From: Candidatus Nomurabacteria bacterium
GTDB lineage: Bacteria > Patescibacteriota > Minisyncoccia > Phycocordibacterales > UBA9973
Direction: 5' to 3'
Length of the DNA: 64,000 bases
NCBI GenBank assembly: GCA_020631955.1
Contig: JACKGL010000004.1
Location: 25,811-89,810 of the forward strand
Shown: positions 1-64,000 of the stretch, in pieces
How positions within the stretch are numbered: the first letter of the stretch is position 1
Layout: each line of letters opens with the position of its first letter
Program-made: the position numbers and the translations under genes
The notes under the pieces: generated by a model
Database searches by the model: none
The model's input: only the letters and a program-made list of their open reading frames with translations
What the model was told of the DNA's origin: nothing

Positions 1-1
1 T

Positions 2-1598
<1,597 letters not shown>

Positions 1599-1679
1599 AT
1601 TCCTATCCTTCAATACTACTCTAAAAAACCCTTCTTGAAAAGTTGCGAAAAATCCTATTTTCTGGTAGTATTTCGCCGT

Positions 1680-2360
1680 ATGACAGATAACAAAAATGAC
1701 ATAAAAAGCGCACTCCTTTCTGTGGGAGCTCATTTTGGTTTTGGCCGCTCTAGAAGGCATGCTACTACCAAGAAAAGAATATTGGGCAACAAAAATGGTA
1801 CCGATATTATAGACATAGAACAAACAGCTCTTGAGATAGAAAGAGCTTCTGCTTATATGGCAGAATTAGTAAAAGAAGGTAAAACTATCTTATTTGTAGG
1901 TACAAAACCAGAAATAAGAGAGATCCTAGTAAAAGCAGCAGACACATTGTCTATGCCTTATGTACAGAACAGATGGTCAGGAGGTATCCTAACAAACTGG
2001 TCTGAAATAAAGAAAAGAATAGAAAAGAGAAATGCTCTTATAAAAGATAAAGAAACAGGGGCTTTCGAAAAATACACCAAAAAAGAAAGAATGATCCTAA
2101 ACAACGATCTTAGAAAAATGAGTGACTTCTTTGGAGGTATGGAAAATATGTCAAAATTACCAGACGCGTTATTTGTTATCGACCCTCGCCAAGAAGATGT
2201 GGCAGTGAAAGAAGCTATCGACCTAAATATCCCTGTAATATCTATATTGAATACAGACTGTAGTATGAAAGGTATCTCTTACCCTATCGTAGCAAATGAT
2301 GCTTCAAGACAAAGCGTTTCTAAGATAGTATCTGAGATAGTAGCAACTTGCAGAAAATAA
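1680..2360 (+). CDS. rpsB: 30S ribosomal protein S2
   Basis: Translation LLSVGAHFGFGRSRRHATTKKRILGNKNGTDIIDIEQT is S2-like; start set at internal ATG (MTDNKND) rather than the 1569 extension. Confidence 0.85.
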   Translation: MTDNKNDIKSALLSVGAHFGFGRSRRHATTKKRILGNKNGTDIIDIEQTALEIERASAYMAELVKEGKTILFVGTKPEIREILVKAADTLSMPYVQNRWSGGILTNWSEIKKRIEKRNALIKDKETGAFEKYTKKERMILNNDLRKMSDFFGGMENMSKLPDALFVIDPRQEDVAVKEAIDLNIPVISILNTDCSMKGISYPIVANDASRQSVSKIVSEIVATCRK

Positions 2361-2413
2361 TTTTTCAACTTATTTTTTAATTCGTTTTTTATTAATTTTA
2401 ATATTTTTTTGTT

Positions 2414-3202
2414 ATGGCAGAAATAACCACAGAACTTGTAAAAGAGTTACGAGACAAAACAAACGTCTCTATTATGCAATGTAAAAAAGCTTTAGAAGAA
2501 ACAGGCGGAGATATAGAAGCCGCTATGTTGGTATTGAGAAAGATATCTGGAGAAGTAGCTTCTAAAAAAGCTGACAGAGAGACTAGTGCTGGTATCATAG
2601 GAGTAGCCCAAAATGGCAACAAAGCTGTAATGGTGACACTCAACTGTGAGACAGACTTTGTGGCTCAAAATGAAGACTTCAAAAAAGCTTTAGCAACTAT
2701 CACACAGATATATCTAGATAAAGGAGAGGATGCTCTAAAATCCGAATCTGAACCAATAATAAAAGAACTAGTTCTGAAAATAGGAGAAAATATAGTACTA
2801 GGTGAATACAAAGAGATATCAGGAGATACTCTAGGTGTATACCTTCACCACAACCAAAAAACAGCTTGTGTTGTGTCTTTGGAAGGTGGAGACGAAAGTA
2901 CAGCTAAAGATATAGCGATGCACATAGCCGCTATGAACCCTAAGGTGATCAGCAAAGAAGATATAGATCCTGCAGATATGGAAAAAACTACAGAATTTTT
3001 CAAAGGTGAAGTAGAAGAACAAGCTGCTGGTAAGCCAGAAGATATAAAACAAAAAATGTTGGATGGTAAAATATCTAGCTATCTAAAAGATGTTGTGCTA
3101 TTGGAACAACCATTTTTCAAAGATGAATCTAAAAGTATAAAAGATGTTCTTGGTTCTGCTGGTGCAAAAGTTGTTGCATTTGAAAGAACAAGAATATTAT
3201 AA
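2414..3202 (+). CDS. tsf: elongation factor Ts
   Basis: MAEITTELVKELRDKTNVSIMQCKKALEETGGDIEAAM is the UBA-like EF-Ts N-terminus; classic rpsB-tsf synteny. Confidence 0.85.
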   Translation: MAEITTELVKELRDKTNVSIMQCKKALEETGGDIEAAMLVLRKISGEVASKKADRETSAGIIGVAQNGNKAVMVTLNCETDFVAQNEDFKKALATITQIYLDKGEDALKSESEPIIKELVLKIGENIVLGEYKEISGDTLGVYLHHNQKTACVVSLEGGDESTAKDIAMHIAAMNPKVISKEDIDPADMEKTTEFFKGEVEEQAAGKPEDIKQKMLDGKISSYLKDVVLLEQPFFKDESKSIKDVLGSAGAKVVAFERTRIL

Positions 3203-3220
3203 TAAGAGACACAAGTCTTT

Positions 3221-3631
3221 ATGTCGCTTTCATTAATACTACTTCTAATAACATTTGCTCTGACCTGTTTTATCGTGGGTAAAAAAACTTACCTTCTAAG
3301 AACAGGTAAACTAGACCTTTATCATGAAGAGCGTCCTTGGAGAGTGTCCCATGAAGCTAGAAAGCTATATAAGGTCTTGGCTTTCATAGGAAAAAGAATA
3401 TTCAAATCACTCATATTCTCTCTAGGAAAACTCTACGTCACAGTAGAGCATAGAGTAAAGAAATTCCTCCAGGCAAAGTTCCCAAAGTACTTCAAAGAAA
3501 AAGAGGTTGTATCTCAAAAACCTTCTTTCTTCATAAGTACTATGCAAGAATATAAAGTAAGAATGAGGAGACACAAGAAGACGATCCAAGAAAAAGAGAA
3601 GGATTTTGAGGAAGAAGACGTTGTTGATTAG
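3221..3631 (+). CDS. hypothetical protein with N-terminal TM helix and basic C-terminus
   Basis: 136-aa ORF with hydrophobic N-terminus (LILLLITFALTCFIVG); no recognisable domain. Confidence 0.4.
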   Translation: MSLSLILLLITFALTCFIVGKKTYLLRTGKLDLYHEERPWRVSHEARKLYKVLAFIGKRIFKSLIFSLGKLYVTVEHRVKKFLQAKFPKYFKEKEVVSQKPSFFISTMQEYKVRMRRHKKTIQEKEKDFEEEDVVD

Positions 3632-3741
3632 ATTTGAGTTTTCTGGTAGTATACCTCTACGTTTGCCGGAATACCCGCCAGAACGACTTCATGTCGGGCT
3701 GGGCTCAGTCGGTAGACAAAGTTTGGTAAATAAGATTAAAA

Positions 3742-3981
3742 ATGTATACTGTATATGTTCTAAAAGACGAAAATGGAAATATCTATAAAGGTATGACAAA
3801 GGATCTAGAAAGAAGGTTGAAAGAACATAAAAACAAGCACACAAAAACTACATCAAAAATGAAAAATATTGTTGTAGTATACAAAGAAAATTTTGATGAT
3901 TTTTTATCAGCAAGAGAAAGAGAGATATACTTCAAATCTGCTGCTGGTAGAAAATTTCTCAAAAAAGTATTGCCGGAATAG
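3742..3981 (+). CDS. small GIY-YIG nuclease family protein
   Basis: MYTVYVLKDENGNIYKGMTKDLERRLKEHKN matches the GIY-x10-YIG / R / E motif spacing of stand-alone GIY-YIG domains; lies immediately 5' of tRNA-Thr. Confidence 0.65.
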   Translation: MYTVYVLKDENGNIYKGMTKDLERRLKEHKNKHTKTTSKMKNIVVVYKENFDDFLSAREREIYFKSAAGRKFLKKVLPE

Positions 3982-4044
3982 CTCAGTTGGTAGAGCAACG
4001 GTTTTGTAAACCGTGGGTCGTGGGTTCAAGTCCCTCTTCCGGCT
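3972..4044 (+). tRNA. tRNA-Thr (anticodon UGU)
   Basis: Cloverleaf read directly: acceptor GCCGGAA/TTCCGGC, D-stem GCTC/GAGC, anticodon stem ACGGT/ACCGT with loop TTTGTAA (anticodon TGT), T-arm GTGGG-TTCAAGT-CCCTC (one U-U mismatch). Confidence 0.8.
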
Positions 4045-4045
4045 C
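4027..4045 (+). repeat. direct repeat copy 1 (3' end of tRNA-Thr, caagtccctcttccggctc)
   Basis: Exact 19-nt match with 4212..4230. Confidence 0.7.
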
Positions 4046-4211
4046 ATAAAACAAATGAACTCAGTGCGGAGCACTGGGTGATTTTGTTTTACAGTCGGAG
4101 TGGGGCTTGAACCGAGCTGGCGCAAAGCCCGCGTAGCGGAGCCTGCGAGTGGGGGTCGATGGAGTGAGATATTTTACGAGTAATACGAAGTAAAATATCC
4201 ACGAGAGTGAC

Positions 4212-4230
4212 CAAGTCCCTCTTCCGGCTC
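4212..4230 (+). repeat. direct repeat copy 2 of tRNA-Thr 3' end (followed by CA, giving ...TCCA)
   Basis: Exact 19-nt match with 4027..4045; candidate att remnant. Confidence 0.7.
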
Positions 4231-4315
4231 CATTTGTTCTTTTAAATAGGTTTATATCTCTACGGTTGCTTGTAAGCAGCAGTCCGTTTAAAGAAGCGTA
4301 ACAGCTTCGGAGATG

Positions 4316-4345
4316 AGCACTCTCTTCGGGGAGTGCTTTTTTTAT
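4316..4345 (+). terminator. rho-independent terminator (plus strand)
   Basis: gcactctcttcggggagtgc hairpin followed by ttttttt. Confidence 0.55.
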
Positions 4346-4391
4346 ACAAAAAAACTGCCATTGCTGGTGGTAGTCTATATATTCAAAATAC

Positions 4392-4931
4392 TTATTTACT
4401 CATTGCAATATTGCTCTCTAAGAGCTTACAAAGCTTACTGTGTGCTTCGTTGAGGTTCTTTTTGTTATGTATTAATGAAAGTTTTTTCACAAGCGCTTTG
4501 TTTATCATATCTGTACCTTTGTAGTTCGACAAAAGAGTACTGATATATACAACCAGAAGAACGTATTCTTCTATTATCTCAAAACCCTTGGTATTAAACC
4601 CCTGAGCCAACACGACAACTATTTCTCTGGTAATTTTTTCAGTTGGAGTGTTTGTGACCAACCTAGAGGCTACATCAAAAAACTCTTCCGGGTTTGCTTT
4701 TGCAAAAAGCCCTATTGCCCACTTAGGCACATTAGCATTATCATACTCACTTAGTTTCTTTATGGCATATTCAGACGCCATATAGTTAAAGCTCGTCTTT
4801 GCTGTGTATCCCAATATCATAATAAGATCAATAATTTCCACAGCCGTACTTTCGAACACCTTGTAGATATCTTCCACAGGTGCGTGGTATGCTTTATAAA
4901 AGACAGTGTAAACTTCTTCGGAGGTCTTCAT
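4392..4931 (-). CDS. hypothetical protein
   Basis: 179-aa ORF, no recognisable motif. Confidence 0.45.
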   Translation of the reverse strand: MKTSEEVYTVFYKAYHAPVEDIYKVFESTAVEIIDLIMILGYTAKTSFNYMASEYAIKKLSEYDNANVPKWAIGLFAKANPEEFFDVASRLVTNTPTEKITREIVVVLAQGFNTKGFEIIEEYVLLVVYISTLLSNYKGTDMINKALVKKLSLIHNKKNLNEAHSKLCKLLESNIAMSK

Positions 4932-5004
4932 ATTTTATGTTTTAAATGTGCGCAATCAATTGAAGACTATGCTAACTCTAAACCCTTATTATGTCAAATA
5001 AGGT

Positions 5005-5700
5005 CTAGTTATCTATTTCTTCGGTAAGGTCTATATTTTCTTCTTCTTTGTTTTTACTATCTAGAAGTTCTTTTGGCAGATATCCTTCCACATCCTCTAC
5101 AGACTGAAAACCAGTATACACCTCGTCGTCTATCACAAGTATAGGTAGTTCAGCTTCCTCTACTTTATATATTGATTTGAGTGAATTCACGGCCGACAAT
5201 GTAGTATAAAAGTCAAAAGAATACACTCGAAGTTCATCATAAGAATCGCGCAGATCGGTAAGTACATAGCTCTGCTTTTCACAGTCTGTACAGCTCTTAG
5301 CGTCCCCATAAAAATAAAGTACTGTATATAAAGGTATATCACATTCTTTATTGATCTTTTTCATCAAAAGAAAGTCTTTTATCTCTAGTAGGAAATAAAA
5401 ATCTTTGAGTTCTTCGAGCTCAGAATAACTAGATAGGTTGTTTTCGCTGTATTCTATCTTGTGCGCTAGTTTGTTAAGCTCATCTGAAAGAAGTGCTCCT
5501 GTGGTGTCCTTACAAGAGAGTTGTGAAAGCAGTGTATATTGAGTCTCGGAAGAAAGTATGTCTAGCGATATGCTTTCTTGAATATTTTTTATTTCAGCTA
5601 GTTTCTTGTTGGCAAAAAAATTGGAAAGAAGCAAAGCAGAAATAAATATAACTGCCGTAATAAAAAACACGAGTATATATTTTCCAAAATCTATTTTCAT
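5005..5700 (-). CDS. membrane-anchored thioredoxin-fold-like protein with CxxC (CTDC) motif
   Basis: N-terminal TM helix, CTDC motif, C-terminal LPILVIDDEVYTG resembling the glutaredoxin/thioredoxin cis-Pro region. Confidence 0.4.
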   Translation of the reverse strand: MKIDFGKYILVFFITAVIFISALLLSNFFANKKLAEIKNIQESISLDILSSETQYTLLSQLSCKDTTGALLSDELNKLAHKIEYSENNLSSYSELEELKDFYFLLEIKDFLLMKKINKECDIPLYTVLYFYGDAKSCTDCEKQSYVLTDLRDSYDELRVYSFDFYTTLSAVNSLKSIYKVEEAELPILVIDDEVYTGFQSVEDVEGYLPKELLDSKNKEEENIDLTEEIDN

Positions 5701-5701
5701 A

Positions 5702-6982
5702 TTATTTTCTCTCAGAAACCCAACTTGATTCTTTGTTTATAAAAAAGTTATATATTGATTTTAGTATCCAAAGTGGAGCAATAAAACTATACATAATAAA
5801 AAGATAAAGATCTGAAAACTTTAAAGACGCTTTTCTGTTGGATATCTTTCTACCTATGATAAGAGATATAAAGATACTTACATATATAAATACCATCAAG
5901 AAAGCTATAGGGTTGGTATTTACAAAAAACCAATCAAAAGTAGGAAGAACTACTTTAGGGTCTACACCTACGACGCTTATCTTGCTGAAGTTCTTTTGCA
6001 AGAGATTATATGCGCTATATAAAAATATACTCCATAGGAACAAAACTGAAAGCACAGACATAAGTCCAGAAGGTATAGTAAAGAAACCTACTTCTCCGTA
6101 CTTTTTATCAAACAACATGTGTTTATAGTCAGAAGCATTTTTCAAGAAACCATATATCCATCTCTTTCTTTGTTTGTAGAGTGATTTTATACCAGTAGGA
6201 GTCTTAGTATAGACTATAGCATTCTCACAATGCATGATTTTCATACCGTTTTCTTGCATACGTAGAGCTATTTCTTGGTCTTCAGTATTGTGTGCTTTTT
6301 TAAAGTTACCTATTTTGTCAAAAACTTCTTTTCTAAAAACAGAAAAAGGTCCGGGTGTCACGTGGATGGCGTTTATGCTACAAAGTATCTTTTTATGGAA
6401 AATACCCATGTCATATTCAGCGTTCTGAGCCTTTGCAAGCCAGCCTTTACTTTCTGGTTTGTGCACAAGCATAGAGGGTGTCATGGCCATAGCATCTTTG
6501 TTTTTTATAAATCTATCTATAATATTTTTAAGAGCCATCTCGTCTACAAAAGAGTCACTATCTAGTCCGGCTATAAACTCTCCTTTGGCTTTTTCTATAC
6601 CAAGATTGATAGCTGTGTGTTTTCCACCGTTTTCTTTATCAAAAACTCGTACATTTTTAAGACCTTCAAATTCTTTTAGTTTTGCCAAAGTGTTGTCTGT
6701 ACTTCCATCATTTACTAGAATAATATCTAACTTATTTTTTGGGTAGTTAAGGTTTAGCACTGACTGTACAGTATCGCTTATAGTGTCCTGTTCGTTATAA
6801 CAAGGTATTATGATAGTCACTTTTGGATAGTAAGGAAGAGACACTATATTTTTTACCTTTTTTTCAAGCTTTTTCTTGCTTTCAAAAAATGTCACGAAGA
6901 AAAAAACCTGTATATACAAAGACAGGAACCCAAAGATGTAAAATATAAGCTCTTTTAACCCCATATCGCCCAATTTTACCAT
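5702..6982 (-). CDS. family 2 glycosyltransferase, processive (membrane, QxxRW motif)
   Basis: PKVTIIIPCYNEQDTI...LVNDGSTDNT GT-A fold signature plus QRKRW and multiple TM helices. Confidence 0.75.
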   Translation of the reverse strand: MVKLGDMGLKELIFYIFGFLSLYIQVFFFVTFFESKKKLEKKVKNIVSLPYYPKVTIIIPCYNEQDTISDTVQSVLNLNYPKNKLDIILVNDGSTDNTLAKLKEFEGLKNVRVFDKENGGKHTAINLGIEKAKGEFIAGLDSDSFVDEMALKNIIDRFIKNKDAMAMTPSMLVHKPESKGWLAKAQNAEYDMGIFHKKILCSINAIHVTPGPFSVFRKEVFDKIGNFKKAHNTEDQEIALRMQENGMKIMHCENAIVYTKTPTGIKSLYKQRKRWIYGFLKNASDYKHMLFDKKYGEVGFFTIPSGLMSVLSVLFLWSIFLYSAYNLLQKNFSKISVVGVDPKVVLPTFDWFFVNTNPIAFLMVFIYVSIFISLIIGRKISNRKASLKFSDLYLFIMYSFIAPLWILKSIYNFFINKESSWVSERK

Positions 6983-7038
6983 AATTTAAGGCTTTTATCA
7001 ATAGAAGCTAACATCCTGGCTATGATAAAATCATCTTT

Positions 7039-7725
7039 ATGGAAAATCAAGAAAAGAAAAGATCTATAGGTACAGGTGAAGCTATAATACTAGCCGGACT
7101 ACTTGTAGCCATAGCAATATTTGTTACAAACAGTGGAGGTGGTACAAACACACAAAACTCCGATGATGGTATAAAAATACAGAATCCTAGCCCTCAAGTA
7201 GTGGATGCAGAAAGCCTTATAAGAGGAGAAACAAAAGATACACAGGTATATATAGTAGAGTACTCTGACTATGATTGTCCTTTCTGTGCCAGATTTCACC
7301 CAACAATGAAATCAATAGTAGAAAAATATGATGGTAAAGTAGCTTGGGTTTACAAACAATTCCCTCTAACAAGTAGACACCCAAACGCTTATCAAAAATC
7401 TGTAGCCGCTCTTTGTGTAAACAAAATTGGTGGGGAAGAAAAGTTTTGGCAATATACTGATTTGCTTTTCGAAACACCTAGACAAAACAGTGAGCTGGCC
7501 ACTCTAGCTGGATCTTTAGGAATAGATACAAGCGCTTTTGATGAATGTATGAATTCTCCAGAAGTACAATCATTAGTAGATGCAGACATAGCAGAAGCGC
7601 AGTCACTGGGGGCCACAGGTACACCTTTTGCTGTAGCTGTAAAGAAAGATGGTACTAACGAAATAATAAGAGGCGCTGTTCCACAAGAAGAAGTGGAAAA
7701 AATAATAAATACACTTTTAAACTAA
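7039..7725 (+). CDS. DsbA-like thiol:disulfide oxidoreductase (CPFC active site)
   Basis: YSDYDCPFCARFHP thioredoxin-fold active site; N-terminal signal anchor. Confidence 0.75.
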   Translation: MENQEKKRSIGTGEAIILAGLLVAIAIFVTNSGGGTNTQNSDDGIKIQNPSPQVVDAESLIRGETKDTQVYIVEYSDYDCPFCARFHPTMKSIVEKYDGKVAWVYKQFPLTSRHPNAYQKSVAALCVNKIGGEEKFWQYTDLLFETPRQNSELATLAGSLGIDTSAFDECMNSPEVQSLVDADIAEAQSLGATGTPFAVAVKKDGTNEIIRGAVPQEEVEKIINTLLN

Positions 7726-7736
7726 AATAAATACAT

Positions 7737-7766
7737 AAAAACCCGGCTTAGCCGGGTTTTTGTTTT
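7737..7766. terminator. bidirectional rho-independent terminator
   Basis: aaaacccggcttagccgggttttt between convergent dsbA-like gene and rpoD. Confidence 0.6.
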
Positions 7767-9054
7767 AGTCAAAATAATTTCTTAGTCTCTTTATTTTTTC
7801 ATTATGTCTTAGTTTCTCATGAACCTTAGCCTCTATCTGACGAATTCTCTCACGAGTCACCCCGAACTCTTGTCCTACCTCTTCTAGAGTATGTTGCACA
7901 CCATTGGTCAGACCATATCTCATTTCCAATATTTTCTTTTCTTTCGGGTTGAGTTCATCTAATACTTCCCTTATCTGATCTTGAAGTATTCTACGAGCCA
8001 CTTCTTGGTCTGGGGAAAGTATTTTATCATCTGGAATGAATTCACCTCTTGTGGATTTTTCTTCTGAATCGTTACCGATAGGTTTTTCTAGAGAAACTGT
8101 CTCTTGGTTGATCTGTTCTATGGTGTATATCTTATCTACTTCTACACCCATCTCTGTAGCTATTTCTTCAGGTAGTGGGTCGCGGCCCAAGTCTTGTTGT
8201 AAACGACGAAGTACTTGTTTGTACTTAGATATTGTCTCTACCATGTGCACAGGTATACGAATAGTACGTGACTGATCAGCAAGAGATCTGGTTATAGACT
8301 GTCTTATCCACCATGTAGCATATGTAGAGAATTTGAATCCTTTTGTCCAATCAAACTTTTCTACTGCTTTGAAAAGACCAATATTTCCTTCTTGTATAAG
8401 ATCTAGAAGTGTAAGGTCGCTCGATCTTCCAACATACTTTTTAGCTATAGATACCACAAGACGAAGGTTGGCTCTAGCCAAAAGATTTTTAGCTTCTTCA
8501 TCCCCCGCCGCTACTCTTTTTGATAGATCTCTTTCTTCTTGTGCAGAAAGTAGGGGATACTTACCTATTTCTTTTAGATACATTTGTATAGAGTCATAAG
8601 AAGGTAGATCACGGAGAAGATTTTTCTGATCTTGTTTTATTTCTGTTTCTAGATTTAAAAGATTACCACCTTCAAGTACATCTATATGTAGAAGACCAAA
8701 ATCATCATAAAGTTCTTCAAGAAAAACAATATCGCTTTCTACGTCTGGAAAAGCTTTTAGGATTTCGTCATATGTGACATACCCTCTTTTCTTCCCTTTT
8801 TCTATAAGCTCACTTTTTATCTTATCTTTGTCAGCTTTTGATATCTTGGCACGTCTGGTTGTATTTTTTACAGCTTTTTTAGTAGATTTCTTTGCTGTTT
8901 TTTTAACAACTTTTTTATTTGTTGTTTTTTTTGCCGATTTTTTAGCTGTTTTTTTCACAGCCTTTTTTGCTACTTTTTTAGCAGTTTTCTTAGCCACTTT
9001 CTTTGTGGTTTTTTTAGCCTTCGATATTGTTTTTTTGGTTTTTTTTGCTGGCAT
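7765..9054 (-). CDS. rpoD: RNA polymerase sigma-70 factor RpoD with lysine/alanine-rich N-terminal repeats
   Basis: Regions 2-4 clearly present ([16 protein letters not shown]..., [25 protein letters not shown]..., [20 protein letters not shown]). N-terminus is [10 protein letters not shown] repeats instead of acidic region 1.1. Confidence 0.9.
8790..9050 (-). repeat. coding tandem repeat (AKK/KKT units) within rpoD 5' end
   Basis: Imperfect tandem tttttt/gctgtt repeats at nucleotide level encoding KKxAKK units. Confidence 0.6.
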
Positions 9055-9055
9055 A

Positions 9056-10762
9056 TTATTTTGATAATTTTAATTCTTCTAATTCTTTGTTCAGTTTATT
9101 TATTTCAGACATCAGAGATTTTATACTTTCTTCATCTTTCTTTCTTTCTGTTTCCCTGAGTTTAACATGTTTTTCTTGTATCTGATCTTCGAGTATCTCC
9201 ATCTTTGTGGCTCTGGCTATTTTATTGATCTGGAAGTTTTCATTGTCGTTTAAAAATATACTGGCCCTAAAAAGATATGCTTCTTTGTCTGGTGGTGACA
9301 TATTTTCAAATCTTTGGAGTAACATATCTTTATCTACCAAACCTTCCAAACCTTTTTCAAGTTTTTCCAATATAGCTTGGTTTTCTGTCATACCTATCTT
9401 ATACACTGCTCCCAAAAGCAAAGATATTTTATTTTTATCTATTTTGTTTTGAGTGGATTGATCTTGTCCTTTTTCAATGTCAAACTTTATACCTTCTACT
9501 TTTTCAAGTTCTTCTTTTACAGAGAGTTCATCTACATCTAGAAAATCAGCTATTTTTTGTGTATAAAATGATTTTTCTATAGAGCTATTTATGGACTTCA
9601 CTATAGGTAGTATCACACTAGATACAGCCTTTATCTTATCTTTCTTTTCTTTATGACTTTGGTCAACATATTCTAGTAAGAATTCGACTATGTTTTTCTT
9701 GTTTTCAAGTGTCTTTATCCAATCTTCTTTGTTTTCTTTTATGATATCTGCAGGATCTTTACCTTTAGGTAAGCTCACTAGACTGACTTCGAGTCCGCCA
9801 GATACGGCTAGCTGATAGCTCTTTCTGGAAGCATTCACCCCAGCATTGTCACCGTCAAAACAAAAGATTATTTCCTCAGCGCTTCTTTTTAGGATACCTA
9901 TGTGTTCCTTAGTAAGAGCTGTGCCTGATACCGCTACTGTCTCTAATATTTTAGCCTGATGAGACATCACTAGGTCCATCTGTCCTTCTACAACTATAAC
10001 TCTCTTTTTTCTTAGTATATCTATCTTGGCTTTATCGTATCCATAAAGAACACTTTTCTTATCATATACTTTTGTTTCTGGAGAGTTTATATATTTAGCC
10101 AGTGGATTGCCAGATCTATCTTTCTTATCAACCAATATTCTTCCGGAAAAACCTATTATCTTGCCGCTCTGGTTTCCTATAGGAAACATTATTCTTCCGC
10201 GAAATCTTTCATAGAGACCATTGTCGCCTTTAGAAACAAGTCCTGCATCTATCATGATAGATTCTTTCACTCCTTTTTTCTTGAGAAATTCAATAAGTCT
10301 ACCCCCAGAAAGTGGTGAGTATCCTATGCGAAAGTTCTTTATTGTTTCCTGCGAAAGACCCCTGTTTTTTAGATATTCGAGAGCTTCTGGTTTTTTCGTA
10401 AGGCAAAATTCATAAAAAAGTGTAGAAAGTTCAAGAACTTGTTTTATCTCATCACTCTCTTCTTTTTGTGAATCATATGTTTTTTGAAGTACAACACCCG
10501 CTTTATCAGCTAAAGTTTTTAGAGCTTCATAAAAAGATACTCCTTCTATCTCTTGCACAAAAGAAAATATATCTCCATGTACGCCGCATCCAAAACAGTG
10601 GTATGTTCCCCTGCTCGGTGAAACAAAGAATGAAGGTGATTTCTCATTATGAAACGGACACGTAGTCTTGTAGTAAGCTCCGCTATGATGCAATTCTATA
10701 TAGGTAGATATAAGATCCGCTATATCTATCCTTTCTTTGATTTGTTCTATTTGAGAACTCAC
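9056..10762 (-). CDS. dnaG: DNA primase
   Basis: CHC2 zinc finger [13 protein letters not shown]...HCFGCG, TOPRIM EGQMD motif; dnaG-rpoD synteny. Confidence 0.85.
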
Positions 10763-10784
10763 CCTCTTTGCAATTAGCTATTAA

Positions 10785-13700
10785 TTATTCCTCTTTGTTT
10801 TCTTTATATCCTGATCCTGCTGGTATAAGTCTACCAATGATCACGTTTTCTTTTAGACCTCTAAGATCGTCTACACCTCCTCTTATAGCGTTGGTGATAA
10901 GCACTCTGTTTGTGTTTTGGAATGAAGCAGCTGACAACCAACTCTTTGTAGTAATAGACACTTCAGATACTCCTAGTACAAGTGTATCTGCTTTTGCTGG
11001 TGTACCACCGTCTTTCGTAGTTTTATCATTTTCATTTAGGAATTCTACTGTTTCCACTATCTCTCCTGGTGAGAAGTCTGTATCACCTGAATCTGTGATC
11101 TTTCTTCTAGAGAACATCTGCTTCACTATTATTTCTACGTGCTTCCTAGAAATAGAAGCTCCTTGCAACTCATACACTTTGTTTATTTCGTGCATGATAT
11201 AATCTTCTGCTTTTTCTTGTCCACCATGAGCAAGCACTTCTTTTATGTCTGCTGATCCATCTGTCATAAGATCACCTTTTTGTACTTTGTCTCCCTTCTT
11301 TACAACAGAAAGTCTGTGAGGGGCCAAAGTGTAAACTATCTCATTTTCTTTACCATCAGCTTTTGAGTCAGCTAGTACTACTATTTCTTTATCTTTTCCA
11401 TTTTGTCTGATCTCGATCACTTCTCCGTCAACAGTAGCTACTGTAGCAGAGTTCTTTGGTATTCTTCTTTCAAATATTTCTTCTACACGAGGAAGACCTT
11501 GAGTAATGTCGACTCCAGCAACACCTCCGGCGTGGAAGGTACGAAGTGTAAGCTGTGTACCAGGTTCACCGATAGCTTGAGCAGCTATGATCCCTACAGC
11601 CTCTCCTTTTTCTACTAGTTTGTTTCTACCTAGATCTAACCCATAACACTTACGACAGATTCCATATCTAGTATCACAAGTAAGTGGTGTACGAACAGAA
11701 ACTTCTTTTATCCCTAGATCGTCTAGTTGGTCAGCGTCTTCTTTAGACAAAAGATGACCCTTCTTGAATACTACATTTCCATTTGCATCAGCAACGTCTT
11801 TTTGAAGTATTCTTCCTCTAGCGTGTTTTGATAAAGGTATGATAACACCAGAAACATTTTCTTCGTGCATCAATTTTTCTTGCTTTGTACCACAATCATC
11901 TTCTGTGATAACTACGTCTTGAGCTACATCCACAAGTCTTCTTGTAAGATAACCAGCCTTCGCAGTATTAAGAGCGGTGTCGGCAAGACCTTTTCTCGAA
12001 CCGTGAGTAGTAATAAAGTATTGTGTTGGCGATAGACCTTCTTTATATGAAGGTATAACTGGAAAGTCGATGATTCTACCTGTAGTGTTTTGAATAAGGC
12101 CTTTCATACCTGCCATCTGTAGTAGGTTTGAATAAGAACCTCTAGCTCCTGGGTGTACTAGGTCGTACACAGGACTTCTTTTATCTACTTGGTCTTTTAG
12201 AAGTTTTTCTATTTGACCCTTAGCACCGTCCCATATTTCAAGAACTTTTTGATATCTTTCTTCCTCAGACAAAAGTCCGTCCATGAATTGTTCTGTTACT
12301 ATTTTTTCTTTATTTCTACATTCTTCTACTATCTGAGCTTTACCTTCTGGAACAATAACATTATCTATTCCCCAAGTAGTACCTGAGATAGTTGCGTATT
12401 TGAAACCAAAGTTCTTTATTTTATCAAGTATCTTTGGTGTCTTTTCTACGCCGTATCTTAAGATACATTCATCTACTATCTTAGACATTTTCTTAGATGT
12501 AATTTCTTCATTTAGGTAAGGAAAATCTTCTGGGAGTATTACGTTAAACAGAAGTCTACCTACTGTTGTTTCAAACATTTTACCTCCAAAAGAAGCATAT
12601 TTTTCTTTCTCAGATGGAAGAACTTTTATTTTTGCTCTTAGGTCTACCTCTTCATAGTCATAAGCAAGTATAGCGTCGTTAGGACTTGAGAAATATTTTC
12701 CTTCTCCTTTCTCTCCTTCTAATTCTTTTGTCATCCAAAATGATCCAAGCACCATGTCCATACGAGGTGTAGCTATAGGGTCACCGTTAGCTGGCTTAAG
12801 AAGGTTCTTAGTTGCAGCCATAAGATTTGCAGCTTCACTTTGAGCTTCTACTGAAAGTGGTACATATACAGCCATCTGGTCTCCGTCGAAGTCAGCGTTG
12901 TAAGCCTGACATACTAGAGGGTGCAGTTGTATAGCATTACCTTCGATAAGTGTCGGCTGGAAAGCTTGAATACCTAGACGGTGAAGTGTAGGAGCACGGT
13001 TTAGAAGCACGTACTTACCTTGAATAACTTCTTCTAGTATCGCCCAAACTTCTGGCATTTGGTCATCTATCAGCCTGTTTGCACCACGAATATTGAAAGC
13101 AAACTCTTGTTCGATTATCTTTGATATAACAAACGGACGGAAGAGTTCTAGTGCCATATGTTTTGGAAGTCCACATTGTGAAAGAGCAAGTTGAGGACCA
13201 ACAACAATAACAGATCTACCTGAGTAGTCTACACGCTTACCAAGAAGGTTTTGACGGAAGAGTCCTTGTTTACTCTTTAGGTTGTCTGAAAGAGATTTAA
13301 GAGCTCTTTTTTGAGACTTGCTCATAGCTTGAGAATCGTTTTGTGCACTCATTGAGTTGTCTAGAAGTGCGTCTACAGCTTCTTGAAGAATTCTTTTTTC
13401 GTTTCTTAGGATCACGTCTGGAGCACCTATTTCCATAAGTTTCTTTAGACGATTGTTTCTGTTTATCACTCTTCTGTAAAGATCGTTTATATCTGAAGAA
13501 GCATGCCTTCCACCATCAATAGCCACCATAGGTCTTAGGGCTGGTGGTATAACAGGAAGCACAGTAAGGAACATCCATTCTGGTCTTATTCCTGACTTTT
13601 GCATAGACTTCACTAGAGATAGTCTTCTTTCTAGTTTTGTCTTTTCAGCTTTACCTCCTTTTTCTATTCTTTCTTCTATTTCTCCACGTAGTTTGTCTAG

Positions 13701-14378
13701 ATCTAGTTCTTTGAAGATGTTGTATATAGCTTCAGCTCCTATAGAAGCCTCAAAGCATGTACCATATCTTACAGAATAATGGTGAAATGTTATTTCGTTC
13801 ATCACTAGACCTGGAACTATTTCGTTTATTTCTTTTTTAGCAGTAGTAAATAGCTCTTTTAGTTTTTCTAGTTCTTTTGGATCTGTTACAGCTTTTGCTT
13901 TAGTCTTGTATTCGTTTTCAAGATTTTTTAGTATCTCTTTCTTTTCACTTTCGTGAACTTTTGTAACTATGTATCCAGCAAAGTATATAACTTTTTCTAT
14001 ATCACCTTGAGTGATACCCATAAGTAATGACATTCTAGATGGCACACTTTTTAGGAACCATATATGAGCCACAGGGCTTGCGAGTTCTATGTGTCCCATT
14101 CTTTCACGACGAACAATAGATTTAGTCACTTCAACTCCACATTTTTCACAGACAATACCAGCATATCTTATACGCTTATATTTTCCACAATAACATTCAT
14201 AGTCCTTTTCTGGACCAAATATTCTTTCGTCAAACAAACCGAATCTTTCACTTCTACCTGTACGGTAGTTGATAGTTTCAGGCTTTGTCACTTCACCATA
14301 AGACCAGTGTACTATATCTTCAGGAGACGCTAGTTTGAGGTGTATTTGATTGAAATCTTTTTGAGCAAATGTTTTCAT
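10785..14378 (-). CDS. rpoC: DNA-directed RNA polymerase beta' subunit
   Basis: NADFDGDQMAVYVPLS catalytic motif, Zn-binding CxxC, full length 1197 aa. Confidence 0.95.
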   Translation of the reverse strand: MKTFAQKDFNQIHLKLASPEDIVHWSYGEVTKPETINYRTGRSERFGLFDERIFGPEKDYECYCGKYKRIRYAGIVCEKCGVEVTKSIVRRERMGHIELASPVAHIWFLKSVPSRMSLLMGITQGDIEKVIYFAGYIVTKVHESEKKEILKNLENEYKTKAKAVTDPKELEKLKELFTTAKKEINEIVPGLVMNEITFHHYSVRYGTCFEASIGAEAIYNIFKELDLDKLRGEIEERIEKGGKAEKTKLERRLSLVKSMQKSGIRPEWMFLTVLPVIPPALRPMVAIDGGRHASSDINDLYRRVINRNNRLKKLMEIGAPDVILRNEKRILQEAVDALLDNSMSAQNDSQAMSKSQKRALKSLSDNLKSKQGLFRQNLLGKRVDYSGRSVIVVGPQLALSQCGLPKHMALELFRPFVISKIIEQEFAFNIRGANRLIDDQMPEVWAILEEVIQGKYVLLNRAPTLHRLGIQAFQPTLIEGNAIQLHPLVCQAYNADFDGDQMAVYVPLSVEAQSEAANLMAATKNLLKPANGDPIATPRMDMVLGSFWMTKELEGEKGEGKYFSSPNDAILAYDYEEVDLRAKIKVLPSEKEKYASFGGKMFETTVGRLLFNVILPEDFPYLNEEITSKKMSKIVDECILRYGVEKTPKILDKIKNFGFKYATISGTTWGIDNVIVPEGKAQIVEECRNKEKIVTEQFMDGLLSEEERYQKVLEIWDGAKGQIEKLLKDQVDKRSPVYDLVHPGARGSYSNLLQMAGMKGLIQNTTGRIIDFPVIPSYKEGLSPTQYFITTHGSRKGLADTALNTAKAGYLTRRLVDVAQDVVITEDDCGTKQEKLMHEENVSGVIIPLSKHARGRILQKDVADANGNVVFKKGHLLSKEDADQLDDLGIKEVSVRTPLTCDTRYGICRKCYGLDLGRNKLVEKGEAVGIIAAQAIGEPGTQLTLRTFHAGGVAGVDITQGLPRVEEIFERRIPKNSATVATVDGEVIEIRQNGKDKEIVVLADSKADGKENEIVYTLAPHRLSVVKKGDKVQKGDLMTDGSADIKEVLAHGGQEKAEDYIMHEINKVYELQGASISRKHVEIIVKQMFSRRKITDSGDTDFSPGEIVETVEFLNENDKTTKDGGTPAKADTLVLGVSEVSITTKSWLSAASFQNTNRVLITNAIRGGVDDLRGLKENVIIGRLIPAGSGYKENKEE

Positions 14379-14397
14379 AATCTTTATATTTTTATTA

Positions 14398-17300
14398 TTA
14401 TTCTTCTATAGTTTCTTCTACAACAGTAGCTTCGCTTTCGACCTCATCACTATCTACAACTTTCCCATCATTTATAAGTTGAACATCAAGAGCCAAACCT
14501 CTTAGGTAGTTGAGCATCACAGAAAATGATGCTGGTGTGTTGGTTTGGGTAATGTTGTCACCTTTTATAATAGAATCAAATGTTGCTACTCTACCTACTA
14601 TGTCGTCAGACTTTATAGTAAGCATTTCTCTAAGAGCATATGCTGCTCCATATCCTTCAAGTGCCCAGACTTCCATCTCTCCGAATCTTTGTCCTCCACC
14701 TTGAGCTTTACCTCCTAAAGGTTGTTGTGTAATCAAAGAGTATGGACCGATGCTTCTCATGTGTATCTTGTCTTCCACCATGTGGTGAAGCTTGAGTATG
14801 TACATGATACCTACAGCTACATCTCTTCTAAATTTCTCTCCTGTTCTACCGTCATATAAAGTAAACAATCCGTCTTCTCTATAACCAGCTTCTTTCAATT
14901 CATCTTTTATTTCTTCTACAGTAGCTCCTGCAAACGGAGGCACTACGGCTTGATACCCCAAAGTACCTGCAGCAAGACCTAAGTGAAGCTCTAGTATCTG
15001 TCCTAGGTTCATACGAGAAGGAACACCTAGTGGAGTAAGTATCACATCCACAGGAGTACCGTCTGCCATGTATGGCATGTCTTCTTCTGGCAATATAGTA
15101 GAAATAACACCTTTGTTTCCGTGACGCCCTGCTAGCTTGTCTCCTACAGATATATTTCTTACTTGAGCTACCTCTACGATAACTTTCTTTATTATTCCAG
15201 ATTCTAGTTGATGTCCTTGTTCTCTAGAGAAAACTTTCACACCTATGACACGCCCTTTCTTACCATGAGGCATTCTCATAGAAGAATCTTTTACGTCTCT
15301 AGCTTTTTCAGCAAAGATAGATCTTAGAAGTCTTTCTTCTGGAGTAAGTTCTGTTTCTCCTTTTGGTGTTATCTTTCCTACCAAGATGTCGTTTTCTCTT
15401 ACTTCAGCTCCTACTCTTATGATACCGTCTTCATCTAGGTTTTTTAGTTTTATTTCACCTACGTTTGGTATGTCTCTAGTAGTCACTTCAGCTCCTAGTT
15501 TTGTATCTCTAACAAGACAGATAAATTCGTCTACATATATAGATGTAAACTTATTATTTTTTACTAGTCTTTCAGACAAGATGATAGCGTCTTCATAGTT
15601 GTTACCACTCCATGTCATAAATGCCACTGTACAGTTTTGACCAAGTGATATTTGTCCGTCTACTGAGCTAGATGCATCAGCAAGAAGATCTCCTTTCTTT
15701 ACTTTTTGTCCCACGCTTACTACTGGTCTTTGATGTAGTACGCTAAAGTTGTTTGTACGTGAGTAGTTGATAAGAGGATAACCATGTTCTTTACCTTTAC
15801 TGTCTTTTACTATTACTTGTCTAGCATCTGATTTTGTTACTGTTCCATCTTCTTTCGCTAGTATTAGTCTTCCTGAGAACTTTGCAGCTTGCGCTTCTAT
15901 ACCTGTAGACACATAAGGTGATTCAGGAAGTACACAAGGTACCGCTTGTTTTTGCATGTTAGATCCCATGAGTGCTCTGTTGGCGTCGTTGTGTTCTAGG
16001 AAAGGAATAAGTGCTGTACCTATAGATATAGGTTGGTGAGGTGCTACGTCGATAAAATCTAGTTCTTCTGGAGATACTAGTCCTGGTTTTGTTTTTACTC
16101 TTGCTTCTACTGAGTCAGTAAGGAATTTACCGCTTTTATCATATTTTGCACTAGCGTTGGCAATAGTATATTTCTCTTCTTCAAGAGCGTTTAGATATAC
16201 CACTTCATTTGTGATCTTTCCGTTTTTTACTCTCACGTATGGAGATTCGATCACACCGAATTCGTTGATCTTTGCATATATAGAAAGGTGAAGGATAAGT
16301 CCGATGTTTGGACCTTCTGGAGTGTGGATAGGACATACTCTTCCGTAGTGGCTAGTGTGAACGTCACGCACTTCAAGTCCTGCTCTTTCACGAGTAAGAC
16401 CTCCTGTACCCAAAGCAGATAGAGTACGAAGGTGCTCTATTTCTGATATTAGGTTTTCTTGGTTCATGAACTGTGAAAGTTGGTTTGTAGAATAAAACTC
16501 TTTTATCCTAGCTTGCAATGGACGTTGGTTTATTATTTGTACTGGGTTTGCAGAAGAAGCGTCTATAGTAGACATACGGTCTTGGATGTTTCTCTTTATT
16601 TGAGTCATACCAACACGCATCTTTTGTTGAAGCATTTCTCCTACATACTTTACTCTTCTAGATCCTAGGTGATCTATATCGTCTCCTTTTGCTCCTGGAG
16701 TAGTGGATAGTTTTATTATTTGTGAGAAGATTACATTTAGGTCTGTCTTTGTAACAGATCTCTCTTCTAGATCTGCTTCTTTTACTGAAAGGTCAAATCT
16801 CTTGTTGAATGTGTGTCTACCTACTGTAGATAGATCATATCTTTCCCTGCTAAAGATACTATCTATATATTCTTTTGCGTTTTCTGCTGTAGCTAGATCG
16901 CCGTCTCTTAGTCTCTTATATACTTCTACATAAGCTTCCTGTACTGTCTTTGCTGTGTCTTTTTCTATCATTTCCTTCATTACACGTGTTTCGTCTTCAG
17001 TTTTACACATGCCAAGCATGTCTTTTTCTGTAAGACCGAAAACACGAAGAAGTGAGATAAAAGAAAACTTTCTCTTCTTATCTACTCTTACATACAAAAG
17101 TCCGTCTGTTTCCATTTCTACTTCTATCCAGACTCCTCTTGCTGGTACTATCTTTGCACCAAAATGTCTTTTTCCTTTTAGCTCTTTATCAGTAAAGAAG
17201 ATACCGTAACTTCTAGCGAGTTGAGGTACTAGCACTCTTTCTACTCCGTTTATGATGAAAGTACCATGATTGGTCATCACTGGGAAATCAGCCAAGAATA

Positions 17301-17628
17301 TTTCTTGTTCTTTCTTAGTACCGTTTGCTCTGTTTAGTAAAGATACAGTAGCTTTTAGTGTAGACTCATAGTTGAGTTTGTTTATTTTTGCGTATTCTTC
17401 AGAACACTTTGGTTCTGATACTACAAATGATTTGAATTCCAAATCATATTTTTTCTCCGAATAATCTTTGATCGGAGAGAACTCTTCGAAAAGTTCTTGT
17501 AGACCATGCTCTATAAGCCAGTTGAATGACTTGAGCTGATCTTCTATAAGATCTGGGAATTCGACAAATGGTTCCCTAAATTTCGAAAAAGTTTTTTTAG
17601 GTAGATTCTTTGATGGTATTAAATTCAT
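14398..17628 (-). CDS. rpoB: DNA-directed RNA polymerase beta subunit
   Basis: 1076 aa with conserved RpoB blocks (GEMEVWALEGYGAAY etc.). Confidence 0.95.
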   Translation of the reverse strand: MNLIPSKNLPKKTFSKFREPFVEFPDLIEDQLKSFNWLIEHGLQELFEEFSPIKDYSEKKYDLEFKSFVVSEPKCSEEYAKINKLNYESTLKATVSLLNRANGTKKEQEIFLADFPVMTNHGTFIINGVERVLVPQLARSYGIFFTDKELKGKRHFGAKIVPARGVWIEVEMETDGLLYVRVDKKRKFSFISLLRVFGLTEKDMLGMCKTEDETRVMKEMIEKDTAKTVQEAYVEVYKRLRDGDLATAENAKEYIDSIFSRERYDLSTVGRHTFNKRFDLSVKEADLEERSVTKTDLNVIFSQIIKLSTTPGAKGDDIDHLGSRRVKYVGEMLQQKMRVGMTQIKRNIQDRMSTIDASSANPVQIINQRPLQARIKEFYSTNQLSQFMNQENLISEIEHLRTLSALGTGGLTRERAGLEVRDVHTSHYGRVCPIHTPEGPNIGLILHLSIYAKINEFGVIESPYVRVKNGKITNEVVYLNALEEEKYTIANASAKYDKSGKFLTDSVEARVKTKPGLVSPEELDFIDVAPHQPISIGTALIPFLEHNDANRALMGSNMQKQAVPCVLPESPYVSTGIEAQAAKFSGRLILAKEDGTVTKSDARQVIVKDSKGKEHGYPLINYSRTNNFSVLHQRPVVSVGQKVKKGDLLADASSSVDGQISLGQNCTVAFMTWSGNNYEDAIILSERLVKNNKFTSIYVDEFICLVRDTKLGAEVTTRDIPNVGEIKLKNLDEDGIIRVGAEVRENDILVGKITPKGETELTPEERLLRSIFAEKARDVKDSSMRMPHGKKGRVIGVKVFSREQGHQLESGIIKKVIVEVAQVRNISVGDKLAGRHGNKGVISTILPEEDMPYMADGTPVDVILTPLGVPSRMNLGQILELHLGLAAGTLGYQAVVPPFAGATVEEIKDELKEAGYREDGLFTLYDGRTGEKFRRDVAVGIMYILKLHHMVEDKIHMRSIGPYSLITQQPLGGKAQGGGQRFGEMEVWALEGYGAAYALREMLTIKSDDIVGRVATFDSIIKGDNITQTNTPASFSVMLNYLRGLALDVQLINDGKVVDSDEVESEATVVEETIEE

Positions 17629-17957
17629 ACTTTTTTCTTATTAATAATAGACACCAAAATACCGTACTAAAACACAAAAATTCCGAACGTGTCGGATCTT
17701 GATAGTTTTAGTTTGTTTTGTTGCGGTATCGCAAGGTGCAGGGGTGAGATTAACCTTGTAATAGTAGACCGGTCCACAACTCAATCATCTTCAATCTGGG
17801 TTTCAGACTACACGAAATACCTTATTTTGTCAACACTTTTTACACTTTCCCTTTTTCTATATTTATATATCCCTTCACTTATTTCTTCCTCGGCTTTATT
17901 AAGTCCATTATCTGACCTACCACAGATCCAATAATAGCTGAAGATATAATGGGTATT

Positions 17958-18046
17958 GGCCAAAACATCCGAATGAACTCAGTATTGTTCGCAGTGTAAT
18001 GGAGCGGAATTGCGGACAACGTCGGGATTAAGAGAAGTTTTTGCGA
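17958..18046. repeat. dispersed intergenic repeat, copy A (core ggagcggaattgcggacaacgtcgggattaagagaagttt)
   Basis: Nearly identical to 18737..18823; shorter match at 19606..19660 and partial match at 4053..4070. Confidence 0.55.
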
Positions 18047-18197
18047 AGCAAAAATTTGAGATAGTGCCTAGCTGAGGCATTTACCGTTTAAGCCCTGTTA
18101 AGTAACCTGACGACCGAAGGGAGGAAATCGTAGCGGAGTGCGACTGAAAGGAGCGAGTTCAAAAAATATTTTTCCATAAATTTCATTTTGATAAATT

Positions 18198-18542
18198 TTA
18201 TTGTAGCTCAACTCCTTGATTTTCTATATTCCATAACAATTGATTATTACGAATCTCACCTCTATCTTTAACATGTATCGGGTATTTTATTTGAGATGAT
18301 AACATTTGTTGGATTCTATTTTTCATATCAGATATTTGACCTCTTGTCTTACCTGTAATTTCCAAATATACATCCAAATCTGAGTTTTCTGAATAACCAC
18401 CTGTTATCCTAGAACCATATAAAATACATTTTTTAATTGCGGGAAAACATCCCAAAGTTTTCTTTAGTGAGTCAATCTCACTTTCGCTAACTCCAACAAA
18501 TGTTTCACCATTTTTTTTTGTGATATCTGGTGTTTTTTCCAT
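18198..18542 (-). CDS. minimal nucleotidyltransferase (Pol-beta superfamily, MNT-like)
   Basis: LYGSRITGGYSENSDLDVYLEI = GS-x(9-13)-DxD nucleotidyltransferase signature. Start set at internal MEKTPD because the upstream part of the ORF overlaps the GC-rich repeat. Confidence 0.65.
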   Translation of the reverse strand: MEKTPDITKKNGETFVGVSESEIDSLKKTLGCFPAIKKCILYGSRITGGYSENSDLDVYLEITGKTRGQISDMKNRIQQMLSSQIKYPIHVKDRGEIRNNQLLWNIENQGVELQ

Positions 18543-18736
18543 AGGTAAGTTTAGAAAATAAAATTTATCAAAATTCCTTATTAAAAGAAAAATATTTTTT
18601 GAATTGCGTCTAATACTGAGCTCATGCGAAATCCTCGTAGCGTAGCGGAGAGGAGAGGATTTGGGTGGGAGCTGCATAGCGAGAGTTGTACGTTGTTTCG
18701 CTTCGCTATTTTATCATTATACTCTATTCTAGCGTC

Positions 18737-18823
18737 AGCCCAAATATTTGGATGAGCTCAGCATTGTTCGCAATGTAGTGGAGCGGAATTGCGGACAATG
18801 TCGGGATTAAGAGAAGTTTTGCC
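18737..18823. repeat. dispersed intergenic repeat, copy B
   Basis: ~90% identical to copy A over ~85 bp. Confidence 0.55.
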
Positions 18824-18938
18824 GACTTCCTTATTTCTATTATAGAGGAGGCGAAATTTAGGTGAAAGAAAAAGTGCTACCTTTGAAAAATATTAACGCA
18901 CTTTTTCTTGAACCTCATACACGCTGTTAGGCGATGTA

Positions 18939-19472
18939 TTATTCAAAATTTTTAATAAAAGTTATTTTTGTCCCTTGATTAAAATCAGAGTTTTCAACTT
19001 CATTAAGCTCATCTTGTCCTTTTACTTTGGTATATTTTTTCCCATTAGTTTCAATCATAAATTCATCAGCAAATTCTTTTGTTTGCGACAAACCATAACC
19101 TGGTGTGCCATATAAAATATCGTCGCTAGGATTGCCAGTCCAGTTTTTATAACTCGTAATAATAACGGTTATTTTACCTTCTTCAAAAATAACTTTTATT
19201 TCTCCACCTCTACCATGTTCTAAAGCATTTTTACCCAACTCAAAAATATAGTAGTCAAGGTTGTTGAATTTTTTATCGTTTGGGTCAATATTATTTTCCG
19301 CACATATTTGTTTCCACCACCTGTTCATCATACCAACTAATTTTTGAGTATCATATGTTCTTTCTGCCTGTTCAGCATCGGGGTGGCTTGACGATAAAAA
19401 ATTTACACTATACTCACGTGTAGGTTGCTCATTTGATTCTGATGTTGGGTAAAAATGCTTTTCGTTTTCCAT
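18939..19472 (-). CDS. GHKL/HATPase_c-like ATP-binding protein (anti-sigma-factor kinase-like)
   Basis: N-box ELGKNALEHG and G2-box GTPGYGLS; small size like RsbW/SpoIIAB. Confidence 0.4.
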   Translation of the reverse strand: MENEKHFYPTSESNEQPTREYSVNFLSSSHPDAEQAERTYDTQKLVGMMNRWWKQICAENNIDPNDKKFNNLDYYIFELGKNALEHGRGGEIKVIFEEGKITVIITSYKNWTGNPSDDILYGTPGYGLSQTKEFADEFMIETNGKKYTKVKGQDELNEVENSDFNQGTKITFIKNFE

Positions 19473-19494
19473 AAAAATTTTGAATAATATTTCG

Positions 19495-19612
19495 CCTAAT
19501 GTGCACGCTTATACAAAGTCTATCACAAAACGAAGTTTTTGGGAGAGATTTTGTATAAGCGTTGTTGTGTGTAGCTCCGCGGAGCACTACAACGCTGTGA
19601 GCGTGCACATTG
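19495..19612. repeat. long nested palindrome (gtgcacgc...gcgtgcac; cttatacaaa...tttgtataag; gctccgcggagc)
   Basis: Three nested inverted-repeat pairs read directly; the spurious ORFs on both strands here are mirror-like. Confidence 0.5.
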
Positions 19613-19660
19613 TGTGCAATGGAGCGGAGCGGAATTGCGGACAACGTTTCGGGCTAATCC
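19606..19660. repeat. dispersed intergenic repeat, copy C (core with agcgg duplication)
   Basis: caatggagcggagcggaattgcggacaacgtttcggg matches the core of copies A/B. Confidence 0.5.
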
Positions 19661-19819
19661 GAAGTTGCGGAGCGTAGCGGAGCAATTTGGAGAAATCCCG
19701 AGCCGAGCAATTTTCCTTTTATCCCTTGTTATACGAGGATGAGGAGCAATAGCGACGAAAGCGCAGCGTCCCCAAGGATTTTTGAAAGAAATCCGCAGCG
19801 TATGACGCAGGACGACACA

Positions 19820-20353
19820 CTAATATTTTTCTGAATTTTCCACGTGAATTAAAGCCATCGTGATTGCTTGCTTAGTATATTCTTTTCTGAGCAACCTACC
19901 ATGAGTAAGAATTCCTATAGCACCCTCTGCGGAGCCAACTTTTGGATTTTCTGTCAAACCAACCCTGTGAAATGCCTGATTAATATCTAATCCCTCATCA
20001 AAAACAAGTCTTGTAACGTCATAAGGGTATTCAAATGCAGAAGACAAGCCAACATGATAGTTTTGGCCGTCATAAATTGCACAAGCACACACATTCATAT
20101 AATCCGTTTTTGTATTTGGAACTTTCATTAATCCATCTTCAAGGCCAAAACTATAATCACAATTTTGGAAAGCATTTCTTGCTCTATTCATGGCTCCGCG
20201 AATAGTTTCATCAAGAGATTTAGGTTGCTCAGAAATTTCCGAGCTAACTTCTAAACCAGAAACCTCTGCGTTTGACAAAAAATTATAATCACGAATGGCT
20301 TCTCTAACAGCACCAACTTTTACATCATTTTGTGAACCAACTTTAATTCTCAT
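19820..20353 (-). CDS. YjjX-like non-canonical purine NTP phosphatase (ITPase/XTPase)
   Basis: C-terminal EGAIGILTHGRLLRKEYTKQAITMAL and N-terminal VGSQNDVKVGAV resemble the YjjX/Maf-Ham1 family. Confidence 0.65.
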   Translation of the reverse strand: MRIKVGSQNDVKVGAVREAIRDYNFLSNAEVSGLEVSSEISEQPKSLDETIRGAMNRARNAFQNCDYSFGLEDGLMKVPNTKTDYMNVCACAIYDGQNYHVGLSSAFEYPYDVTRLVFDEGLDINQAFHRVGLTENPKVGSAEGAIGILTHGRLLRKEYTKQAITMALIHVENSEKY

Positions 20354-20513
20354 AATATTATAGTGGAAAATTCATTTATTAATAAATGTGTCGCCCGAGT
20401 AATATGTCGTATAACTCGTTTTTATCGTAACTTTTCGACTAGTAAGCTACAAAAATTTATATGTTATCGTAACTTTTGATAAAATTCTTAGATAATATAC
20501 ATATTTATTTTAT

Positions 20514-20621
20514 CATGGATAAATTACTCAACCAAACAGAAAATTTACTTAAATTAAGAGGATGCAGTACTAAAACCAGAAAATCATATCTTCTCTATAT
20601 CAAGCAATACTACACTAAATC
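20514..20621 (+). pseudogene. remnant of tyrosine recombinase/integrase N-terminal (SAM-like) domain
   Basis: 35 codons MDKLLNQTENLLKLRGCSTKTRKSYLLYIKQYY fit the RGxS.nT..sY...i..F pattern of integrase core-binding domains; ORF ends abruptly. Confidence 0.3.
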
Positions 20622-21389
20622 ATAATCCCCCACCCTCGTTCTTTTTATAGAGTATGCTAGGCCAGTACAGCCGAGTCTCTTTCCTATTTTCTCTGCTAAT
20701 ACTCTCATATATGCCCCGCTACCGCAGGTCACTCGTACTTTTACTATCTGAAATACCTCACTACCGTGCGATGATGCGAACTCATTCCATCCAGCCACGA
20801 TATCTTTCTGTCTAAAATCCCCTTTTACTTTTTGTATTCTACTTATATTCAAAGAAGCTATCTCTTCTCCTGTCATACTTTTGTCACTTATCACTTCTAT
20901 ACTGTGTATCTTCACTGTGTGTTTCGGAGACTTAAACACTTTCCCGAGTCTTGCTAGTAGAAACACTGGTTTACCTTCTATGGTCTTAGAAGAATATTTC
21001 GGATAGTGTTCTTCAAATTCTCCTATGCATTTTTGTATAGCTACAGATAGATCTTCTTTGTTTAAAATAAAATCTTTTTTCACAGACTGTATTTCTCCCA
21101 AGACATCACCAGTGTCTGTAGACACACCGAAAAGCACTTCCACTTCGTACTCTTTATCAAAAGAAAGATACTTTTCTTTTTCGTGAACTTTCTCTCCAGT
21201 CAAAACCAAAAGTAGTCCACTGGCCATAGGATCTAGCCGGCCAGCATATGTGGCTTTTTGTCCTTTAGGTATCACACCTTCTTCTTTGGCTCTTTCTATA
21301 CACTCTAGAGGTGTCTCGCCTTCTTGTTTTTGTAGTAGATACAAGTCTTTTTCCATCTGCACTATTATACCAAAGTCCTGATTTGCCAA
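20610..21389 (-). CDS. truB: tRNA pseudouridine(55) synthase
   Basis: GRLDPMASGLLLVLTGE catalytic Asp motif; C-terminal PUA-like region. Confidence 0.75.
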   Translation of the reverse strand: MANQDFGIIVQMEKDLYLLQKQEGETPLECIERAKEEGVIPKGQKATYAGRLDPMASGLLLVLTGEKVHEKEKYLSFDKEYEVEVLFGVSTDTGDVLGEIQSVKKDFILNKEDLSVAIQKCIGEFEEHYPKYSSKTIEGKPVFLLARLGKVFKSPKHTVKIHSIEVISDKSMTGEEIASLNISRIQKVKGDFRQKDIVAGWNEFASSHGSEVFQIVKVRVTCGSGAYMRVLAEKIGKRLGCTGLAYSIKRTRVGDYDLV

Positions 21390-21444
21390 ATAGTCTATAT
21401 CGTGTTATTATCAGATTAAATTAATAACCTCTAAAATTTTTATC

Positions 21445-21753
21445 ATGAAAAACAAGTTGTTCTTTACCCTTATGCTCATGCTGGTAGGAGTTTTTTTTCT
21501 CAACGGTTGTGACAAGTCTCTCGTTCCGCCGTTCCCCGCTACAGTATATGAATACCATGAAGATGGTGACTACTTTACTGGAGTGTGGGGCGAAGAAAAA
21601 TGGAGATTTCGTGGAGCCGATAAATGGATTCATGAAGATCTGAAAAGGTTGCTCACAAGCGAAACTGCCCCGGAAGAAGTGGATGTCCTGTGCACTTTGC
21701 ATAAAGATCCCTACGGGCACCTCCGCCACCTGAGCGTGGAAAGTATAGAGTAA
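21445..21753 (+). CDS. small lipoprotein (signal peptide + LNGC lipobox), GC-richer than its surroundings
   Basis: MKNKLFFTLMLMLVGVFFLNGC lipobox. Preferred over the antisense ORF 21421..21762 because of the signal peptide and the following plus-strand terminator. Confidence 0.5.
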   Translation: MKNKLFFTLMLMLVGVFFLNGCDKSLVPPFPATVYEYHEDGDYFTGVWGEEKWRFRGADKWIHEDLKRLLTSETAPEEVDVLCTLHKDPYGHLRHLSVESIE

Positions 21754-21765
21754 AACCAGCACGTT

Positions 21766-21797
21766 AAAAACGGAGCGCGGAGCGCTCCGTTTTTTTA
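21766..21797 (+). terminator. rho-independent terminator
   Basis: acggagcgcggagcgctccgt hairpin followed by ttttttt. Confidence 0.55.
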
Positions 21798-22478
21798 TTT
21801 CTTATTTTTCTTCCACTCCTCTATCTTCTTATGATCGCCAGAAAGTAGCACGGGTGGTACTTTGTATTTCTTACCTTTATACTCTAATACTTCCGGTCTA
21901 GTATAAAACTCTGACGAAGACACTCTCTCTTCTTCCAAGCTTTCCATCTTCCCGAGCACTCCTTTTATCTGTCTGGATACGCTATCTATCACTACCATAG
22001 CTGGCAGTTCTCCACCTGTGAGTACGTAGTCTCCTATGGAAAGCTTCTGTGTCTTAAATACTTTATCGATACGTGCATCTATACCTTCGTATCTACCACA
22101 TATGAGCACCAAGTCTGTATATTTTTTTGCAGTAGCTTTGGCGTATGAAGTGGTAAACTTCTTACCAGAAGGTACAAAGTTCACTATCTGTACTTTGGCA
22201 CCATTTTTTGCATTGGCCTTCTTTAGAGCTTTTTCTACCGCCTTTATCACAGGCTCAGCACGTATTATCATCCCAGGACCACCTCCAAAAGGTCTGTCGT
22301 CTACTATCTTCGAGATATTGCCGTCTGGCCACACTTTACGGTATTTACCCGTCACATAGTCACGAGGGTTGTAGAAATATATCTTTATTTTTTTGGCTTT
22401 TATGGCTTTCCCTATGATAGATTCGCGTAGATATGAGTCGAAGCTTTCTGGGAAAAGTGTGATGATATGGAAATTCAT
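21795..22478 (-). CDS. trmD: tRNA (guanine37-N1)-methyltransferase
   Basis: MNFHIITLFPESF..., PFGGGPGMIIRAEPV, SPOUT-fold TrmD hallmarks. Confidence 0.85.
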   Translation of the reverse strand: MNFHIITLFPESFDSYLRESIIGKAIKAKKIKIYFYNPRDYVTGKYRKVWPDGNISKIVDDRPFGGGPGMIIRAEPVIKAVEKALKKANAKNGAKVQIVNFVPSGKKFTTSYAKATAKKYTDLVLICGRYEGIDARIDKVFKTQKLSIGDYVLTGGELPAMVVIDSVSRQIKGVLGKMESLEEERVSSSEFYTRPEVLEYKGKKYKVPPVLLSGDHKKIEEWKKNKK

Positions 22479-22684
22479 ATATAAAGATTAGCATTTTTAG
22501 GGCTAAATATCATATTTGACAAGATATATGTAATATGATATAATATAAAAAAACCGAAGCTAAGACTGCTTCAGAGTGGGAAGATATCTCCATAGAGGAG
22601 TATCAAAAAATACATTTCGAGGTTGTATCACATGGTGATAACCTCTAAACAATGTAAAAGGCGACCCCGTAAGGTCGCCTTTTT

Positions 22685-22870
22685 TTATTTTAGAGCTTCA
22701 GCGTCTGCTTTTGATAGGAACTTGAACATGTTTCCTCCGCATTGTGCACATTTGCCTTTTGCTGAGTATCTGTTGTTTTTCTCCTCTACAGAAGGATTTT
22801 GCATAGTTTGCATTGTCGGTTTGTTGTTTGCGTCACGACATTTCATGCAAAGAGCTTTAAGTTCTGCCAT
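22685..22870 (-). CDS. small zinc-ribbon protein (two CxxC pairs)
   Basis: CMKCR...CAQCGG in 61 aa; hairpin/T-run immediately downstream at 22659..22687. Confidence 0.4.
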   Translation of the reverse strand: MAELKALCMKCRDANNKPTMQTMQNPSVEEKNNRYSAKGKCAQCGGNMFKFLSKADAEALK

Positions 22871-22915
22871 ATAAATACTTATTAAGGATAATGCCCATAT
22901 TATACCATAGCCTAG

Positions 22916-23311
22916 CTACAATTCACAGACTAGTTCACAGCTTAGGATACACTGCTGTGCATCTGGGTCATGCCGGCAAGGAGAGGCACATTCGTTGAAA
23001 ATACCCCCTATTTCCTCACAAACAGCCTTGTCTATGCCTCCACACTCTTTATATACATCATCATATACACCTCCGTTTTGCAGACAAAGGCCTTTCTCGT
23101 TTGAAGTACCACTTTCAGAAGTAGGACATGGAGCAAATTCACAGTCAGGTCCTACTCTTCCCACAGCGCTACCATCAGGACAAATAAGAGCTTCTTCGGT
23201 ACAAGCTACTATATCACCGTCTAAAGAAGGGTTGCCAGCTAAAAAGATAGAGTACACAAACATAACTGCTCCCAGGAGGATAAATATCATCGTTAAGTGC
23301 TGATTTTTCAT
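22916..23311 (-). CDS. secreted/membrane-anchored cysteine-rich protein
   Basis: N-terminal hydrophobic anchor followed by 14 Cys in ~100 aa. Confidence 0.4.
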   Translation of the reverse strand: MKNQHLTMIFILLGAVMFVYSIFLAGNPSLDGDIVACTEEALICPDGSAVGRVGPDCEFAPCPTSESGTSNEKGLCLQNGGVYDDVYKECGGIDKAVCEEIGGIFNECASPCRHDPDAQQCILSCELVCEL

Positions 23312-23392
23312 ACTTATATTTTAGCATTTTACTTTTCCAAAGCACTAGGTTATTCAGTATTTTGATGCTAGTCTAAAGAAAAACTTACAGTT

Positions 23393-24133
23393 ATGAATAT
23401 GTTCTTTATTTTTATAATACTGCATTGGTATTTGTCTTTATTCAGTCAGACATTTTTCCTTCACCGGTACGCAGCCCACAGTATGTTCACTATGAATCGA
23501 GGTTGGGAAAGATTCTTCTTCGTGTTCACTTGGCTCACTCAAGGAGCCAGCTACCTATCACCTGGCAAATACGGCGTGCTACACAGGTGGCATCATGAGT
23601 TCACGGACACTGAGGAAGACCCTCACTCCCCATCTTTCACTAAAGGACTTTTTGCCCTGATGTGGAAGACATACCATATCTATCAAGACATAGGTAAGAA
23701 CTGGCAAAGACCCGACAAACATAAGAAAAACCTTCCATCTTGGGATAGTTTTGAAATCTTTGCTGAAAGTATGATTTCGAGAATCAGTTGGGTAACATTG
23801 TACATAATGTTCTACATCCATTTTGCTACACAGTGGTGGATGTGGCTTTTCATTCCTATCACTATCCTGATGGGACCAGTGCATGGGGCAGTCATCAACT
23901 ACTTTGCCCACAAATATGGGTATAGGAACTTTGACACGGACGATACGTCTAGAAATTTTCTACCTGTAGATGTATTGATGCTTGGTGAGAGCTATCACAA
24001 CAACCACCACAAGTATATGGGCCGAAGCAATTTTGGCTACAAGTGGTGGGAAGTGGACCCAGTGTTCCCTATCATACTCCTTCTGGAGAAGATGGGGGTA
24101 ATAAAAAGAAAAACACTCGTAGTGCACGAGTGA
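23393..24133 (+). CDS. membrane fatty-acid (acyl-CoA/acyl-lipid delta-9-type) desaturase
   Basis: Three His boxes: HRYAAH, HRWHHEFTDTEEDPHSP, HNNHHKY. Confidence 0.7.
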   Translation: MNMFFIFIILHWYLSLFSQTFFLHRYAAHSMFTMNRGWERFFFVFTWLTQGASYLSPGKYGVLHRWHHEFTDTEEDPHSPSFTKGLFALMWKTYHIYQDIGKNWQRPDKHKKNLPSWDSFEIFAESMISRISWVTLYIMFYIHFATQWWMWLFIPITILMGPVHGAVINYFAHKYGYRNFDTDDTSRNFLPVDVLMLGESYHNNHHKYMGRSNFGYKWWEVDPVFPIILLLEKMGVIKRKTLVVHE

Positions 24134-24142
24134 ATAGTAAAT

Positions 24143-24178
24143 AAAAAACCGCGGAGATACCTCCGCGGACTTTTTATT
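24143..24178. terminator. rho-independent terminator (bidirectional hairpin)
   Basis: ccgcggagatacctccgcgg flanked by A-run and T-run. Confidence 0.55.
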
Positions 24179-24210
24179 ACTCTTTGGATAGATAAGAGTA
24201 TGTATCAAAT

Positions 24211-24519
24211 TTAGATTCCTTTCAAATCTTCCATTGCAGCGTCTACTGATGAAGCCTCTACTGATTTCTTTCCTCCTTCTGGCTCATCAATCTTTAGATT
24301 GACACGTGCATTGTTCTTCATACCAATCACACGAAGTAGAGTACGGATAGCCTTGGCAGTATTACCTTGGCGACCGATTATTTTACCCATATCGTCTGGA
24401 TTGACTGAAAGAGTAAGTAGTACACCCATTTCGTCTACGTCACGTTTCACAGACACTGCGTCTGGACTGTCTACGAGAGACTTAACAATGTACTCTAGAA
24501 ATTCTTGATCTCTTTCCAT
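24211..24519 (-). CDS. khpA: KH-domain RNA-binding protein (KhpA/YlqC-like)
   Basis: GKIIGRQGNTAKAIRTLL is a KH GxxG motif; position between rpsP and trmD matches the conserved cluster. Confidence 0.6.
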   Translation of the reverse strand: MERDQEFLEYIVKSLVDSPDAVSVKRDVDEMGVLLTLSVNPDDMGKIIGRQGNTAKAIRTLLRVIGMKNNARVNLKIDEPEGGKKSVEASSVDAAMEDLKGI

Positions 24520-24610
24520 CGGAACAAACCTATTCTTCTAAACCTTCGCAGCACGACCGAATAACTGCATGTAGAAAATATTAACACAGAAATATGTAAC
24601 GAGCAATTAG

Positions 24611-25438
24611 CTAGAAGTATTTACTTTGATCTCCAAACCTTCCGGTCTTTTTTTCTGCTTCTCTTAGCTGTACAATGTTTTCATCAATAAGACGAGCAAG
24701 TCTGTCTATTTTTTTATAAATCTCATTTAATTCTCCTTCAGTCTTGTACAAGGTTTTTTCTTTTATGGCATTTTCAATATTGTCTTTAAATACTTCAAAC
24801 TCTTTAGCAAAAACATCTTTTCCGTTATCTTCATACAAACTCAATGATTTGATTTTTTCATAAAAATCAGCCACTTCTGGTATACCAGAGTTTTTCATAA
24901 TTACATATTCTCTAAAATTATTTAGTGTGCTGTGATCTTGTAGTTTAGCTCTATTTGGTTCTTTTGATGAACCAAAATATGAGACCATGGAATCTTTGAT
25001 TTGTCTGTATTCGGGAGCTATATTATTCTGGATCCTGTTTAGCTCGTGTGTAAGCATATCTATACGAGCTGCGTACACTTCCTCAGGTTTTGGATCTAGA
25101 TCATAATCCTTTCTCAAAGTTTCTATAGTTTCTCTTATTTCCTTGTCGCCTTCTAGTATTTCTTCTCTGACCTTTTGCATTCTTTCTTCTGTCACACCTT
25201 GGAGTCTTATTTTATCTTCCAGCTGACGCGCGTGATCAAAATAATCTTGTCTTTGTTTTTTAAGTTCTTCTATTTGTTTTTTTACCTCTTCAATCTTAGC
25301 AAATTTCTCTTCTAGTGAAAGTGCGTCTAATGGACTTGTCTCCTCTTCGACTACTACTTCAACATCTTTTTGTGCAAGACTAGGTGAAACTGGTGGTTCT
25401 TCTTTTTTGGGTGGTCTATTAAAAAAATTCATTATCAT
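24611..25438 (-). CDS. hypothetical coiled-coil protein
   Basis: Charged, heptad-like sequence; no catalytic motifs. Confidence 0.4.
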   Translation of the reverse strand: MIMNFFNRPPKKEEPPVSPSLAQKDVEVVVEEETSPLDALSLEEKFAKIEEVKKQIEELKKQRQDYFDHARQLEDKIRLQGVTEERMQKVREEILEGDKEIRETIETLRKDYDLDPKPEEVYAARIDMLTHELNRIQNNIAPEYRQIKDSMVSYFGSSKEPNRAKLQDHSTLNNFREYVIMKNSGIPEVADFYEKIKSLSLYEDNGKDVFAKEFEVFKDNIENAIKEKTLYKTEGELNEIYKKIDRLARLIDENIVQLREAEKKTGRFGDQSKYF

Positions 25439-25505
25439 AAGTCTTATTGTTTAATATACTAATAATCCAATTATATAAAATAAAACACCTGGGTGTCCAG
25501 GTGGT

Positions 25506-25802
25506 CTATTTTTCTTTTCTTTTTTTAGTAGGAGATTTTTTAGGAAGGACGTTTTTCTTCTTTCCATCCACTATTCCCTCTTTGACAAGGAAGTTGTGAA
25601 CTGTGTCTGATGTTTGTACTCCTTGTGAAAGCCAGTATGATACTCTATCTTTCTCTAGTCCTATCTTACCTTCCTTTGGATCGTAGTTACCTAGTATCTC
25701 TAAAAACTTTCCGCTTTTTGCCGCGTTTGTTGATTCGGTCACTACAAATCTAAATTTGGAGTCCTTCTTTCTTCCTGTTCTTTGTAATCTAATTGTTAGC
25801 AT
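25506..25802 (-). CDS. rpsP: 30S ribosomal protein S16 with Lys-rich C-terminal tail
   Basis: MLTIRLQRTGRKKDSKFRFVVTES; start set at internal Met. Confidence 0.8.
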   Translation of the reverse strand: MLTIRLQRTGRKKDSKFRFVVTESTNAAKSGKFLEILGNYDPKEGKIGLEKDRVSYWLSQGVQTSDTVHNFLVKEGIVDGKKKNVLPKKSPTKKRKEK

Positions 25803-25903
25803 GGAAAAGATACTACCATATAATACATACATATGCAATAGACCTAAAAGGGTAAATTATTCTTTAAAATAAGGGCGATTTCTGATATAATCTGGTTATA
25901 AAA

Positions 25904-27913
25904 ATGAGTAAAAAAAGACCCCAAAAACAGTATTCCGGGAAGAAAAATAACAAAGGCTCCTACAACAAATCCCAAAAAGACCAAAAAAGTAGATATATAT
26001 TTGGTACTGTAAGTATGAACAGTAAGGGTGTTGGGTATGTGGCTATAAAAGAAGACGACCCTAGAGAAAAGCATATAGTCATAGATCCTACTTTCCTAAG
26101 AACAGCTTTACATGGGGACAAGGTAAAAGTCCTACTTCATCCCAAGACTCCTCGCCGCCAACGTACCGGAGAAGTCGTAGAAATACTAGAGAGGAAAAAG
26201 ACTGTATTTTCAGGTACATGTATTTTCAGAGATGGCATATGTGAAATAAAACCAAAAGATAGAAAAATGTACACATCTATAATGATACCGGAAAAGTTTC
26301 GCAACGACGCAGAAGATGATGACAAAGTGATGGTAGAAATCGTCTCTTGGAAAAATGAACACGAGCCTCCTGTGGGTAAAGTGCTAAAAGTACTAGGTAA
26401 AACAGGAGAACACGAAGCTGAGATGCAAGCCATAGTAGAAGAATGGGGTTTTGTACTAGACTTCCCTGATGAAGTTATAGATGAAATAAAAGAGATAAAT
26501 AAAAAGAAAGACTACATCTTAGAGGCTGATGCATCGCACAGAGAAGATTTTAGAAAAGTTACCACCTTTACTATAGACCCCTTTGACGCCAAAGACTTTG
26601 ACGACGCTCTGTCTGTAAGAAAAATAGATGGTGACTTTTATGAGATAGGCATACACATAGCTGACGTATCTTTTTTCGTAAGACCTGGAACACACTTAGA
26701 TGATGAAGCTTATAAAAGAGCCACTTCAGTATACCTGGTAGACAGAACCATACCCATGCTCCCACTAGAACTATCCACAGACCTATGTAGCTTAAACGAA
26801 GGTGTGGACCGTCTCACTATGAGTGCCATTATAGAAATAGACACTTCAGGTCATATAAGAAAATCCAAGTTTGCAGAATGTGTAATAAATTCTGACAAAA
26901 GATTTACGTATGAAGAAGCTCAAAAAGTACTCGACACTAGTAATGGTCCTTTTCTTGAAGAGCTGAGCGTGCTACGAAGCATAGGTGAAAAACTCAGACA
27001 AAAAAGAAAGAAGGACGGGGCTCTCATGCTAGAAGGAGAGGAAGTGAAGTTTGTGTTGGATGAAAAAAAATTCCCTATAGACATAAAAATAAAAGTGCAC
27101 CAAGACACAAACCATCTTATCGAGGAGTTCATGCTACTTGCAAACGAAGAAGTGACAAAATGGGCTGAAGAAAAAATAAAAAAAGGGCTTATAGACACTT
27201 TTATATATCGTGTTCACCCTTATCCTGATAGTATCAAAATAGAAAAACTCAAAAACTTCCTAGGGGGTATGGGTTACACTGTGAAGCTAGACAAAGAAGG
27301 TCTTATTCCCTCTTCTTTCTTAAACCACACAGTAGAGGAAGCACCTTCTCATCCTATAAAAGACGCACTCACTAGTATGATCACTAGGTCTATGGCCAAA
27401 GCTTACTACACAGTGAGCAACTTAGGTCACTATGGACTAGCAAAAGATTTTTACACTCATTTCACTTCTCCGATAAGAAGATACCCAGACCTCATAGTCC
27501 ATAGAATAGTCAGAAGCATCCTAAGACAAACCAATAAAAAAGATCAGAGGGCTGAATACTTAGACATATGTGAACAATCTTCAGCTAGAGAAAAAGACGC
27601 TCAACAAGCAGAAAGAGAGTCTATAAGATACAAGCAAGTAGAGTACATGAGTGTCAGAATAGGCGAAAAATTTGACGGAGCCATAACTGGTATCACAGAA
27701 TGGGGTCTTTATGTGGAAGAAGAAAAAAGCTTGGCTGAAGGACTTATCAGACTGCCAGAAATATCTAAAGATGAAAACTTTGTGTTCGACGAAAAACACC
27801 TTACTCTGACTGGAGAAAAGACTAAAAAGGTGTATAGGATCGGCGATAAAGTACAGATATTGGTAGCTGGTGTAGATCTAGAAAAAGCTTATATTGACTA
27901 CAACATCATCTAG
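25904..27913 (+). CDS. rnr: ribonuclease R / exoribonuclease II family
   Basis: RNB catalytic block (IDPFDAKDFDDALSV..., HIADVS), cold-shock-like N-terminus, C-terminal S1 domain. Confidence 0.85.
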   Translation: MSKKRPQKQYSGKKNNKGSYNKSQKDQKSRYIFGTVSMNSKGVGYVAIKEDDPREKHIVIDPTFLRTALHGDKVKVLLHPKTPRRQRTGEVVEILERKKTVFSGTCIFRDGICEIKPKDRKMYTSIMIPEKFRNDAEDDDKVMVEIVSWKNEHEPPVGKVLKVLGKTGEHEAEMQAIVEEWGFVLDFPDEVIDEIKEINKKKDYILEADASHREDFRKVTTFTIDPFDAKDFDDALSVRKIDGDFYEIGIHIADVSFFVRPGTHLDDEAYKRATSVYLVDRTIPMLPLELSTDLCSLNEGVDRLTMSAIIEIDTSGHIRKSKFAECVINSDKRFTYEEAQKVLDTSNGPFLEELSVLRSIGEKLRQKRKKDGALMLEGEEVKFVLDEKKFPIDIKIKVHQDTNHLIEEFMLLANEEVTKWAEEKIKKGLIDTFIYRVHPYPDSIKIEKLKNFLGGMGYTVKLDKEGLIPSSFLNHTVEEAPSHPIKDALTSMITRSMAKAYYTVSNLGHYGLAKDFYTHFTSPIRRYPDLIVHRIVRSILRQTNKKDQRAEYLDICEQSSAREKDAQQAERESIRYKQVEYMSVRIGEKFDGAITGITEWGLYVEEEKSLAEGLIRLPEISKDENFVFDEKHLTLTGEKTKKVYRIGDKVQILVAGVDLEKAYIDYNII

Positions 27914-27952
27914 TCGTGATATAATATTGCTATATTAATATAAGTTAGTGTT

Positions 27953-30900
27953 ATGAATTCTGAAATCAATCTAAAGGACCCAAAATGGGATTCCTTAAAG
28001 GCAATATTTTTTATAGGTATAGTCGTGGTAGCTGGAATGTTTGCGGTATCAAAGTCTTCCTTAAGAGACGCGATACTTCCAGGAATGGTAGATCCTCTAA
28101 ACTCAGTAGGTATGAGTGTGGACATTTACTCAGTACCAGGCACACAAAAAGTGGAGAAAGATATCTATGGTGTAGCTCTAGCTAAATACTGGGACGAAAT
28201 AGGCCCTTGGGGTGATAACGACATAGAAAATGCTCTGGAAGAACTGGACCTAAACTCCATAAGAAATGTAGGAGGTCTCGTAAAATACCAAAGAGTCTGG
28301 CTCTCGGATGAACAGGTCGCCGAACTTCTAACAGAAGACGAACAGATGGCTCTTTTACCTGGCAATGAAGTCAGAGGATTTGGATATATTATAGCAGACA
28401 GAATATCAGAAGAAGCTGCGGGTAATGAAGGTGAAGTAGCAGAAATAACGGAACCAAAACCAAAATACGATAACTTATCATATCTGGAAGGGTATCAAAA
28501 TTCATATCCTCATAACTTTATCCACGATATAGTCAGCATAGCAAATGTATCTGACGCCACAGTTTCATATACTATAAACATTAACTACGGGACACCCGAG
28601 GAAGCAGCTCAGCAAGTAGCTTTTCTTATAGACCAAGGTGTAAATCTAAAATACGTAGAAATGGGAAATGAAGTATATTCCAAAGGAAATAAATATTATA
28701 TAAACGGAAACCCTCTCATTACAGCTCCTATATCTGTAGCATCATACATCGAAGACGCAAACGAATTTAGATCAGCTATAGCTGCCGTAGCCCCTAACGT
28801 AAAATTTGCATTAGTAGCTGCTCCCAAAAAAGGTTTTGAAGAAGCCGCAGAAGGTTTTGATTCTGATGGTGATTTCAACACACAATGGAATATAGCTCTA
28901 AACGAAGCGATGAATGCAAATGGATACGACACATACATCATGCATTTCTATCATGGATTTTTTACCTGTAGTGATATATTCACATCTATGCAAAGAGACG
29001 ACATATTTAACTGTTCTAAAGGAGAGCTAGATGATTTCGACAACCCTTCTCCACTACCTAACCTAGCCACTGCTATGCCGCCAATATATGACTACTACCA
29101 TGACACTTTCTCAGATAAAAACATGATCATTACTGAATGGAACATAAACCAAGACTCTACTCGGACAAACTCTACACTAGCCAACTCCATATTACACGCC
29201 GCCTTCACAGGTCAATTCCTAAACCTCATAAATGACGCAAACTTCCGACATGGGAATTTTATAAAACTAGCTAGTTATCATACATTTGCTACTGACGGTG
29301 GTAATGCGATGATAAGTAAAAGAACCACATCTAACAACGAAGCTCTAACCGAACCAGAAGATATAGGAAATTTTGTAAGACGCACACCTTATTTTGCGAT
29401 GAAGTCTATGAAGAATATATTCAAAAATGACTACACACCAGCGCAGTACAATGTTAATTTTACTGAAGACGCAGAAGAGTTTGGTCAGGATATATTTTTC
29501 TATACTTACAAATCCCCTAGCGGAAATATAGCTATATTCGTATCAAACCTTTCAAACAAGACACTTAGGTTTTCTGAAATCAGTCTAGACGGTCAAAATG
29601 TAGATTTGTACAATTCCGCTTCATACATAGAGTATATAGACGGCAATAATAACTATTACAGTTTAGGTACTACAGAATTTGAAAAAAACCCTGGACTAGA
29701 TGCCAATGTAGTAGAAGAGAGATTTAAGAGGACTTCAAATCTATACATACCGGCATATGGAGTAGGTACTGTATATATAACACCAAAGTATGCACAAGAA
29801 GCTAGCTCAGATAATCCTAGTCCAGATAACAATCAAATATATACTTCAGAAATAATAACCTACGCTACCACTAACGCAGGAACAAATCTGATGTTCGAAT
29901 TCTCCAAACCAGAAGATGCACAAAATCCACTACCTGTAGTAGTAGCACTGCACGGTGGAGCTTTTGGACCAGGTGGATTAAATGTGCTAGATGGATATAT
30001 TTCAGACTTTACAGGCGCTGGCTATGCTACAGTAGAGGCTTCATACAGATCACTTTCCGAAGGCACTTTCCCTGCACAAGTACAAGATATAAAAGGACTC
30101 ATAAGATATCTAAGAGCAAACTCAGCCACTTTAGGTATAGACCCAAACAAAATAGCTGTTTTAGGCACTTCATCTGGAGGAATGATCATGAATACTGTAG
30201 GGTTTAGTGCAGATGAACCAAGTCTAGAAGGTACCACAGGAGGTAATACTGGTTTTTCTAGTAGACCAAATGCCATTATAAACTTATTTGGTTCAGTCGA
30301 CCCTGCCAATCCTTTCAATCTAAAAGAAAGTATAGTGACTATATTTAAAGAATACGCTGGATGTGAATCCAATGATCCATGCACAGGTATAAACATAGCA
30401 GTAGCAGCTAACTATGCAGATGCAGGAGATCCACCTATACTTACATTACATGGAGAGGAAGATGATTCGGTATATATAGAAAACTCATACGCGATACACC
30501 AAATATTCAACGAACAAAATATACAAAACGCACTCATCACACTTCCTGGTGTCGGACACGACAAAGAAGCGGTTTTAGACCAAGAAATGGAAGCAATAAT
30601 AGACTTTCTGGATACTACACTTTATGAAAGTGACAGCTTCGACTTCGATGATTATCAAATAGAATTCTCAGAGAATGATGAATACGAAATATTAGGACCC
30701 GGACTTGATAACTGGACAATGTGTATAAACGGAAACGAAAAACATAACAAATACAACAGTCTTTATGAAGGCGCACCGTTACCAATAACTCTCAAAGTAC
30801 ATTCTTACCCAGAAGGAGAAGTGGTGTATCAAGTAAATGACTTAACAAATCATAATACAATCCTCAATAACCATCTAATACACGGGCAAGAATACACACT

Positions 30901-31414
30901 TCAGTTTATAGGTGTTGATGGGCAAGACATGGAAACTAATTGGGAAGTTTCGACTGTTCTCACTATTATAAACACACCACCCCCTCCTTCATGTGGACCA
31001 GGTGATGATGATGCAGGGTTTATACCTAGTAGCGACATAATTGATGAAGACACAGGAGGAGACAATAACCAATGTGGTTTTATAGCAAACATAATTGGAG
31101 TATGTAAGACTGACACTAAAATAGACACTACTGACCCCAAAGTTAGCATCACTTCCCCACTAAACGGATCAATAGTCTCAGGTAACGTAAACATAGTAGT
31201 CAGTGTACAAGACAATATAAATGTAAGAAAAGTATATTGGTATCTAGATGACAAACAAATGGATGGTGTAGAGGTAAACAGTAAATATCAAAATATTTCA
31301 TTTAACCTAAACGCGAACAACCTCTCCGCTGGAGCTCACAGTATATACGCACTAGTAGAAGACAGCAGCGGAAACACTAGCACAAGTAAGACAATAAGAA
31401 TAAAAACAAATTAA
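27953..31414 (+). CDS. large secreted multidomain hydrolase (TIM-barrel glycosidase-like N-region, alpha/beta-hydrolase esterase module, C-terminal Ig-like domain)
   Basis: Signal anchor; YVEMGNEVY (xGNE glycosidase-like); HGGAFGPGG plus GTSSGG (esterase oxyanion/nucleophile motifs); C-terminal beta-rich repeat. Confidence 0.5.
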   Translation: MNSEINLKDPKWDSLKAIFFIGIVVVAGMFAVSKSSLRDAILPGMVDPLNSVGMSVDIYSVPGTQKVEKDIYGVALAKYWDEIGPWGDNDIENALEELDLNSIRNVGGLVKYQRVWLSDEQVAELLTEDEQMALLPGNEVRGFGYIIADRISEEAAGNEGEVAEITEPKPKYDNLSYLEGYQNSYPHNFIHDIVSIANVSDATVSYTININYGTPEEAAQQVAFLIDQGVNLKYVEMGNEVYSKGNKYYINGNPLITAPISVASYIEDANEFRSAIAAVAPNVKFALVAAPKKGFEEAAEGFDSDGDFNTQWNIALNEAMNANGYDTYIMHFYHGFFTCSDIFTSMQRDDIFNCSKGELDDFDNPSPLPNLATAMPPIYDYYHDTFSDKNMIITEWNINQDSTRTNSTLANSILHAAFTGQFLNLINDANFRHGNFIKLASYHTFATDGGNAMISKRTTSNNEALTEPEDIGNFVRRTPYFAMKSMKNIFKNDYTPAQYNVNFTEDAEEFGQDIFFYTYKSPSGNIAIFVSNLSNKTLRFSEISLDGQNVDLYNSASYIEYIDGNNNYYSLGTTEFEKNPGLDANVVEERFKRTSNLYIPAYGVGTVYITPKYAQEASSDNPSPDNNQIYTSEIITYATTNAGTNLMFEFSKPEDAQNPLPVVVALHGGAFGPGGLNVLDGYISDFTGAGYATVEASYRSLSEGTFPAQVQDIKGLIRYLRANSATLGIDPNKIAVLGTSSGGMIMNTVGFSADEPSLEGTTGGNTGFSSRPNAIINLFGSVDPANPFNLKESIVTIFKEYAGCESNDPCTGINIAVAANYADAGDPPILTLHGEEDDSVYIENSYAIHQIFNEQNIQNALITLPGVGHDKEAVLDQEMEAIIDFLDTTLYESDSFDFDDYQIEFSENDEYEILGPGLDNWTMCINGNEKHNKYNSLYEGAPLPITLKVHSYPEGEVVYQVNDLTNHNTILNNHLIHGQEYTLQFIGVDGQDMETNWEVSTVLTIINTPPPPSCGPGDDDAGFIPSSDIIDEDTGGDNNQCGFIANIIGVCKTDTKIDTTDPKVSITSPLNGSIVSGNVNIVVSVQDNINVRKVYWYLDDKQMDGVEVNSKYQNISFNLNANNLSAGAHSIYALVEDSSGNTSTSKTIRIKTN

Positions 31415-31436
31415 AATAACCCCTTGGGGTTATTTT
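31415..31436. terminator. bidirectional terminator hairpin
   Basis: aataaccccttggggttatt between convergent genes. Confidence 0.45.
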
Positions 31437-32107
31437 ATTCTTGTACCATCGAAATCTTGGTTGTTTATAGATTTGCGTAAATCTTCCAGCTTCTGACCCA
31501 GAATGATATCTACTTCCAGATCTAAGCTTTTTGCGTTCCTAGCTGCTTCCGGATCGAAAGGAGTAGAAAGTCCTGGTTCCCATTTTTCTGGTATACATCC
31601 TAGATAAGTATCCCAATCTATGTCTTTCATTATTTGTGCATCAGGATATTTCTTTGGGTCTTTAGAGTAGACATACTCTACATTTGAAATATTTATCACC
31701 TTTTTAGCGCCGAACTTCTTCGCCAGCTCAACAGCAATATAGTCAGTACTTCTTCCTGGTTTCCAACCGGCACCTAAGATAACATCTTCGTTCCAATCCA
31801 CTTCCATATCCGGAGAAGTTATTATCTGAGTATTGGCCATATCACCAAAAGCCATCTTTACAAACTCAGCATTGAGCCTTGTAGAGTGTATACCCACCCA
31901 ATCAAGGGCTTCACTTTCATCATCAAACTCTTTCAGTGCATCTTGATATCTTCTAGCTAGTCGTCCACCTCCTGCGATGATAATAAATCTTTTTCCTTTT
32001 GATACTTCTTCTCTTACTAGATCAATAAAACTTTTTATATAATCAGTATCTATATTATCTGGAAATATTAGAGAACCCCCTAAAGATATAACTTGCACTT
32101 CTTTCAT
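31430..32107 (-). CDS. pyrH: UMP kinase (amino-acid kinase family)
   Basis: ISLGGSLI, IIIAGGGRLARRY, GWKPGRSTDYIAVELA, VEYVYSKDPKKYPDA. Confidence 0.6.
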   Translation of the reverse strand: MKEVQVISLGGSLIFPDNIDTDYIKSFIDLVREEVSKGKRFIIIAGGGRLARRYQDALKEFDDESEALDWVGIHSTRLNAEFVKMAFGDMANTQIITSPDMEVDWNEDVILGAGWKPGRSTDYIAVELAKKFGAKKVINISNVEYVYSKDPKKYPDAQIMKDIDWDTYLGCIPEKWEPGLSTPFDPEAARNAKSLDLEVDIILGQKLEDLRKSINNQDFDGTRIK

Positions 32108-32108
32108 A

Positions 32109-32702
32109 TTACTGTAGTCCTAGTTTATTCATAATCTCTGTATGCACTTCTTCTATAGATTGCTCACCGTTTATATCCAACACGCTGTAAGCTGAATCTT
32201 CTCTCATATATTCGAGCATTGGTACTACACTTTTTCTAAAATCACCTAATCTGTTATTTATCTTTTCTTCTGTGTCATCATGCCTACCCCTAGACAACAG
32301 TCTGTCTCTACTCCAACCATCACTGACTTCTATGTTCAAAACAATATACTTTTCTCTACCTAAAAATTGCATAAACTCTTCCATGGCTTTAGCTTGGCCG
32401 GTACTCCTAAGAACTGCATCTAAAAAAACTATCTCATTATCTTCTTTCATGTCTTTTATAAGAGTATCTACCATAGTCCATATAGGAAAAATATCTGGCA
32501 AAAAGAAACCGTTATCTACAGTATTTTTTACCTTTTTAGAAACATATCCATCTCCACCCATAAGATCTCTAAATCTAGAGCCGCTTTCAGTAAGCAAAAC
32601 CTTTTCTCCTTTTTTAGTGAAATAATCCATCAAGAGCTTTACTTGGGTTCCTTTACCGCAACCGCTTTTCCCTACAAAAACTATTGTTTTTTCTATATTC
32701 AT
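32109..32702 (-). CDS. adk: adenylate kinase
   Basis: P-loop GKSGCGKGTQ, LID-like SRGRHDDTEEKINNRLGDF. Confidence 0.65.
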   Translation of the reverse strand: MNIEKTIVFVGKSGCGKGTQVKLLMDYFTKKGEKVLLTESGSRFRDLMGGDGYVSKKVKNTVDNGFFLPDIFPIWTMVDTLIKDMKEDNEIVFLDAVLRSTGQAKAMEEFMQFLGREKYIVLNIEVSDGWSRDRLLSRGRHDDTEEKINNRLGDFRKSVVPMLEYMREDSAYSVLDINGEQSIEEVHTEIMNKLGLQ

Positions 32703-32770
32703 ACTAATACAGAATACAAGAAATCGGCTTTTAATTCAAGAAAATAAGCCTTGAAAAATAAGCCAAAATC

Positions 32771-33358
32771 ATGTTTAATAAGCATATGAAAAAACATATC
32801 ATCACTTTGGCAGGTAAAAACGGCAGTGGTAAGTCTTCCACGGGTAATAAATTAGCAGAAATGCTCGGTTATGAGAGGTTCTCAACTGGAGATTTTATGA
32901 GACAGATGGCAGAGAAAAAAGGTATAAGCCTCGAAGAGCTCGGTAATCTGGCGCAAAGTGACCCATCTATAGACAAGTCGATAGATGAGAACAGTCTAAA
33001 ACTAGCAGAGATGGATAACATCATTATAGACTCCAGACTAGCTTTTCACTTTATACCTGACTCTTTCAAAGTTTTCTTAGAACTAGCGCCCGAAATAGCT
33101 GCTGAGAGAATATTGAAAGATAAGGATAATGTCCATAGACAAAATGAGGCAAATGCTGATTTTAGTGATAAAGAATCTATAATCAAATCTATCACCGAAA
33201 GACTCGAATCAGAAAGATCTAGATATAAAAAATACTACAACATAGAAGATCACACTGCACATGAGAACTTCGATTTGGTTATAGATACCTCTTTGTACCC
33301 TATGGAACAAGTAGCGCAAATAATATACGACACATATCAAGAATGGCTAAAAAAATAA
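32771..33358 (+). CDS. cmk: cytidylate kinase
   Basis: ITLAGKNGSGKSSTGNKLAEMLGYERFSTGDFMRQ. Confidence 0.75.
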   Translation: MFNKHMKKHIITLAGKNGSGKSSTGNKLAEMLGYERFSTGDFMRQMAEKKGISLEELGNLAQSDPSIDKSIDENSLKLAEMDNIIIDSRLAFHFIPDSFKVFLELAPEIAAERILKDKDNVHRQNEANADFSDKESIIKSITERLESERSRYKKYYNIEDHTAHENFDLVIDTSLYPMEQVAQIIYDTYQEWLKK

Positions 33359-33380
33359 ACCGGCAAATGCCGGTTTATTT
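33357..33380. terminator. bidirectional terminator hairpin
   Basis: aaaccggcaaatgccggttt then T-run. Confidence 0.5.
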
Positions 33381-33396
33381 TTAAATGGAAGTAAAA

Positions 33397-34662
33397 TTAG
33401 TATTCTCTCATTGTCACCTGTGCATCGATCTTCTTCATAAGATCTGTGATCACATTCACAACGATAAGAAGCGCTGTACCTCCGATAGCAAGTGATGCTA
33501 TACCAGTGATAGATTGCAGTATGATAGGAAGTATAGCTATAAACCCTAGGAATAGAGCCCCTACAAATGTAACTCTAGTAAGCACTTTACCAACATATTC
33601 TTCTGTAGCTGCTCCTGGTCTGATACCTGGGATAAAAGCTCCATTCTTTTGTAAGTTTGAAGACATAGATTCTGGATCAAAAGTAATAGCAGTGTAGAAG
33701 TATGTAAAGAAGAATACTCCTATAAAGTAAATAGCGATATATGTAGGACTTGTTTGTTGCCATCCTGCAAGTGTCTCAGCTATTTTCAGAATTGTAGGAT
33801 TTGTAGAGATAGTACTTAGTATATTTCCAGCGAGTTGTGGAATAAGTAAGATAGATAGAGCAAAGATGATAGGCATCACTCCTGCTTGGTTCATTCTCAT
33901 AGGGAGATATGTGTGTACTCCACCGAAAGCTGTTCTACCTCCTCTAGCTTCTCTAGCATATGTGATAGGTATAGGTCTTTCTGCTTCAGTGATAAATACA
34001 ACACCAGCGATAACTATAAGAGCTACAAGAGCAAAAGCTATGTATGTAGGTAGATCTGAAGGGTTGTAAGCAAAAGCTAGTTGTCCTACAGCACGTGGCA
34101 GTCTAGCGACAATACCAGCAAAGATGATAAGTGATACACCGTTGCCGATACCAAACTCTGATACGAGTTCACCAAGCCACATAAGAAATACAGCTCCAGC
34201 TACTATGATAAGTACGTTAAAGAGCATAGCTCCACCTCCTATATCTCCAAATACTCCTTGTTTTTGGAAAAGTGCAAGAAGACCATATCCTTGAATAAAG
34301 GCTAGTGGTACTGTAATTATTCTTGAGTATTGAGAAAACTTTTTTCTTCCTGCTTCTCCTTCTTCTGAGTAAAGAGCTTTTAGTCTAGGCACCATTACTG
34401 TAAGAAGTTGCATGATTATAGATGCAGTAATGTAAGGACCTACTCCTAGCATAACCAAAGATAGGTTTGAAAGACCACCTCCAGAAAATACATCCAAAAA
34501 ACCTATGAACTGATTTGAATCTAGTACTTGGTTTAGTCTTAGGTTGTCTATACCTGGTATAGGAACAGCAGCAAGAAGTCTAAATGCAACAAGAGCACCC
34601 AGCACAAAAAGAATCCTGTTTCTTAATGATTTGTCTTTTAGTATTGTTTTAAACTTCTTCAT
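33397..34662 (-). CDS. secY: preprotein translocase subunit SecY
   Basis: 10-TM SecY with conserved blocks. Confidence 0.9.
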   Translation of the reverse strand: MKKFKTILKDKSLRNRILFVLGALVAFRLLAAVPIPGIDNLRLNQVLDSNQFIGFLDVFSGGGLSNLSLVMLGVGPYITASIIMQLLTVMVPRLKALYSEEGEAGRKKFSQYSRIITVPLAFIQGYGLLALFQKQGVFGDIGGGAMLFNVLIIVAGAVFLMWLGELVSEFGIGNGVSLIIFAGIVARLPRAVGQLAFAYNPSDLPTYIAFALVALIVIAGVVFITEAERPIPITYAREARGGRTAFGGVHTYLPMRMNQAGVMPIIFALSILLIPQLAGNILSTISTNPTILKIAETLAGWQQTSPTYIAIYFIGVFFFTYFYTAITFDPESMSSNLQKNGAFIPGIRPGAATEEYVGKVLTRVTFVGALFLGFIAILPIILQSITGIASLAIGGTALLIVVNVITDLMKKIDAQVTMREY

Positions 34663-34673
34663 ATATTTTTAAA

Positions 34674-35126
34674 TTAAAGAGTGATAGTGCATCCAGCTTT
34701 TTCAGCTATTGCTTTTGCGTTGTTAGTGAAAGCGACTTTTTGGAAAGAAACTTTTTTGGTTATACCACCAGTGGATACTATTTTCACTTTAGGCATTTTA
34801 CCATATATTTTCTTTGCTAGTCCTTTTTCTACTAAAGTAGCAGAGCTTACGGTTTCTCCAGCTGAATATATAGCGTCGATTCTTCCTAGTGATATAGCTT
34901 TATATACTACTCTCGAGTCATTCACTGTGCGAGCTCTGTTTTTACCATGACCTCTTCTCTTTGGAAGTTTCTTTATTTGATCTCTCAATACAGGTCTATC
35001 TTTGTGTCCTGATCTTGCTGTCTGACCTTTCATTCCTCTTCCTGATGTCTTTCCTCTCTTTCCTCCTCTACCTATTTGTACAGACTTTTTATTTGTATTT
35101 TTTCTTTTTATTTCGTGTATTTGCAT
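34674..35126 (-). CDS. rplO: 50S ribosomal protein L15
   Basis: GRGGKRGKTSGRG Gly/Arg-rich N-region; synteny. Confidence 0.85.
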   Translation of the reverse strand: MQIHEIKRKNTNKKSVQIGRGGKRGKTSGRGMKGQTARSGHKDRPVLRDQIKKLPKRRGHGKNRARTVNDSRVVYKAISLGRIDAIYSAGETVSSATLVEKGLAKKIYGKMPKVKIVSTGGITKKVSFQKVAFTNNAKAIAEKAGCTITL

Positions 35127-35132
35127 AAGCCT

Positions 35133-35813
35133 TTACTCTTTTTTACTACTTTCTTCTTCATTAGAAACATCTCCATCTTTAGCAGTTTTTTCTGGTGAAG
35201 CTTTTTTCTTGTAAGGAGATGATACTTCAGCTAAGGCTTTTACAGTAGCTCTAGCTATGTTCACCTTGTTCTTAGATCTTGAATGTATCTTAGAAGTAAC
35301 ATCTTTTATACCAGCTAGTAGAAGGATATCTCTTATAGCACTACCTGCCACAAGTCCTTTTGATTTGTTAGGCATAAGCATAACTCTAGCACTAGCATAT
35401 TTTGCATCCAAAAGATGAGGTACAGAACCATTCTTGTTGGTTTTTATTGTTATCATGTTTTTCTTTGCGTCAGATATAGCCTTACTTATAGCAAGTGATG
35501 TATCTGTAGCTTTACCCATACCTACTCCTATAGATCCTTTCTTGTCTCCCAAAAGCATAGCAACTGAGAAGCTAAATCTTCTACCTCCAGCCACAACACG
35601 AGTCACTCTTCTTATATTGAGTATCTTTTGTTCAAATTCTGGAGCTTTTCTTTCTCTTGCTCCATCTCTCTTACCTCTTCCTCTCATAGGCTTTCTTGTA
35701 GATCCAGGTCTTACGTTTCTTCTTTTTGTCATTGCAGCACGAGCATCTTTGTGAGTTTGTACAAACTCATTTGTGTTCTCCGCTGCGTTTTGTGTTTTAT
35801 TTTCTTCGCTCAT
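35133..35813 (-). CDS. rpsE: 30S ribosomal protein S5 (with N- and C-terminal extensions)
   Basis: VTRVVAGGRRFSFSVAMLLGD...GVGMGKA S5 core. Confidence 0.85.
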   Translation of the reverse strand: MSEENKTQNAAENTNEFVQTHKDARAAMTKRRNVRPGSTRKPMRGRGKRDGARERKAPEFEQKILNIRRVTRVVAGGRRFSFSVAMLLGDKKGSIGVGMGKATDTSLAISKAISDAKKNMITIKTNKNGSVPHLLDAKYASARVMLMPNKSKGLVAGSAIRDILLLAGIKDVTSKIHSRSKNKVNIARATVKALAEVSSPYKKKASPEKTAKDGDVSNEEESSKKE

Positions 35814-35823
35814 ATTTCAACTC

Positions 35824-36177
35824 TTAAAATACTAATCCAGACTCTCTAGCAGCGTCTGCAAGTGTTCTAATACGACCAGCATATCTAAATCCTCCTCTAT
35901 CAAATACTACGTTTGTTATACCTGCAGCTTTGGCTTTCTGTGCTATATCTTTACCTACTTCTTTAGCTCTATCGATATTACCTTTTGTTTTTGACTTCAT
36001 GTCATTTGCAGATGCTATAGTGTTGCCGTTTGTATCATCTATTATCTGAGCATATATAAACTTGTTTGATCTATATATGTTAAGACGAGGCATGTCTGTG
36101 GTACCTGAAATCTTAGAACGTATTCTGTTCTTTATTCTCATTCTGCTTTGTGATTTTTTTTGTTCTTTTGTTTTCAT
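35824..36177 (-). CDS. rplR: 50S ribosomal protein L18
   Basis: RLNIYRSNKFIYAQIIDD...NVVFDRGGFRYAGRI. Confidence 0.85.
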   Translation of the reverse strand: MKTKEQKKSQSRMRIKNRIRSKISGTTDMPRLNIYRSNKFIYAQIIDDTNGNTIASANDMKSKTKGNIDRAKEVGKDIAQKAKAAGITNVVFDRGGFRYAGRIRTLADAARESGLVF

Positions 36178-36195
36178 AATCTATACTCCCTTTTA

Positions 36196-36732
36196 CTAAG
36201 CAGTTTTCTTACCTTGCTTTCTTCTAATAACCTCATCTTCATATCTAAAACCTTTTCCTTTATATGGTTCTGGTTTCTTTAGTGATCTGATGTAAGCAGA
36301 AAAACTTCCTACCAACTCTTTGTCGATACCTGTGATAGTGATAAGGTTTTTCTCTGCTGTGACTGTAAGACCTGTTGGTATTTGCTCTTCTACAGGGTGT
36401 GAAAATCCTAAAGCAAGCTTTAGTTTGTCTCCAGCTACTTCTGACTTAAATCCTACACCTTCTAGTATAAGTTTCTTTACATAAGGAGTGTTTACTCCGT
36501 TTACCATATTTCTTACATGTGAAGAGTATGTACCCCAAAGAGAGTTAGCTTCTTTAGTCTCACCTTTCTTTTCAAAAGAAATATTTGATCCATCTACTTT
36601 TATTTCTACTAGTCTTGGGTTGTACTCTTTCTTTAATTCACCGTTTGGACCTTTTACAGTTACCATACCAGCATCTACTGTGACAGTAGTTTTGTCTGGG
36701 ATATTTATTATCATTTTTCCTATTCTTGACAT
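36196..36732 (-). CDS. rplF: 50S ribosomal protein L6
   Basis: MSRIGKMIINIPDKTTV; two L6 repeats; start set at internal Met. Confidence 0.85.
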   Translation of the reverse strand: MSRIGKMIINIPDKTTVTVDAGMVTVKGPNGELKKEYNPRLVEIKVDGSNISFEKKGETKEANSLWGTYSSHVRNMVNGVNTPYVKKLILEGVGFKSEVAGDKLKLALGFSHPVEEQIPTGLTVTAEKNLITITGIDKELVGSFSAYIRSLKKPEPYKGKGFRYEDEVIRRKQGKKTA

Positions 36733-36743
36733 ATCTATAACTC

Positions 36744-37130
36744 TTACCAAATAGTGAATAACAATTCTCCTCCGACCAACTCTTTTCTAGCATCTAGGTG
36801 TGTCAAAATACCTTTTGGTGTAGAAAGTACTAGTACTCCTCTACCTGTAAGGTATTTTTTAAAGTCTCCCACTTTTCCATACATTCTTCTTGATGGTTTT
36901 GAAATTCTTCTTACTCCTCTGATGTCTGCTTTAGTTTCTCCCTTTTCCAAAAGAAGAAGTAGGGCTTTGTGACCTTTGTGAGTCTTTTCTTCTATTTCTA
37001 CTATATACCCTGCCTTTTTAAGACATTCTGCAATACTTTGTTTTAGTGCTGAGTGCTGTACCAAAACTGCATCTTTGCCTGCCATAGATGCATTTTTGAG
37101 CATATTTACCATATCTCCTATAACGTCCAT
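36744..37130 (-). CDS. rpsH: 30S ribosomal protein S8
   Basis: DVIGDMVNMLKNA...GELLFTIW. Confidence 0.9.
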   Translation of the reverse strand: MDVIGDMVNMLKNASMAGKDAVLVQHSALKQSIAECLKKAGYIVEIEEKTHKGHKALLLLLEKGETKADIRGVRRISKPSRRMYGKVGDFKKYLTGRGVLVLSTPKGILTHLDARKELVGGELLFTIW

Positions 37131-37131
37131 A

Positions 37132-37317
37132 TTACCAACTCGACTTTCTTACTCCTGGTATCATACCCTCGTTTGCGTGTTCACGAAAACAAATTCTACA
37201 AATACCAAAATCACGCATAAAACCCCTGCCTCGACCGCAGAGTGCGCATCTGTTTTTAATTCTTGTACTATATTTTGGAGTCTTCTTTGAGCGCTCCCAT
37301 GTTGATGTTTTTGCCAT
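37132..37317 (-). CDS. rpsN: 30S ribosomal protein S14 type Z (zinc-binding)
   Basis: 61 aa, CALCGR...CRICFRE. Confidence 0.85.
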
Positions 37318-37518
37318 AATAAAAATTCTCGATTGACCACTTGGGTTTCTCGTGTTTTTGCTCTTGACCTCTTTATAAGGGCAAAAGGAGAAACACGGAC
37401 CACAAAAGTCAACGTGGGTATAATTTATCAGATAAGCCGAATATTGTCAAATAAAAACCACCGTAGCCGAACAGGACGTTCTAGACACTACGGTGGTAAC
37501 CTGAAAACCCAATGTTTT

Positions 37519-37950
37519 TTAGGTCGATACTTTCTTTGCTTGGATGCAAAGGGTCGCATGCGGGACAGCACGAAGCCTCTCCTTGGAGATAAGCTTGCCG
37601 GTTTTGCGACAGATCCCGTATGTTTTGTTTTTAATACGGGATAAAGCCTTCTCAAGGCGGCCAATGTATTCGGTTTGACGGTTTACCATAAAACTATGGT
37701 ATTCCCTCTCGGCTGTGCTGGTTCCATCTTCCAGATTAGAAAACCTGGTGTCATGATCACCAAGGACCGATGCTCCATTTAACTCTCCTTTATGATAGGA
37801 CAGAGTTTCTTGAGCATCTTTTAGTTTACTAACTATCAACTTTTCAAACTCTTCGAGTTCGTCAGCTGAATACCGGGTCTTCTCTTTTTGTTGACCAGGT
37901 AAAGTTTGTGCGCTCGCTGCGCCACTGGGGGTAGTACTGTTGTTTCTCAT
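37519..37950 (-). CDS. DksA/TraR-family-like protein with degenerate (2-Cys) zinc finger, inserted in ribosomal operon
   Basis: Coiled-coil-like N-region plus C-terminal YGICRKTGKLISKERLRAVPHATLCIQ resembling the DksA C4 finger with two Cys replaced; visibly GC-richer than flanks. Confidence 0.5.
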   Translation of the reverse strand: MRNNSTTPSGAASAQTLPGQQKEKTRYSADELEEFEKLIVSKLKDAQETLSYHKGELNGASVLGDHDTRFSNLEDGTSTAEREYHSFMVNRQTEYIGRLEKALSRIKNKTYGICRKTGKLISKERLRAVPHATLCIQAKKVST

Positions 37951-38039
37951 ACACTAAATTTGGGTTTAAGTGAATTATTCGGTTTTAAAACATTGATCTC
38001 CAATATACAACAAATACAGAGATTTGCAAGTATAAAAAC

Positions 38040-38063
38040 AAAAAACGCCTTTCGGCGTTTTTT
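38040..38063 (-). terminator. rho-independent terminator downstream of rplE (inside r-protein cluster)
   Basis: aaaacgcctttcggcgtttt hairpin; minus-strand reading is followed by a T-run. Confidence 0.5.
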
Positions 38064-38072
38064 GAGTCAGAT

Positions 38073-38639
38073 CTATTTTTTCTTCTTCTCTTCTTCGGCT
38101 TTAAACGGCATACCCATTATTTCGAAGAATTTGATAGCTTCTTTTTTGTTTTTTGCTGTAGTCACCACTGTTATAGAGAGTCCAAAAACATCTTTTATAT
38201 CTTCATCTCCTGTTTCTGGGAAGATAGTGTGTTCTTTTATTCCTAGTGTCATGTTACCCATGCTGTCTACTACTTTTCTGTCGATACCACGGAAGTCTTT
38301 TGTACGAGGTATAGATATGTGTACTAGTTTATCGAAAAATTGATACATATCATTTCCTCTAAGTGTCACAGATACTCCTACAGGATCTCCTTCTCTTACT
38401 TTAAAGCTAGCGATAGACTTCTTTGCACCTCTGATAGAAGGCTTTTGACCTGTTATTTTGTATATTCTGTCTAACACGTGGTCGTTTCTGTTTCTATCAG
38501 TCTTTGCTTGTTTTCCTGTACCTGAAGATATAACTATCTTTTCAAATCTAGGTGCAGCAAGCATGTTCTTATAACCAAAATCCCCTTTCATGAGTTCAAA
38601 TGCTTTTTTCTCTTGTTCTTTTGCTGGTATGAATTCCAT
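38073..38639 (-). CDS. rplE: 50S ribosomal protein L5
   Basis: NMLAAPRFEKIVISSGTG..., GMPFKAEEEKKKK tail. Confidence 0.9.
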   Translation of the reverse strand: MEFIPAKEQEKKAFELMKGDFGYKNMLAAPRFEKIVISSGTGKQAKTDRNRNDHVLDRIYKITGQKPSIRGAKKSIASFKVREGDPVGVSVTLRGNDMYQFFDKLVHISIPRTKDFRGIDRKVVDSMGNMTLGIKEHTIFPETGDEDIKDVFGLSITVVTTAKNKKEAIKFFEIMGMPFKAEEEKKKK

Positions 38640-38651
38640 ATTAATAACTCA

Positions 38652-38963
38652 CTATTTTACAATTTGTCCGCTTTTTCTTGCTATTCTGACCTTCTTATCT
38701 TTTTCCATAGTAAATCCTACTCTAGTAGCTTCACCAGTCTTAGGATCTACAAGTGCTACATTTGAAAGGTGTATTGGTCTTGGTACTTCTATTATTTGCC
38801 CTCCTGTGTTACCCCCTTTCTTCTCATGCTTCTTTTTCATGTTAACACCAGAAACTAGCACTCTATCTAAAAGAGGAAATATTTTTTCTACCTTACCTTT
38901 CTTACCTTTATCAGCTCCAGAAATCACTATTACATTGTCTCCTTTTTTTATCTTGCTTGCCAT
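38652..38963 (-). CDS. rplX: 50S ribosomal protein L24
   Basis: KIKKGDNVIVISGADKGKKGKV KOW motif. Confidence 0.9.
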   Translation of the reverse strand: MASKIKKGDNVIVISGADKGKKGKVEKIFPLLDRVLVSGVNMKKKHEKKGGNTGGQIIEVPRPIHLSNVALVDPKTGEATRVGFTMEKDKKVRIARKSGQIVK

Positions 38964-38965
38964 AT

Positions 38966-39337
38966 TTATATAACCTCAGGTGCTAATGATGCTATCTTTT
39001 GATAACCCTTCTCAGAAATCTCTCTAGGTATAGGACCGAATATACGTCCTGCCTTAGGATCTTTCTTTCCTTTTTCTAGTATTACAACTGCGTTTTCGTC
39101 AAATCTGATATAAGATCCATCTTTTCTTCTTAGTGGAGCTACTTGTCTTACTATCACTGCTTGATGTACATCTTTCTTTTTCACAGCTTTTCTTGGTTCT
39201 GCTACTTTCACAGAAACAACAACCACATCACCGATAGATGCATATCTTCTCTTAGAACCACCGAGAACTTTGAAAACTTTCGCTATCTTTGCTCCTGAGT
39301 TGTCTGCTACTTTTACTACTGATCCGTCTTGTATCAT
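38966..39337 (-). CDS. rplN: 50S ribosomal protein L14
   Basis: [17 protein letters not shown]. Confidence 0.9.
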
Positions 39338-39340
39338 ATT

Positions 39341-39607
39341 CTAACTCTTACTTTTTACTACTCTTACAAGAGTAAAGTTCTTATCTTTTGACAAAGGTTT
39401 TGATTCTGTTATTTCTACTTCATCACCTATCTTTGCAGTATTTCCTTCATCATGAGCTTTGAACTTCTTAGCTATGTTTATATACTTTTGATATTTTGGA
39501 TGCTTAACAAATCTTGATACTGATACCACTATAGTCTTGTCCATCTTATCTGAAGTCACAACTCCTTTAAGAACTTTTGATTTTTTTGTTGTTTCTTGTG
39601 TTTTCAT
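39341..39607 (-). CDS. rpsQ: 30S ribosomal protein S17
   Basis: [29 protein letters not shown]. Confidence 0.85.
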
Positions 39608-39608
39608 A

Positions 39609-39800
39609 TTATTCTGACTTATTCTTTAGAGCTGTTAGTAATCTAGCTATTTGCTTTCTAGATGCTCTCTTCACATGAGAGTGAGATGATCTACCTCCAG
39701 CGCTACCAAATCTAAAATCTTTCATAGCTTCTCTATGTGTGCTGATTTCTTTGTTTATTTCTTCCACTGTTTCTGGGATTTTATTCTTATCCTTAGCCAT
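39609..39800 (-). CDS. rpmC: 50S ribosomal protein L29
   Basis: Small helical protein in the conserved position between L16 and S17. Confidence 0.75.
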
Positions 39801-39801
39801 A

Positions 39802-40224
39802 TTATCTCTCTACTATTTTAGTCTTCACTGGTAATTTTGTACCTGCTTTTCTAAGAGCTTCACGAGCTATGTCCGCTGGAACGTTGTCCACTTCAAAAAC
39901 TATTTTTCCTGGCTTCACTTCAGCGCAAAAACCTTGTGGATCCCCCTTTCCTTTACCCATACCTACTTCGTTTGGCTTTGCTGTGAAAGGTCTGTCTGGA
40001 AAAACTCTTATCCAATATTTACCAGTCTTACCTAGTTGTCTAGACATAGCCTTTCTAGCTGCTTCTATTTGGTTTGATCTTACTCTAGCGAGTGTAGTAG
40101 CTTTTAAACCATAAGAACCAAAAGCTACAGTAGTACCTCTGGTTTCTTTCATAGAAGCGAGTCTTGTTTCACTCTTTCTTCCTGTTTGCCATTTTCTATG
40201 TTTTACTTTCTTAGGAAACAACAT
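39802..40224 (-). CDS. rplP: 50S ribosomal protein L16
   Basis: [16 protein letters not shown]. Confidence 0.9.
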
Positions 40225-40227
40225 ATG

Positions 40228-40893
40228 TTAGTTATTATTATCTTCAAAAACTTCTCCCTTATAAATCCACACCTTTATACCGATATCACCGTAAGGTAGG
40301 CTAGCTCTTTCTCTTGCAAAATCAATATCAGCTCTAAAAGTCTGAAGAGGAATAGAACCTTTCTTGATTTCTTCTGTACGTGCCATATCTGCACCTCCTA
40401 GTCTTCCAGAAAGAAGTATTCTTACTCCTTCTACACCTCTAGTAGCCATAACCTTTTCTACCACTTGCTTTCCTACTCTTCTGAAAGGCATTCTTTTTTC
40501 TAGACCTTCAGCTACAGAATAAGCTACTATTCTTGCATCTGCATCTGGGTTATCTACTTCTACTATATCTACTTTTACTTCAGCGCTAGCTTCTAGGTTG
40601 TTTTTTCTGATGAATTTTTCTATATCAGCTTTTAGTTTTTGTGCACCTTCACCGCTTCTACCGATGATAACACCTGGTCTTGAAGTCTTTAGTATTATTC
40701 TAAGAGCTTTTTCACTTCTTTCTATTTCTACAAGAGAAACAAAAAGACCCTTTAGTCTCTTATCTAGAAACTTTCTAAGTTTTAGATCTGAAACTAAATT
40801 GTCCTTATATTTTGCACCAGAGAAAAACCACTTAGACTTCCAATCTCTAAGGATACCGATTCTATGTGAATATGGATGCACTACTTTTGTCAT
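40228..40893 (-). CDS. rpsC: 30S ribosomal protein S3
   Basis: KH domain plus S3-C (GRLGGADMARTE). Confidence 0.9.
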   Translation of the reverse strand: MTKVVHPYSHRIGILRDWKSKWFFSGAKYKDNLVSDLKLRKFLDKRLKGLFVSLVEIERSEKALRIILKTSRPGVIIGRSGEGAQKLKADIEKFIRKNNLEASAEVKVDIVEVDNPDADARIVAYSVAEGLEKRMPFRRVGKQVVEKVMATRGVEGVRILLSGRLGGADMARTEEIKKGSIPLQTFRADIDFARERASLPYGDIGIKVWIYKGEVFEDNNN

Positions 40894-40895
40894 GA

Positions 40896-41228
40896 TTATT
40901 TACTCTTTTCTTTTAGTTCTATTTTAATATGGCTTGATCTACGGTTTATAGGTGTAGCTGAACCTCTAGCTCTAGGCATTCTTCTTTTTAGAACAATACC
41001 TTTATCTACTGTTATGTTAGAGATAACTAGATCTTCTACATTTGCTTTGTTTGTACTTTTTGCGTTTGCTGCTGCTGATTCTATAAGTTTCTTTATAGGA
41101 AGAGATGCCCTTTTTGGTAGAAATGAAAGCTCAACAAGCGCCTGCTTTACAGTCTTACCCTTAACAAGGTCAGTAACTAATCTTACTTTTCTTGGTGATT
41201 GTCTGTAGTTTTTTAGGAAAGCTTTCAT
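40896..41228 (-). CDS. rplV: 50S ribosomal protein L22
   Basis: SPRKVRLVTDLVKGKTVKQAL. Confidence 0.85.
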   Translation of the reverse strand: MKAFLKNYRQSPRKVRLVTDLVKGKTVKQALVELSFLPKRASLPIKKLIESAAANAKSTNKANVEDLVISNITVDKGIVLKRRMPRARGSATPINRRSSHIKIELKEKSK

Positions 41229-41238
41229 ATATCAAATA

Positions 41239-41580
41239 TTATTTCTTAGTTTCTACAGAAGCCTTAGCTGCTTTTGCTGCTGCTATCTCAGACTCTTTCT
41301 TCTTTTGATCAAGTTCTTTCTGCATCTTACCTCCGTGTCTTTGGAATTTCTTTGTTGGTGAGAATTCTCCAAGTCTGTGTCCTACCATGTCTTCTGTTAC
41401 AAGTACCTCTAAATGATGACGTCCGTTGTGAACACCAAAAGTAAAACCTACCATTTCAGGTGATATCACAGCTGAGCGAGCCCAAGTCTTAATAACACCA
41501 GTTTCAAGTGGTTTTTTACCTTCTATTTTCTTGATGAGTCTATCATCTATATATGGTCCTTTATATGCTGATCGTGTCAT
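41239..41580 (-). CDS. rpsS: 30S ribosomal protein S19 (C-terminal extension)
   Basis: [18 protein letters not shown]. Confidence 0.9.
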
Positions 41581-41713
41581 AAAAAATCACGCCTTTTTTC
41601 AAAGGCTCTCGTATATTAACAAAATATAGAAATGTGTCAATACTATTTCTCTTAGAAACCTCTATATTTGACAGCTTATTCTACAGATGGTGTTGTATAA
41701 ATACTGGCTATAT

Positions 41714-44700
41714 TTAAGAGGTTTTTATCATGTCTTTTAGTTTACAGTATTTACAGTCTGGGTCGTCACAGTTCTTCCCTGCAAATACTGCATTTTGTAT
41801 CTCTGAAACTACGTTTATTATCAAGTCTTTTAGCTCTTTCACTTCTTCATCCTCTATGATAAATTCCTCTTTGTGAAACTTACCTTTTTCATCTGGTTGA
41901 ATAAAATCCAAAATACCACTTTGCATACTATACTTACCTTCTGCAAATTCATTTAATAAAAGTTTATAAAATATCAACTGACGATAATAAGCTCCATCAC
42001 TTCCTTTGTTTTTCCCCATGATATCGTTTCTGGTTTTTGGATAACCTGTCTTATAGTCCACCACTTTTACCTCATGGTCATCTATAAACTCCAGTTTATC
42101 TAATACACCTGTAAGTCTGACTTTGTTATCTAGTACTACACCATTTATCCTATACTCATTTATCACATTTGTATGGAAACTATCTTTGTAGTTATCAAAC
42201 CAAGCTCCTAACATTTCTACCCCTCTGCTTTCCAACTCTTCTATATCGTCTTTTCTCACTGATAGTTCGTGTAAATGCATAGTAAAACTTTTCTGCAGAT
42301 AATCTTTACCCACATCTTCATTTTTAACTGTATTGAAAAAATCTTCTAAGGCGTTGTGTACCGCACTACCAAATACCTGATGTTTTGACTGAGCGTGAGG
42401 TATACGTAGAAGATTTTCATAAAAAAACTTCCATGGACATGTAAGGTAATTATTCAAAGCTGTGGCAGACAAGCCTCTTTTGTCTAGCATGTAAGAAAGA
42501 AATTCAGGATCTAAAATATTGCTACTATTTACTTCTTCCTTACTAGAAACAAGCTCACCGAACTGGGAGATGTATTTTTCTTCTGTATCTTTTGAGTCTT
42601 TTAGACTTATCAGAGTGTTATCAATATCTGCTACATATGAGCTTGGCAACAAATCCCTGCCAGTGTCAGATAAAATACTGTAAGATATAACAACTTCTTT
42701 TTTTGCTCTAGTAAGAGCTACGTAGAAAAGACGTCTTTCGTCATCAAAGAGATTGGACGCATCATCTACTTCATCTTTTTTTGTAAACAAATATACAGAA
42801 GGTAGAAGCTTCAGTTTGTTTACTTCTCTTTTATCACCCCAGTTGCCGCTATAGCACTTGGTGATATATACCACTTCAAACTCAAGACCTTTCGATTTGT
42901 GAGCAGTCATGAGCCTGACACAACCAGGAAGATTGTTTTGATTTTTTCTTTTTATCATAAGACCGTGTTCTTTTACTGTCTCAAGATATCTAAATAGATC
43001 TCTAAGACTCGCATCATTTTTGGATGAGATTATTTTTTTGGCTTCATCAAAAAAAGCAGATATCTGGGCTAGTCTTTCATGAGAGTCGGTAGAGGATAAA
43101 ATATCATCTAAAATACCGCTATCTTTAAAAACAACTTCTAAGGTACTCAAGAGGTCGTTATTTTGAGAAAACGTTTTCCAAGAAGAAAACTTTTGTAAAA
43201 TACTGGACATGTCTTTAGCGTTAGAAATGTTTAGAGATTTTAAATGTTTATCTGGGTCTTCCAGCACGTCCCAAAAACTTATCTTCTTTTTATGAGAAGC
43301 TCCATATATAAATTTGTGTATAGAAAGTGGCGAAAGTCCAAATACGTCTACATGTAAAGCTTCAGCCAAAGCTTCATTGTCACCAAAACTGTCTATAGCC
43401 CTAAGGATAATCAAGAATTTTTTTACATCACTTTGAGAAAATAGGTCTTGGTCTGACTCTATCTTGTATTTTATACCCAGTTTACCGAGATACTTGGCGA
43501 AGATTTCCGAATCTCTATTATTCCTATATAAGACTGCTATTTCTTCTGGGTTGATACCTTGATCTATCTTTTCCTTTATATCAGAAGCCACAAAATAACC
43601 TTCTACGTCTTCACTAGAAAGTGCATATAAAGATATTGGTTTTTCTTCATAAGAGTTGTGAGATTTTAAACTCTCTTCTTGAGGTAATACAGAACTAGCG
43701 CTGTCTAATATGGTCTGACTAGATCTATAATTTATAGAAAGATTTATCAAAGTAGCGTTTTTGTACTTTTCTTTAAAATAATAAAAGTTTTCTATAGAAG
43801 CTCCTTGGAACCTAAATATGGCTTGCTTGTCATCACCAACAACAAAAATATTTGGGCTCTCGTGGAAGGAAAGAAGTTTTTCTATTATGGAGTTTTGAGC
43901 ATTATTTGAATCTTGATGTTCATCTACGAGTACATACTGATAATTCTCACCAAGTATCATTAGTAAGTTTTCATTTTCTTCTAAAGCTCCCAAAAGAGAC
44001 AAGAGCATATCTTCAAAATCATATTTTTTAGCAAGACTGAGTTCTTCCTCATATGAAAGATACACCAAAGAAAGATCTTTATTCTTTTCTATCATCTTCT
44101 GAAGATCTACATATACACCCTTCATCTTACCTTTATGCGCCCCCTTCTCGTGATATTTATCCAATATAGAGTCAAAATTTTTCTCTTCTTTCTCCACCAA
44201 AGAAGCAAATTTATGTGCGCTTATACCTTCTCTTTTTAATTCAGATATAGATGAAGATATATATCTTACATAATGATACTTATCACCAAACGGTTTGAGC
44301 AGACTAAGTGTGCTTTTATCTACTATGTTTTCTAGTAGAGATATTTTATCGACATCACTTATAGCAAAAGATCCTATTATTTTTGGAAAATATTCTGGAT
44401 AAGATTTGATAATATGTTCCGCGAAACCATGGAAAGTATGTATGTTTACTCGATAAGCAGCCGAGCCTATGATGGAAGAAAGTCTAGATCTCATGTTTGC
44501 AGCACCGCTTTCTGTAAAAGTAATAGCCAATATATTCTCAGGAGAAGTATCTGTTTTTGCTAGTATGTTTGCAATACGAAAAGTCAGAATCTGTGTTTTA
44601 CCTGTACCTGGCCCCGCCACAACCATAACAGGCCCTTCTATAGCCTCGACAGCCTTTAGCTGAGCAGGGTTGAGCTTCTCTTTTTCTGATTCAAATTTCT

Positions 44701-44719
44701 TATCTAGATTGGTAGGCAT
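41714..44719 (-). CDS. UvrD/Rep-family helicase fused to C-terminal RecB-like nuclease with Cys cluster (AddA/PcrA-nuclease-like)
   Basis: Walker A AGPGTGKTQ, UvrD motifs, C-terminal VDYKTG... and CDDPDCKYC. Confidence 0.75.
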   Translation of the reverse strand: MPTNLDKKFESEKEKLNPAQLKAVEAIEGPVMVVAGPGTGKTQILTFRIANILAKTDTSPENILAITFTESGAANMRSRLSSIIGSAAYRVNIHTFHGFAEHIIKSYPEYFPKIIGSFAISDVDKISLLENIVDKSTLSLLKPFGDKYHYVRYISSSISELKREGISAHKFASLVEKEEKNFDSILDKYHEKGAHKGKMKGVYVDLQKMIEKNKDLSLVYLSYEEELSLAKKYDFEDMLLSLLGALEENENLLMILGENYQYVLVDEHQDSNNAQNSIIEKLLSFHESPNIFVVGDDKQAIFRFQGASIENFYYFKEKYKNATLINLSINYRSSQTILDSASSVLPQEESLKSHNSYEEKPISLYALSSEDVEGYFVASDIKEKIDQGINPEEIAVLYRNNRDSEIFAKYLGKLGIKYKIESDQDLFSQSDVKKFLIILRAIDSFGDNEALAEALHVDVFGLSPLSIHKFIYGASHKKKISFWDVLEDPDKHLKSLNISNAKDMSSILQKFSSWKTFSQNNDLLSTLEVVFKDSGILDDILSSTDSHERLAQISAFFDEAKKIISSKNDASLRDLFRYLETVKEHGLMIKRKNQNNLPGCVRLMTAHKSKGLEFEVVYITKCYSGNWGDKREVNKLKLLPSVYLFTKKDEVDDASNLFDDERRLFYVALTRAKKEVVISYSILSDTGRDLLPSSYVADIDNTLISLKDSKDTEEKYISQFGELVSSKEEVNSSNILDPEFLSYMLDKRGLSATALNNYLTCPWKFFYENLLRIPHAQSKHQVFGSAVHNALEDFFNTVKNEDVGKDYLQKSFTMHLHELSVRKDDIEELESRGVEMLGAWFDNYKDSFHTNVINEYRINGVVLDNKVRLTGVLDKLEFIDDHEVKVVDYKTGYPKTRNDIMGKNKGSDGAYYRQLIFYKLLLNEFAEGKYSMQSGILDFIQPDEKGKFHKEEFIIEDEEVKELKDLIINVVSEIQNAVFAGKNCDDPDCKYCKLKDMIKTS

Positions 44720-44763
44720 AATATAAAGTATACAAAAAAGACCGCAGATTGTCTCTTTGGTCT

Positions 44764-45546
44764 TTATTCTGCGGCATTGAGCTCTATAGGTCTTTCTTGA
44801 GGAAGATCAGGTTGAGTGCCATGATAATCCTTGTAGAGTTGGTCATAAGTATATGCTAGAGCAATAAAAGTAAGGGGTAAAGAAAACACCAGTCCAACAA
44901 AGAAGATCATCATTCCGATAATATTTACCAACACAATAGCGAGAATAAGTACAAATATACTTACTGCTTTTCTGCGTGTAATCTTAAATGACTCTTTCAA
45001 CGCTTTTATGCCCCAAATATTTTGATCAATTACAACGAATTGGTAAAAATAAACTCTAGTAGAGTAAAGTATGATAAGTATAAAAAGTGATATAAAAGCC
45101 AGTATTAAAGGAAGGATGTACTGTGCTAAAACACTTGGGTCTATAATAGAAGCTATAATAATGTTAAACGCATTACCCAAAACTAAAAATAGTGTACCTA
45201 GAACAACCCCGAAAAGTACTACTATAGGTAAAGCGTACAGTATAGCTGTACCAAGAATTTTCAAAAAATATTTAGGCTGCCAAAAATCTGAGAAAGAAAT
45301 AGTATCTCCTCTTACTAACTTCAAACTAGCGTTTACCACACCTATAATTATGATGAACTGGATAATAGACCACATGAAGTTGACCAGGTTTTCCAAAGAA
45401 GAAGTATTTTTGCCATCTTCTCCTCCTACTATGGCACTCATTATCAAAACAAAAGCAAAGACAGGTATGAGTTTCTTCCAGTTAGAAACAAAAATATTCC
45501 AGGAAACGTCAAATATTTTACCTATCTTTATGTTGTTATCTCCCAT
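44764..45546 (-). CDS. polytopic integral membrane protein
   Basis: About six hydrophobic helices; no catalytic motif. Confidence 0.4.
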   Translation of the reverse strand: MGDNNIKIGKIFDVSWNIFVSNWKKLIPVFAFVLIMSAIVGGEDGKNTSSLENLVNFMWSIIQFIIIIGVVNASLKLVRGDTISFSDFWQPKYFLKILGTAILYALPIVVLFGVVLGTLFLVLGNAFNIIIASIIDPSVLAQYILPLILAFISLFILIILYSTRVYFYQFVVIDQNIWGIKALKESFKITRRKAVSIFVLILAIVLVNIIGMMIFFVGLVFSLPLTFIALAYTYDQLYKDYHGTQPDLPQERPIELNAAE

Positions 45547-45581
45547 ATCCTCATTATACCAAATATTGCCACCAATAAAAA

Positions 45582-46160
45582 TTAGCTGATTTTACCCTTA
45601 TAAAGAAAGCATTCTTTCGTGTGATCATCTACCATACCTATACCCTGCATAAATGCATAGCACATCACAGGGCCTGTAAACCGGAACCCTCGCTTTTTAA
45701 GATCTTTAGACATTTTTGTAGAAAGATCTGTTTTACTAGGGAGAGATTTGTGGTTTTTAAAGTTGTTCTTTATAACCTTACCACCTGTATATTTCCAAAA
45801 GTATTTCGTGGCACTTCCAAACTCTTTTTGAAGATCTAAAAAAGCTTTTGCGTTTTCTATAGTGGCTCTTACCTTTCCTTCGTGTCTTATTATTCCACTA
45901 TCCTTCATAAGCCTTTTCACATCTTTTTGTGTCATTTTTGATATTTTTTTTGGATCAAAGTTATAAAAAGCCCTAGCAAAGTTATCTCTCTTGTGCAGTA
46001 TAGTAGACCATGAAAGTCCTGCCTGGTTCGTATCTAAAACTATGGCTTCAAATATTTCTACATCTTTCTTTTTTGGTTTACCCCAAACACGGTCATGATA
46101 CTCTTGCATTAAAACATCATCCCCATCAGCCCAAACACATCTTTTTATTTCTCTAGCCAT
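45582..46160 (-). CDS. tag: DNA-3-methyladenine glycosylase I
   Basis: RCVWADGDDVLMQEYHDRVWGKP...QAGLSWSTILHKR. Confidence 0.8.
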   Translation of the reverse strand: MAREIKRCVWADGDDVLMQEYHDRVWGKPKKKDVEIFEAIVLDTNQAGLSWSTILHKRDNFARAFYNFDPKKISKMTQKDVKRLMKDSGIIRHEGKVRATIENAKAFLDLQKEFGSATKYFWKYTGGKVIKNNFKNHKSLPSKTDLSTKMSKDLKKRGFRFTGPVMCYAFMQGIGMVDDHTKECFLYKGKIS

Positions 46161-46599
46161 TTAAAACCTGATTAAAATCATCTGAATCATAATATTGTGT
46201 ACCATTTTTATAAGCCAAGAAACTTACCTGAGATTGCGGAAATAAAGGTGTAGGTAAATCCTCTGGATCAAACCAGTCCCAACTTTCACATTTATCTGGT
46301 TCTCGTATTTCTGGTTCGCCACTTTCCCAGTCAGCAGCTAGAGTGATGTGCAAATAATGTTTTGGGTCAAAAATCTTCACATTGGCAACATATACAAATC
46401 TAAGATTTTTTATCTTTAAACCACATTCTTCTTCCAGTTCTCTTTTTACGCAATCAGTAAAAGATTCCATATACTCCATGTGACCCCCTGGAAAGGCATA
46501 AGTACCTTCTCCATGAGAGCCTTTTCTTTTACCTAGAAGAACTTTTCCATCTTTCCAGATCATTACTCCAATACCGACTTTTGTAATATTATTTTCCAT
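46153..46599 (-). CDS. NUDIX hydrolase
   Basis: Nudix box GGHMEYMESFTDCVKRELEEECGL. Confidence 0.75.
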   Translation of the reverse strand: MENNITKVGIGVMIWKDGKVLLGKRKGSHGEGTYAFPGGHMEYMESFTDCVKRELEEECGLKIKNLRFVYVANVKIFDPKHYLHITLAADWESGEPEIREPDKCESWDWFDPEDLPTPLFPQSQVSFLAYKNGTQYYDSDDFNQVLNG

Positions 46600-46867
46600 C
46601 TTCTCTTCTTTTTATTGGCTTATTATTCCACTGCCAACGTGGTTTTTCTCCTTTCCAATAACATATACCTACAAGTATAAACATAAATACAAAAAGCCAT
46701 AGCAAAAATGGTCTAAGTGTATCCGATCCTGAGTGACTATTTTGGTCTATTTTTAAAAATATTTTTACCACCGCAAATGTCCACACAACAAGTACTACCC
46801 ATCCTTCCCAGGTAGATGGATACCATCCCCAACCAAAATATTTTCTTTTAAACCAATATCTTTTCAT
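46589..46867 (-). CDS. small membrane protein
   Basis: Two hydrophobic helices. Confidence 0.3.
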   Translation of the reverse strand: MKRYWFKRKYFGWGWYPSTWEGWVVLVVWTFAVVKIFLKIDQNSHSGSDTLRPFLLWLFVFMFILVGICYWKGEKPRWQWNNKPIKRREDGK

Positions 46868-46870
46868 TTT

Positions 46871-47281
46871 TTAAAAAGCTCCAATTATAAGAGCAAATAC
46901 TATTATTGAAACCAACTGAAATCCAGCACTAGTGAGAAACATGGCCCAAGTAAGTTTGCGTGACTTGCCGCTCCACATAGCTATACCTGCTACTGTCGGC
47001 ATAATAAAACCTAACCAAATACCGAAAGCTACGTGTATAGGATCCGATATACCTAGGTCTAAGAAAAATTTAAGTATCCAAACTTGCAATATAATAAGCA
47101 GGAACTGAAGTATGTATGTGGGCATCATTTTCTTATTCATCTCTTTCATTTCTTCTTTTGTAGGTTTAGGTCCATCATGTCCCATTACTCTCATCCACAC
47201 TTTCCCAAAAAGTGGACCATACCATATAAAACCCACAACCATACCAGCTATAGCGCAAAATAAAATAGTTAGAAAATTCAT
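46871..47281 (-). CDS. DUF1761-like membrane protein
   Basis: FIWYGPLFGKVW signature. Confidence 0.5.
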   Translation of the reverse strand: MNFLTILFCAIAGMVVGFIWYGPLFGKVWMRVMGHDGPKPTKEEMKEMNKKMMPTYILQFLLIILQVWILKFFLDLGISDPIHVAFGIWLGFIMPTVAGIAMWSGKSRKLTWAMFLTSAGFQLVSIIVFALIIGAF

Positions 47282-47365
47282 ATTATTAGATAAATTAATA
47301 TTAATATATCTATTATACCAATATTAAAAAAATAAAAAAAAGGCCTGGGAAAGACCTTTGTATAT

Positions 47366-47740
47366 TTAAACCATATCGATACACCTTGTATCTGAGTACC
47401 GTGAAAGTACAAAAGATGCCAATATGTAGTTCGTAAAACCTATCACAGACAGAATACCACCTATATGCAAAAAATAGTTCCAGTCGCTAAACTGTAGACC
47501 AAACAAAGCAAGATTTATTTGCATACTAGGGTACAAAGACATACATGTCGGCAACACTATCGAGAGAACATTTATTTCTCTTTTTCTTACATCCTCACTT
47601 CTCAGTAGAGAATAAAATATATTTGCTGAAAAGATCGAGAATATGAATCCGACCAATATCATTATGATACTAGCCAGACTTTGCATAAAAACCAGTAGCA
47701 AGTACTGCAAAACGAGTATAAGTACGACAGTTATATCCAT
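47366..47740 (-). CDS. small integral membrane protein
   Basis: Four hydrophobic segments. Confidence 0.3.
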   Translation of the reverse strand: MDITVVLILVLQYLLLVFMQSLASIIMILVGFIFSIFSANIFYSLLRSEDVRKREINVLSIVLPTCMSLYPSMQINLALFGLQFSDWNYFLHIGGILSVIGFTNYILASFVLSRYSDTRCIDMV

Positions 47741-47797
47741 GGGTAAACTTTTATACTATTATACACATACTGTATTTATAGTAAAATCCAGTTTGAG

Positions 47798-48553
47798 TTA
47801 TTTGGCATTTTCTTTTTCAAAGAAAATATTGCCGTTTATATACTGATAGACAAAACTTTCTGAGTACTGTACATGCCCGTCTTCATATACGCAATACAGA
47901 GTGTCATTTAATGTATCTACATAGATAAGCAAAGGATAAAAACTTCCACCGAGTTCTGGTACGTTCGATACTAAAGTATCAAAACTTGCCATAAATGTAT
48001 CTGTGGCTTTTTGTCTCTCGTACACGTAGTCGCAATCTATTTTCGGTAAAATAATATTTGGTGTCACAAAATCAAAGTCCGATATGCTTTTATCAAGTGT
48101 GTCTTGGTTTTCAAAAACTTTCGCGTCGCTAGGACCAAAAACAATAACTATATTCTCTTCATAAGTATCACCTTCCGCATAAGCTGTCCATGTGCCTGTA
48201 AAAATACTCCTGTTAGATGTGTCATCTTTTGTTATTGTCCCTTGTATGTTGCCAGTCTTTGTATCTTTTTGACTCGGCATATAGGAAAGTTCACCTGTGA
48301 CGTCGTTACCTACAGTATTCATCACGAGAGTGTAATAGTCTCTGTAGTTTATATCCATAAGCTTGTACTCACTCACAAACTGTTGTTCATAGCAGTATTC
48401 TGCGGTCTGACTTTCAAAAGGTATATTTTGATTTAGAGCATCTTTTTGATTGTATAGATACACTATATAAGAAACCCCTGCGAGTATAGAGAAAGCTATT
48501 ATGATCTTCAAAAAAAATACAAATGAGTTTCTATGTTCTTCCATATTTCTCAT
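47798..48553 (-). CDS. hypothetical membrane-anchored/secreted protein
   Basis: N-terminal TM anchor. Confidence 0.35.
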   Translation of the reverse strand: MRNMEEHRNSFVFFLKIIIAFSILAGVSYIVYLYNQKDALNQNIPFESQTAEYCYEQQFVSEYKLMDINYRDYYTLVMNTVGNDVTGELSYMPSQKDTKTGNIQGTITKDDTSNRSIFTGTWTAYAEGDTYEENIVIVFGPSDAKVFENQDTLDKSISDFDFVTPNIILPKIDCDYVYERQKATDTFMASFDTLVSNVPELGGSFYPLLIYVDTLNDTLYCVYEDGHVQYSESFVYQYINGNIFFEKENAK

Positions 48554-48566
48554 TATAACACCATTA

Positions 48567-48866
48567 CTAAGAAATGATATCTATAGTAAAAGTCACCTCC
48601 TCTCCTTCACCAAAACCTTCTTCTTTTCTGACTTTTGCTTTAACTGGTAGCAGATAAGGTCCATCTTTTTGAGGAAATATACTAGTTTCCCAAACAGTCT
48701 TGCCTATAGTCACTTTTACAGGTAAAGAGCCAAAACCTTTGCGTAAATGTGAAAAATCTTTTTTTATTTTATCTGAAATATTTTTATCTACCGAGAGAAA
48801 ATACCAAGCCGCTGTTTCTGATGGATATCTCCAAAGTGTAGATTTTAGACGGTAGGTACTTTTCAT
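48567..48866 (-). CDS. DUF1905-like protein
   Basis: WYFLSV...LPVKVTIGKTVWETSIFPQKDGPYLLPVK pattern. Confidence 0.5.
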   Translation of the reverse strand: MKSTYRLKSTLWRYPSETAAWYFLSVDKNISDKIKKDFSHLRKGFGSLPVKVTIGKTVWETSIFPQKDGPYLLPVKAKVRKEEGFGEGEEVTFTIDIIS

Positions 48867-48879
48867 AAAATATTATTTT

Positions 48880-49455
48880 CTAAATAGAATTTAAAAATCT
48901 TTGTCTATATTCTTGGTTATACTTCAGCTTAAGAATATATGGTGCCAAAGTTTTATTTTTAGCGTTTTCATTATCTAGAAAATCCAAAAACTCATCGAAT
49001 GGAATGAGAACATTTTCTATTTTTTCTCCAGGGTCATCAGCTATATCAGCTACTTTCTTACAACCTTTCGCCAATATAATATATGCATCATATATAAACA
49101 TTCCTCTAGAATGTATCACATCAAACACTTCTATACTTTTGGCTTGCATACCAGCTTCTTCTAAAAGTTCTATTTTAGCTCTTTCTATTGGATCTTCATC
49201 AAAAGTCTCCAGTCTTCCAGCAATATTAGAATTGAAATAACCACTGTCCCCTGGCTGCATGTTTCTTTGAGCCACATAATGGCCGTCTTCTGTGATAGCA
49301 ATAATAAGCACGTAGCCTACATGTTCTACAGCTTCAAACTCTCTAAAAGTCCCATCAAAGAGTTCTTGTTGCCAAGTGTAAGCACGAAAGTATTTGGATT
49401 CGTATACTTTCTTTGCGTTGTCGGGTACTTTGTTACTCATCTTTTTTTTCTTCAC
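48880..49455 (-). CDS. NUDIX-like hydrolase (ADP-ribose pyrophosphatase-like)
   Basis: Degenerate Nudix box AGRLETFDEDPIERAKIELLEEAG. Confidence 0.5.
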   Translation of the reverse strand: MKKKKMSNKVPDNAKKVYESKYFRAYTWQQELFDGTFREFEAVEHVGYVLIIAITEDGHYVAQRNMQPGDSGYFNSNIAGRLETFDEDPIERAKIELLEEAGMQAKSIEVFDVIHSRGMFIYDAYIILAKGCKKVADIADDPGEKIENVLIPFDEFLDFLDNENAKNKTLAPYILKLKYNQEYRQRFLNSI

Positions 49456-49837
49456 TTGAGAAATCTAAAGAGCATGAGTTGATACAATAATGTTTGCCTG
49501 TGTTCGTATCATCCGGAAAGATATGCCCTAGATGAGATCCGCACTTAGCACAAGTGACTTCTGTTCTTTGCATACCCATACTGTTATCTTCTTGAAAATT
49601 CACACTACCAGGTATAGCGTCTTCGAAAGCTGGCCACCCGCGAAGACCTAAAGGTCCTTCTTTTGAGTTGAGTTTTACGTTGGATTCAAAAAGTGGAGAC
49701 CCACAAACCTTGCACATATACTTACCTCCCTCATGATGATCCCAGTATGCACCAGAATAAGGAGCTTCTGTACCACCTTCTTGTGTCACCTTGTATTCTT
49801 CGTTTGATAATTTGTTTTTTAGTTCTTCTTTATCCAT
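49433..49837 (-). CDS. msrB: peptide-methionine (R)-S-oxide reductase
   Basis: Two CxxC pairs plus RTEVTCAKCGSHLGHIF. Confidence 0.85.
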   Translation of the reverse strand: MDKEELKNKLSNEEYKVTQEGGTEAPYSGAYWDHHEGGKYMCKVCGSPLFESNVKLNSKEGPLGLRGWPAFEDAIPGSVNFQEDNSMGMQRTEVTCAKCGSHLGHIFPDDTNTGKHYCINSCSLDFSSEEKKDE

Positions 49838-49872
49838 AACTATAATATTATAAAGTTTTTTATGATGAAAAT

Positions 49873-49905
49873 GAAGCGGGGCGACCCTTGGCCGCCCCGC
49901 GCTCT
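49873..49905 (-). terminator. GC-rich terminator hairpin after DoxX-like gene
   Basis: gcggggcgacccttggccgccccgc. Confidence 0.4.
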
Positions 49906-49923
49906 TCTACAATCTAGCTAAAA

Positions 49924-50532
49924 CTATTTACCTTCGTGACCAGTACATCCACCTTTGCAACCTTCGCAGTTGTCACACTTACCACCACATTCCTTACAAT
50001 CACAGCTACCGCAGTCACACTTACCTTCACCACAACCACAAGATCCAGCACAGCCTTTACACATTCCTTCTTTACAATCTGACTTGTCGCAACATTTGCC
50101 ACACCCACATCTTATAGCCATATCTCCAGGTCCTGTCATAGCCATACCAAAAGCTACTAACATAAGTATGAAATCTAGTTCAAAAGCTCCGAAACCTACT
50201 CCACCTCTACCTTTTACAAGCACGATAGAGAAGAACATGATAGTAGCTAGTATCACACCAGCTACATGAGTCCAAAGACCAAAAAGCATAAGTCCCCCAG
50301 AGACAACTTCCAATATAGATACCAACCAAGCAAAGAATGCTCCAAGTCCAAAAGAAGCAAAGAAAGCTATAGTGCCTTCTATGTTTGAAAGCTTTTGTAT
50401 ACCATGAAAAATAAACACACTAGCTAAAGCTAGTCTGATAAGTAGCAAACCAAAAGCAGGATTACAGCTTTCTGTCAGCCCAACTTTTGAGAAGCACTTA
50501 CAAGTACCGTTTTTACAATTACACATAAACAC
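49924..50532 (-). CDS. DoxX-family membrane protein with metallothionein-like Cys-rich C-terminal tail
   Basis: DoxX-like 4-TM core (LLLIRLALASVFIFHG...) then ~60 aa with about 20 Cys in CxC/CxxC arrays. Confidence 0.6.
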   Translation of the reverse strand: MFMCNCKNGTCKCFSKVGLTESCNPAFGLLLIRLALASVFIFHGIQKLSNIEGTIAFFASFGLGAFFAWLVSILEVVSGGLMLFGLWTHVAGVILATIMFFSIVLVKGRGGVGFGAFELDFILMLVAFGMAMTGPGDMAIRCGCGKCCDKSDCKEGMCKGCAGSCGCGEGKCDCGSCDCKECGGKCDNCEGCKGGCTGHEGK

Positions 50533-50623
50533 AAATAATAAACTAATAAATTTGTACTTAAATTATACAAAATAATACAAATTATACAAAATAAAAAAGA
50601 GGACACGGAGTCCCCTTTTATAA

Positions 50624-51901
50624 TTAGTTATAAAACAAATAGTTTTGAAGCAGCCACACCGCTATACCAGCGATGTAACCAAAAAGTACAGGTAATGTTG
50701 CGACCTTCATGTACTTACCAAATGTAAGAGAAGGTACCATACCACCAGCTACGACACCGGCCGCAGAACCGATAAGGAGTAACGAACCTCCAGTACCGAC
50801 TGTGAAAGCCGTAAAGGTCCATATCCTGAAATCAGTCGTCTGGATGATATCCATCGCAGCAGCTGTAAGTGGAACATTGTCAAAGAGTGACGATGCCACA
50901 CCCAATATCGAACTACCTTTTATGTATGCGTAGAAGTCGGCATTGGCACCATACATGTCCAGTGACAAGTGTGCCAATATACCTATTTCTTTCAAGGCCC
51001 CAACACAAAAAAGGATTCCTATAAAAAATTTGATAGACTGAATGTCTATTTTTCTCAACAGGTTGTCCATCTTGGTGTCTGTAAGGTCAGTATGACTACT
51101 CCAATTACCAAGCAGTTCTATGACTAACCATACAAGACCCAATCCAAGCATAAGTCCGAAGAAAGGTGGTACACCCATACTTGAAAAAATAACCGGAAAA
51201 GCAAATCCTGTAAGTGCAGTGCCTATCACTATCTTTTGCGATTTAGATAGCACCACTTTTACTGGTTTCTCATCTCCAGATTTTACATTGGCCACACCAC
51301 GTCCCAACCATAAGGTAGATACAAGCCCCATCACCAAAGATGGCACCAGTGTATCTACTACGATCTGGCTTGCAGTAAACTTGCACTGCACCCAGAGCAT
51401 GATAGTGGTAACATCACCTAAAGGCGACCAAGCTCCACCGGCGTTCGCTACTACCACTATACCAGCCGCCACATAAGGTATATCCTTTGGCTTGAAAAAA
51501 GCCCTGGCTATGGTGACGATGATTATCGTAGTAGTAAGGTTGTCCAAAAGCGCACTAGTGAAAAAAGTCACAAGAGCCAGAAGGTAGAATTGCTTTCTGT
51601 CAGAAAGACCTCTCTGAAGCAGTTTGTACTTTACCCATTCAAAAAATTTGAAGTGGACTATCACTTCCACTAGTGACATGGCGCACAACAGAAATATGAC
51701 TATCTCTGCTATCTCAGCACCAGTGCTGCGTACACCGACATCCACCTCCTCAGCAGACATCAACATGAACACAAAGACCCATAATACTGCAGCGAGTATC
51801 AGGGCTATCCCGGTTTTGTTGAGCTTGATAACATGCTCAACAGTGAACAATGCATACCCTACTAAGAATATGCAAAAGATGATGATTTGATTCGAATCCA
51901 T
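50624..51901 (-). CDS. ArsB/NhaD-superfamily ion transporter-like permease
   Basis: 12-TM permease with duplicated halves; family assignment by overall pattern only. Confidence 0.5.
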   Translation of the reverse strand: MDSNQIIIFCIFLVGYALFTVEHVIKLNKTGIALILAAVLWVFVFMLMSAEEVDVGVRSTGAEIAEIVIFLLCAMSLVEVIVHFKFFEWVKYKLLQRGLSDRKQFYLLALVTFFTSALLDNLTTTIIIVTIARAFFKPKDIPYVAAGIVVVANAGGAWSPLGDVTTIMLWVQCKFTASQIVVDTLVPSLVMGLVSTLWLGRGVANVKSGDEKPVKVVLSKSQKIVIGTALTGFAFPVIFSSMGVPPFFGLMLGLGLVWLVIELLGNWSSHTDLTDTKMDNLLRKIDIQSIKFFIGILFCVGALKEIGILAHLSLDMYGANADFYAYIKGSSILGVASSLFDNVPLTAAAMDIIQTTDFRIWTFTAFTVGTGGSLLLIGSAAGVVAGGMVPSLTFGKYMKVATLPVLFGYIAGIAVWLLQNYLFYN

Positions 51902-52166
51902 ATAGAACGTTTTTTTGTCATACTATCATAAACCAGCTTTTAGGCAAATAAGACCATGAAATATAGATTTGACAATATTTTTAGTAAAGAATATACTAGT
52001 ACCCAATCAAACTTTAAAATAAAATACATGGAAATAATCATCACATCGTCCGACGACATCATGGTATGTATCATCGGTATGTATTTCACCGGTATTTGTT
52101 TACTCGTGGTATCTGAAATTATCAAAACCACCGAGAGAGACAAAATTAAAAAAATGGGATAAAATA

Positions 52167-52430
52167 ATGCCTATGAAAAAGAAATGGTACCGCATAGCTG
52201 GCCACAGTGCTAACATGAAAGAAAACAGACGGGAGCGTTGGCAACTGTATGAAAAAGGAGGAAATGAGATCATAACACTCTTATATGACTGGAAGATGAA
52301 AGGAGAAGTAACAAGAGAAAACTTCATTCCTGATTCTTCAGCCTATAGAGATGGAAACGGACTTTTGTCCTGGATAGATATCTATGCTTCCTTAGAAATA
52401 GAAGGCGAGCATGCAATATTTGTCCTATAA
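52167..52430 (+). CDS. hypothetical protein
   Basis: 87-aa ORF followed by hairpin gacgctttatgcgtc plus T-run. Confidence 0.3.
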   Translation: MPMKKKWYRIAGHSANMKENRRERWQLYEKGGNEIITLLYDWKMKGEVTRENFIPDSSAYRDGNGLLSWIDIYASLEIEGEHAIFVL

Positions 52431-52467
52431 AATAATATGGACGCTTTATGCGTCTTTTTTTTTTATT

Positions 52468-52585
52468 TCATAGTTTTTTTCTTTCTGCGGGCCACTCGGG
52501 TTAAGTAGCCCACAGCTCCAAGCTCCATAAGGATTTCTGAGGAATATTTTGAAAACTAGATTCAGGTATGTGGGTCGCAATATAT
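52468..52585 (+). repeat. cassette-boundary repeat R-a
   Basis: Shares ttttttcttNNtgcgggcca...gggtt.agta...taagg...tgtgggtc with R-b. Confidence 0.55.
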
Positions 52586-52588
52586 TGT

Positions 52589-53626
52589 TTAGAATTCAGC
52601 AAAGATTCGTTTTTCCGAAGAGATAATTCTGACTTTTCTCCCATAAGGCAAGCAGATTTGTGGGTTGGTGTGGCCAAAATCCATATTTTGAATTACTGGA
52701 ACAGTTTTATTATACTCTCTTATTACTTTTAAGATCTTACCACGTTGCTCTTTTCTGTATGAAGATTTTTGACCTGCTGAATTTTGTTCTTTAAAACTCC
52801 ATGCTTGTGGTCTTCCAACAAGAACCCCTTTTACACGTTCAAGAATACCTCGTTCACCAAGGGCTCGATACACACGCTTAACATAATCACTAGATGGTAT
52901 TTCCTCTGATGTTTCAGTGATAAGGATAATATTTTCAAATTGATCAAGAGCTGGAATCTTCGCCCCATGTCGTAACAGCTCATCAATGGATTCCAAACAT
53001 CCGCCCCAAGTAATTCCATCAGTATTAATATTGCCGTCCCAATACCAACCGTCATTTTCTTCATATATTCGTTCTTCGTTTAATTTTGAAATATCATCCC
53101 AGCCTAATCCTATATCATTATATACTGGACTTGGCTCCAGCTCGAATTCACCATTATCAAAAAGAGCATGCTTTATATATTTTATAGTGTATTCGTCCAT
53201 TCTCTTTTGCATGCCAAATTGAGTAAACAAAGATGCTCCATAGAACGAAGGAATTCCATTGAGCCAAAGAAAATTTGCAAAATGAGTATTATCACTAAAT
53301 CCGAAAAAAGGTTTTGGATTATCGATAAAAGGCTCCGACGGTAAATTCTTTATATATGTTATTTGATCATCTCCACCAAGCGAAGCAATGACGGCTTTTA
53401 TATCATTTTGAATAAAGCTGTCTATTAAATCTTTCGAACGTTCCTCTTTAGAAGCACCAAGTTTTGAGGTAACTGAAAATTCTACAGGTTCTAGCTCAAA
53501 GACTTCTCGAACCCTTTTAAGGGCAAGTTCATATACATGCGGCCACTTTCCTGGGGCAGCAAAAGATGGTGACACAATACCAACTTTGTCACCAGGGTTA
53601 AGTTTTGATAATTTACTGAAATTCAT
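52589..53626 (-). CDS. LD-carboxypeptidase (S66 family, LdcA/MccF-like)
   Basis: GFSDNTHF (Ser nucleophile), DFGHTNP. Confidence 0.7.
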   Translation of the reverse strand: MNFSKLSKLNPGDKVGIVSPSFAAPGKWPHVYELALKRVREVFELEPVEFSVTSKLGASKEERSKDLIDSFIQNDIKAVIASLGGDDQITYIKNLPSEPFIDNPKPFFGFSDNTHFANFLWLNGIPSFYGASLFTQFGMQKRMDEYTIKYIKHALFDNGEFELEPSPVYNDIGLGWDDISKLNEERIYEENDGWYWDGNINTDGITWGGCLESIDELLRHGAKIPALDQFENIILITETSEEIPSSDYVKRVYRALGERGILERVKGVLVGRPQAWSFKEQNSAGQKSSYRKEQRGKILKVIREYNKTVPVIQNMDFGHTNPQICLPYGRKVRIISSEKRIFAEF

Positions 53627-53660
53627 ATATTTTTATTTTAACTTAATCTAAACAAAAAAG

Positions 53661-53785
53661 GTATCTGGGTCAGACCGATACTTTTTTCTTAGTGCGGGCC
53701 ATGTGGGTTCAGTACCAGAGTAGTGAGACACCGTAAGGGTTATTTAGGAAAAATTCAGACACTAATTTGAGGCTTGTGGGTCATA
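53661..53785 (+). repeat. cassette-boundary repeat R-b
   Basis: Homologous to R-a along its length, and to R-c in its 5' part (ctgggtcagaccgatactt...tgcgg). Confidence 0.55.
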
Positions 53786-53850
53786 TAGAGAAATATTGAC
53801 ATAATATATAAATTATGATAAAATGATAGAGAACCAAAAATTAAGAAACA

Positions 53851-54363
53851 ATGAAAGTACTTTTATTAGAGGATAATCCTCAAAATATCGAAAGCTTAAA
53901 AACGGCAATTTTAACTGCCTGCCCTAATGCTGACATTACTGTATTAACAGAAGTAGGAGCTTCTTTTTACAAAGGTTCCGAATACAACGAGGCTGTGCAA
54001 TTAGCCTCGTATGATGCTGTAATAACAGATGTAAACATGCCTGGCTATACTGACCGTGATGGCATGATAATGAGCCCAATTGGACCTATTATTGCCTTAA
54101 AGGCATTACAGCAAGGAGTTAAAAGAATTGCCGTTTTGACGGATGCCAACCACCATGAAGCCAGCCCGATTTCAAAATCGGCTGATCTTTTCCGGGGTTT
54201 TCACTCGGAACTTGGATTTAATGGTGACTGTGTTATTGGTGACATAAAATTATATTATGAAAACACTAATAAGCTTAATACCAAGTATCAAACAGACACC
54301 TTGAGATGGCTCTTTAGTGAAACTAAAGACAGGGTTGTAGATTGGTTGAAAAAAAATCCGTAA
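53851..54363 (+). CDS. stand-alone response-regulator receiver (REC) domain protein with unknown C-terminal extension
   Basis: MKVLLLEDN..., DAVITDVNMPG (phospho-acceptor Asp context). Confidence 0.55.
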   Translation: MKVLLLEDNPQNIESLKTAILTACPNADITVLTEVGASFYKGSEYNEAVQLASYDAVITDVNMPGYTDRDGMIMSPIGPIIALKALQQGVKRIAVLTDANHHEASPISKSADLFRGFHSELGFNGDCVIGDIKLYYENTNKLNTKYQTDTLRWLFSETKDRVVDWLKKNP

Positions 54364-54375
54364 GGATAATAACAA

Positions 54376-54408
54376 AAGGTCTCTCAAATTTTCGAGAGGC
54401 CTTTTTTA
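54376..54408 (+). terminator. rho-independent terminator
   Basis: ggtctctcaaattttcgagaggcc then tttttt. Confidence 0.5.
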
Positions 54409-54412
54409 TTTT

Positions 54413-54454
54413 GAGACATGTGGGTCACTCCGATACTTAGTTCTCTTTGCGGTG
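54413..54454 (+). repeat. truncated boundary repeat R-c (interrupted by IR1-L after ...ttgcgg)
   Basis: catgtgggtcactccgatacttagttctctttgcgg aligns with the 5' part of R-b. Confidence 0.5.
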
Positions 54455-54640
54455 TTTATTGGACAAAGTTCGAAACTATTTCGAGCAAAATCCAAACGAT
54501 TAATGCGGACTCGGCAGGGCGAAACAATTTGTCTGAGGGAAAGGATTCGCCCTGCCTCGGCTGTTTTCCCGCCCGCAGGAGGGGTCTGGGGAGGAATGCG
54601 GGCGGGTTTCGGACTGGGGGTTTTCGGAAATTCGGCAGCT
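54450..54640 (+). repeat. IR1-L (~191 bp, GC-rich, contains two strong internal hairpins)
   Basis: Reverse complement matches 56824..57014 over every stretch I compared. Confidence 0.8.
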
Positions 54641-54649
54641 AATAAAAAT

Positions 54650-55129
54650 CTAACACAAAAAATACAATCCAAGTAGTGCGTAGATTATTCCGAACACCCA
54701 CGGAATAATCAACTCGATGTGTGAAAATGGATAGTATTTTTTGTTATCCTCGCCCTTACCCAAAACTTCCCATTCGTATTTATACAAAGCGAGTGGTAAA
54801 TATTCCTCGATTTTGTGAACAACAGCAAACTTCCCAGTGTTTAATTGTTTGTATGACCTAATGAGATACCAAAAAACTACACAAACAATTATTCCGACAA
54901 GGGCGAGGATTGATTTTACAAATGATAGATTTTCAAAAATCTTAATTTGAAAAGATAATCCTATGAGCGAGATAAGAGCAGTATTTATCGTAATAAAATA
55001 ATTATTTGCGTGTTGTCGTCTGTCGCTCGTTTTTTCTATGCTCTCAACATAAAGTTTATACTGCTCAAATAAGTGTTCTTTGTAGTCGTTTCCGTAATCT
55101 TTTTCATTTTTTGAAAATAAATCGCTCAT
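54650..55129 (-). CDS. small 3-TM membrane protein (candidate pore/effector component)
   Basis: 159 aa; soluble N-region then TM helices at ~53-68, 85-101, 139-158; last gene of operon, abuts IR1-L. Confidence 0.5.
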   Translation of the reverse strand: MSDLFSKNEKDYGNDYKEHLFEQYKLYVESIEKTSDRRQHANNYFITINTALISLIGLSFQIKIFENLSFVKSILALVGIIVCVVFWYLIRSYKQLNTGKFAVVHKIEEYLPLALYKYEWEVLGKGEDNKKYYPFSHIELIIPWVFGIIYALLGLYFLC

Positions 55130-55133
55130 AGGA

Positions 55134-55535
55134 TTATCTGTTGCCTTTCAAAAGCAAGCCAACATTTTCCCAAGTCCAGTTATACATTTTGTCAGTGGTT
55201 TTTACTCCGACTGGGAATGTGCAATTCTTATTACTTCTGCCTTTGATAAGAAAATATGGCTTGCCTAATTCTTGGGCAATTTTTATTTCTTCCGTAACTC
55301 CTTTTGCTGTGTGTGTCCATTCACCGCAAATCACGACGACCTGTTGAGCATTTATTATTTTCTGCTTAACTTTTGCTTTCCAATCACCCAACAACGCTTG
55401 TTTGACTGACAAGTCGCTTATTTCAAAAGGAGTGTCGTCGTGTTTTGCTTGTCCGACAAAAAGATGTTTCAAATCCTCGTCGTGATCAAAATCAAAACTG
55501 ACGAATACTTTTGTTTTTGTGCCGTAGTAAGTCAT
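55134..55535 (-). CDS. TIR-like (DUF1863/ThsB-like) domain protein
   Basis: KVFVSFDFDHDEDLKHLF (TIR beta-A/DUF1863 N-motif) and QQVVVICGEWTHTAKGVTEEIKIAQELGKPYFLI, which parallels ThsB VTCVLIGSQTFNRRWVRYEIMKSIEKGNKIIGI including the conserved Glu. Confidence 0.6.
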   Translation of the reverse strand: MTYYGTKTKVFVSFDFDHDEDLKHLFVGQAKHDDTPFEISDLSVKQALLGDWKAKVKQKIINAQQVVVICGEWTHTAKGVTEEIKIAQELGKPYFLIKGRSNKNCTFPVGVKTTDKMYNWTWENVGLLLKGNR

Positions 55536-55542
55536 AAATTAT

Positions 55543-56505
55543 TTACTCAAAGAATTTTCCAAGCCACCCACCAACAATACTTTGTGCAAATGCAATAACT
55601 TGCACAATCACAAAAATCAAAAATGGGTTTATATCTACAAACCAACTAACAACCCACGAAAGGAGAAGTGTCAGAAGTAAAGAGATAACAAATCCTTTTG
55701 TTTTTGAAATTTTTGGTTCAACTTCTTTTTTTGTTGGTTCATCTTTTTTATCGAGTAGTTTTTGGATATATTCAACTATTTCATCACTACTTTTAAATTC
55801 TATTTCAGAAATGCCAACATAACTTGAAGATTTTTCATCAAAAAGCGATTTATTAAAATCCTCAACATATTTCAGTTTCTTGCCATAAGCAGAATCATCA
55901 CGCTTCTCTTTCGGCAAATCCCAATATGCTTCACTCTCTTTCTTTTCTGATTCATTATCTGGATACCAAATACTCATTCCATAGTCGCCTGTATGGATTT
56001 CCAAGCCATGAGAGTCTTTTTTTACAAGTTCTTTTACTTTAGCAACGCCATCTTTAATTCTCTCTATGGATTGACGCAAAAACCTTCGATATTCATCTTT
56101 TGAGATTATTTCTGGATGTTTCGATAAAATGTATAAATTAACTTCATAATTTCCAAAAATTGGTACTTTAGACCAAACAACTTCTTTTTTTAGACTTTCA
56201 ATTCTGTCAGGCATGACAAAATCTTTTTTCTTGATTTCGGACTCCAAAACAACGCCGTCTTTTATTGAATGGTCTGTTCCACCTACAAAATCATGATAAA
56301 GCTCTATTGTCCGCATCTTTAAATCAATAGGATCATCTGAAATTTTATACTCAATTGTGGAATAGTTATGATGATAATCATCATTAATGCTCACATCTAT
56401 CTTAATTTTTTTCTCACTAGGGAAAAACTCAAAAGTGTTCGTTGTATGTTCATCGTTTATGACGATTGAATTTTCATCATCAAAAATTTCTACTTCTTTT
56501 TTCAT
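55543..56505 (-). CDS. hypothetical protein, ~270-aa soluble N-domain plus C-terminal 2-TM domain
   Basis: C-terminal hydrophobic helices GFVISLLLTLLLSWVVSWFV and FLIFVIVQVIAFAQSIVGGWL. Confidence 0.5.
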   Translation of the reverse strand: MKKEVEIFDDENSIVINDEHTTNTFEFFPSEKKIKIDVSINDDYHHNYSTIEYKISDDPIDLKMRTIELYHDFVGGTDHSIKDGVVLESEIKKKDFVMPDRIESLKKEVVWSKVPIFGNYEVNLYILSKHPEIISKDEYRRFLRQSIERIKDGVAKVKELVKKDSHGLEIHTGDYGMSIWYPDNESEKKESEAYWDLPKEKRDDSAYGKKLKYVEDFNKSLFDEKSSSYVGISEIEFKSSDEIVEYIQKLLDKKDEPTKKEVEPKISKTKGFVISLLLTLLLSWVVSWFVDINPFLIFVIVQVIAFAQSIVGGWLGKFFE

Positions 56506-56517
56506 AAGTTTAAAAAA

Positions 56518-56724
56518 TTATTTTAATAAATCCTCCATAGGAACGCCTAACGACTTGGCGATTTTTTGGATTGTTTGAACGCTTGGTTTCGTAACAACAC
56601 CACCCTCAATTTTTGTCAGGGTAGAGTATTTTATGTCCGCTTTTTTCGCCAAGTCATCTTGGGTCAATCCTTGTTTTGTTCGTATTCGTTTTATGTTTTC
56701 TGATATAGTTGCCATAGTATCCAA
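56518..56724 (-). CDS. XRE-family helix-turn-helix transcriptional regulator
   Basis: IKRIRTKQGLTQDDLAKKADIKYSTLTKIEGG is a Cro/C1-type HTH. Confidence 0.7.
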   Translation of the reverse strand: MDTMATISENIKRIRTKQGLTQDDLAKKADIKYSTLTKIEGGVVTKPSVQTIQKIAKSLGVPMEDLLK

Positions 56725-56823
56725 ATTTTGATAGTATTATCTTATGAGAAGATTCTTTCTTTGCTCACAAAACAATGATAGCAAAAATTATGGATTTATT
56801 CAATATGTATTTTCTGATTTTGT

Positions 56824-57014
56824 AGCTGCCGAATTTCCGAAAACCCCCAGTCCGAAACCCGCCCGCATTCCTCCCCAGACCCCTCCTGCGGGCGGGAAAA
56901 CAGCCGAGGCAGGGCGAATCCTTTCCCTCAGACAAATTGTTTCGCCCTGCCGAGTCCGCATTAATCGTTTGGATTTTGCTCGAAATAGTTTCGAACTTTG
57001 TCCAATAAACACCG
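56824..57014 (-). repeat. IR1-R (inverted copy of IR1-L)
   Basis: See IR1-L. Confidence 0.8.
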
Positions 57015-57131
57015 CCAAAATTCGGAATTCAAATTTCCGCCAAAAATATGGTCGGCGCGAAGCGCCGTCTGTTCTGCATTCCCCCCACAAAATCCTGATT
57101 CTGCAAGGATTCGCCACGCTCCGCGTGGCTC
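57012..57131 (+). repeat. IR2-L (~120 bp), immediately abutting IR1-R
   Basis: Reverse complement matches 58533..58652; contains palindrome cggaattcaaatttccg. Confidence 0.75.
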
Positions 57132-57155
57132 CTCGTTTGCCAATACAAAAACAAT

Positions 57156-58500
57156 ATGAATAATCACACCAGAAAGTTTTTTATCTATACTCGTAAATCT
57201 ACCGATACAGAAGATCGGCAAGTTAGAAGCATTTCGGACCAATTGGCCGAATTGAAATCTCTTGCACTCAAAGAGAATATTGAGGTTGTAGATATTTTTG
57301 TAGAAAAACAAACCGCCAAGATTCCGGGTCGGCCAGTATTTGACGAAATGCTTCTTCGTATCGAGCAAAATGAGGCAAATGGAATTTTAGCGTGGCATCC
57401 TGACAGATTAGCGAGAAATAGTGTTGATGGTGGAAAAATTATCTATTTGCTCGATACGGGGAAAATTGCCGAACTTAAGTTTCCAACTTTCTGGTGTGAT
57501 ACGACACCGCAAGGAAAATTCATGCTCTCAATCGCTTTTTCGCAATCCAAGTATTATGTGGACAATCTAAGCGAGAATATCAAGCGTGGTAAGCGGAACA
57601 AAGTGAAAGACGGAATATGGCCTCAAATGTCTCCACTCGGATATATGAACAAGGGTGGAAAAATTGTTGTTGATGAAAATATCGCACCTTTAATCAAGAA
57701 AACATTTGAGGCATATTCGTCTGGGTCTTTCACTTTGCGCCAACTTCGTGACAAATTTAACGAACTTGGATTGAAGCGAAAAAGCGGAAAGGAACTTGCG
57801 GTGTCGAATTATCAAAAACTTTTGAAAAATCCGATATACACTGGTTTGATGCTGTATAACGGCGAAATCCACGAGGGCAAGCATGAACCGATTATCACAA
57901 AGAAACTTTTTGATTCCGTTCAGGAAGTGATGATGAGGAAATCTAAACCTCACTCGAAAGGTCTAAAACCATTTTGTACAGAGGATTTTTCCGTTGTGGA
58001 GAATGTGGCTGTTTCATTACCACCGAAACACAAAAAGGACATAACTATTTGCGATGTACCAAACGGAAAAATCCTTGCTCACAAAAAATACACTCGTGAG
58101 GAAATCATCACTTCCGAAATTCAAAAAGAAATCAAAAAGTTTCTTTGCCAGACGATTGGGCTAAATGGATGTTGGCGGAAAACGAAAAAGATAAATTGGT
58201 GGAAACCCAATCGTCTACGCTTTTTAGGATAAGACAAAAGCCGATATTTCTCTCTTGATTCCAAGATTGAGAAGCTGATGAATGCTTACCTAGAAAACGC
58301 ACTTTCACTAGAGGAGTATCGAGATGCTAAAAGTGCGTTGGTCAATCAAAAACAGCTTCTCAAAGAGAAATTATCGGCTTTTGAGCAAAAAGGGAATAAT
58401 CGGTTCGAACTTACGGAAAAGTTTTTGAAATACAATATAGAATTGGCAAACGAGGGAATAAATGAAGAGAAACTTCATTTATTCAAAAAAGTCGGTTCGA
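57156..58500 (+). pseudogene. large serine recombinase (resolvase/integrase family), disrupted
   Basis: N-terminal catalytic domain (YTRKSTDTEDRQVRSISDQ..., GILAWHPDRLARN) and recombinase domain present; canonical zinc-ribbon FRCGECGCFITTETQKGHNYLRC is readable only in the -1 frame around 57977..58090; in-frame TAA at 58230 before the coiled-coil C-terminal part. Confidence 0.6.
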
Positions 58501-58532
58501 ACTTTATTATTGAAGCTCGAACCGTACTTTTT

Positions 58533-58652
58533 GAGCCACGCGGAGCGTGGCGAATCCTTGCAGAATCAGGATTTTGTGGGGGGAATGCAGAACAGACGGC
58601 GCTTCGCGCCGACCATATTTTTGGCGGAAATTTGAATTCCGAATTTTGGCGG
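58533..58652 (-). repeat. IR2-R (inverted copy of IR2-L), last bases overlap tRNA-Ser 3' end/CCA
   Basis: See IR2-L. Confidence 0.75.
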
Positions 58653-58734
58653 AGACGGAGGGATTCGAACCCTCGGTGGTGTGACCCACACACGCTTTCC
58701 AAGCGTGCGCACTAGACCGCTATGCGACGTCTCC
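58650..58734 (-). tRNA. tRNA-Ser (anticodon GGA), type II with long variable arm; CCA encoded at 58647..58649
   Basis: Reverse complement folds as GGAGACG acceptor, 3-bp D-stem, anticodon stem CACGC/GCGTG with loop TTGGAAA, 16-nt variable arm, T-arm GAGGG-TTCGAAT-CCCTC. Confidence 0.8.
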
Positions 58735-58770
58735 TTGTGCTAAAAACTACCTACCCAAGGCAGGTCAACC

Positions 58771-59019
58771 TTAAGTTGAGCTTAGCACAAACTTAATTAT
58801 TGCAAAAACAGCAATACCTCCCCAGAAAATCTCTAAGATAAGATTACTATAGTTCTTGTCTGCATATACCCTAGCTCCTAGAGCTATAGCTGCAAGAAGG
58901 TTTAGAACTGGGTACAAAATACTTTGACTATGCAAAAAACCAAAAGAGTTTAGAGCATAAGTCCCTATGAGAAGTATAGTACCAAACCAACCTATCATTT
59001 TTATAGATACTTTATGCAT
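58771..59019 (-). CDS. small membrane protein
   Basis: Two or three hydrophobic helices; start chosen at internal Met to limit overlap with rnc. Confidence 0.35.
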   Translation of the reverse strand: MHKVSIKMIGWFGTILLIGTYALNSFGFLHSQSILYPVLNLLAAIALGARVYADKNYSNLILEIFWGGIAVFAIIKFVLSST

Positions 59020-59020
59020 A

Positions 59021-59725
59021 TTATATCCAACCTTCTTTTTCAAGAGCCGCTCTAGCTGCTGCTTGTTCAGCTTCTTGCTTACTTTTACCATCACCAGAAG
59101 CAGACATCTTCTCTCCAAAGAAGATACCTATGGTAAATTTCTTATCATGATCTGGACCAGTTTCTTTCAAAACTTTATACATAGGTGTTAAAGAAAGATG
59201 TTCTTGTGACATTTCTTGCACCAAACTTTTAGAATCTCTCCAAAGCTTCTTTTTTTCTATTTCATCTATCAGATGAAGTATAGTGCTAGCGACAAATTTT
59301 TGTGCCACATCATATCCTTGATCTAGATATATAGCTCCGAGTAGTGCTTCATAAGTATTTGCTAGTATGTATTGTCTAGCCTTACCTGTATCTTTTGCTT
59401 CACCTTTAGAAAGTAAAAGATGTTCGTTTACTCCCATCAGTGATGACGCGTCTGCCAAAGTCTGAGAGTTTACCAACGCAGCACGAAAAGCAGTCAGCTT
59501 CCCTTCTGCTTCGTCTGGATATTTATCAAACAAAAATCTAGTAGTGATGAGTTCCAACACAGCGTCTCCTAAGAACTCCAACCTTTCGTTGTGGTTGAGT
59601 CCTAGTGACTGATTTTCGTTCAAATAAGACCTGTGAGTAAAAGCCTCAACAAGTAGATCTTTATTCTTAAAGGTTATGTTGATATTTTTTTCGATACCTA
59701 TAACCTTGTCCAATTCTTGACTCAT
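59021..59725 (-). CDS. rnc: ribonuclease III
   Basis: ERLEFLGDAVLEL RNase III signature plus C-terminal dsRBD. Confidence 0.85.
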   Translation of the reverse strand: MSQELDKVIGIEKNINITFKNKDLLVEAFTHRSYLNENQSLGLNHNERLEFLGDAVLELITTRFLFDKYPDEAEGKLTAFRAALVNSQTLADASSLMGVNEHLLLSKGEAKDTGKARQYILANTYEALLGAIYLDQGYDVAQKFVASTILHLIDEIEKKKLWRDSKSLVQEMSQEHLSLTPMYKVLKETGPDHDKKFTIGIFFGEKMSASGDGKSKQEAEQAAARAALEKEGWI

Positions 59726-59735
59726 ATATTTTGTA

Positions 59736-60635
59736 TTACTGACTTATAATCTCGATAGATTGAGCTATATACTTTGTCACGTCGTCGTACATTTTTAGAT
59801 CGACAACTTCTTCTATAGGAAACCACTTCGCATCATCCAAACCTCCAGATTCGGAATGAAGAGTGACTTTGGTAAATGATGATTTTGCTAAAAATATTAT
59901 TAGCTGTTTTCTTATCTTACCTTTTTGTGGATGAGAAGCTATGTATTCACTTTCACCAAGCTTTTGTGTGATCTCTATATCCAGATCTGTCTCCTTTTTC
60001 AGTTCTCTTATTGCAGCTTCTTCTGGAGTTTCTCCTTCTTTCACACCACCTTTAGACAAAGTCCAGTATCCGAAAACGTCGTGCACCATAGCTATGTATA
60101 TCTTTCCATTGTGGAAAGTATATACCACAGCACCAGCTTTCACTTCTATCGGAAGTTTGTCTGGGTCAACATCTTCGTGTTTCATCTGTCTTTTAGACTT
60201 TTGTTCTTTGCCTGGTTCTCCTATTTCTTTGTAAACAGCTCCGAGTACACCGTTAATAAACCTAGAAGAACTTTCTCCTCCGTAGGTTTTTCCAAGTTCG
60301 ATAGACTCATTTAGTGCCACCTTAGGTGGTACTTCTTTATAATCACCAAATAAAAGCTCAGCCAAGCCTAATCTCAAGATATTTCTATCTACAGAATTTA
60401 TTTTCTCAAGTGGCCACTCTGGAGCAGCTTTGGTAATGACCTCATCGATAATCTTTCTTTTCTTAGTAACCATATCTAAAAGATAATTGATGAAATCACC
60501 ATCGTCTTGTCCTGGTGCAAACTCTTCGGCTATACGAGTAGAGATATCATTTATCTCTTTATCTGGGTATTCTCTAAAATCCCATTCAAAGAGGGTTTGC
60601 AAAGCTATTGATCTGGAAAGGTGCCTATTCGCCAT
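59736..60635 (-). CDS. nusB: NusB antitermination factor fused to C-terminal NUDIX hydrolase domain
   Basis: N-terminal MANRHLSRSIALQTLFEWDF NusB fold; C-terminal GGVKEGETPEEAAIRELKKETDLD Nudix box. Confidence 0.7.
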   Translation of the reverse strand: MANRHLSRSIALQTLFEWDFREYPDKEINDISTRIAEEFAPGQDDGDFINYLLDMVTKKRKIIDEVITKAAPEWPLEKINSVDRNILRLGLAELLFGDYKEVPPKVALNESIELGKTYGGESSSRFINGVLGAVYKEIGEPGKEQKSKRQMKHEDVDPDKLPIEVKAGAVVYTFHNGKIYIAMVHDVFGYWTLSKGGVKEGETPEEAAIRELKKETDLDIEITQKLGESEYIASHPQKGKIRKQLIIFLAKSSFTKVTLHSESGGLDDAKWFPIEEVVDLKMYDDVTKYIAQSIEIISQ

Positions 60636-60713
60636 ATTATAAAATGAATTTTGTACTATTTATTTTATAAAATAATCCAAGAAAAAACAAATAATCCTAT
60701 CTATAATGATGGA

Positions 60714-60920
60714 TTATTTGCTCTTTTTGGTTTTCTTTGTTGCTTTTTTCACAACGTTTATCACACTCTTTCCCTTATATCTACCATCAGTAAGTGATAC
60801 TCTGTGACGAAGGTGTGGTACACCTGTGTCTTTATCATTTATGATAGCTTGTGATTTAAGAGCATGATGAGAGCGTCTGTTTGCAGTATGCGCTCTTGTA
60901 TGTCTCATTCGTACAACCAT
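60714..60920 (-). CDS. rpmF: 50S ribosomal protein L32
   Basis: RMRHTRAHTANRRSHHALK...HLRHRVS; start at internal Met. Confidence 0.75.
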   Translation of the reverse strand: MVVRMRHTRAHTANRRSHHALKSQAIINDKDTGVPHLRHRVSLTDGRYKGKSVINVVKKATKKTKKSK

Positions 60921-60963
60921 GCGCGATATAATACTACAAAAGCCCCTATTTTGCAAGGTCAGA

Positions 60964-61593
60964 CTAATACCCCACCTTGGTCAAAAAACTCTTTCTGTGT
61001 AAGGGGCTGATACCGTATTTTTTGATCATTTTATAATGATCTTTAGTGCCATAACCTTTATGGTCTATGAAGGAATACTCTGGATAATACTTGTCTTTTC
61101 TCTCCATATATCTGTCTCTTTCTACTTTCGCCACTATAGAAGCTAGAGCAATGCATTTGATCTTTTCATCACCTTTTATGATAGTTTCTTGGTGTTTGTA
61201 TTCTTCTGGGGCTTTCAGTCCCCCATCTAGGAGCACCATGTATTCTATCTCACATACACCATACTTCTCACACATTTTCTTTTCTATTTTATATAATGAC
61301 TTAGTAAGACATTTTTTTATACTAGGACTTATACCTTTTTCATCTATTTCTTTGGATCCAGCCATGGTTACAGCAAAATGACAGAGTCCTTTCCTCTGCC
61401 ATTTTTTTATTTGTGTATACCATAGTTCTCTTTTTTGTTGTGACAGTTTCTTGCTGTCTCGGAGAGGTACATGAAATGCATCTATTTCTTGTATCAGTTC
61501 TGGCTTAAACAAAAAAGCGGCCACAGAAACTGGTCCTGCTATAGGACCTCTGCCAGCCTCATCTATACCAATACAAAGTGGAACATGTTGCAT
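60964..61593 (-). CDS. rnhB: ribonuclease HII
   Basis: GIDEAGRGPIAGPVSVAAF. Confidence 0.85.
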   Translation of the reverse strand: MQHVPLCIGIDEAGRGPIAGPVSVAAFLFKPELIQEIDAFHVPLRDSKKLSQQKRELWYTQIKKWQRKGLCHFAVTMAGSKEIDEKGISPSIKKCLTKSLYKIEKKMCEKYGVCEIEYMVLLDGGLKAPEEYKHQETIIKGDEKIKCIALASIVAKVERDRYMERKDKYYPEYSFIDHKGYGTKDHYKMIKKYGISPLHRKSFLTKVGY

Positions 61594-61649
61594 CGTCTAT
61601 ATATATTTTACCAAAATTTTTATCAAAGGAGCAAGAAAAAGTGTGAATA

Positions 61650-61690
61650 AAAAAACCCACGCAGTGGCGGTAGCGTGGGTTTCATGGGTT
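61650..61690 (-). terminator. minus-strand rho-independent terminator with no annotated upstream CDS
   Basis: Reverse complement reads acccacgctaccgccactgcgtgggt followed by ttttttt. Confidence 0.45.
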
Positions 61691-61711
61691 TGCCTACAAC
61701 CTGTTGTTTAG

Positions 61712-61848
61712 GTTGTGGGGCTCGGGGGTTCATTAAGTGCAACGTCTATGGCGGGCGAGAAAATCACCATGACTTTTGTCACACATCATGCATTGATTAT
61801 CTGTACAAGCGGAAGCAGGTCAATGCACTTTGTATGAACCCCTTTAAA
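61712..61848 (-). ncRNA. candidate structured small RNA (unclassified) ending at the 61650..61690 terminator
   Basis: Long-range pairing gggggttcat/atgaaccccc and aagtgca/tgcactt enclosing ~120 nt; GC-richer than flanks; no ORF. Confidence 0.25.
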
Positions 61849-62094
61849 AACATAAGGAAATCAAAGAACGAAAAAAAGATAAAAGGTTTCTACCTTAAGG
61901 GACAATAAATAAATCACTTAACTCCTAAAAAGGATACGGGACTATGCCCCCAGATTTTGTGATTTACCCTTGCGTAACTTAAGGGCTACCAGGCAATATT
62001 GGTGCCAAACCAAGAATCTTATAAAGGAGAATAAACCAGATTGGCTTTTTTGTAAAGAAGACGAATTTGAGGCAAATTGCTATAATGCACTCAC

Positions 62095-64000
62095 ATGGAA
62101 GCAAACAAGTCCAATTTTATACATCTACATACTCATAGTCACTATTCCCTACTAGATGGTATGAGCAAGATCCCAGACTTGGTAAAAAAAGCCAAAGAGT
62201 ACGGTATGCCAGCTCTTGCTCTGACCGATCACGGCAACATGTATGGTGCTATAGAATTTTACAAAGAGTGCAAAAAGCAAGACATCAAACCCATCATAGG
62301 AGTAGAGATGTATGTAGCCACCAGATCTCACACAGACAAAAACCCAGAATACGACAAAAGACGTTATCACCTGACTCTCCTAGCTAAGAATCAAAAAGGT
62401 TATAAAAACCTCATGCATCTAGTAACCATAGCCAACACTGAAGGTTTCTATTACAAACCGCGAGTAGACAAAGAGCTGCTAGAAAAATACAACGAAGGCA
62501 TAATATGTCTTTCTGGTTGCCCTGGTAGTGAGTTCATACAAAAACTAAAAAACAAAAAAGAAAAAGAAGCTAAGGAGCTTATTGAGTTTTATATAAAGAT
62601 ATACGGAAAGGAAAATGTTTTTATAGAGATCATGAGACATAATGAAGTGGATTGGTATGACTCACTTGTCACAAAAATAAAGTCTATAGCACAAGAGTAT
62701 GACTTGCCTTTGGTAGCTACTTGGGACTCTCATTATCTCTCACAAGATGACAAAGAAGCTCACGAAGCACTGCTTGCAGTAAACACCGGTAGTGAAGTAT
62801 CACAAAGTGCTTTTAGTATGAAAGATGGCGACTATTCTTTCATCGACGAGGAGGAAGCTAATAAAATATTTAACGAGGAACCAGAAGCTATAACAAACAC
62901 TCTAAAGGTAGCAGAACTTGTGGACCTAGAAATAGAACTGGGCAACCTATACTTCCCTGACTTCAAAATAGAAAGTGGTAAAGACGCAGATGAAGAACTG
63001 AGGGATTTAGCTATGGCTGGATTTGAGAGAAGAGGTATAAACCCAGACAAAACATACCTAGATAGACTAGAATATGAACTAGGTATCATAAAAATGAAAG
63101 GATATCCTTCTTACTTCTTGGTAGTAGCAGACCTGATAGCCTTTGCCACTAAGAACGGTATCCTTACCAACATTAGAGGTTCTGTGGCTGGATCACTTAC
63201 TACTTACCTACTAGGTATCACACTCGTTGATCCTATAGAATACCAGATACCTTTTGAAAGATTCCTAAACCCTGAAAGACCTTCTGCTCCCGATATCGAC
63301 ATGGACTTCGCCGATAACAGAAGAGATGAAGTATTAGAGTATGCAAAAGAAAAATACGGTGAAGACCGTGTAGTGCAGATAGGTACCTTCGGTACCATGA
63401 TGGCTAGAGGTGCTGTCAGAGATATAGCCCGAGCTCTCGGATACTCTTATACTATAGGAGACAGGATAGCTAAAATGATACCTATGGGTAGCCAGGGTTT
63501 TCCTATGACTATAGAAAAAGCACTTGAGCTAGAACCAGAACTAGATGAGTCATACAAAACAGAAAGAGACACTAGAATAATAATAGACACAGCTCTAAGG
63601 ATAGAAGGATGCGCCAGACACATCAGCGTACATGCGGCAGGGGTGGTGATATCACCAAAACCTCTTTACGAATTCACCCCAGTCCAACTCGACCCTAAAG
63701 GAGGAAAACTCATCACTCAATACGATATGTATTCTATAGAAGATGCTGGCCTACCAAAGTTCGACTTTTTGGGTATCAGAAACTTGGCCATACTCGCCGA
63801 CGCCATCAAGCTAGTAGAAAAGATCCACGGAGTAAAAGTCGATATTCAAAAAATACCAAGAGATGACAAAAAAACATTTGAGCTTTTGGCGAGAGGAGAA
63901 ACGGAAGGACTTTTCCAACTCAACGGATCTGGTATGACAAAATGGCTAAAAGAACTAGAGCCTACTACTATATACGACATCAACGCGATGGTAGCTTTGT
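62095..64000 (+). CDS. dnaE: DNA polymerase III alpha subunit (5' partial, continues beyond window)
   Basis: MEANKSNFIHLHTHSHYSLLDGMSKIPDLVKKAKEYGMPALALTDHGNMYG PHP domain; open frame to the window end (absent from the ORF track because there is no stop). Confidence 0.85.
   Translation, partial: MEANKSNFIHLHTHSHYSLLDGMSKIPDLVKKAKEYGMPALALTDHGNMYGAIEFYKECKKQDIKPIIGVEMYVATRSHTDKNPEYDKRRYHLTLLAKNQKGYKNLMHLVTIANTEGFYYKPRVDKELLEKYNEGIICLSGCPGSEFIQKLKNKKEKEAKELIEFYIKIYGKENVFIEIMRHNEVDWYDSLVTKIKSIAQEYDLPLVATWDSHYLSQDDKEAHEALLAVNTGSEVSQSAFSMKDGDYSFIDEEEANKIFNEEPEAITNTLKVAELVDLEIELGNLYFPDFKIESGKDADEELRDLAMAGFERRGINPDKTYLDRLEYELGIIKMKGYPSYFLVVADLIAFATKNGILTNIRGSVAGSLTTYLLGITLVDPIEYQIPFERFLNPERPSAPDIDMDFADNRRDEVLEYAKEKYGEDRVVQIGTFGTMMARGAVRDIARALGYSYTIGDRIAKMIPMGSQGFPMTIEKALELEPELDESYKTERDTRIIIDTALRIEGCARHISVHAAGVVISPKPLYEFTPVQLDPKGGKLITQYDMYSIEDAGLPKFDFLGIRNLAILADAIKLVEKIHGVKVDIQKIPRDDKKTFELLARGETEGLFQLNGSGMTKWLKELEPTTIYDINAMVAL

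Follow-up and report, generated by a model that had tools for sequence, protein, structure and literature searches.

The 133-aa open reading frame considered here lies in a 64,000-nt stretch of contig JACKGL010000004.1 of a Candidatus Nomurabacteria bacterium (hereafter, the window), and was found to encode a genuine ThsB-type TIR protein, which, together with the small 8xMP-family membrane protein encoded immediately downstream, probably forms a two-gene Thoeris-like anti-phage signalling module acting through a membrane effector. The TIR-8xMP combination is a widespread two-gene module, and the pairing has already been catalogued as a Thoeris-like candidate in a 2025 preprint; the locus is a further example of a kind already predicted, a TIR combined with a membrane effector. 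In the window, the pair belongs to a four-gene cassette with the order HTH, 320-aa gene, TIR, and 8xMP, and all four open reading frames are intact and closely spaced (Table 1).

Table 1. Cassette genes and flanking elements, numbered from the first nucleotide of the window
Feature	Position	Strand	Remarks
'A' repeat, copy following 8xMP, in the sense orientation of the operon	54446..54646		201-nt inverted repeat
Small membrane protein of the 8xMP family, 159 aa, predicted to have three TM helices	54650..55129	(-)	Predicted signal receptor and membrane effector
ThsB-like TIR protein, 133 aa	55134..55535	(-)	Predicted signal synthase; candidate catalytic residue Glu83
320-aa protein, function not assigned, C-terminal TM region (~residues 268-316)	55543..56505	(-)	Variable slot between HTH and TIR
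Xre-family HTH protein, 68 aa, first cassette gene	56518..56724	(-)	PF01381 HTH_3, E=8.9e-17
Promoter-like site: TTGAAT, 17-nt spacer, TATCAT, extended -10 TG	56775..56803	(-)	Between upstream repeat and HTH gene
'A' repeat, inverted copy upstream of HTH gene	56818..57018		With the other copy, bounds the 2.17-kb cassette
'B' repeat, copy adjoining upstream 'A' copy	57012..57131		120-nt inverted repeat
Large serine recombinase, apparent pseudogene, divergent from cassette	57156..58430	(+)	Resolvase and Recombinase domains (Pfam)
'B' repeat, copy directly downstream of tRNA-Ser	58533..58652		120-nt inverted repeat
tRNA-Ser(GGA)	58647..58734	(-)	ARAGORN and Rfam RF00005; likely integration landmark

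The TIR reading frame begins with ATG and occupies exactly the interval assigned to it in an earlier, sequence-only reading of the window, whose quoted motifs are present in the translation. The ThsB-like TIR domain proposed in that reading was detected with Pfam (PF08937, ThsB_TIR; E=4.3e-07; 30.7 bits, against a curated cutoff of 21.2; residues 11-101), and the PADLOC ThsB models gave weak matches (best 1.2e-05). Homologues of the protein populate more than 430 protein clusters, nearly all of which carry a precomputed PF08937 assignment. An AlphaFold2 model (pLDDT 80, pTM 0.76) revealed alternating beta/alpha elements in a flavodoxin-like TIR topology, and the top Foldseek match of this model in the PDB was a B. 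cereus TIR (8fz9; E=1.9e-08; TM 0.73/0.75), with EcThsB, EcThsB2, the MyD88 TIR and SPARTA TIRs among the other top matches (entries including 8wcf and 8v6t). The check suggested with the sequence-only reading, namely a profile search and a predicted fold, thus returned a significant PF08937 match and a TIR fold, and the Pfam score and the match of the model to solved bacterial TIRs establish the protein as a ThsB-type TIR. No separate sensor domain was seen in its 133 residues, either by the Pfam scan or in the AlphaFold2 model, and no NCBIfam name was returned for the TIR, 8xMP, or 320-aa proteins.

The glutamate expected at the catalytic position is also present. The TEEI motif of the TIR contains two adjacent glutamates. 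The conserved member of the pair is E83, which shows no variation in an alignment of 33 sequences or among all 132 members of the clade; the model places it in helix alpha-C, spanning residues 78-90. The window TIR is 36% identical (E=7e-19) to the TIR domain of the type IV ThsB from Pseudomonas sp. 1-7 (PsTIR), and its E83 aligns with the catalytic glutamate of PsTIR, where the E79Q mutation abolished defence (Rousset et al., bioRxiv 10.1101/2024.10.24.620036). Invariance of this residue in all 132 TIRs implies that enzymatic activity is conserved. When assigned to either of the two TIR clades of type IV Thoeris, EcTIR or PsTIR, the window TIR falls in the PsTIR clade, and members of its own clade are found, among the rows consulted of Table S1 of Yirmiya et al. 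(bioRxiv 10.64898/2025.12.03.692087), in cluster 2635319349, labelled 'Caspase - Type IV'. The window TIR therefore has both the fold and the conserved glutamate of signal-producing ThsB proteins.

Canonical ThsA, in its SIR2-SLOG or Macro-TM form, is absent, as the sequence-only reading had stated: Pfam detected no SIR2, SLOG, or Macro match in the seven genes scanned (52.6-58.2 kb). The description of the neighbours as membrane proteins and an HTH regulator was likewise accurate as far as it went, the neighbours being two membrane proteins and an Xre-type HTH protein. The TIR is, however, not the stand-alone protein that it had been taken for. The 8xMP gene starts 4 nt past the TIR stop codon, and a TIR gene lies directly upstream in 72 of the 77 informative metagenome loci centred on 8xMP (94%), few 8xMP genes being found without one. 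Viewed from the other side, 8xMP is carried by 40 of 85 loci centred on close relatives of the window TIR, and in all but one of these 40 it lies downstream on the same strand. On RefSeq plasmids the same arrangement appears as a gene for a 'TIR domain-containing protein' that overlaps one for a 'hypothetical protein'. The adjacency is kept across many phyla, and TIRs of both the Ec-like and Ps-like clades are found upstream of 8xMP, which is a near-obligate downstream partner of the TIR.

This co-occurrence effectively refutes the possibility that the TIR acts alone, with 8xMP as an unrelated adjacent gene and the receptor either elsewhere in the genome or encoded by another neighbour, a reading we regard as extremely improbable. 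The best candidate for such a neighbour would be the 320-aa protein, whose gene immediately precedes the TIR gene in the operon and whose C-terminus carries a membrane anchor. Its homologues are, however, absent from 165 related TIR/8xMP loci, except for two near-identical Logan contigs, and are missing even from loci L006 and L007, where the TIR is 90-93% identical to that of the window. The equivalent slot in other cassettes holds unrelated genes. No family for the protein was found in Pfam, PADLOC, or NCBIfam, and its own family is small and uncharacterised, with 151 representatives. As a missing receptor belonging to the core of the system it was therefore rejected, and the 320-aa protein is accessory cargo.

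The 8xMP protein matches PF24838 over nearly the whole Pfam profile (positions 1-135 of 136; E=2.1e-43; 147.8 bits, against a cutoff of 30). Clustering at 90% identity splits the family into no fewer than 2,096 protein clusters, of which nearly all bear the annotation 'hypothetical'; an octameric state is implied by the family name in Pfam, and a literature search found no study characterising the family. The AlphaFold2 monomer, of moderate confidence (pLDDT 74, pTM 0.56), is all-helical, with helices at residues 9-61, 69-110, 112-124, and 137-158. Hydropathy, which shows three hydrophobic helices, supports the three-TM topology, and hydropathy combined with Lys/Arg counts places residues 1-43 and 93-138 in the cytoplasm. 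The polar residues that are invariant in the family (R38, N97, K100, E108, E119, W120, Y132, and E139) sit within, or at the edge of, these Lys/Arg-rich predicted cytoplasmic segments, and the window proteins, TIR and 8xMP alike, keep every family-invariant residue. A recognisable nucleotide-binding domain was not seen in PDB sequence or Foldseek searches: the 8xMP profile matched no PDB sequence at E<=10, and Foldseek with the model returned nothing below E=1, and no solved relative. The suggestion that 8xMP might be a divergent SLATT protein was ruled out, as no SLATT match was obtained in Pfam at E<=1, and an hhalign comparison of the 8xMP profile with the SLATT-like partners found in the same TIR clade gave a probability of 0.7%.

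The role of 8xMP is suggested by the company that its TIRs keep elsewhere. In type IV Thoeris, a TIR is paired with a caspase-like protease, the TIR being the producer of the signal, N7-cADPR, and the downstream protein the effector; metabolites derived from EcTIR activate PsCaspase (Rousset et al., bioRxiv 10.1101/2024.10.24.620036). A caspase-like Peptidase_C14 protein was found downstream in 28 of the 45 TIR-centred loci that have no 8xMP. To account for the distribution of the two partners, the TIR tree requires no fewer than 14 changes between 8xMP and caspase, and the closest TIRs that differ in partner are separated by a distance of 0.11. Within one TIR clade, the position of 8xMP has thus been exchanged repeatedly with that of the type IV caspase-like effector. 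Partner exchange within a TIR cluster has been used to nominate Thoeris effectors (Yirmiya et al., bioRxiv 10.64898/2025.12.03.692087), and the frequency of the swapping here argues that 8xMP fills an effector role. The window locus shares with type IV systems a TIR of the same clade, the aligned catalytic glutamate, and the order TIR then effector, and relatives of its TIR at 51-60% identity carry the caspase partner. It differs in that Peptidase_C14 is absent from the cassette, 8xMP fills the effector position, and the signal is a predicted one.

One alternative is that the TIR itself kills, by NAD+ depletion, like the TIR effectors of CBASS and Pycsar and those of SPARTA, while 8xMP serves as its sensor or activator, detecting, for example, the membrane perturbation that accompanies phage DNA injection, or as its membrane anchor. 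Many bacterial TIRs are indeed NADase effectors, contexts that were explicitly excluded by Yirmiya et al. (bioRxiv 10.64898/2025.12.03.692087). The small size of the TIR, which leaves it without a separate sensor domain, and the lack of a recognisable nucleotide-binding fold in 8xMP would also fit such a division of labour. We nevertheless consider it unlikely, as close relatives of this TIR precede the caspase-like protease of type IV systems, in which the TIR makes the signal. The size of the protein is no obstacle to a signalling role; known Thoeris ThsB proteins are also small and need no dedicated sensor domain to detect infection.

The partner of the TIR, although functionally uncharacterised, as the sequence-only reading implied when it called the receptor an unrecognised domain, belongs to a named family, and at least one operon of this type has been labelled: Yirmiya et al. 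catalogued the configuration, as a candidate, under putative '3TM' effector operons, as seen in the rows consulted of their Table S1. The TIR of their '3TM' entry ga0209542_10000011137 is 100% identical to that of locus L165, in which the gene downstream of the TIR encodes a PF24838 8xMP protein (E=2.9e-42), and two further loci place a TIR of the L165 clade upstream of 8xMP. Both the window and the '3TM' configuration consist of a TIR gene followed by one for a small three-TM protein, and at least one entry is a TIR-8xMP pair. Among the rows listed, the '3TM' TIRs are of the YNLFISHSW type and belong to clusters 2734565194 and 2556961318, whereas the window TIR belongs to the Ps-like cluster 2635319349, and the window cassette adds the HTH and 320-aa genes.

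Other Thoeris types provide further points of comparison. Type V, in which a TIR is paired with DUF2270/ThsF and 3'cADPR is the signal, resembles the window pair in combining a small TIR with a small protein of three TM helices. AlphaFold3 predicts ThsF to be a ring-shaped homo-heptamer, in which charged pockets on the cytoplasmic side have been suggested to bind the ligand, and the same design is proposed for 8xMP. The two differ, however, in TIR clade, expected ligand, and effector family (PF10028 vs PF24838), and PF10028 gave no Pfam match in 8xMP at E<=1. In types II (TIR and Macro-TM effector, His-ADPR) and VII (TIR and SLATT, cADPR), as proposed for the window, a nucleotide made by the TIR activates a membrane-disrupting effector, and the window TIR model has EcThsB and EcThsB2 among its closest structural matches, but 8xMP has neither a SLATT domain nor, by Pfam, a Macro domain. 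Type I (ThsB and the SIR2-SLOG protein ThsA, 3'cADPR) shares with the window the ThsB-type TIR (PF08937); unlike in type I, the SIR2/SLOG protein is absent here, and the predicted effector is membrane-based rather than NAD+-depleting.

The signalling mechanism that we propose would begin with phage infection, upon which the TIR may turn NAD+ into a second messenger derived from ADP-ribose. This molecule would then bind 8xMP, assembled as a homo-oligomer, on its conserved and positively charged cytoplasmic face, for which the N-terminal helix (R37, R38) and the helix following TM2 (N97, K100, H105, E108) are the candidate elements. Bound 8xMP might open, or assemble into, a membrane-disrupting pore, which would stop growth of the infected cell or kill it before phage release. 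As both TIR clades found upstream of 8xMP also pair with the type IV caspase, N7-cADPR is the leading candidate ligand; the assignment, drawn from partner swapping rather than from chemistry, is tentative, and somewhat less than evenly balanced. Related TIRs can make different products. In addition, the products of some TIRs did not activate the cognate effector (Yirmiya et al., bioRxiv 10.64898/2025.12.03.692087). The searchable literature contained no experimental evidence of defence, NAD+ turnover, a signal molecule, or 8xMP toxicity for any TIR-8xMP pair.

The puzzle of a lone TIR is thereby turned into a concrete two-component system with a specific prediction, that the 8xMP family is a membrane effector reading a TIR-made nucleotide, probably the same one as the type IV caspase. 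If confirmed, this would give a function to a large orphan family of membrane proteins and extend Thoeris by a validated type. Abortive-infection signalling would then also be established in Patescibacteria, minimal-genome episymbionts in which the cost and logic of suicidal defence are puzzling. That near-identical TIRs can have either caspase or 8xMP as partner provides a natural experiment on effector swapping under a fixed signal.

The remainder of the cassette bears on its regulation and mobility. The HTH protein, which matches the PADLOC models HTH_VI, RM 'control protein', and capH, and has homologues in the same position in L007, L008, L090, L117, and L118, is the probable transcriptional controller of the cassette, and would probably restrain transcription of the toxic operon; a consensus scan picked out a possible promoter upstream of its gene. 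The cassette is bounded by two copies of the 'A' repeat, which are 99% complementary over 201 nt, have a GC content of 53% (37% for the window), and contain two long hairpins with compensatory changes. In eight other loci, 8xMP is immediately followed by a homologue of 'A', and inverted 'A' pairs also flank the cassettes of L007, L090, and L118. The two 'B' copies are 100% complementary over 120 nt, and the copy that adjoins the upstream 'A' repeat starts with CCGCCA, a hexamer also found at the 3′ end of tRNA-Ser, the likely integration landmark. Searches of the 'A' and 'B' repeats revealed no Rfam family at gathering or E<=1 thresholds, and the 39-nt core of hairpin 1 had no exact match in viral contigs. 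The divergent serine recombinase shares 51% identity (E=2e-147) with the one at the corresponding position in L118. In the window gene, however, the zinc-ribbon segment has slipped out of frame and can be read only at 57974-58099, in a different frame, and an in-frame stop occupies 58230-58232. Horizontal acquisition is indicated by the setting of the cassette, which is enclosed by conserved inverted repeats and has as its neighbour, at tRNA-Ser, a serine recombinase that has decayed.

The decay of the recombinase, with its frameshifts and in-frame stop, raises the possibility that the locus, which would have arrived on the element of this recombinase, persists in this genome only as a relic that is no longer expressed or functional. 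This too is unlikely: the four reading frames are intact and tightly spaced, every family-invariant residue is kept in the TIR and 8xMP, and identical cassettes recur in independent assemblies. The pair could alternatively be a toxin-antitoxin-like or holin-like addiction module, stabilising mobile elements with neither signalling nor an anti-phage role. The window cassette does lie on a mobile-element-like segment, and pairs elsewhere are carried on plasmids among toxin-antitoxin genes, beside recombinases and transposases. The neighbours of TIR-8xMP pairs also include restriction-modification methylases, TaqI and type I/IIG restriction components, serine recombinases, toxin-antitoxin genes, and more TIRs, in a survey that took in a PADLOC scan of 100 neighbour proteins, counted per family, and that is a qualitative tally rather than a controlled enrichment. 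Defence systems, however, typically travel on mobile elements anyway; the enzymatic activity implied by the invariant glutamate and the operation of the same TIR clade in a validated defence system, type IV Thoeris, further argue against an addiction module, which we judge very unlikely.

Beyond the proposed anti-phage signalling module itself, the hairpin-rich, conserved inverted repeats may reflect a hitherto undescribed mechanism by which modules of this kind are moved or switched. A more ambitious joint reading, which we consider rather unlikely to hold in full, would make 8xMP an uncharacterised family of messenger-gated pores, with N7-cADPR as the leading candidate messenger, carried in Patescibacteria in a new mobile or phase-variable cassette architecture; this would consist of HTH, swappable slot, TIR, and 8xMP between structured inverted repeats of ~200 nt, with the recombinase moving or inverting the cassette. 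One Logan contig of 2,241 nt (L086) corresponds to the cassette, and ends inside both repeats.

The ORF and the motifs from which the sequence-only reading had proposed a ThsB-like TIR protein were recovered in the translation, and three independent lines of evidence identify the product as a TIR domain. Its match to Pfam PF08937 (ThsB_TIR) scored 30.7 bits (E=4.3e-07), exceeding the cutoff of 21.2, and nearly all of its homologues, which make up more than 430 protein clusters, carry the same assignment. The AlphaFold2 model, built on an alignment of 33 homologs (pLDDT 80, pTM 0.76), displays the strand/helix alternation in TIR-domain order; its best Foldseek match was the B. cereus TIR 8fz9 (E=1.9e-08, TM 0.73-0.75), and solved TIRs also made up the other top matches named (EcThsB 8wcf, EcThsB2 8v6t, the MyD88 TIR and SPARTA TIRs). 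The glutamate expected at the catalytic position was also found. The conserved one of the two adjacent Glu residues in the TEEI motif is E83, which lies in helix alpha-C of the model (residues 78-90), and is invariant in the 33-sequence TIR alignment and in 132/132 clade members. Aligned pairwise with the type IV Thoeris ThsB of Pseudomonas sp. 1-7 over its TIR domain (PsTIR; 36% identity, E=7e-19), the window TIR has E83 opposite the KWEI-motif glutamate. By residue count on the domain sequence in Table S1 of Yirmiya et al. (bioRxiv 10.64898/2025.12.03.692087), the aligned residue appears to be E79, and the E79Q mutation of PsTIR abolished defence (Rousset et al., bioRxiv 10.1101/2024.10.24.620036).

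The absence of a canonical ThsA was confirmed; the description of the TIR as stand-alone was not, as it has a dedicated, conserved partner. The neighbours had been described as membrane proteins and an HTH regulator. The HTH and transmembrane proteins are indeed there, but the product of the gene 3′ of the TIR is not a generic membrane protein: annotated for this exact sequence only as a hypothetical protein from a Candidatus Nomurabacteria bacterium, which assigns the window to Patescibacteria, it covers the whole profile of the Pfam "Octameric membrane protein family (8xMP)" with E=2.1e-43. The pairing was surveyed from both sides. In 85 loci with relatives of the window TIR (51-93% identity), 80 of them from species-representative genomes of many phyla and, as the closest 80 of 553 confirmed relatives, biased toward the window TIR's clade, an 8xMP homolog was present in 40, and in 39 of these it follows the TIR in the same orientation, in most cases with the two genes abutting or overlapping. 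A search with an 8xMP alignment yielded 80 metagenome loci, 77 of which had sufficient upstream sequence, and a TIR gene was found directly 5′ of 8xMP on the same strand in 72 of the 77 (94%). On RefSeq plasmids of Haematospirillum jordaniae and Synechococcus elongatus, a "TIR domain-containing protein" gene overlaps a downstream "hypothetical protein" gene that encodes an 8xMP homolog. The family comprises at least 2,096 clusters at 90% identity, with homologs on cyanobacterial, actinobacterial and haloarchaeal plasmids. Since the haloarchaeal plasmids (Halobaculum, Natrinema) carry 8xMP and a TIR homolog occurs in a Thermoplasmatota MAG (locus L049), the module spans the bacteria-archaea boundary.

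Features of the TIR-8xMP cassette and its surroundings (window positions)
Feature	Position	Strand	Remarks
A repeat, inverted pair	54446-54646 and 56818-57018		201 nt; 99% complementary; brackets cassette
8xMP-family membrane protein	54650..55129	minus	159 aa; 4 nt 3′ of TIR; PF24838
TIR ORF	55134..55535	minus	ATG start; 133 aa
320-aa protein	55543..56505	minus
Xre HTH	56518..56724	minus
B repeat, inverted pair	57012-57131 and 58533-58652		120 nt; perfect; brackets serine recombinase
Large serine recombinase	57156-58430	plus	apparent pseudogene
tRNA-Ser(GGA)	58647-58734		abutted by B repeat

A role for 8xMP is indicated by the genes that take its place. Of the 45 TIR-side loci without 8xMP, 28 carry a downstream Peptidase_C14 caspase-like protein of about 325 aa (also seen in L002), which is the architecture of type IV Thoeris, where the TIR produces N7-cADPR as the signal and a caspase-like effector acts downstream (Rousset et al., bioRxiv 10.1101/2024.10.24.620036). 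On a neighbour-joining tree of 132 TIRs, 8xMP- and caspase-partnered proteins are interleaved, requiring at least 14 switches of partner, and the nearest cross-partner pair is separated by a BLOSUM distance of 0.11. The occurrence of different downstream genes within one TIR cluster is the type of evidence used to nominate new Thoeris effectors in Yirmiya et al. (bioRxiv 10.64898/2025.12.03.692087), and this exchange with the caspase on the same TIR clade makes effector the most likely role for 8xMP in the pair. In three 8xMP loci (L143, L152 and L165), the TIR 5′ of 8xMP is of the EcTIR-like "YNLFISHSW" type, the other type IV clade. Metabolites from EcTIR-expressing cells activate PsCaspase (Rousset et al., bioRxiv 10.1101/2024.10.24.620036); both clades that pair with 8xMP thus belong to the N7-cADPR-associated set, and N7-cADPR is therefore the best guess for the 8xMP ligand, although by analogy and tentatively, at somewhat less than even chances. 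The mechanism with the best support, and a probable one, is Thoeris-like signalling between the two proteins: the TIR would synthesise an NAD-derived messenger, possibly N7-cADPR, and this would activate the 8xMP membrane effector.

Other arrangements were also encountered. Six loci from gut and rumen Treponema, Lachnospiraceae and Oscillospiraceae (L025, L062, L064, L073, L076, L085) have a second, different TIR (TIR_2/ThsB_TIR, about 155-175 aa) 3′ of a TIR of this clade, replacing 8xMP or caspase. L001 and L002 share a multi-TIR type IV Thoeris cluster (TIR_2, ThsB_TIR, ThsB_TIR, then the caspase gene), accompanied by a DUF2188 gene and by HTH and Peptidase_M78 genes in divergent orientation; the caspase gene is intact in L002 (329 aa), and in L001 it is truncated to 90 aa, with a Y1 (IS200/IS605-type) transposase gene after it. 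In a few loci, no TIR gene precedes 8xMP. The 8xMP genes of L163 and L164 follow a pentapeptide-repeat protein gene, and that of L157 (791-1321) follows an ORF (14-592) with a weak class III nucleotidyl-cyclase match just under the cutoff (E=5e-04), which hints that 8xMP might additionally serve cyclase-based (Pycsar-like) signalling.

The catalogue of Yirmiya et al. (bioRxiv 10.64898/2025.12.03.692087, December 2025) holds 29 putative Thoeris configurations; types V-XI were validated in that study, and others were listed as predictions. The label "3TM" occurs at least 100 times in the putative-effector column of its Table S1, and one such entry, ga0209542_10000011137, is the TIR at L165:3565-3972 (100% over 130 residues, same scaffold), whose 3′ gene matches PF24838 (E=2.9e-42). 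At least part of the "3TM" class therefore consists of TIR-8xMP operons, and the configuration had thus already been predicted; no experimental test of it was found in a literature search. Among the Table S1 rows examined, those labelled "3TM" all belong to EcTIR-like clusters, and those of the window TIR's clade (cluster 2635319349) bear the label "Caspase - Type IV". The window locus is a further member of a predicted, not yet validated configuration, unsurprising in principle to a specialist, and useful as a sharply testable case and a way into a large orphan membrane-protein family.

The AlphaFold2 monomer of 8xMP is all-helical (pLDDT 74, pTM 0.56), with a cytoplasmic amphipathic segment running into TM1 (helix 9-61), a short loop, TM2 running into a cytoplasmic helix (69-110), a helix at 112-124, and, after a loop, TM3 at 137-158; the octameric state is the one implied by the Pfam family name. 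Hydropathy and the Lys/Arg counts (7 in residues 1-43, 1 in 63-71, 7 in 93-138) are consistent with the N terminus inside and the C terminus outside, which would leave both conserved soluble segments cytoplasmic. Among 34 diverse members, Y24, R38, L96, N97, K100, E108, E119, W120, Y132, E139, P143 and F146 are invariant, and K25, S35, R37, N42, S92 and P112 nearly so. Most of them are polar residues that face the cytoplasm or sit at the membrane edge, where a cytosolically produced nucleotide would be expected to bind. TM1, with its conserved ANNYFLTxN motif, is unusually polar. No PDB relatives were found by sequence or by fold, the Pfam search revealed no relationship to DUF2270, and a SLATT kinship was rejected, as profile comparisons found none.

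The four cassette genes are separated by gaps of 12, 7 and 4 nt, with a promoter-like site 5′ of the HTH gene. The HTH protein matches restriction-modification control-protein and CapH models (PADLOC), and its homologs recur at the same position in related cassettes, which suggests that it governs transcription of a toxic operon. In the 320-aa protein a TM region lies at the C terminus; its relatives form only a small orphan family, and it has no family assignment in Pfam, PADLOC or NCBIfam. It was considered as the receptor and rejected: none of the other TIR-8xMP loci examined encodes it, not even those with 90-93% identical TIRs, and the equivalent slot holds unrelated genes (an SSF-type transporter-like protein; a TaqI-like methylase and an unknown protein; zinc-ribbon membrane proteins; a lipase and an unknown protein; or a 298-aa protein), so that it is accessory cargo. 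The 298-aa protein, directly 5′ of the TIR (L094:2693-3589, L096:1304-2200), has weak nucleoside 2-deoxyribosyltransferase and HIT similarity, both under Pfam cutoffs. Type VIII and type XI Thoeris use comparable domains as effectors, and by this analogy the operon may encode a second effector in the 298-aa protein.

The A repeat has a GC content of 53%, compared with 37% for the window. Copies at 75-92% identity lie directly 3′ of 8xMP in eight other Patescibacteria-type loci (L007, L008, L090, L094, L096, L103, L117, L118), and inverted pairs also bracket the cassettes of L007, L090 and L118, the last with a recombinase 51% identical to that of the window in the same divergent position. The repeat contains two GC hairpins of 10-11 bp (fold energy z=-3.6), in which 7 of 26 predicted pairs keep pairing via changes on both sides; the 39-nt core of hairpin 1 is identical in five other loci. 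The repeat matched no Rfam family, and the hairpin-1 core had no exact match in viral contigs. A recombination site, a transposon-like end, a transcriptional insulator and a structured RNA are candidate roles. In an independent assembly, a contig of 2,241 nt consists of exactly the four cassette genes and ends inside both A copies.

Each B copy begins with the hexamer CCGCCA; in one copy this is also the tRNA 3′ end, and in the other it is where the upstream A copy ends, suggesting that a recombination crossover took place at the 3′ end of the tRNA. Simple integration would not yield this arrangement around recombinase and tRNA, and a misassembly is a possible explanation. The recombinase itself appears decayed: its zinc-ribbon segment has to be read in a different frame (57974-58099), and an in-frame TAA (58230-58232) is followed by further sequence homologous to the L118 recombinase.

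Two other window genes were noted. A 170-aa protein directly outside the downstream A repeat (53851-54363, plus strand) has a weak, sub-threshold receiver-domain match (E=3e-04) and no output domain. A 202-aa membrane protein (49924-50532, minus strand) has very Cys-rich, metallothionein-like tails with CxC and CxxC runs at both ends, an unusual combination.

Follow-up and report, generated by a model that had tools for sequence, protein, structure and literature searches.

A tRNA-Ser-targeting serine recombinase element of Patescibacteria with a probably split recombinase gene and an inverted second copy of its att-bearing block

The DNA analyzed here (the window) is a stretch of 64 kb from a Candidatus Nomurabacteria bacterium, in which a large serine recombinase (LSR) gene, a small cargo cassette and two pairs of inverted repeats lie beside a tRNA-Ser gene (Table 1). 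A repeat search of the window gave a first pair (IR1, arms A and A') of 201 nt at 99% identity and a second pair (IR2, arms B and B') of 120 nt at 100% identity. They are the sole long inverted repeats of the window, and a chance origin is excluded because the next longest is just 40 nt at 70% identity. An earlier note had described two contiguous pairs, and the search agrees: IR1-R and IR2-L overlap by 7 nt (57012-57018, CCGCCAA), the pairs meeting at CCGC/GCGG. The arm that the note placed at 56824..57014 is a true repeat with slightly wider bounds than it gave, while its bounds for IR2, ending at the tRNA-Ser 3' end, stand as they were. The tRNA predicted by ARAGORN and Rfam overlaps IR2-R by 6 nt (CCGCCA, the final nucleotides of the gene), and the CCA end of the tRNA is supplied by the element on its B' side.

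Table 1. Coordinates of the element, its inverted-repeat arms, its genes and its left neighbor in the window
Feature	Position	Strand	Evidence or remark
Element Z, recombinase-less integrative element	52487..54445	.	Conserved ends in metagenome contigs
Z core TGCGG	52487-52491
Z left arm GCCACTCGGGTTAAGTAGCCC	52492-52511
Z cargo: LD-carboxypeptidase	52589-53626	-	Pfam
Z cargo: receiver-domain-like protein	53851-54363	+	Pfam
Z right arm GGGTCACTCCGATACTTAGTTCTC	54422-54445
A (IR1 left arm)	54446..54646	+	Half of the split block on the putative attL side; repeat search
Core GCGG in A	54449-54452		Shared core
Detached last 16 recombinase codons CLLDKVRNYFEQNPND in A	54453-54500		Stop 54501-54503
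Cargo cassette	54647..56817	-	Every gene on the minus strand
8xMP membrane protein	54650-55129	-	Match 2.1e-43
ThsB-like TIR protein	55134-55535	-	Pfam ThsB_TIR 4.3e-07; PADLOC ThsB 1.2e-05
320-aa protein, family unknown	55543-56505	-	Pfam
XRE-type HTH	56518-56724	-	Pfam
Candidate cargo promoter	56803-56775		Promoter scan
A' (IR1 right arm)	56818..57018	-	Belongs to the intact inverted block copy
B (IR2 left arm)	57012..57131	+	A' + B, intact inverted attP-like junction; core CCGC 57012-57015
Conserved hairpins in B	57053-57067 and 57114-57128
LSR pseudogene	57156..58715	+	Pfam, homologue comparison
B' (IR2 right arm)	58533..58652	+	Exactly 40 codons, recombinase C-terminal extension (EPRGAW...SEFWR)
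Putative attR junction core GCGG in B'	58649-58652
tRNA-Ser(GGA)	58647/58650-58734	-	ARAGORN + Rfam; integration target, right half of attB

The cargo between A and A' includes a TIR protein. Thoeris systems consist of a ThsB TIR protein and a ThsA effector (SIR2/Macro-SLOG). The cargo is not a Thoeris system, since it has the ThsB_TIR matches and lacks ThsA, and it is at most a candidate TIR-plus-membrane-effector pair. The other unique segment, between B and B', carries the start and most of the LSR gene. The Pfam domains Resolvase (PF00239, 8.6e-20) and Recombinase (PF07508, 6.4e-15) were matched in its ORF, and intact homologues also have Zn_ribbon_recom (PF13408), a region that is frameshifted in the window copy. 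The ~500-aa protein has its catalytic domain at the N-terminus (residues 9-154), and its matches in the PDB were SPbeta SprA and A118 integrase. Five 1-nt indels (at about 57971, 58083, 58133, 58226 and 58256) make the window copy a pseudogene, the only one in the family: the ORF is intact in 73 of 75 copies, and the one further short ORF ends at a contig edge. The element in the window is thus immobile in cis, and it persists as a small defense-type cassette of a TIR protein and a membrane protein.

It had been thought that the IR2 arms enclose the recombinase gene. They do not, as the ORF continues through IR2-R: beyond the last indel an open frame resumes and crosses B' to reach 58715 in the tRNA gene with no stop on the way. 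The frames of all homologues likewise pass through B', and their tails are of two kinds, either tRNA-derived (..DSNPR..) or a conserved WR followed by CLLDKVRNYFEQNPND and a stop. The second kind is found, detached, in the other arm. The first 48-60 nt of A are the last 16-20 LSR codons with a stop, conserved across the family and with a codon-like pattern of variation (entropy 0.73 at third positions, against 0.43 at first and 0.35 at second positions); in the window, G+C-rich hairpins follow these codons and their stop. The arm at the other side of the gene is constrained as well. B is exactly 120 nt long in 60 of 61 variants, the position in the protein at which it starts is shared by both distant subfamilies (..LFEP and ..LFGEP), and with few exceptions it ends 21-24 nt before the start codon (24 nt in the window).

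GCGG is the sole sequence common to the left flank/A junction, the A'/B junction (as CCGC), and the B'/tRNA junction in about 60 elements; natural core variants include TGCGG, GGCGG and TTGCGG. Comparison of these junctions puts the crossover core inside the LSR gene, with B'/A as the likely attP junction. Since the core falls within the gene and the conserved last codons stand at the start of A, insertion would replace the LSR tail by tRNA-derived residues. In the A arm a TTCGAA motif lies at +17 from the core and in the tRNA arm at +12, and this offset of 5 bp presumably reflects P-type (A arm) and B-type (tRNA arm) LSR half-sites. Unusually for an LSR, attB shows no conservation in its left half.

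The layout A-cargo-A'B-recombinase-B' against a tRNA-Ser 3' end, as first read from the window, is real and family-wide, recurring in 50 of the 57 related loci that are readable on both sides and in independent assemblies that include a 742-kb chromosome and a 913-kb contig. The best 120 LSR homologues, all 81-96% identical, are spread over many CPR lineages, and 319 LSR relatives were found among species-representative genomes. The target is the tRNA-Ser gene for GGA, TGA, CGA, GCT or ACT; across the family the inverted-repeat pairs are of 120 nt and 86-434 nt. The geometry holds even for an LSR of only 38% identity that is located at tRNA-Ala, and the tail of this LSR is homologous too (CWW, then DILNVARTHFERNC and a stop). 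The cassettes, of 1.2-6.4 kb, carry copper-resistance genes, restriction-modification systems and modules of the TIR or abortive-infection-like kind. The repeat copies recur with varied cargo, at five tRNA-Ser isoacceptors, across numerous host lineages and in tandem arrays, which supports an association with mobility, as the earlier note had supposed. Within one element the arms have a median identity of 100% (A, n=31; B, n=55). Between elements, the median for A is 83% over ~56 nt, and identity of at least 99% over at least 150 nt was seen in only one of 465 pairs; the arms of an element thus evolve in concert.

Full-text literature searching found no published description of the family or of its geometry, in line with the first impression that it is unlike that of IS607-type and LSR integrative elements. 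A type I R-M island is shown in a figure of one paper for MAG nzgw456, with no mention of a recombinase, integrase, tRNA or repeats; this MAG holds one of our loci (L067), which may be the same island. No LSR relative was found in IMG/VR viral contigs, and a phage origin was rejected on that ground.

Three features were absent from the first description of the window: the ORF crossing the att core, the pseudogene state, and a neighboring element to the left of A. The conserved 24-mer that forms the right arm of this neighbor (Z) occurs in 17 metagenome contigs and is followed by TTGGCGG in every one; beyond it, about a dozen of the 17 have tRNA-Ser and five have sequence like the left arm of Z. 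The left-arm motif occurs once in the window, with zero expected by chance. Copies of Z elsewhere have the same tRNA-Ser target and no inverted repeats, and they encode an LSR of their own that is 33% identical to that of the window and whose gene stops short of the att site. Judged by these conserved ends, what lies to the left of A belongs to a Z element and not to the host, and the 24-mer was rejected as a host flank. With another integrative element as its left neighbor, the element in the window sits in a two-element array, probably having inserted into the attR of the resident Z. No empty site was recovered in the metagenome search, the query for which was this conserved end of Z.

Taking these lines of evidence together, we consider it probable that positions 54446-58652 are a 4.2-kb integrative element moved by its LSR, a member of a large Patescibacteria-specific family that targets the extreme 3' end of tRNA-Ser, and that a gene split by insertion explains its geometry. 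The attP would be B'-GCGG-A within the LSR gene, with B' as 40 codons beyond the canonical LSR fold. Its recombination with attB (flank-GCGG-tRNA) would split the 3' block of the gene, A moving to the far left end as attL while B', as attR, would remain with the gene beside the tRNA; after insertion the LSR ORF would read on into the tRNA. The two contiguous inverted-repeat pairs would result from this split 3' block together with the complete inverted A'B that every element carries, placed after the cargo and ahead of the LSR start. The A'B block is of ~314 bp (~300 bp), with one full copy in the element and a second, inverted copy split between its left (A) and right (B') ends. It had been called a palindromic module, which is a misnomer, since the block is not itself a palindrome. 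The accompanying image of a circle opened inside one block copy gains support from the continuous, conserved B'-to-A frame that gives the native recombinase C-terminus and stop; the circle as such we infer.

On the split-gene reading the element would excise as a circle, and the closed circle would hold two identical blocks in inverted orientation. The inverted block may then serve as a second working attP and as a spare 3' end of the gene, so that the circle could insert through either block, leaving the LSR truncated (the common, stable form) or intact (the rare form of loci L076 and L094). From the common form, the LSR body would regain an intact tail through homologous inversion between B and B'. 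Because the blocks would swap roles in each cycle, both would be kept identical by selection and gene conversion. The internal attP that is retained could react with other tRNA-Ser genes, giving tRNA/B-LSR-B'/tRNA. Extended in this way, the element would be a self-contained mobility toggle: insertion truncates the LSR and locks the element, rare homologous inversion or insertion through the spare site re-arms excision, the blocks alternate, and the internal attP drives tRNA-Ser inversions and an orientation-blind reassortment of defense cassettes across Patescibacteria, from which no conjugative machinery is known. This extension is a tentative one, and we hold it to be possible rather than likely. 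Canonical LSRs are not known to need a second attP or to recombine attP with attR or attL; given these restrictions, the array and reassortment readings assume relaxed site rules.

The variant loci suggest that these junctions recombine. A search of the assemblies for the B'/A junction, which the earlier note had called for, found it directly 3' of the recombinase in L037, L076, L094 and L115, and since the two B copies differ in each of them, assembler confusion is excluded there. In L076 and L094 the order is tRNA/B_x-rec-B_y'/A_y, with unlike B copies; L073, L037 and L092 have direct B'/A array junctions; and tRNA/B-rec-B'/tRNA is the arrangement of L051, L056 and L085. A census of 77 copies counted 50 as A'...tRNA, three as tRNA...tRNA, one as tRNA...A and one as A...A. 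The order LSR, B'A, HTH, cargo in L095 and L113 does not count as proof of flipping, because the repeats are perfect and an assembler could walk through them. The cargo has the same orientation in 27 of 31 elements, and the LSR points at the tRNA in about 90% of copies; this nearly fixed orientation of both unique segments indicates that flipping, if it occurs, would be rare or counter-selected.

We consider it unlikely that the locus instead holds two independent mobile modules, an IS-like B-LSR-B' with 120-bp terminal inverted repeats and a passenger A-cargo-A', each circularizing via B'/B or A'/A. The core does border each module on both sides, and the LSR modules of L051, L056 and L085 have no adjoining cargo module. 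Moreover, the A-cargo-A' segments of L014 and L037 are 98.5% identical and inverted relative to each other, the similarity breaking exactly at the core, between elements whose LSR segments are only 85% identical. Against this, no B'/B or A'/A junction was seen in about 90 loci, symmetric ends could not impose the bias of about 90% toward an LSR facing the tRNA, and the conserved ORF passing from B' into A marks B'/A as the selected junction. The LSR modules without cargo lie between two tRNA-Ser genes, as expected if an internal attP reacted with a second attB.

Another reading is that the repeats have no role in recombination. LSR tails may be dispensable, as the ORF is intact in nearly all copies and most of these are tRNA-fused, and a dispensable tail would leave a spare 3' end unneeded. 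Arm homogenization needs no LSR, since perfect identity persists beside the dead LSR of the window, and ordinary RecA gene conversion, acting on a duplication without function, could account for it. The repeats would then be an ancestral inverted duplication of a 3' end and terminator, held identical by gene conversion only and acting at most as hairpin-rich insulators or terminators to either side of the cargo and the recombinase, or as an operator or an RNA structure. The near-fixed segment orientations are in keeping with this, as are the two conserved hairpins of B, one of which has compensatory changes that override amino-acid conservation and draws terminator-like predictions in both orientations. 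Rfam at gathering and permissive thresholds matched only the tRNA and no known RNA family in A or B, and single-sequence folds of A (z = -1.9) and B' (z = -2.3) are only just better than those of shuffled sequences, so structured RNA beyond the two hairpins is not claimed. We give this explanation little weight as a whole, because the geometry is kept at 38% LSR identity with another tRNA target and is absent from Z, which ties it to the split-gene design; B begins at a fixed point of the protein and ends at a nearly fixed distance from the start codon; and the central junction serves as a recombination point in variant loci.

A switch of the Hin/Gin type, in which the recombinase inverts its own segment between B and B' and toggles neighboring genes without moving as a unit, is very improbable. 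Inverted repeats flank the recombinase as hixL and hixR flank hin, and the LSR has the opposite orientation in the rare loci L076 and L094. But the ~500-aa LSR with Recombinase and Zn-ribbon domains is unlike an invertase of ~190 aa, its orientation is one way in about 90% of copies, and near-identical LSRs with unrelated cargo at five isoacceptors, in many lineages and in arrays call for transposition between genomes. That the repeats were collapsed, expanded or made chimeric in assembly, which had been named as what would overturn the observation, can practically be set aside: contigs are indeed broken, and at times mis-oriented, by inverted repeats that exceed the word length of the assembler, and many related contigs stop within A'B, but the layout recurs with different cargo and element-specific arms in more than 50 Patescibacteria assemblies from varied projects and assemblers (NODE_, k141_, k127_ and scaffold names), a chromosome-level record among them, and the arms are under coding and structural constraints.

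Two further schemes were rejected. One was a single-stranded circle in which A pairs with A' and B with B' to form a duplex attP, on the model of CTXphi; a serine recombinase cutting both strands of such a stem would leave chromosome ends capped by hairpins, unlike the observed product. Frequent flipping for amplification, as in the 2-micron plasmid, does not fit an element that has no replication genes and nearly fixed orientation.

Among known systems, the family belongs with the LSR elements (phiC31, Bxb1, A118, SPbeta SprA, SCCmec Ccr, Tn4451 TnpX). It shares with them the Resolvase, Recombinase and Zn-ribbon architecture, with the resolvase catalytic domain N-terminal in proteins of about 450-700 aa, site-specific insertion with hybrid junctions around a short identical core and no long direct repeats, and a recombinase gene beside one junction with the cargo between the junctions. 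It differs from them in the placement of the att core within the recombinase ORF, in carrying the ~300-bp att-bearing block a second time, complete and inverted, in the unconserved left half of attB, and in the apparent reuse of occupied sites, which gives arrays with direct B'/A junctions. Archaeal integrases of the SSV1/pTN3 type have attP in the integrase gene, integration leaving an N-terminal part without a stop codon, and the integrase has been linked to chromosomal inversions with breakpoints in oppositely oriented tRNA genes (PMC5495485). Partition of the gene by integration and a tRNA target are shared with the elements described here, and those inversions parallel the tRNA/B-LSR-B'/tRNA loci. 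The archaeal enzymes, however, are tyrosine recombinases of episome-capable plasmids and viruses with a long att-tRNA overlap, and no inverted spare gene end has been described for them, whereas in our family the enzyme is a serine recombinase, the spare is present and only the last 16-20 codons are removed. The family is thus not of the SSV split-integrase type, and the likeness is one of logic only.

The inferred circle also has the topology of the yeast 2-micron plasmid, in which two inverted blocks separate a recombinase segment from another segment. FLP of that plasmid is a tyrosine recombinase that flips the segments via the repeats for copy-number amplification; in contrast to it, the repeats here bear the integration site. 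In mycobacteriophages of clusters G, N and P, which show integration-dependent immunity, attP lies inside the repressor gene, and integration by a tyrosine integrase alters the repressor C-terminus. The common point is that the integrated or excised state sets the C-terminus of a product; here the split gene is that of the recombinase, and the inverted duplicate is absent from those phages. Elements of the IS607 family have a recombinase of ~200 aa in which a MerR-like HTH precedes the catalytic domain; they lack terminal repeats and frequently carry TnpB. The N-terminal catalytic domain, the size of ~500 aa, the absence of TnpB and the tRNA-Ser-specific insertion place our family outside this group. 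Hin, Gin and Cin are recombinases of ~190 aa with a C-terminal HTH that act on 26-bp inverted crossover sites and do not move between loci, and the different architecture and size, the five isoacceptors, the many lineages and the varying cargo set our family apart from them.

Patescibacteria (CPR), with their tiny genomes, account for a large part of bacterial diversity, and gene exchange among them is little understood. The LSR family appears to be a major vehicle of this exchange, as its recombinases of 80-96% identity are present in many CPR classes and always at tRNA-Ser. The textbook picture of serine integrases includes neither an att core inside the recombinase ORF nor an inverted, att-bearing copy upstream. 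No separate directionality factor is evident in the element. If the inverted copy serves as a second working attP or as a spare end of the gene, this would be a new coupling of directionality and stability to the integration state, with no separate directionality factor, and it would also account for tRNA-gene inversions in CPR genomes. For integrase engineering, the family offers a compact, highly conserved LSR, a defined target at the tRNA-Ser 3' end and many natural att variants. In genome annotation, care is needed with LSR ORFs that have no stop of their own, as their called lengths (490-647 aa) vary with the flanking DNA. The promoter scan gave nothing convincing for the LSR gene; TACAAT was seen by eye just 5' of the start codon in most homologues.

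The recombinase gene in the window lies in an element that the earlier note had described as A-cargo-A'B-recombinase-B' followed by a tRNA, where A and A' are the arms of a first inverted repeat (I1) and B and B' those of a second (I2). The mapped repeats and the position of tRNA-Ser(GGA) show this layout to be correct. Two further observations of that note hold as well: the repeat pairs are contiguous, with seven nucleotides common to A' and B, and B' reaches the tRNA 3' end, covering its last six bases (CCGCCA). A repeat search of the 64-kb window found no further long inverted repeats (none >40 nt at 70%) beyond I1 and I2.

Positions of the features discussed, in the window or in the related locus named
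Feature	Sequence	Position	Strand	Remarks
I1 arms A / A'	window	54446-54646 / 56818-57018		201 nt, 99% (repeat search)
I2 arms B / B'	window	57012-57131 / 58533-58652		120 nt, 100% (repeat search)
I1/I2 overlap	window	57012-57018		CCGCCAA
Large serine recombinase (LSR) gene	window	57156-58715	+	starts between I2 arms, frame runs on through B'; Resolvase and Recombinase domains
tRNA-Ser(GGA)	window	58647-58734	-	
1-nt indels in LSR gene	window	about 57971, 58083, 58133, 58226, 58256		
Stop created by indels	window	58230		
Hairpins/palindromes in B'	window	58536-58550, 58597-58611		mirrored at 57114-57128, 57053-57067
Z member	window	52487-54445		LD-carboxypeptidase, receiver-domain-like protein
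End of host flank	window	~52486		terminator and TGCGG
Three direct copies	window	17959-18046, 18738-18825, 19608-19647		86-90% identical
T-rich stretch	window	8864-9025		12-nt periodicity, 8 overlapping copies
Distant element	L055	11632-15062		repeats 154 nt and 132 nt; core TGG
Form without cargo module	L051	9439-11582		
Form without cargo module	L056	9780-11584		
Form without cargo module	L085	9778-11596		
B' with tRNA 3'-end fragment	L004	4160-4328		
B' with tRNA 3'-end fragment	L054	4702-4881		
B' with tRNA 3'-end fragment	L026	1757-2670		
Form without A'	L114	890-2660		
tRNA 3'-end-like sequence	L003, L004, L054, L066, L073	~3700, ~4260, ~8390, ~3960, ~3460	+	

In every homologue, the LSR reading frame runs without a stop through B', and the residues that follow depend on the neighbouring DNA. 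The usual tail, R(R/G/E)xDSNPR..., results from reading the tRNA T-arm backwards. A conserved tail is found in 13 of 120 clusters (best 120 homologues), SEFWR followed by CLLDKVRNYFEQNPND and a stop, which corresponds exactly to B' and then the first part of A. The frame is also open in the inverted central copy, with a stop 16-21 codons past the core in 50 diverse sequences. The A-encoded tail is under coding constraint, since variation at third codon positions is about double that at the others (entropy 0.73, versus 0.43 at position 1 and 0.35 at position 2) and a conserved proline is encoded by CCA, CCG, CCT and CCC. Of 61 variants, 60 have a B of exactly 120 nt, equal to 40 codons, before the core. 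The best aligned stretches with solved LSR structures end at query residue 426 of 552, well before the tail, and we infer that this tail of ~57 residues is an extension of the canonical fold.

GCGG is the only sequence common to the flank/A, A'/B and B'/tRNA junctions. Judged from these sequences, the attachment site of the circle (attP) would be B'-GCGG-A, inside the recombinase gene, and the empty target (attB) would be flank-GCGG-tRNA-Ser, the tRNA CCA and trailer being supplied by the element. Integration would thus cut off the last 16-20 LSR codons, which would come to lie at the opposite end of the element; this explains why A and B' are half blocks. The continuity of the LSR frame from B' into A and the shared GCGG support the earlier proposal that a circle was opened inside one of the copies of the block, and the element probably excises as a circle with two identical inverted blocks.

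A protein search with the frame-corrected window recombinase as the query returned relatives in the thousands; the best 120, from many classes of Patescibacteria, all fall within 81-96% identity. We compared the contexts of three close relatives and 80 loci from species-representative genomes, where 319 relatives were found. The four-arm layout is present in both sets, and the A'...tRNA arrangement in 50 of the 57 copies readable on both sides, with A arms of 86-434 nt, cargo of 1.2-6.4 kb and B arms of ~120 nt. A tRNA-Ser gene lies downstream of the family LSR genes on the opposite strand, and the targets comprise all five anticodon classes called by ARAGORN (GGA, TGA, CGA, GCT and ACT). Misassembly, named beforehand as a refuting outcome, was not borne out: the layout recurs in independent assemblies from many projects and assemblers, among them the 742-kb chromosome record of L066 and the 913-kb contig of L003, so an assembly artefact is effectively excluded.

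The geometry extends to LSR subfamilies at 57% and 38% identity. At locus L055, an element whose LSR is 38% identical retains all four arms at a tRNA-Ala(GGC) and directly adjoins a canonical element at tRNA-Ser; its repeat begins at the matching point of the protein (..LFGEP versus ..LFEP), and its tail, CWW followed by DILNVARTHFERNC and a stop, is homologous to the family tail. Members of a separate integrative element family, Z (LSR 33% identical), likewise insert at TTGGCGG next to tRNA-Ser, but their LSR gene ends ~70 nt before its att arm and they have no inverted repeats. Because Z lacks the repeats while the distant LSRs have them, the geometry tracks the placement of att inside the gene, not target or host, and the inverted full copy is part of a conserved design.

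Within elements, the median identity is 100% both between A arms (n=31, minimum 95%) and between B arms (n=55, 33 perfect). Between elements, the median for A arms is 83%, with no more than ~56 nt aligning (the coding tail) and 1 of 465 pairs at >=99% over >=150 nt; distinct B variants have a median of 77.5%. Private substitutions are present in both copies of one element, and in L014 sharing is confined to the outer half of B, the inner halves being different, which indicates that the copies are homogenised. Since the window arms are perfect despite a dead LSR, the LSR is not required in cis for homogenisation, of which gene conversion of the RecA type would be the simplest cause. Two small hairpins in B are conserved across 58 variants. 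One stem is invariant (CCACGC/GCGTGG); the second hairpin, paired in 57-58 of 58 variants, has compensatory changes at three pairs (GC<->CG, A-U) and keeps its pairing even at the cost of an amino-acid change (ALRA to RLRR). They may act as an operator or a terminator, or form a DNA structure.

Variant junctions also occur, and they suggest that the junctions act as points of recombination. In L051, L056 and L085, B-LSR-B' without a cargo module is flanked by two different tRNA-Ser genes facing each other, (+) on the left and (-) on the right. Such a form would be the expected product of the central attP (A'/B) and a second tRNA-Ser attB in inverted orientation, and it looks like an inversion between tRNA-Ser loci via the internal attP of the element. 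L076 and L094 read tRNA(+), B_x-LSR-B_y', A_y, with the LSR directed away from the tRNA and its native tail kept; as B_x and B_y differ in sequence type, this cannot be an assembler walk through the repeat, and such a form is to be expected if the element inserted through the other block or if the LSR segment was inverted. Between L014 and L037, the whole A-cargo-A' unit is 98.5% identical in opposite orientations, while identity is 85% in the LSR segment and the B types bear no relation to each other. Similarity breaks exactly at the core, which points to reassortment at the core or orientation-blind cassette exchange. Tandem arrays in L004 and L054 contain tRNA fragments between members. In L073, L037 and L092, direct B'/A junctions give the upstream LSR a native tail; we infer that they arise when a newcomer uses an occupied B'/tRNA site, with the tRNA half intact. 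In L004, L054 and L026, an upstream B' is followed by a tRNA 3'-end fragment of ~15-57 nt and then by unrelated DNA before the next element. L114 passes from the flank through the first ~60 nt of A directly into B-LSR-B' and A, with no A' or cargo between, and may be a deletion derivative.

For the inverted block we offer, with less than even confidence, the reading that it is a second attP and a spare 3' end of the LSR gene. Insertion via the block within the LSR gene would produce a truncated LSR as the common, stable form, and insertion via the spare block would leave the full-length LSR intact; a rare homologous inversion between B and B' could restore the full-length gene, and the blocks would swap roles after each excision, so that neither is lost. 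Several features are accounted for in this way: the repeat begins where the canonical fold ends, B leaves a gap of 21-24 nt to the start codon in nearly all copies, the repeat covers the whole tail and terminator and not just a ~50-bp att site, and the inverted copy co-occurs with the att-in-gene arrangement. Counting against this reading, LSR ORFs are intact in 73 of 75 copies, mostly with a truncated tail, so the tail may be dispensable; flipping was not seen directly; and canonical LSRs are not known to use attR or attL (the right and left junctions after insertion) as partners. The main rivals are that the element consists of two independently mobile repeat-bounded modules, or that the inverted copy is a functionless duplication, kept by gene conversion or serving merely as an insulator. 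An invertase switch is effectively excluded.

Five 1-nt indels set the window LSR apart from three close relatives. They are clustered within 300 bp, destroy the zinc-ribbon region and create a stop; as they sum to -3, the frame opens again. Among 75 family copies examined no other LSR is decayed, and the indels could be genuine decay or local sequence error. The left neighbour of A is not host DNA but an LSR-less Z member, and the locus is therefore an array of host, Z, element and tRNA-Ser. The ends of Z are conserved (left arm GCCACTCGGGTTAAGTAGCCC, right arm GGGTCACTCCGATACTTAGTTCTC). The left arm is found once in the window, and the right arm in 17 metagenome contigs, each time followed by TTGGCGG and then by tRNA-Ser (about a dozen contigs) or a Z-left-arm-like sequence (five). 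The Z/A junction is also present in L034; it reads TTTGCGG, one base different from the expected TTGGCGG.

The cargo in the window encodes a ThsB-like TIR protein, an 8xMP membrane protein and a protein of unknown family, and other elements carry EcoRI-type and type I restriction-modification (R-M) systems (L004), copper-resistance genes (L003), a DUF4440 protein (L001) or an Abi-like protein (L113). An XRE-type HTH gene (64-70 aa), transcribed away from the LSR, usually adjoins A', and its product is ~95% identical across elements with unrelated cargo. Orientation is nearly fixed for the cargo, with the HTH gene beside A' in 27 of 31 elements, and for the LSR, which is directed at the tRNA in ~90% of copies.

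By enzyme and junction logic, the window element belongs to the LSR integrative elements. It has split-gene logic in common with SSV1/pTN3-type archaeal tyrosine integrases, which have truncated N-terminal genes without a stop and are linked to inversions between tRNA genes (PMC5495485), and its inferred circle matches the yeast 2-micron plasmid in topology. A serine integrase, an att core in its own ORF and an inverted full att-bearing gene end are combined in none of the compared systems, and no description of the family was found in the literature searched. One paper shows a type I R-M island in MAG nzgw456, to which L067 belongs, and makes no mention of a recombinase, integrase, tRNA or repeats. 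The family is of real interest for CPR gene flow and serine-integrase biology.

Sequences resembling a tRNA 3' end (..GGTTCGAATCC..) lie ~45-70 nt left of the elements in five loci, with no ARAGORN gene call; they may be a neighbouring intron-containing or degenerate tRNA. Elsewhere in the window, the direct copies of an 88-nt/40-nt sequence, ~780-850 bp apart, probably reflect a gene or gene segment repeated in tandem, and the T-rich stretch probably represents a low-complexity repeat in coding sequence of the opposite strand.
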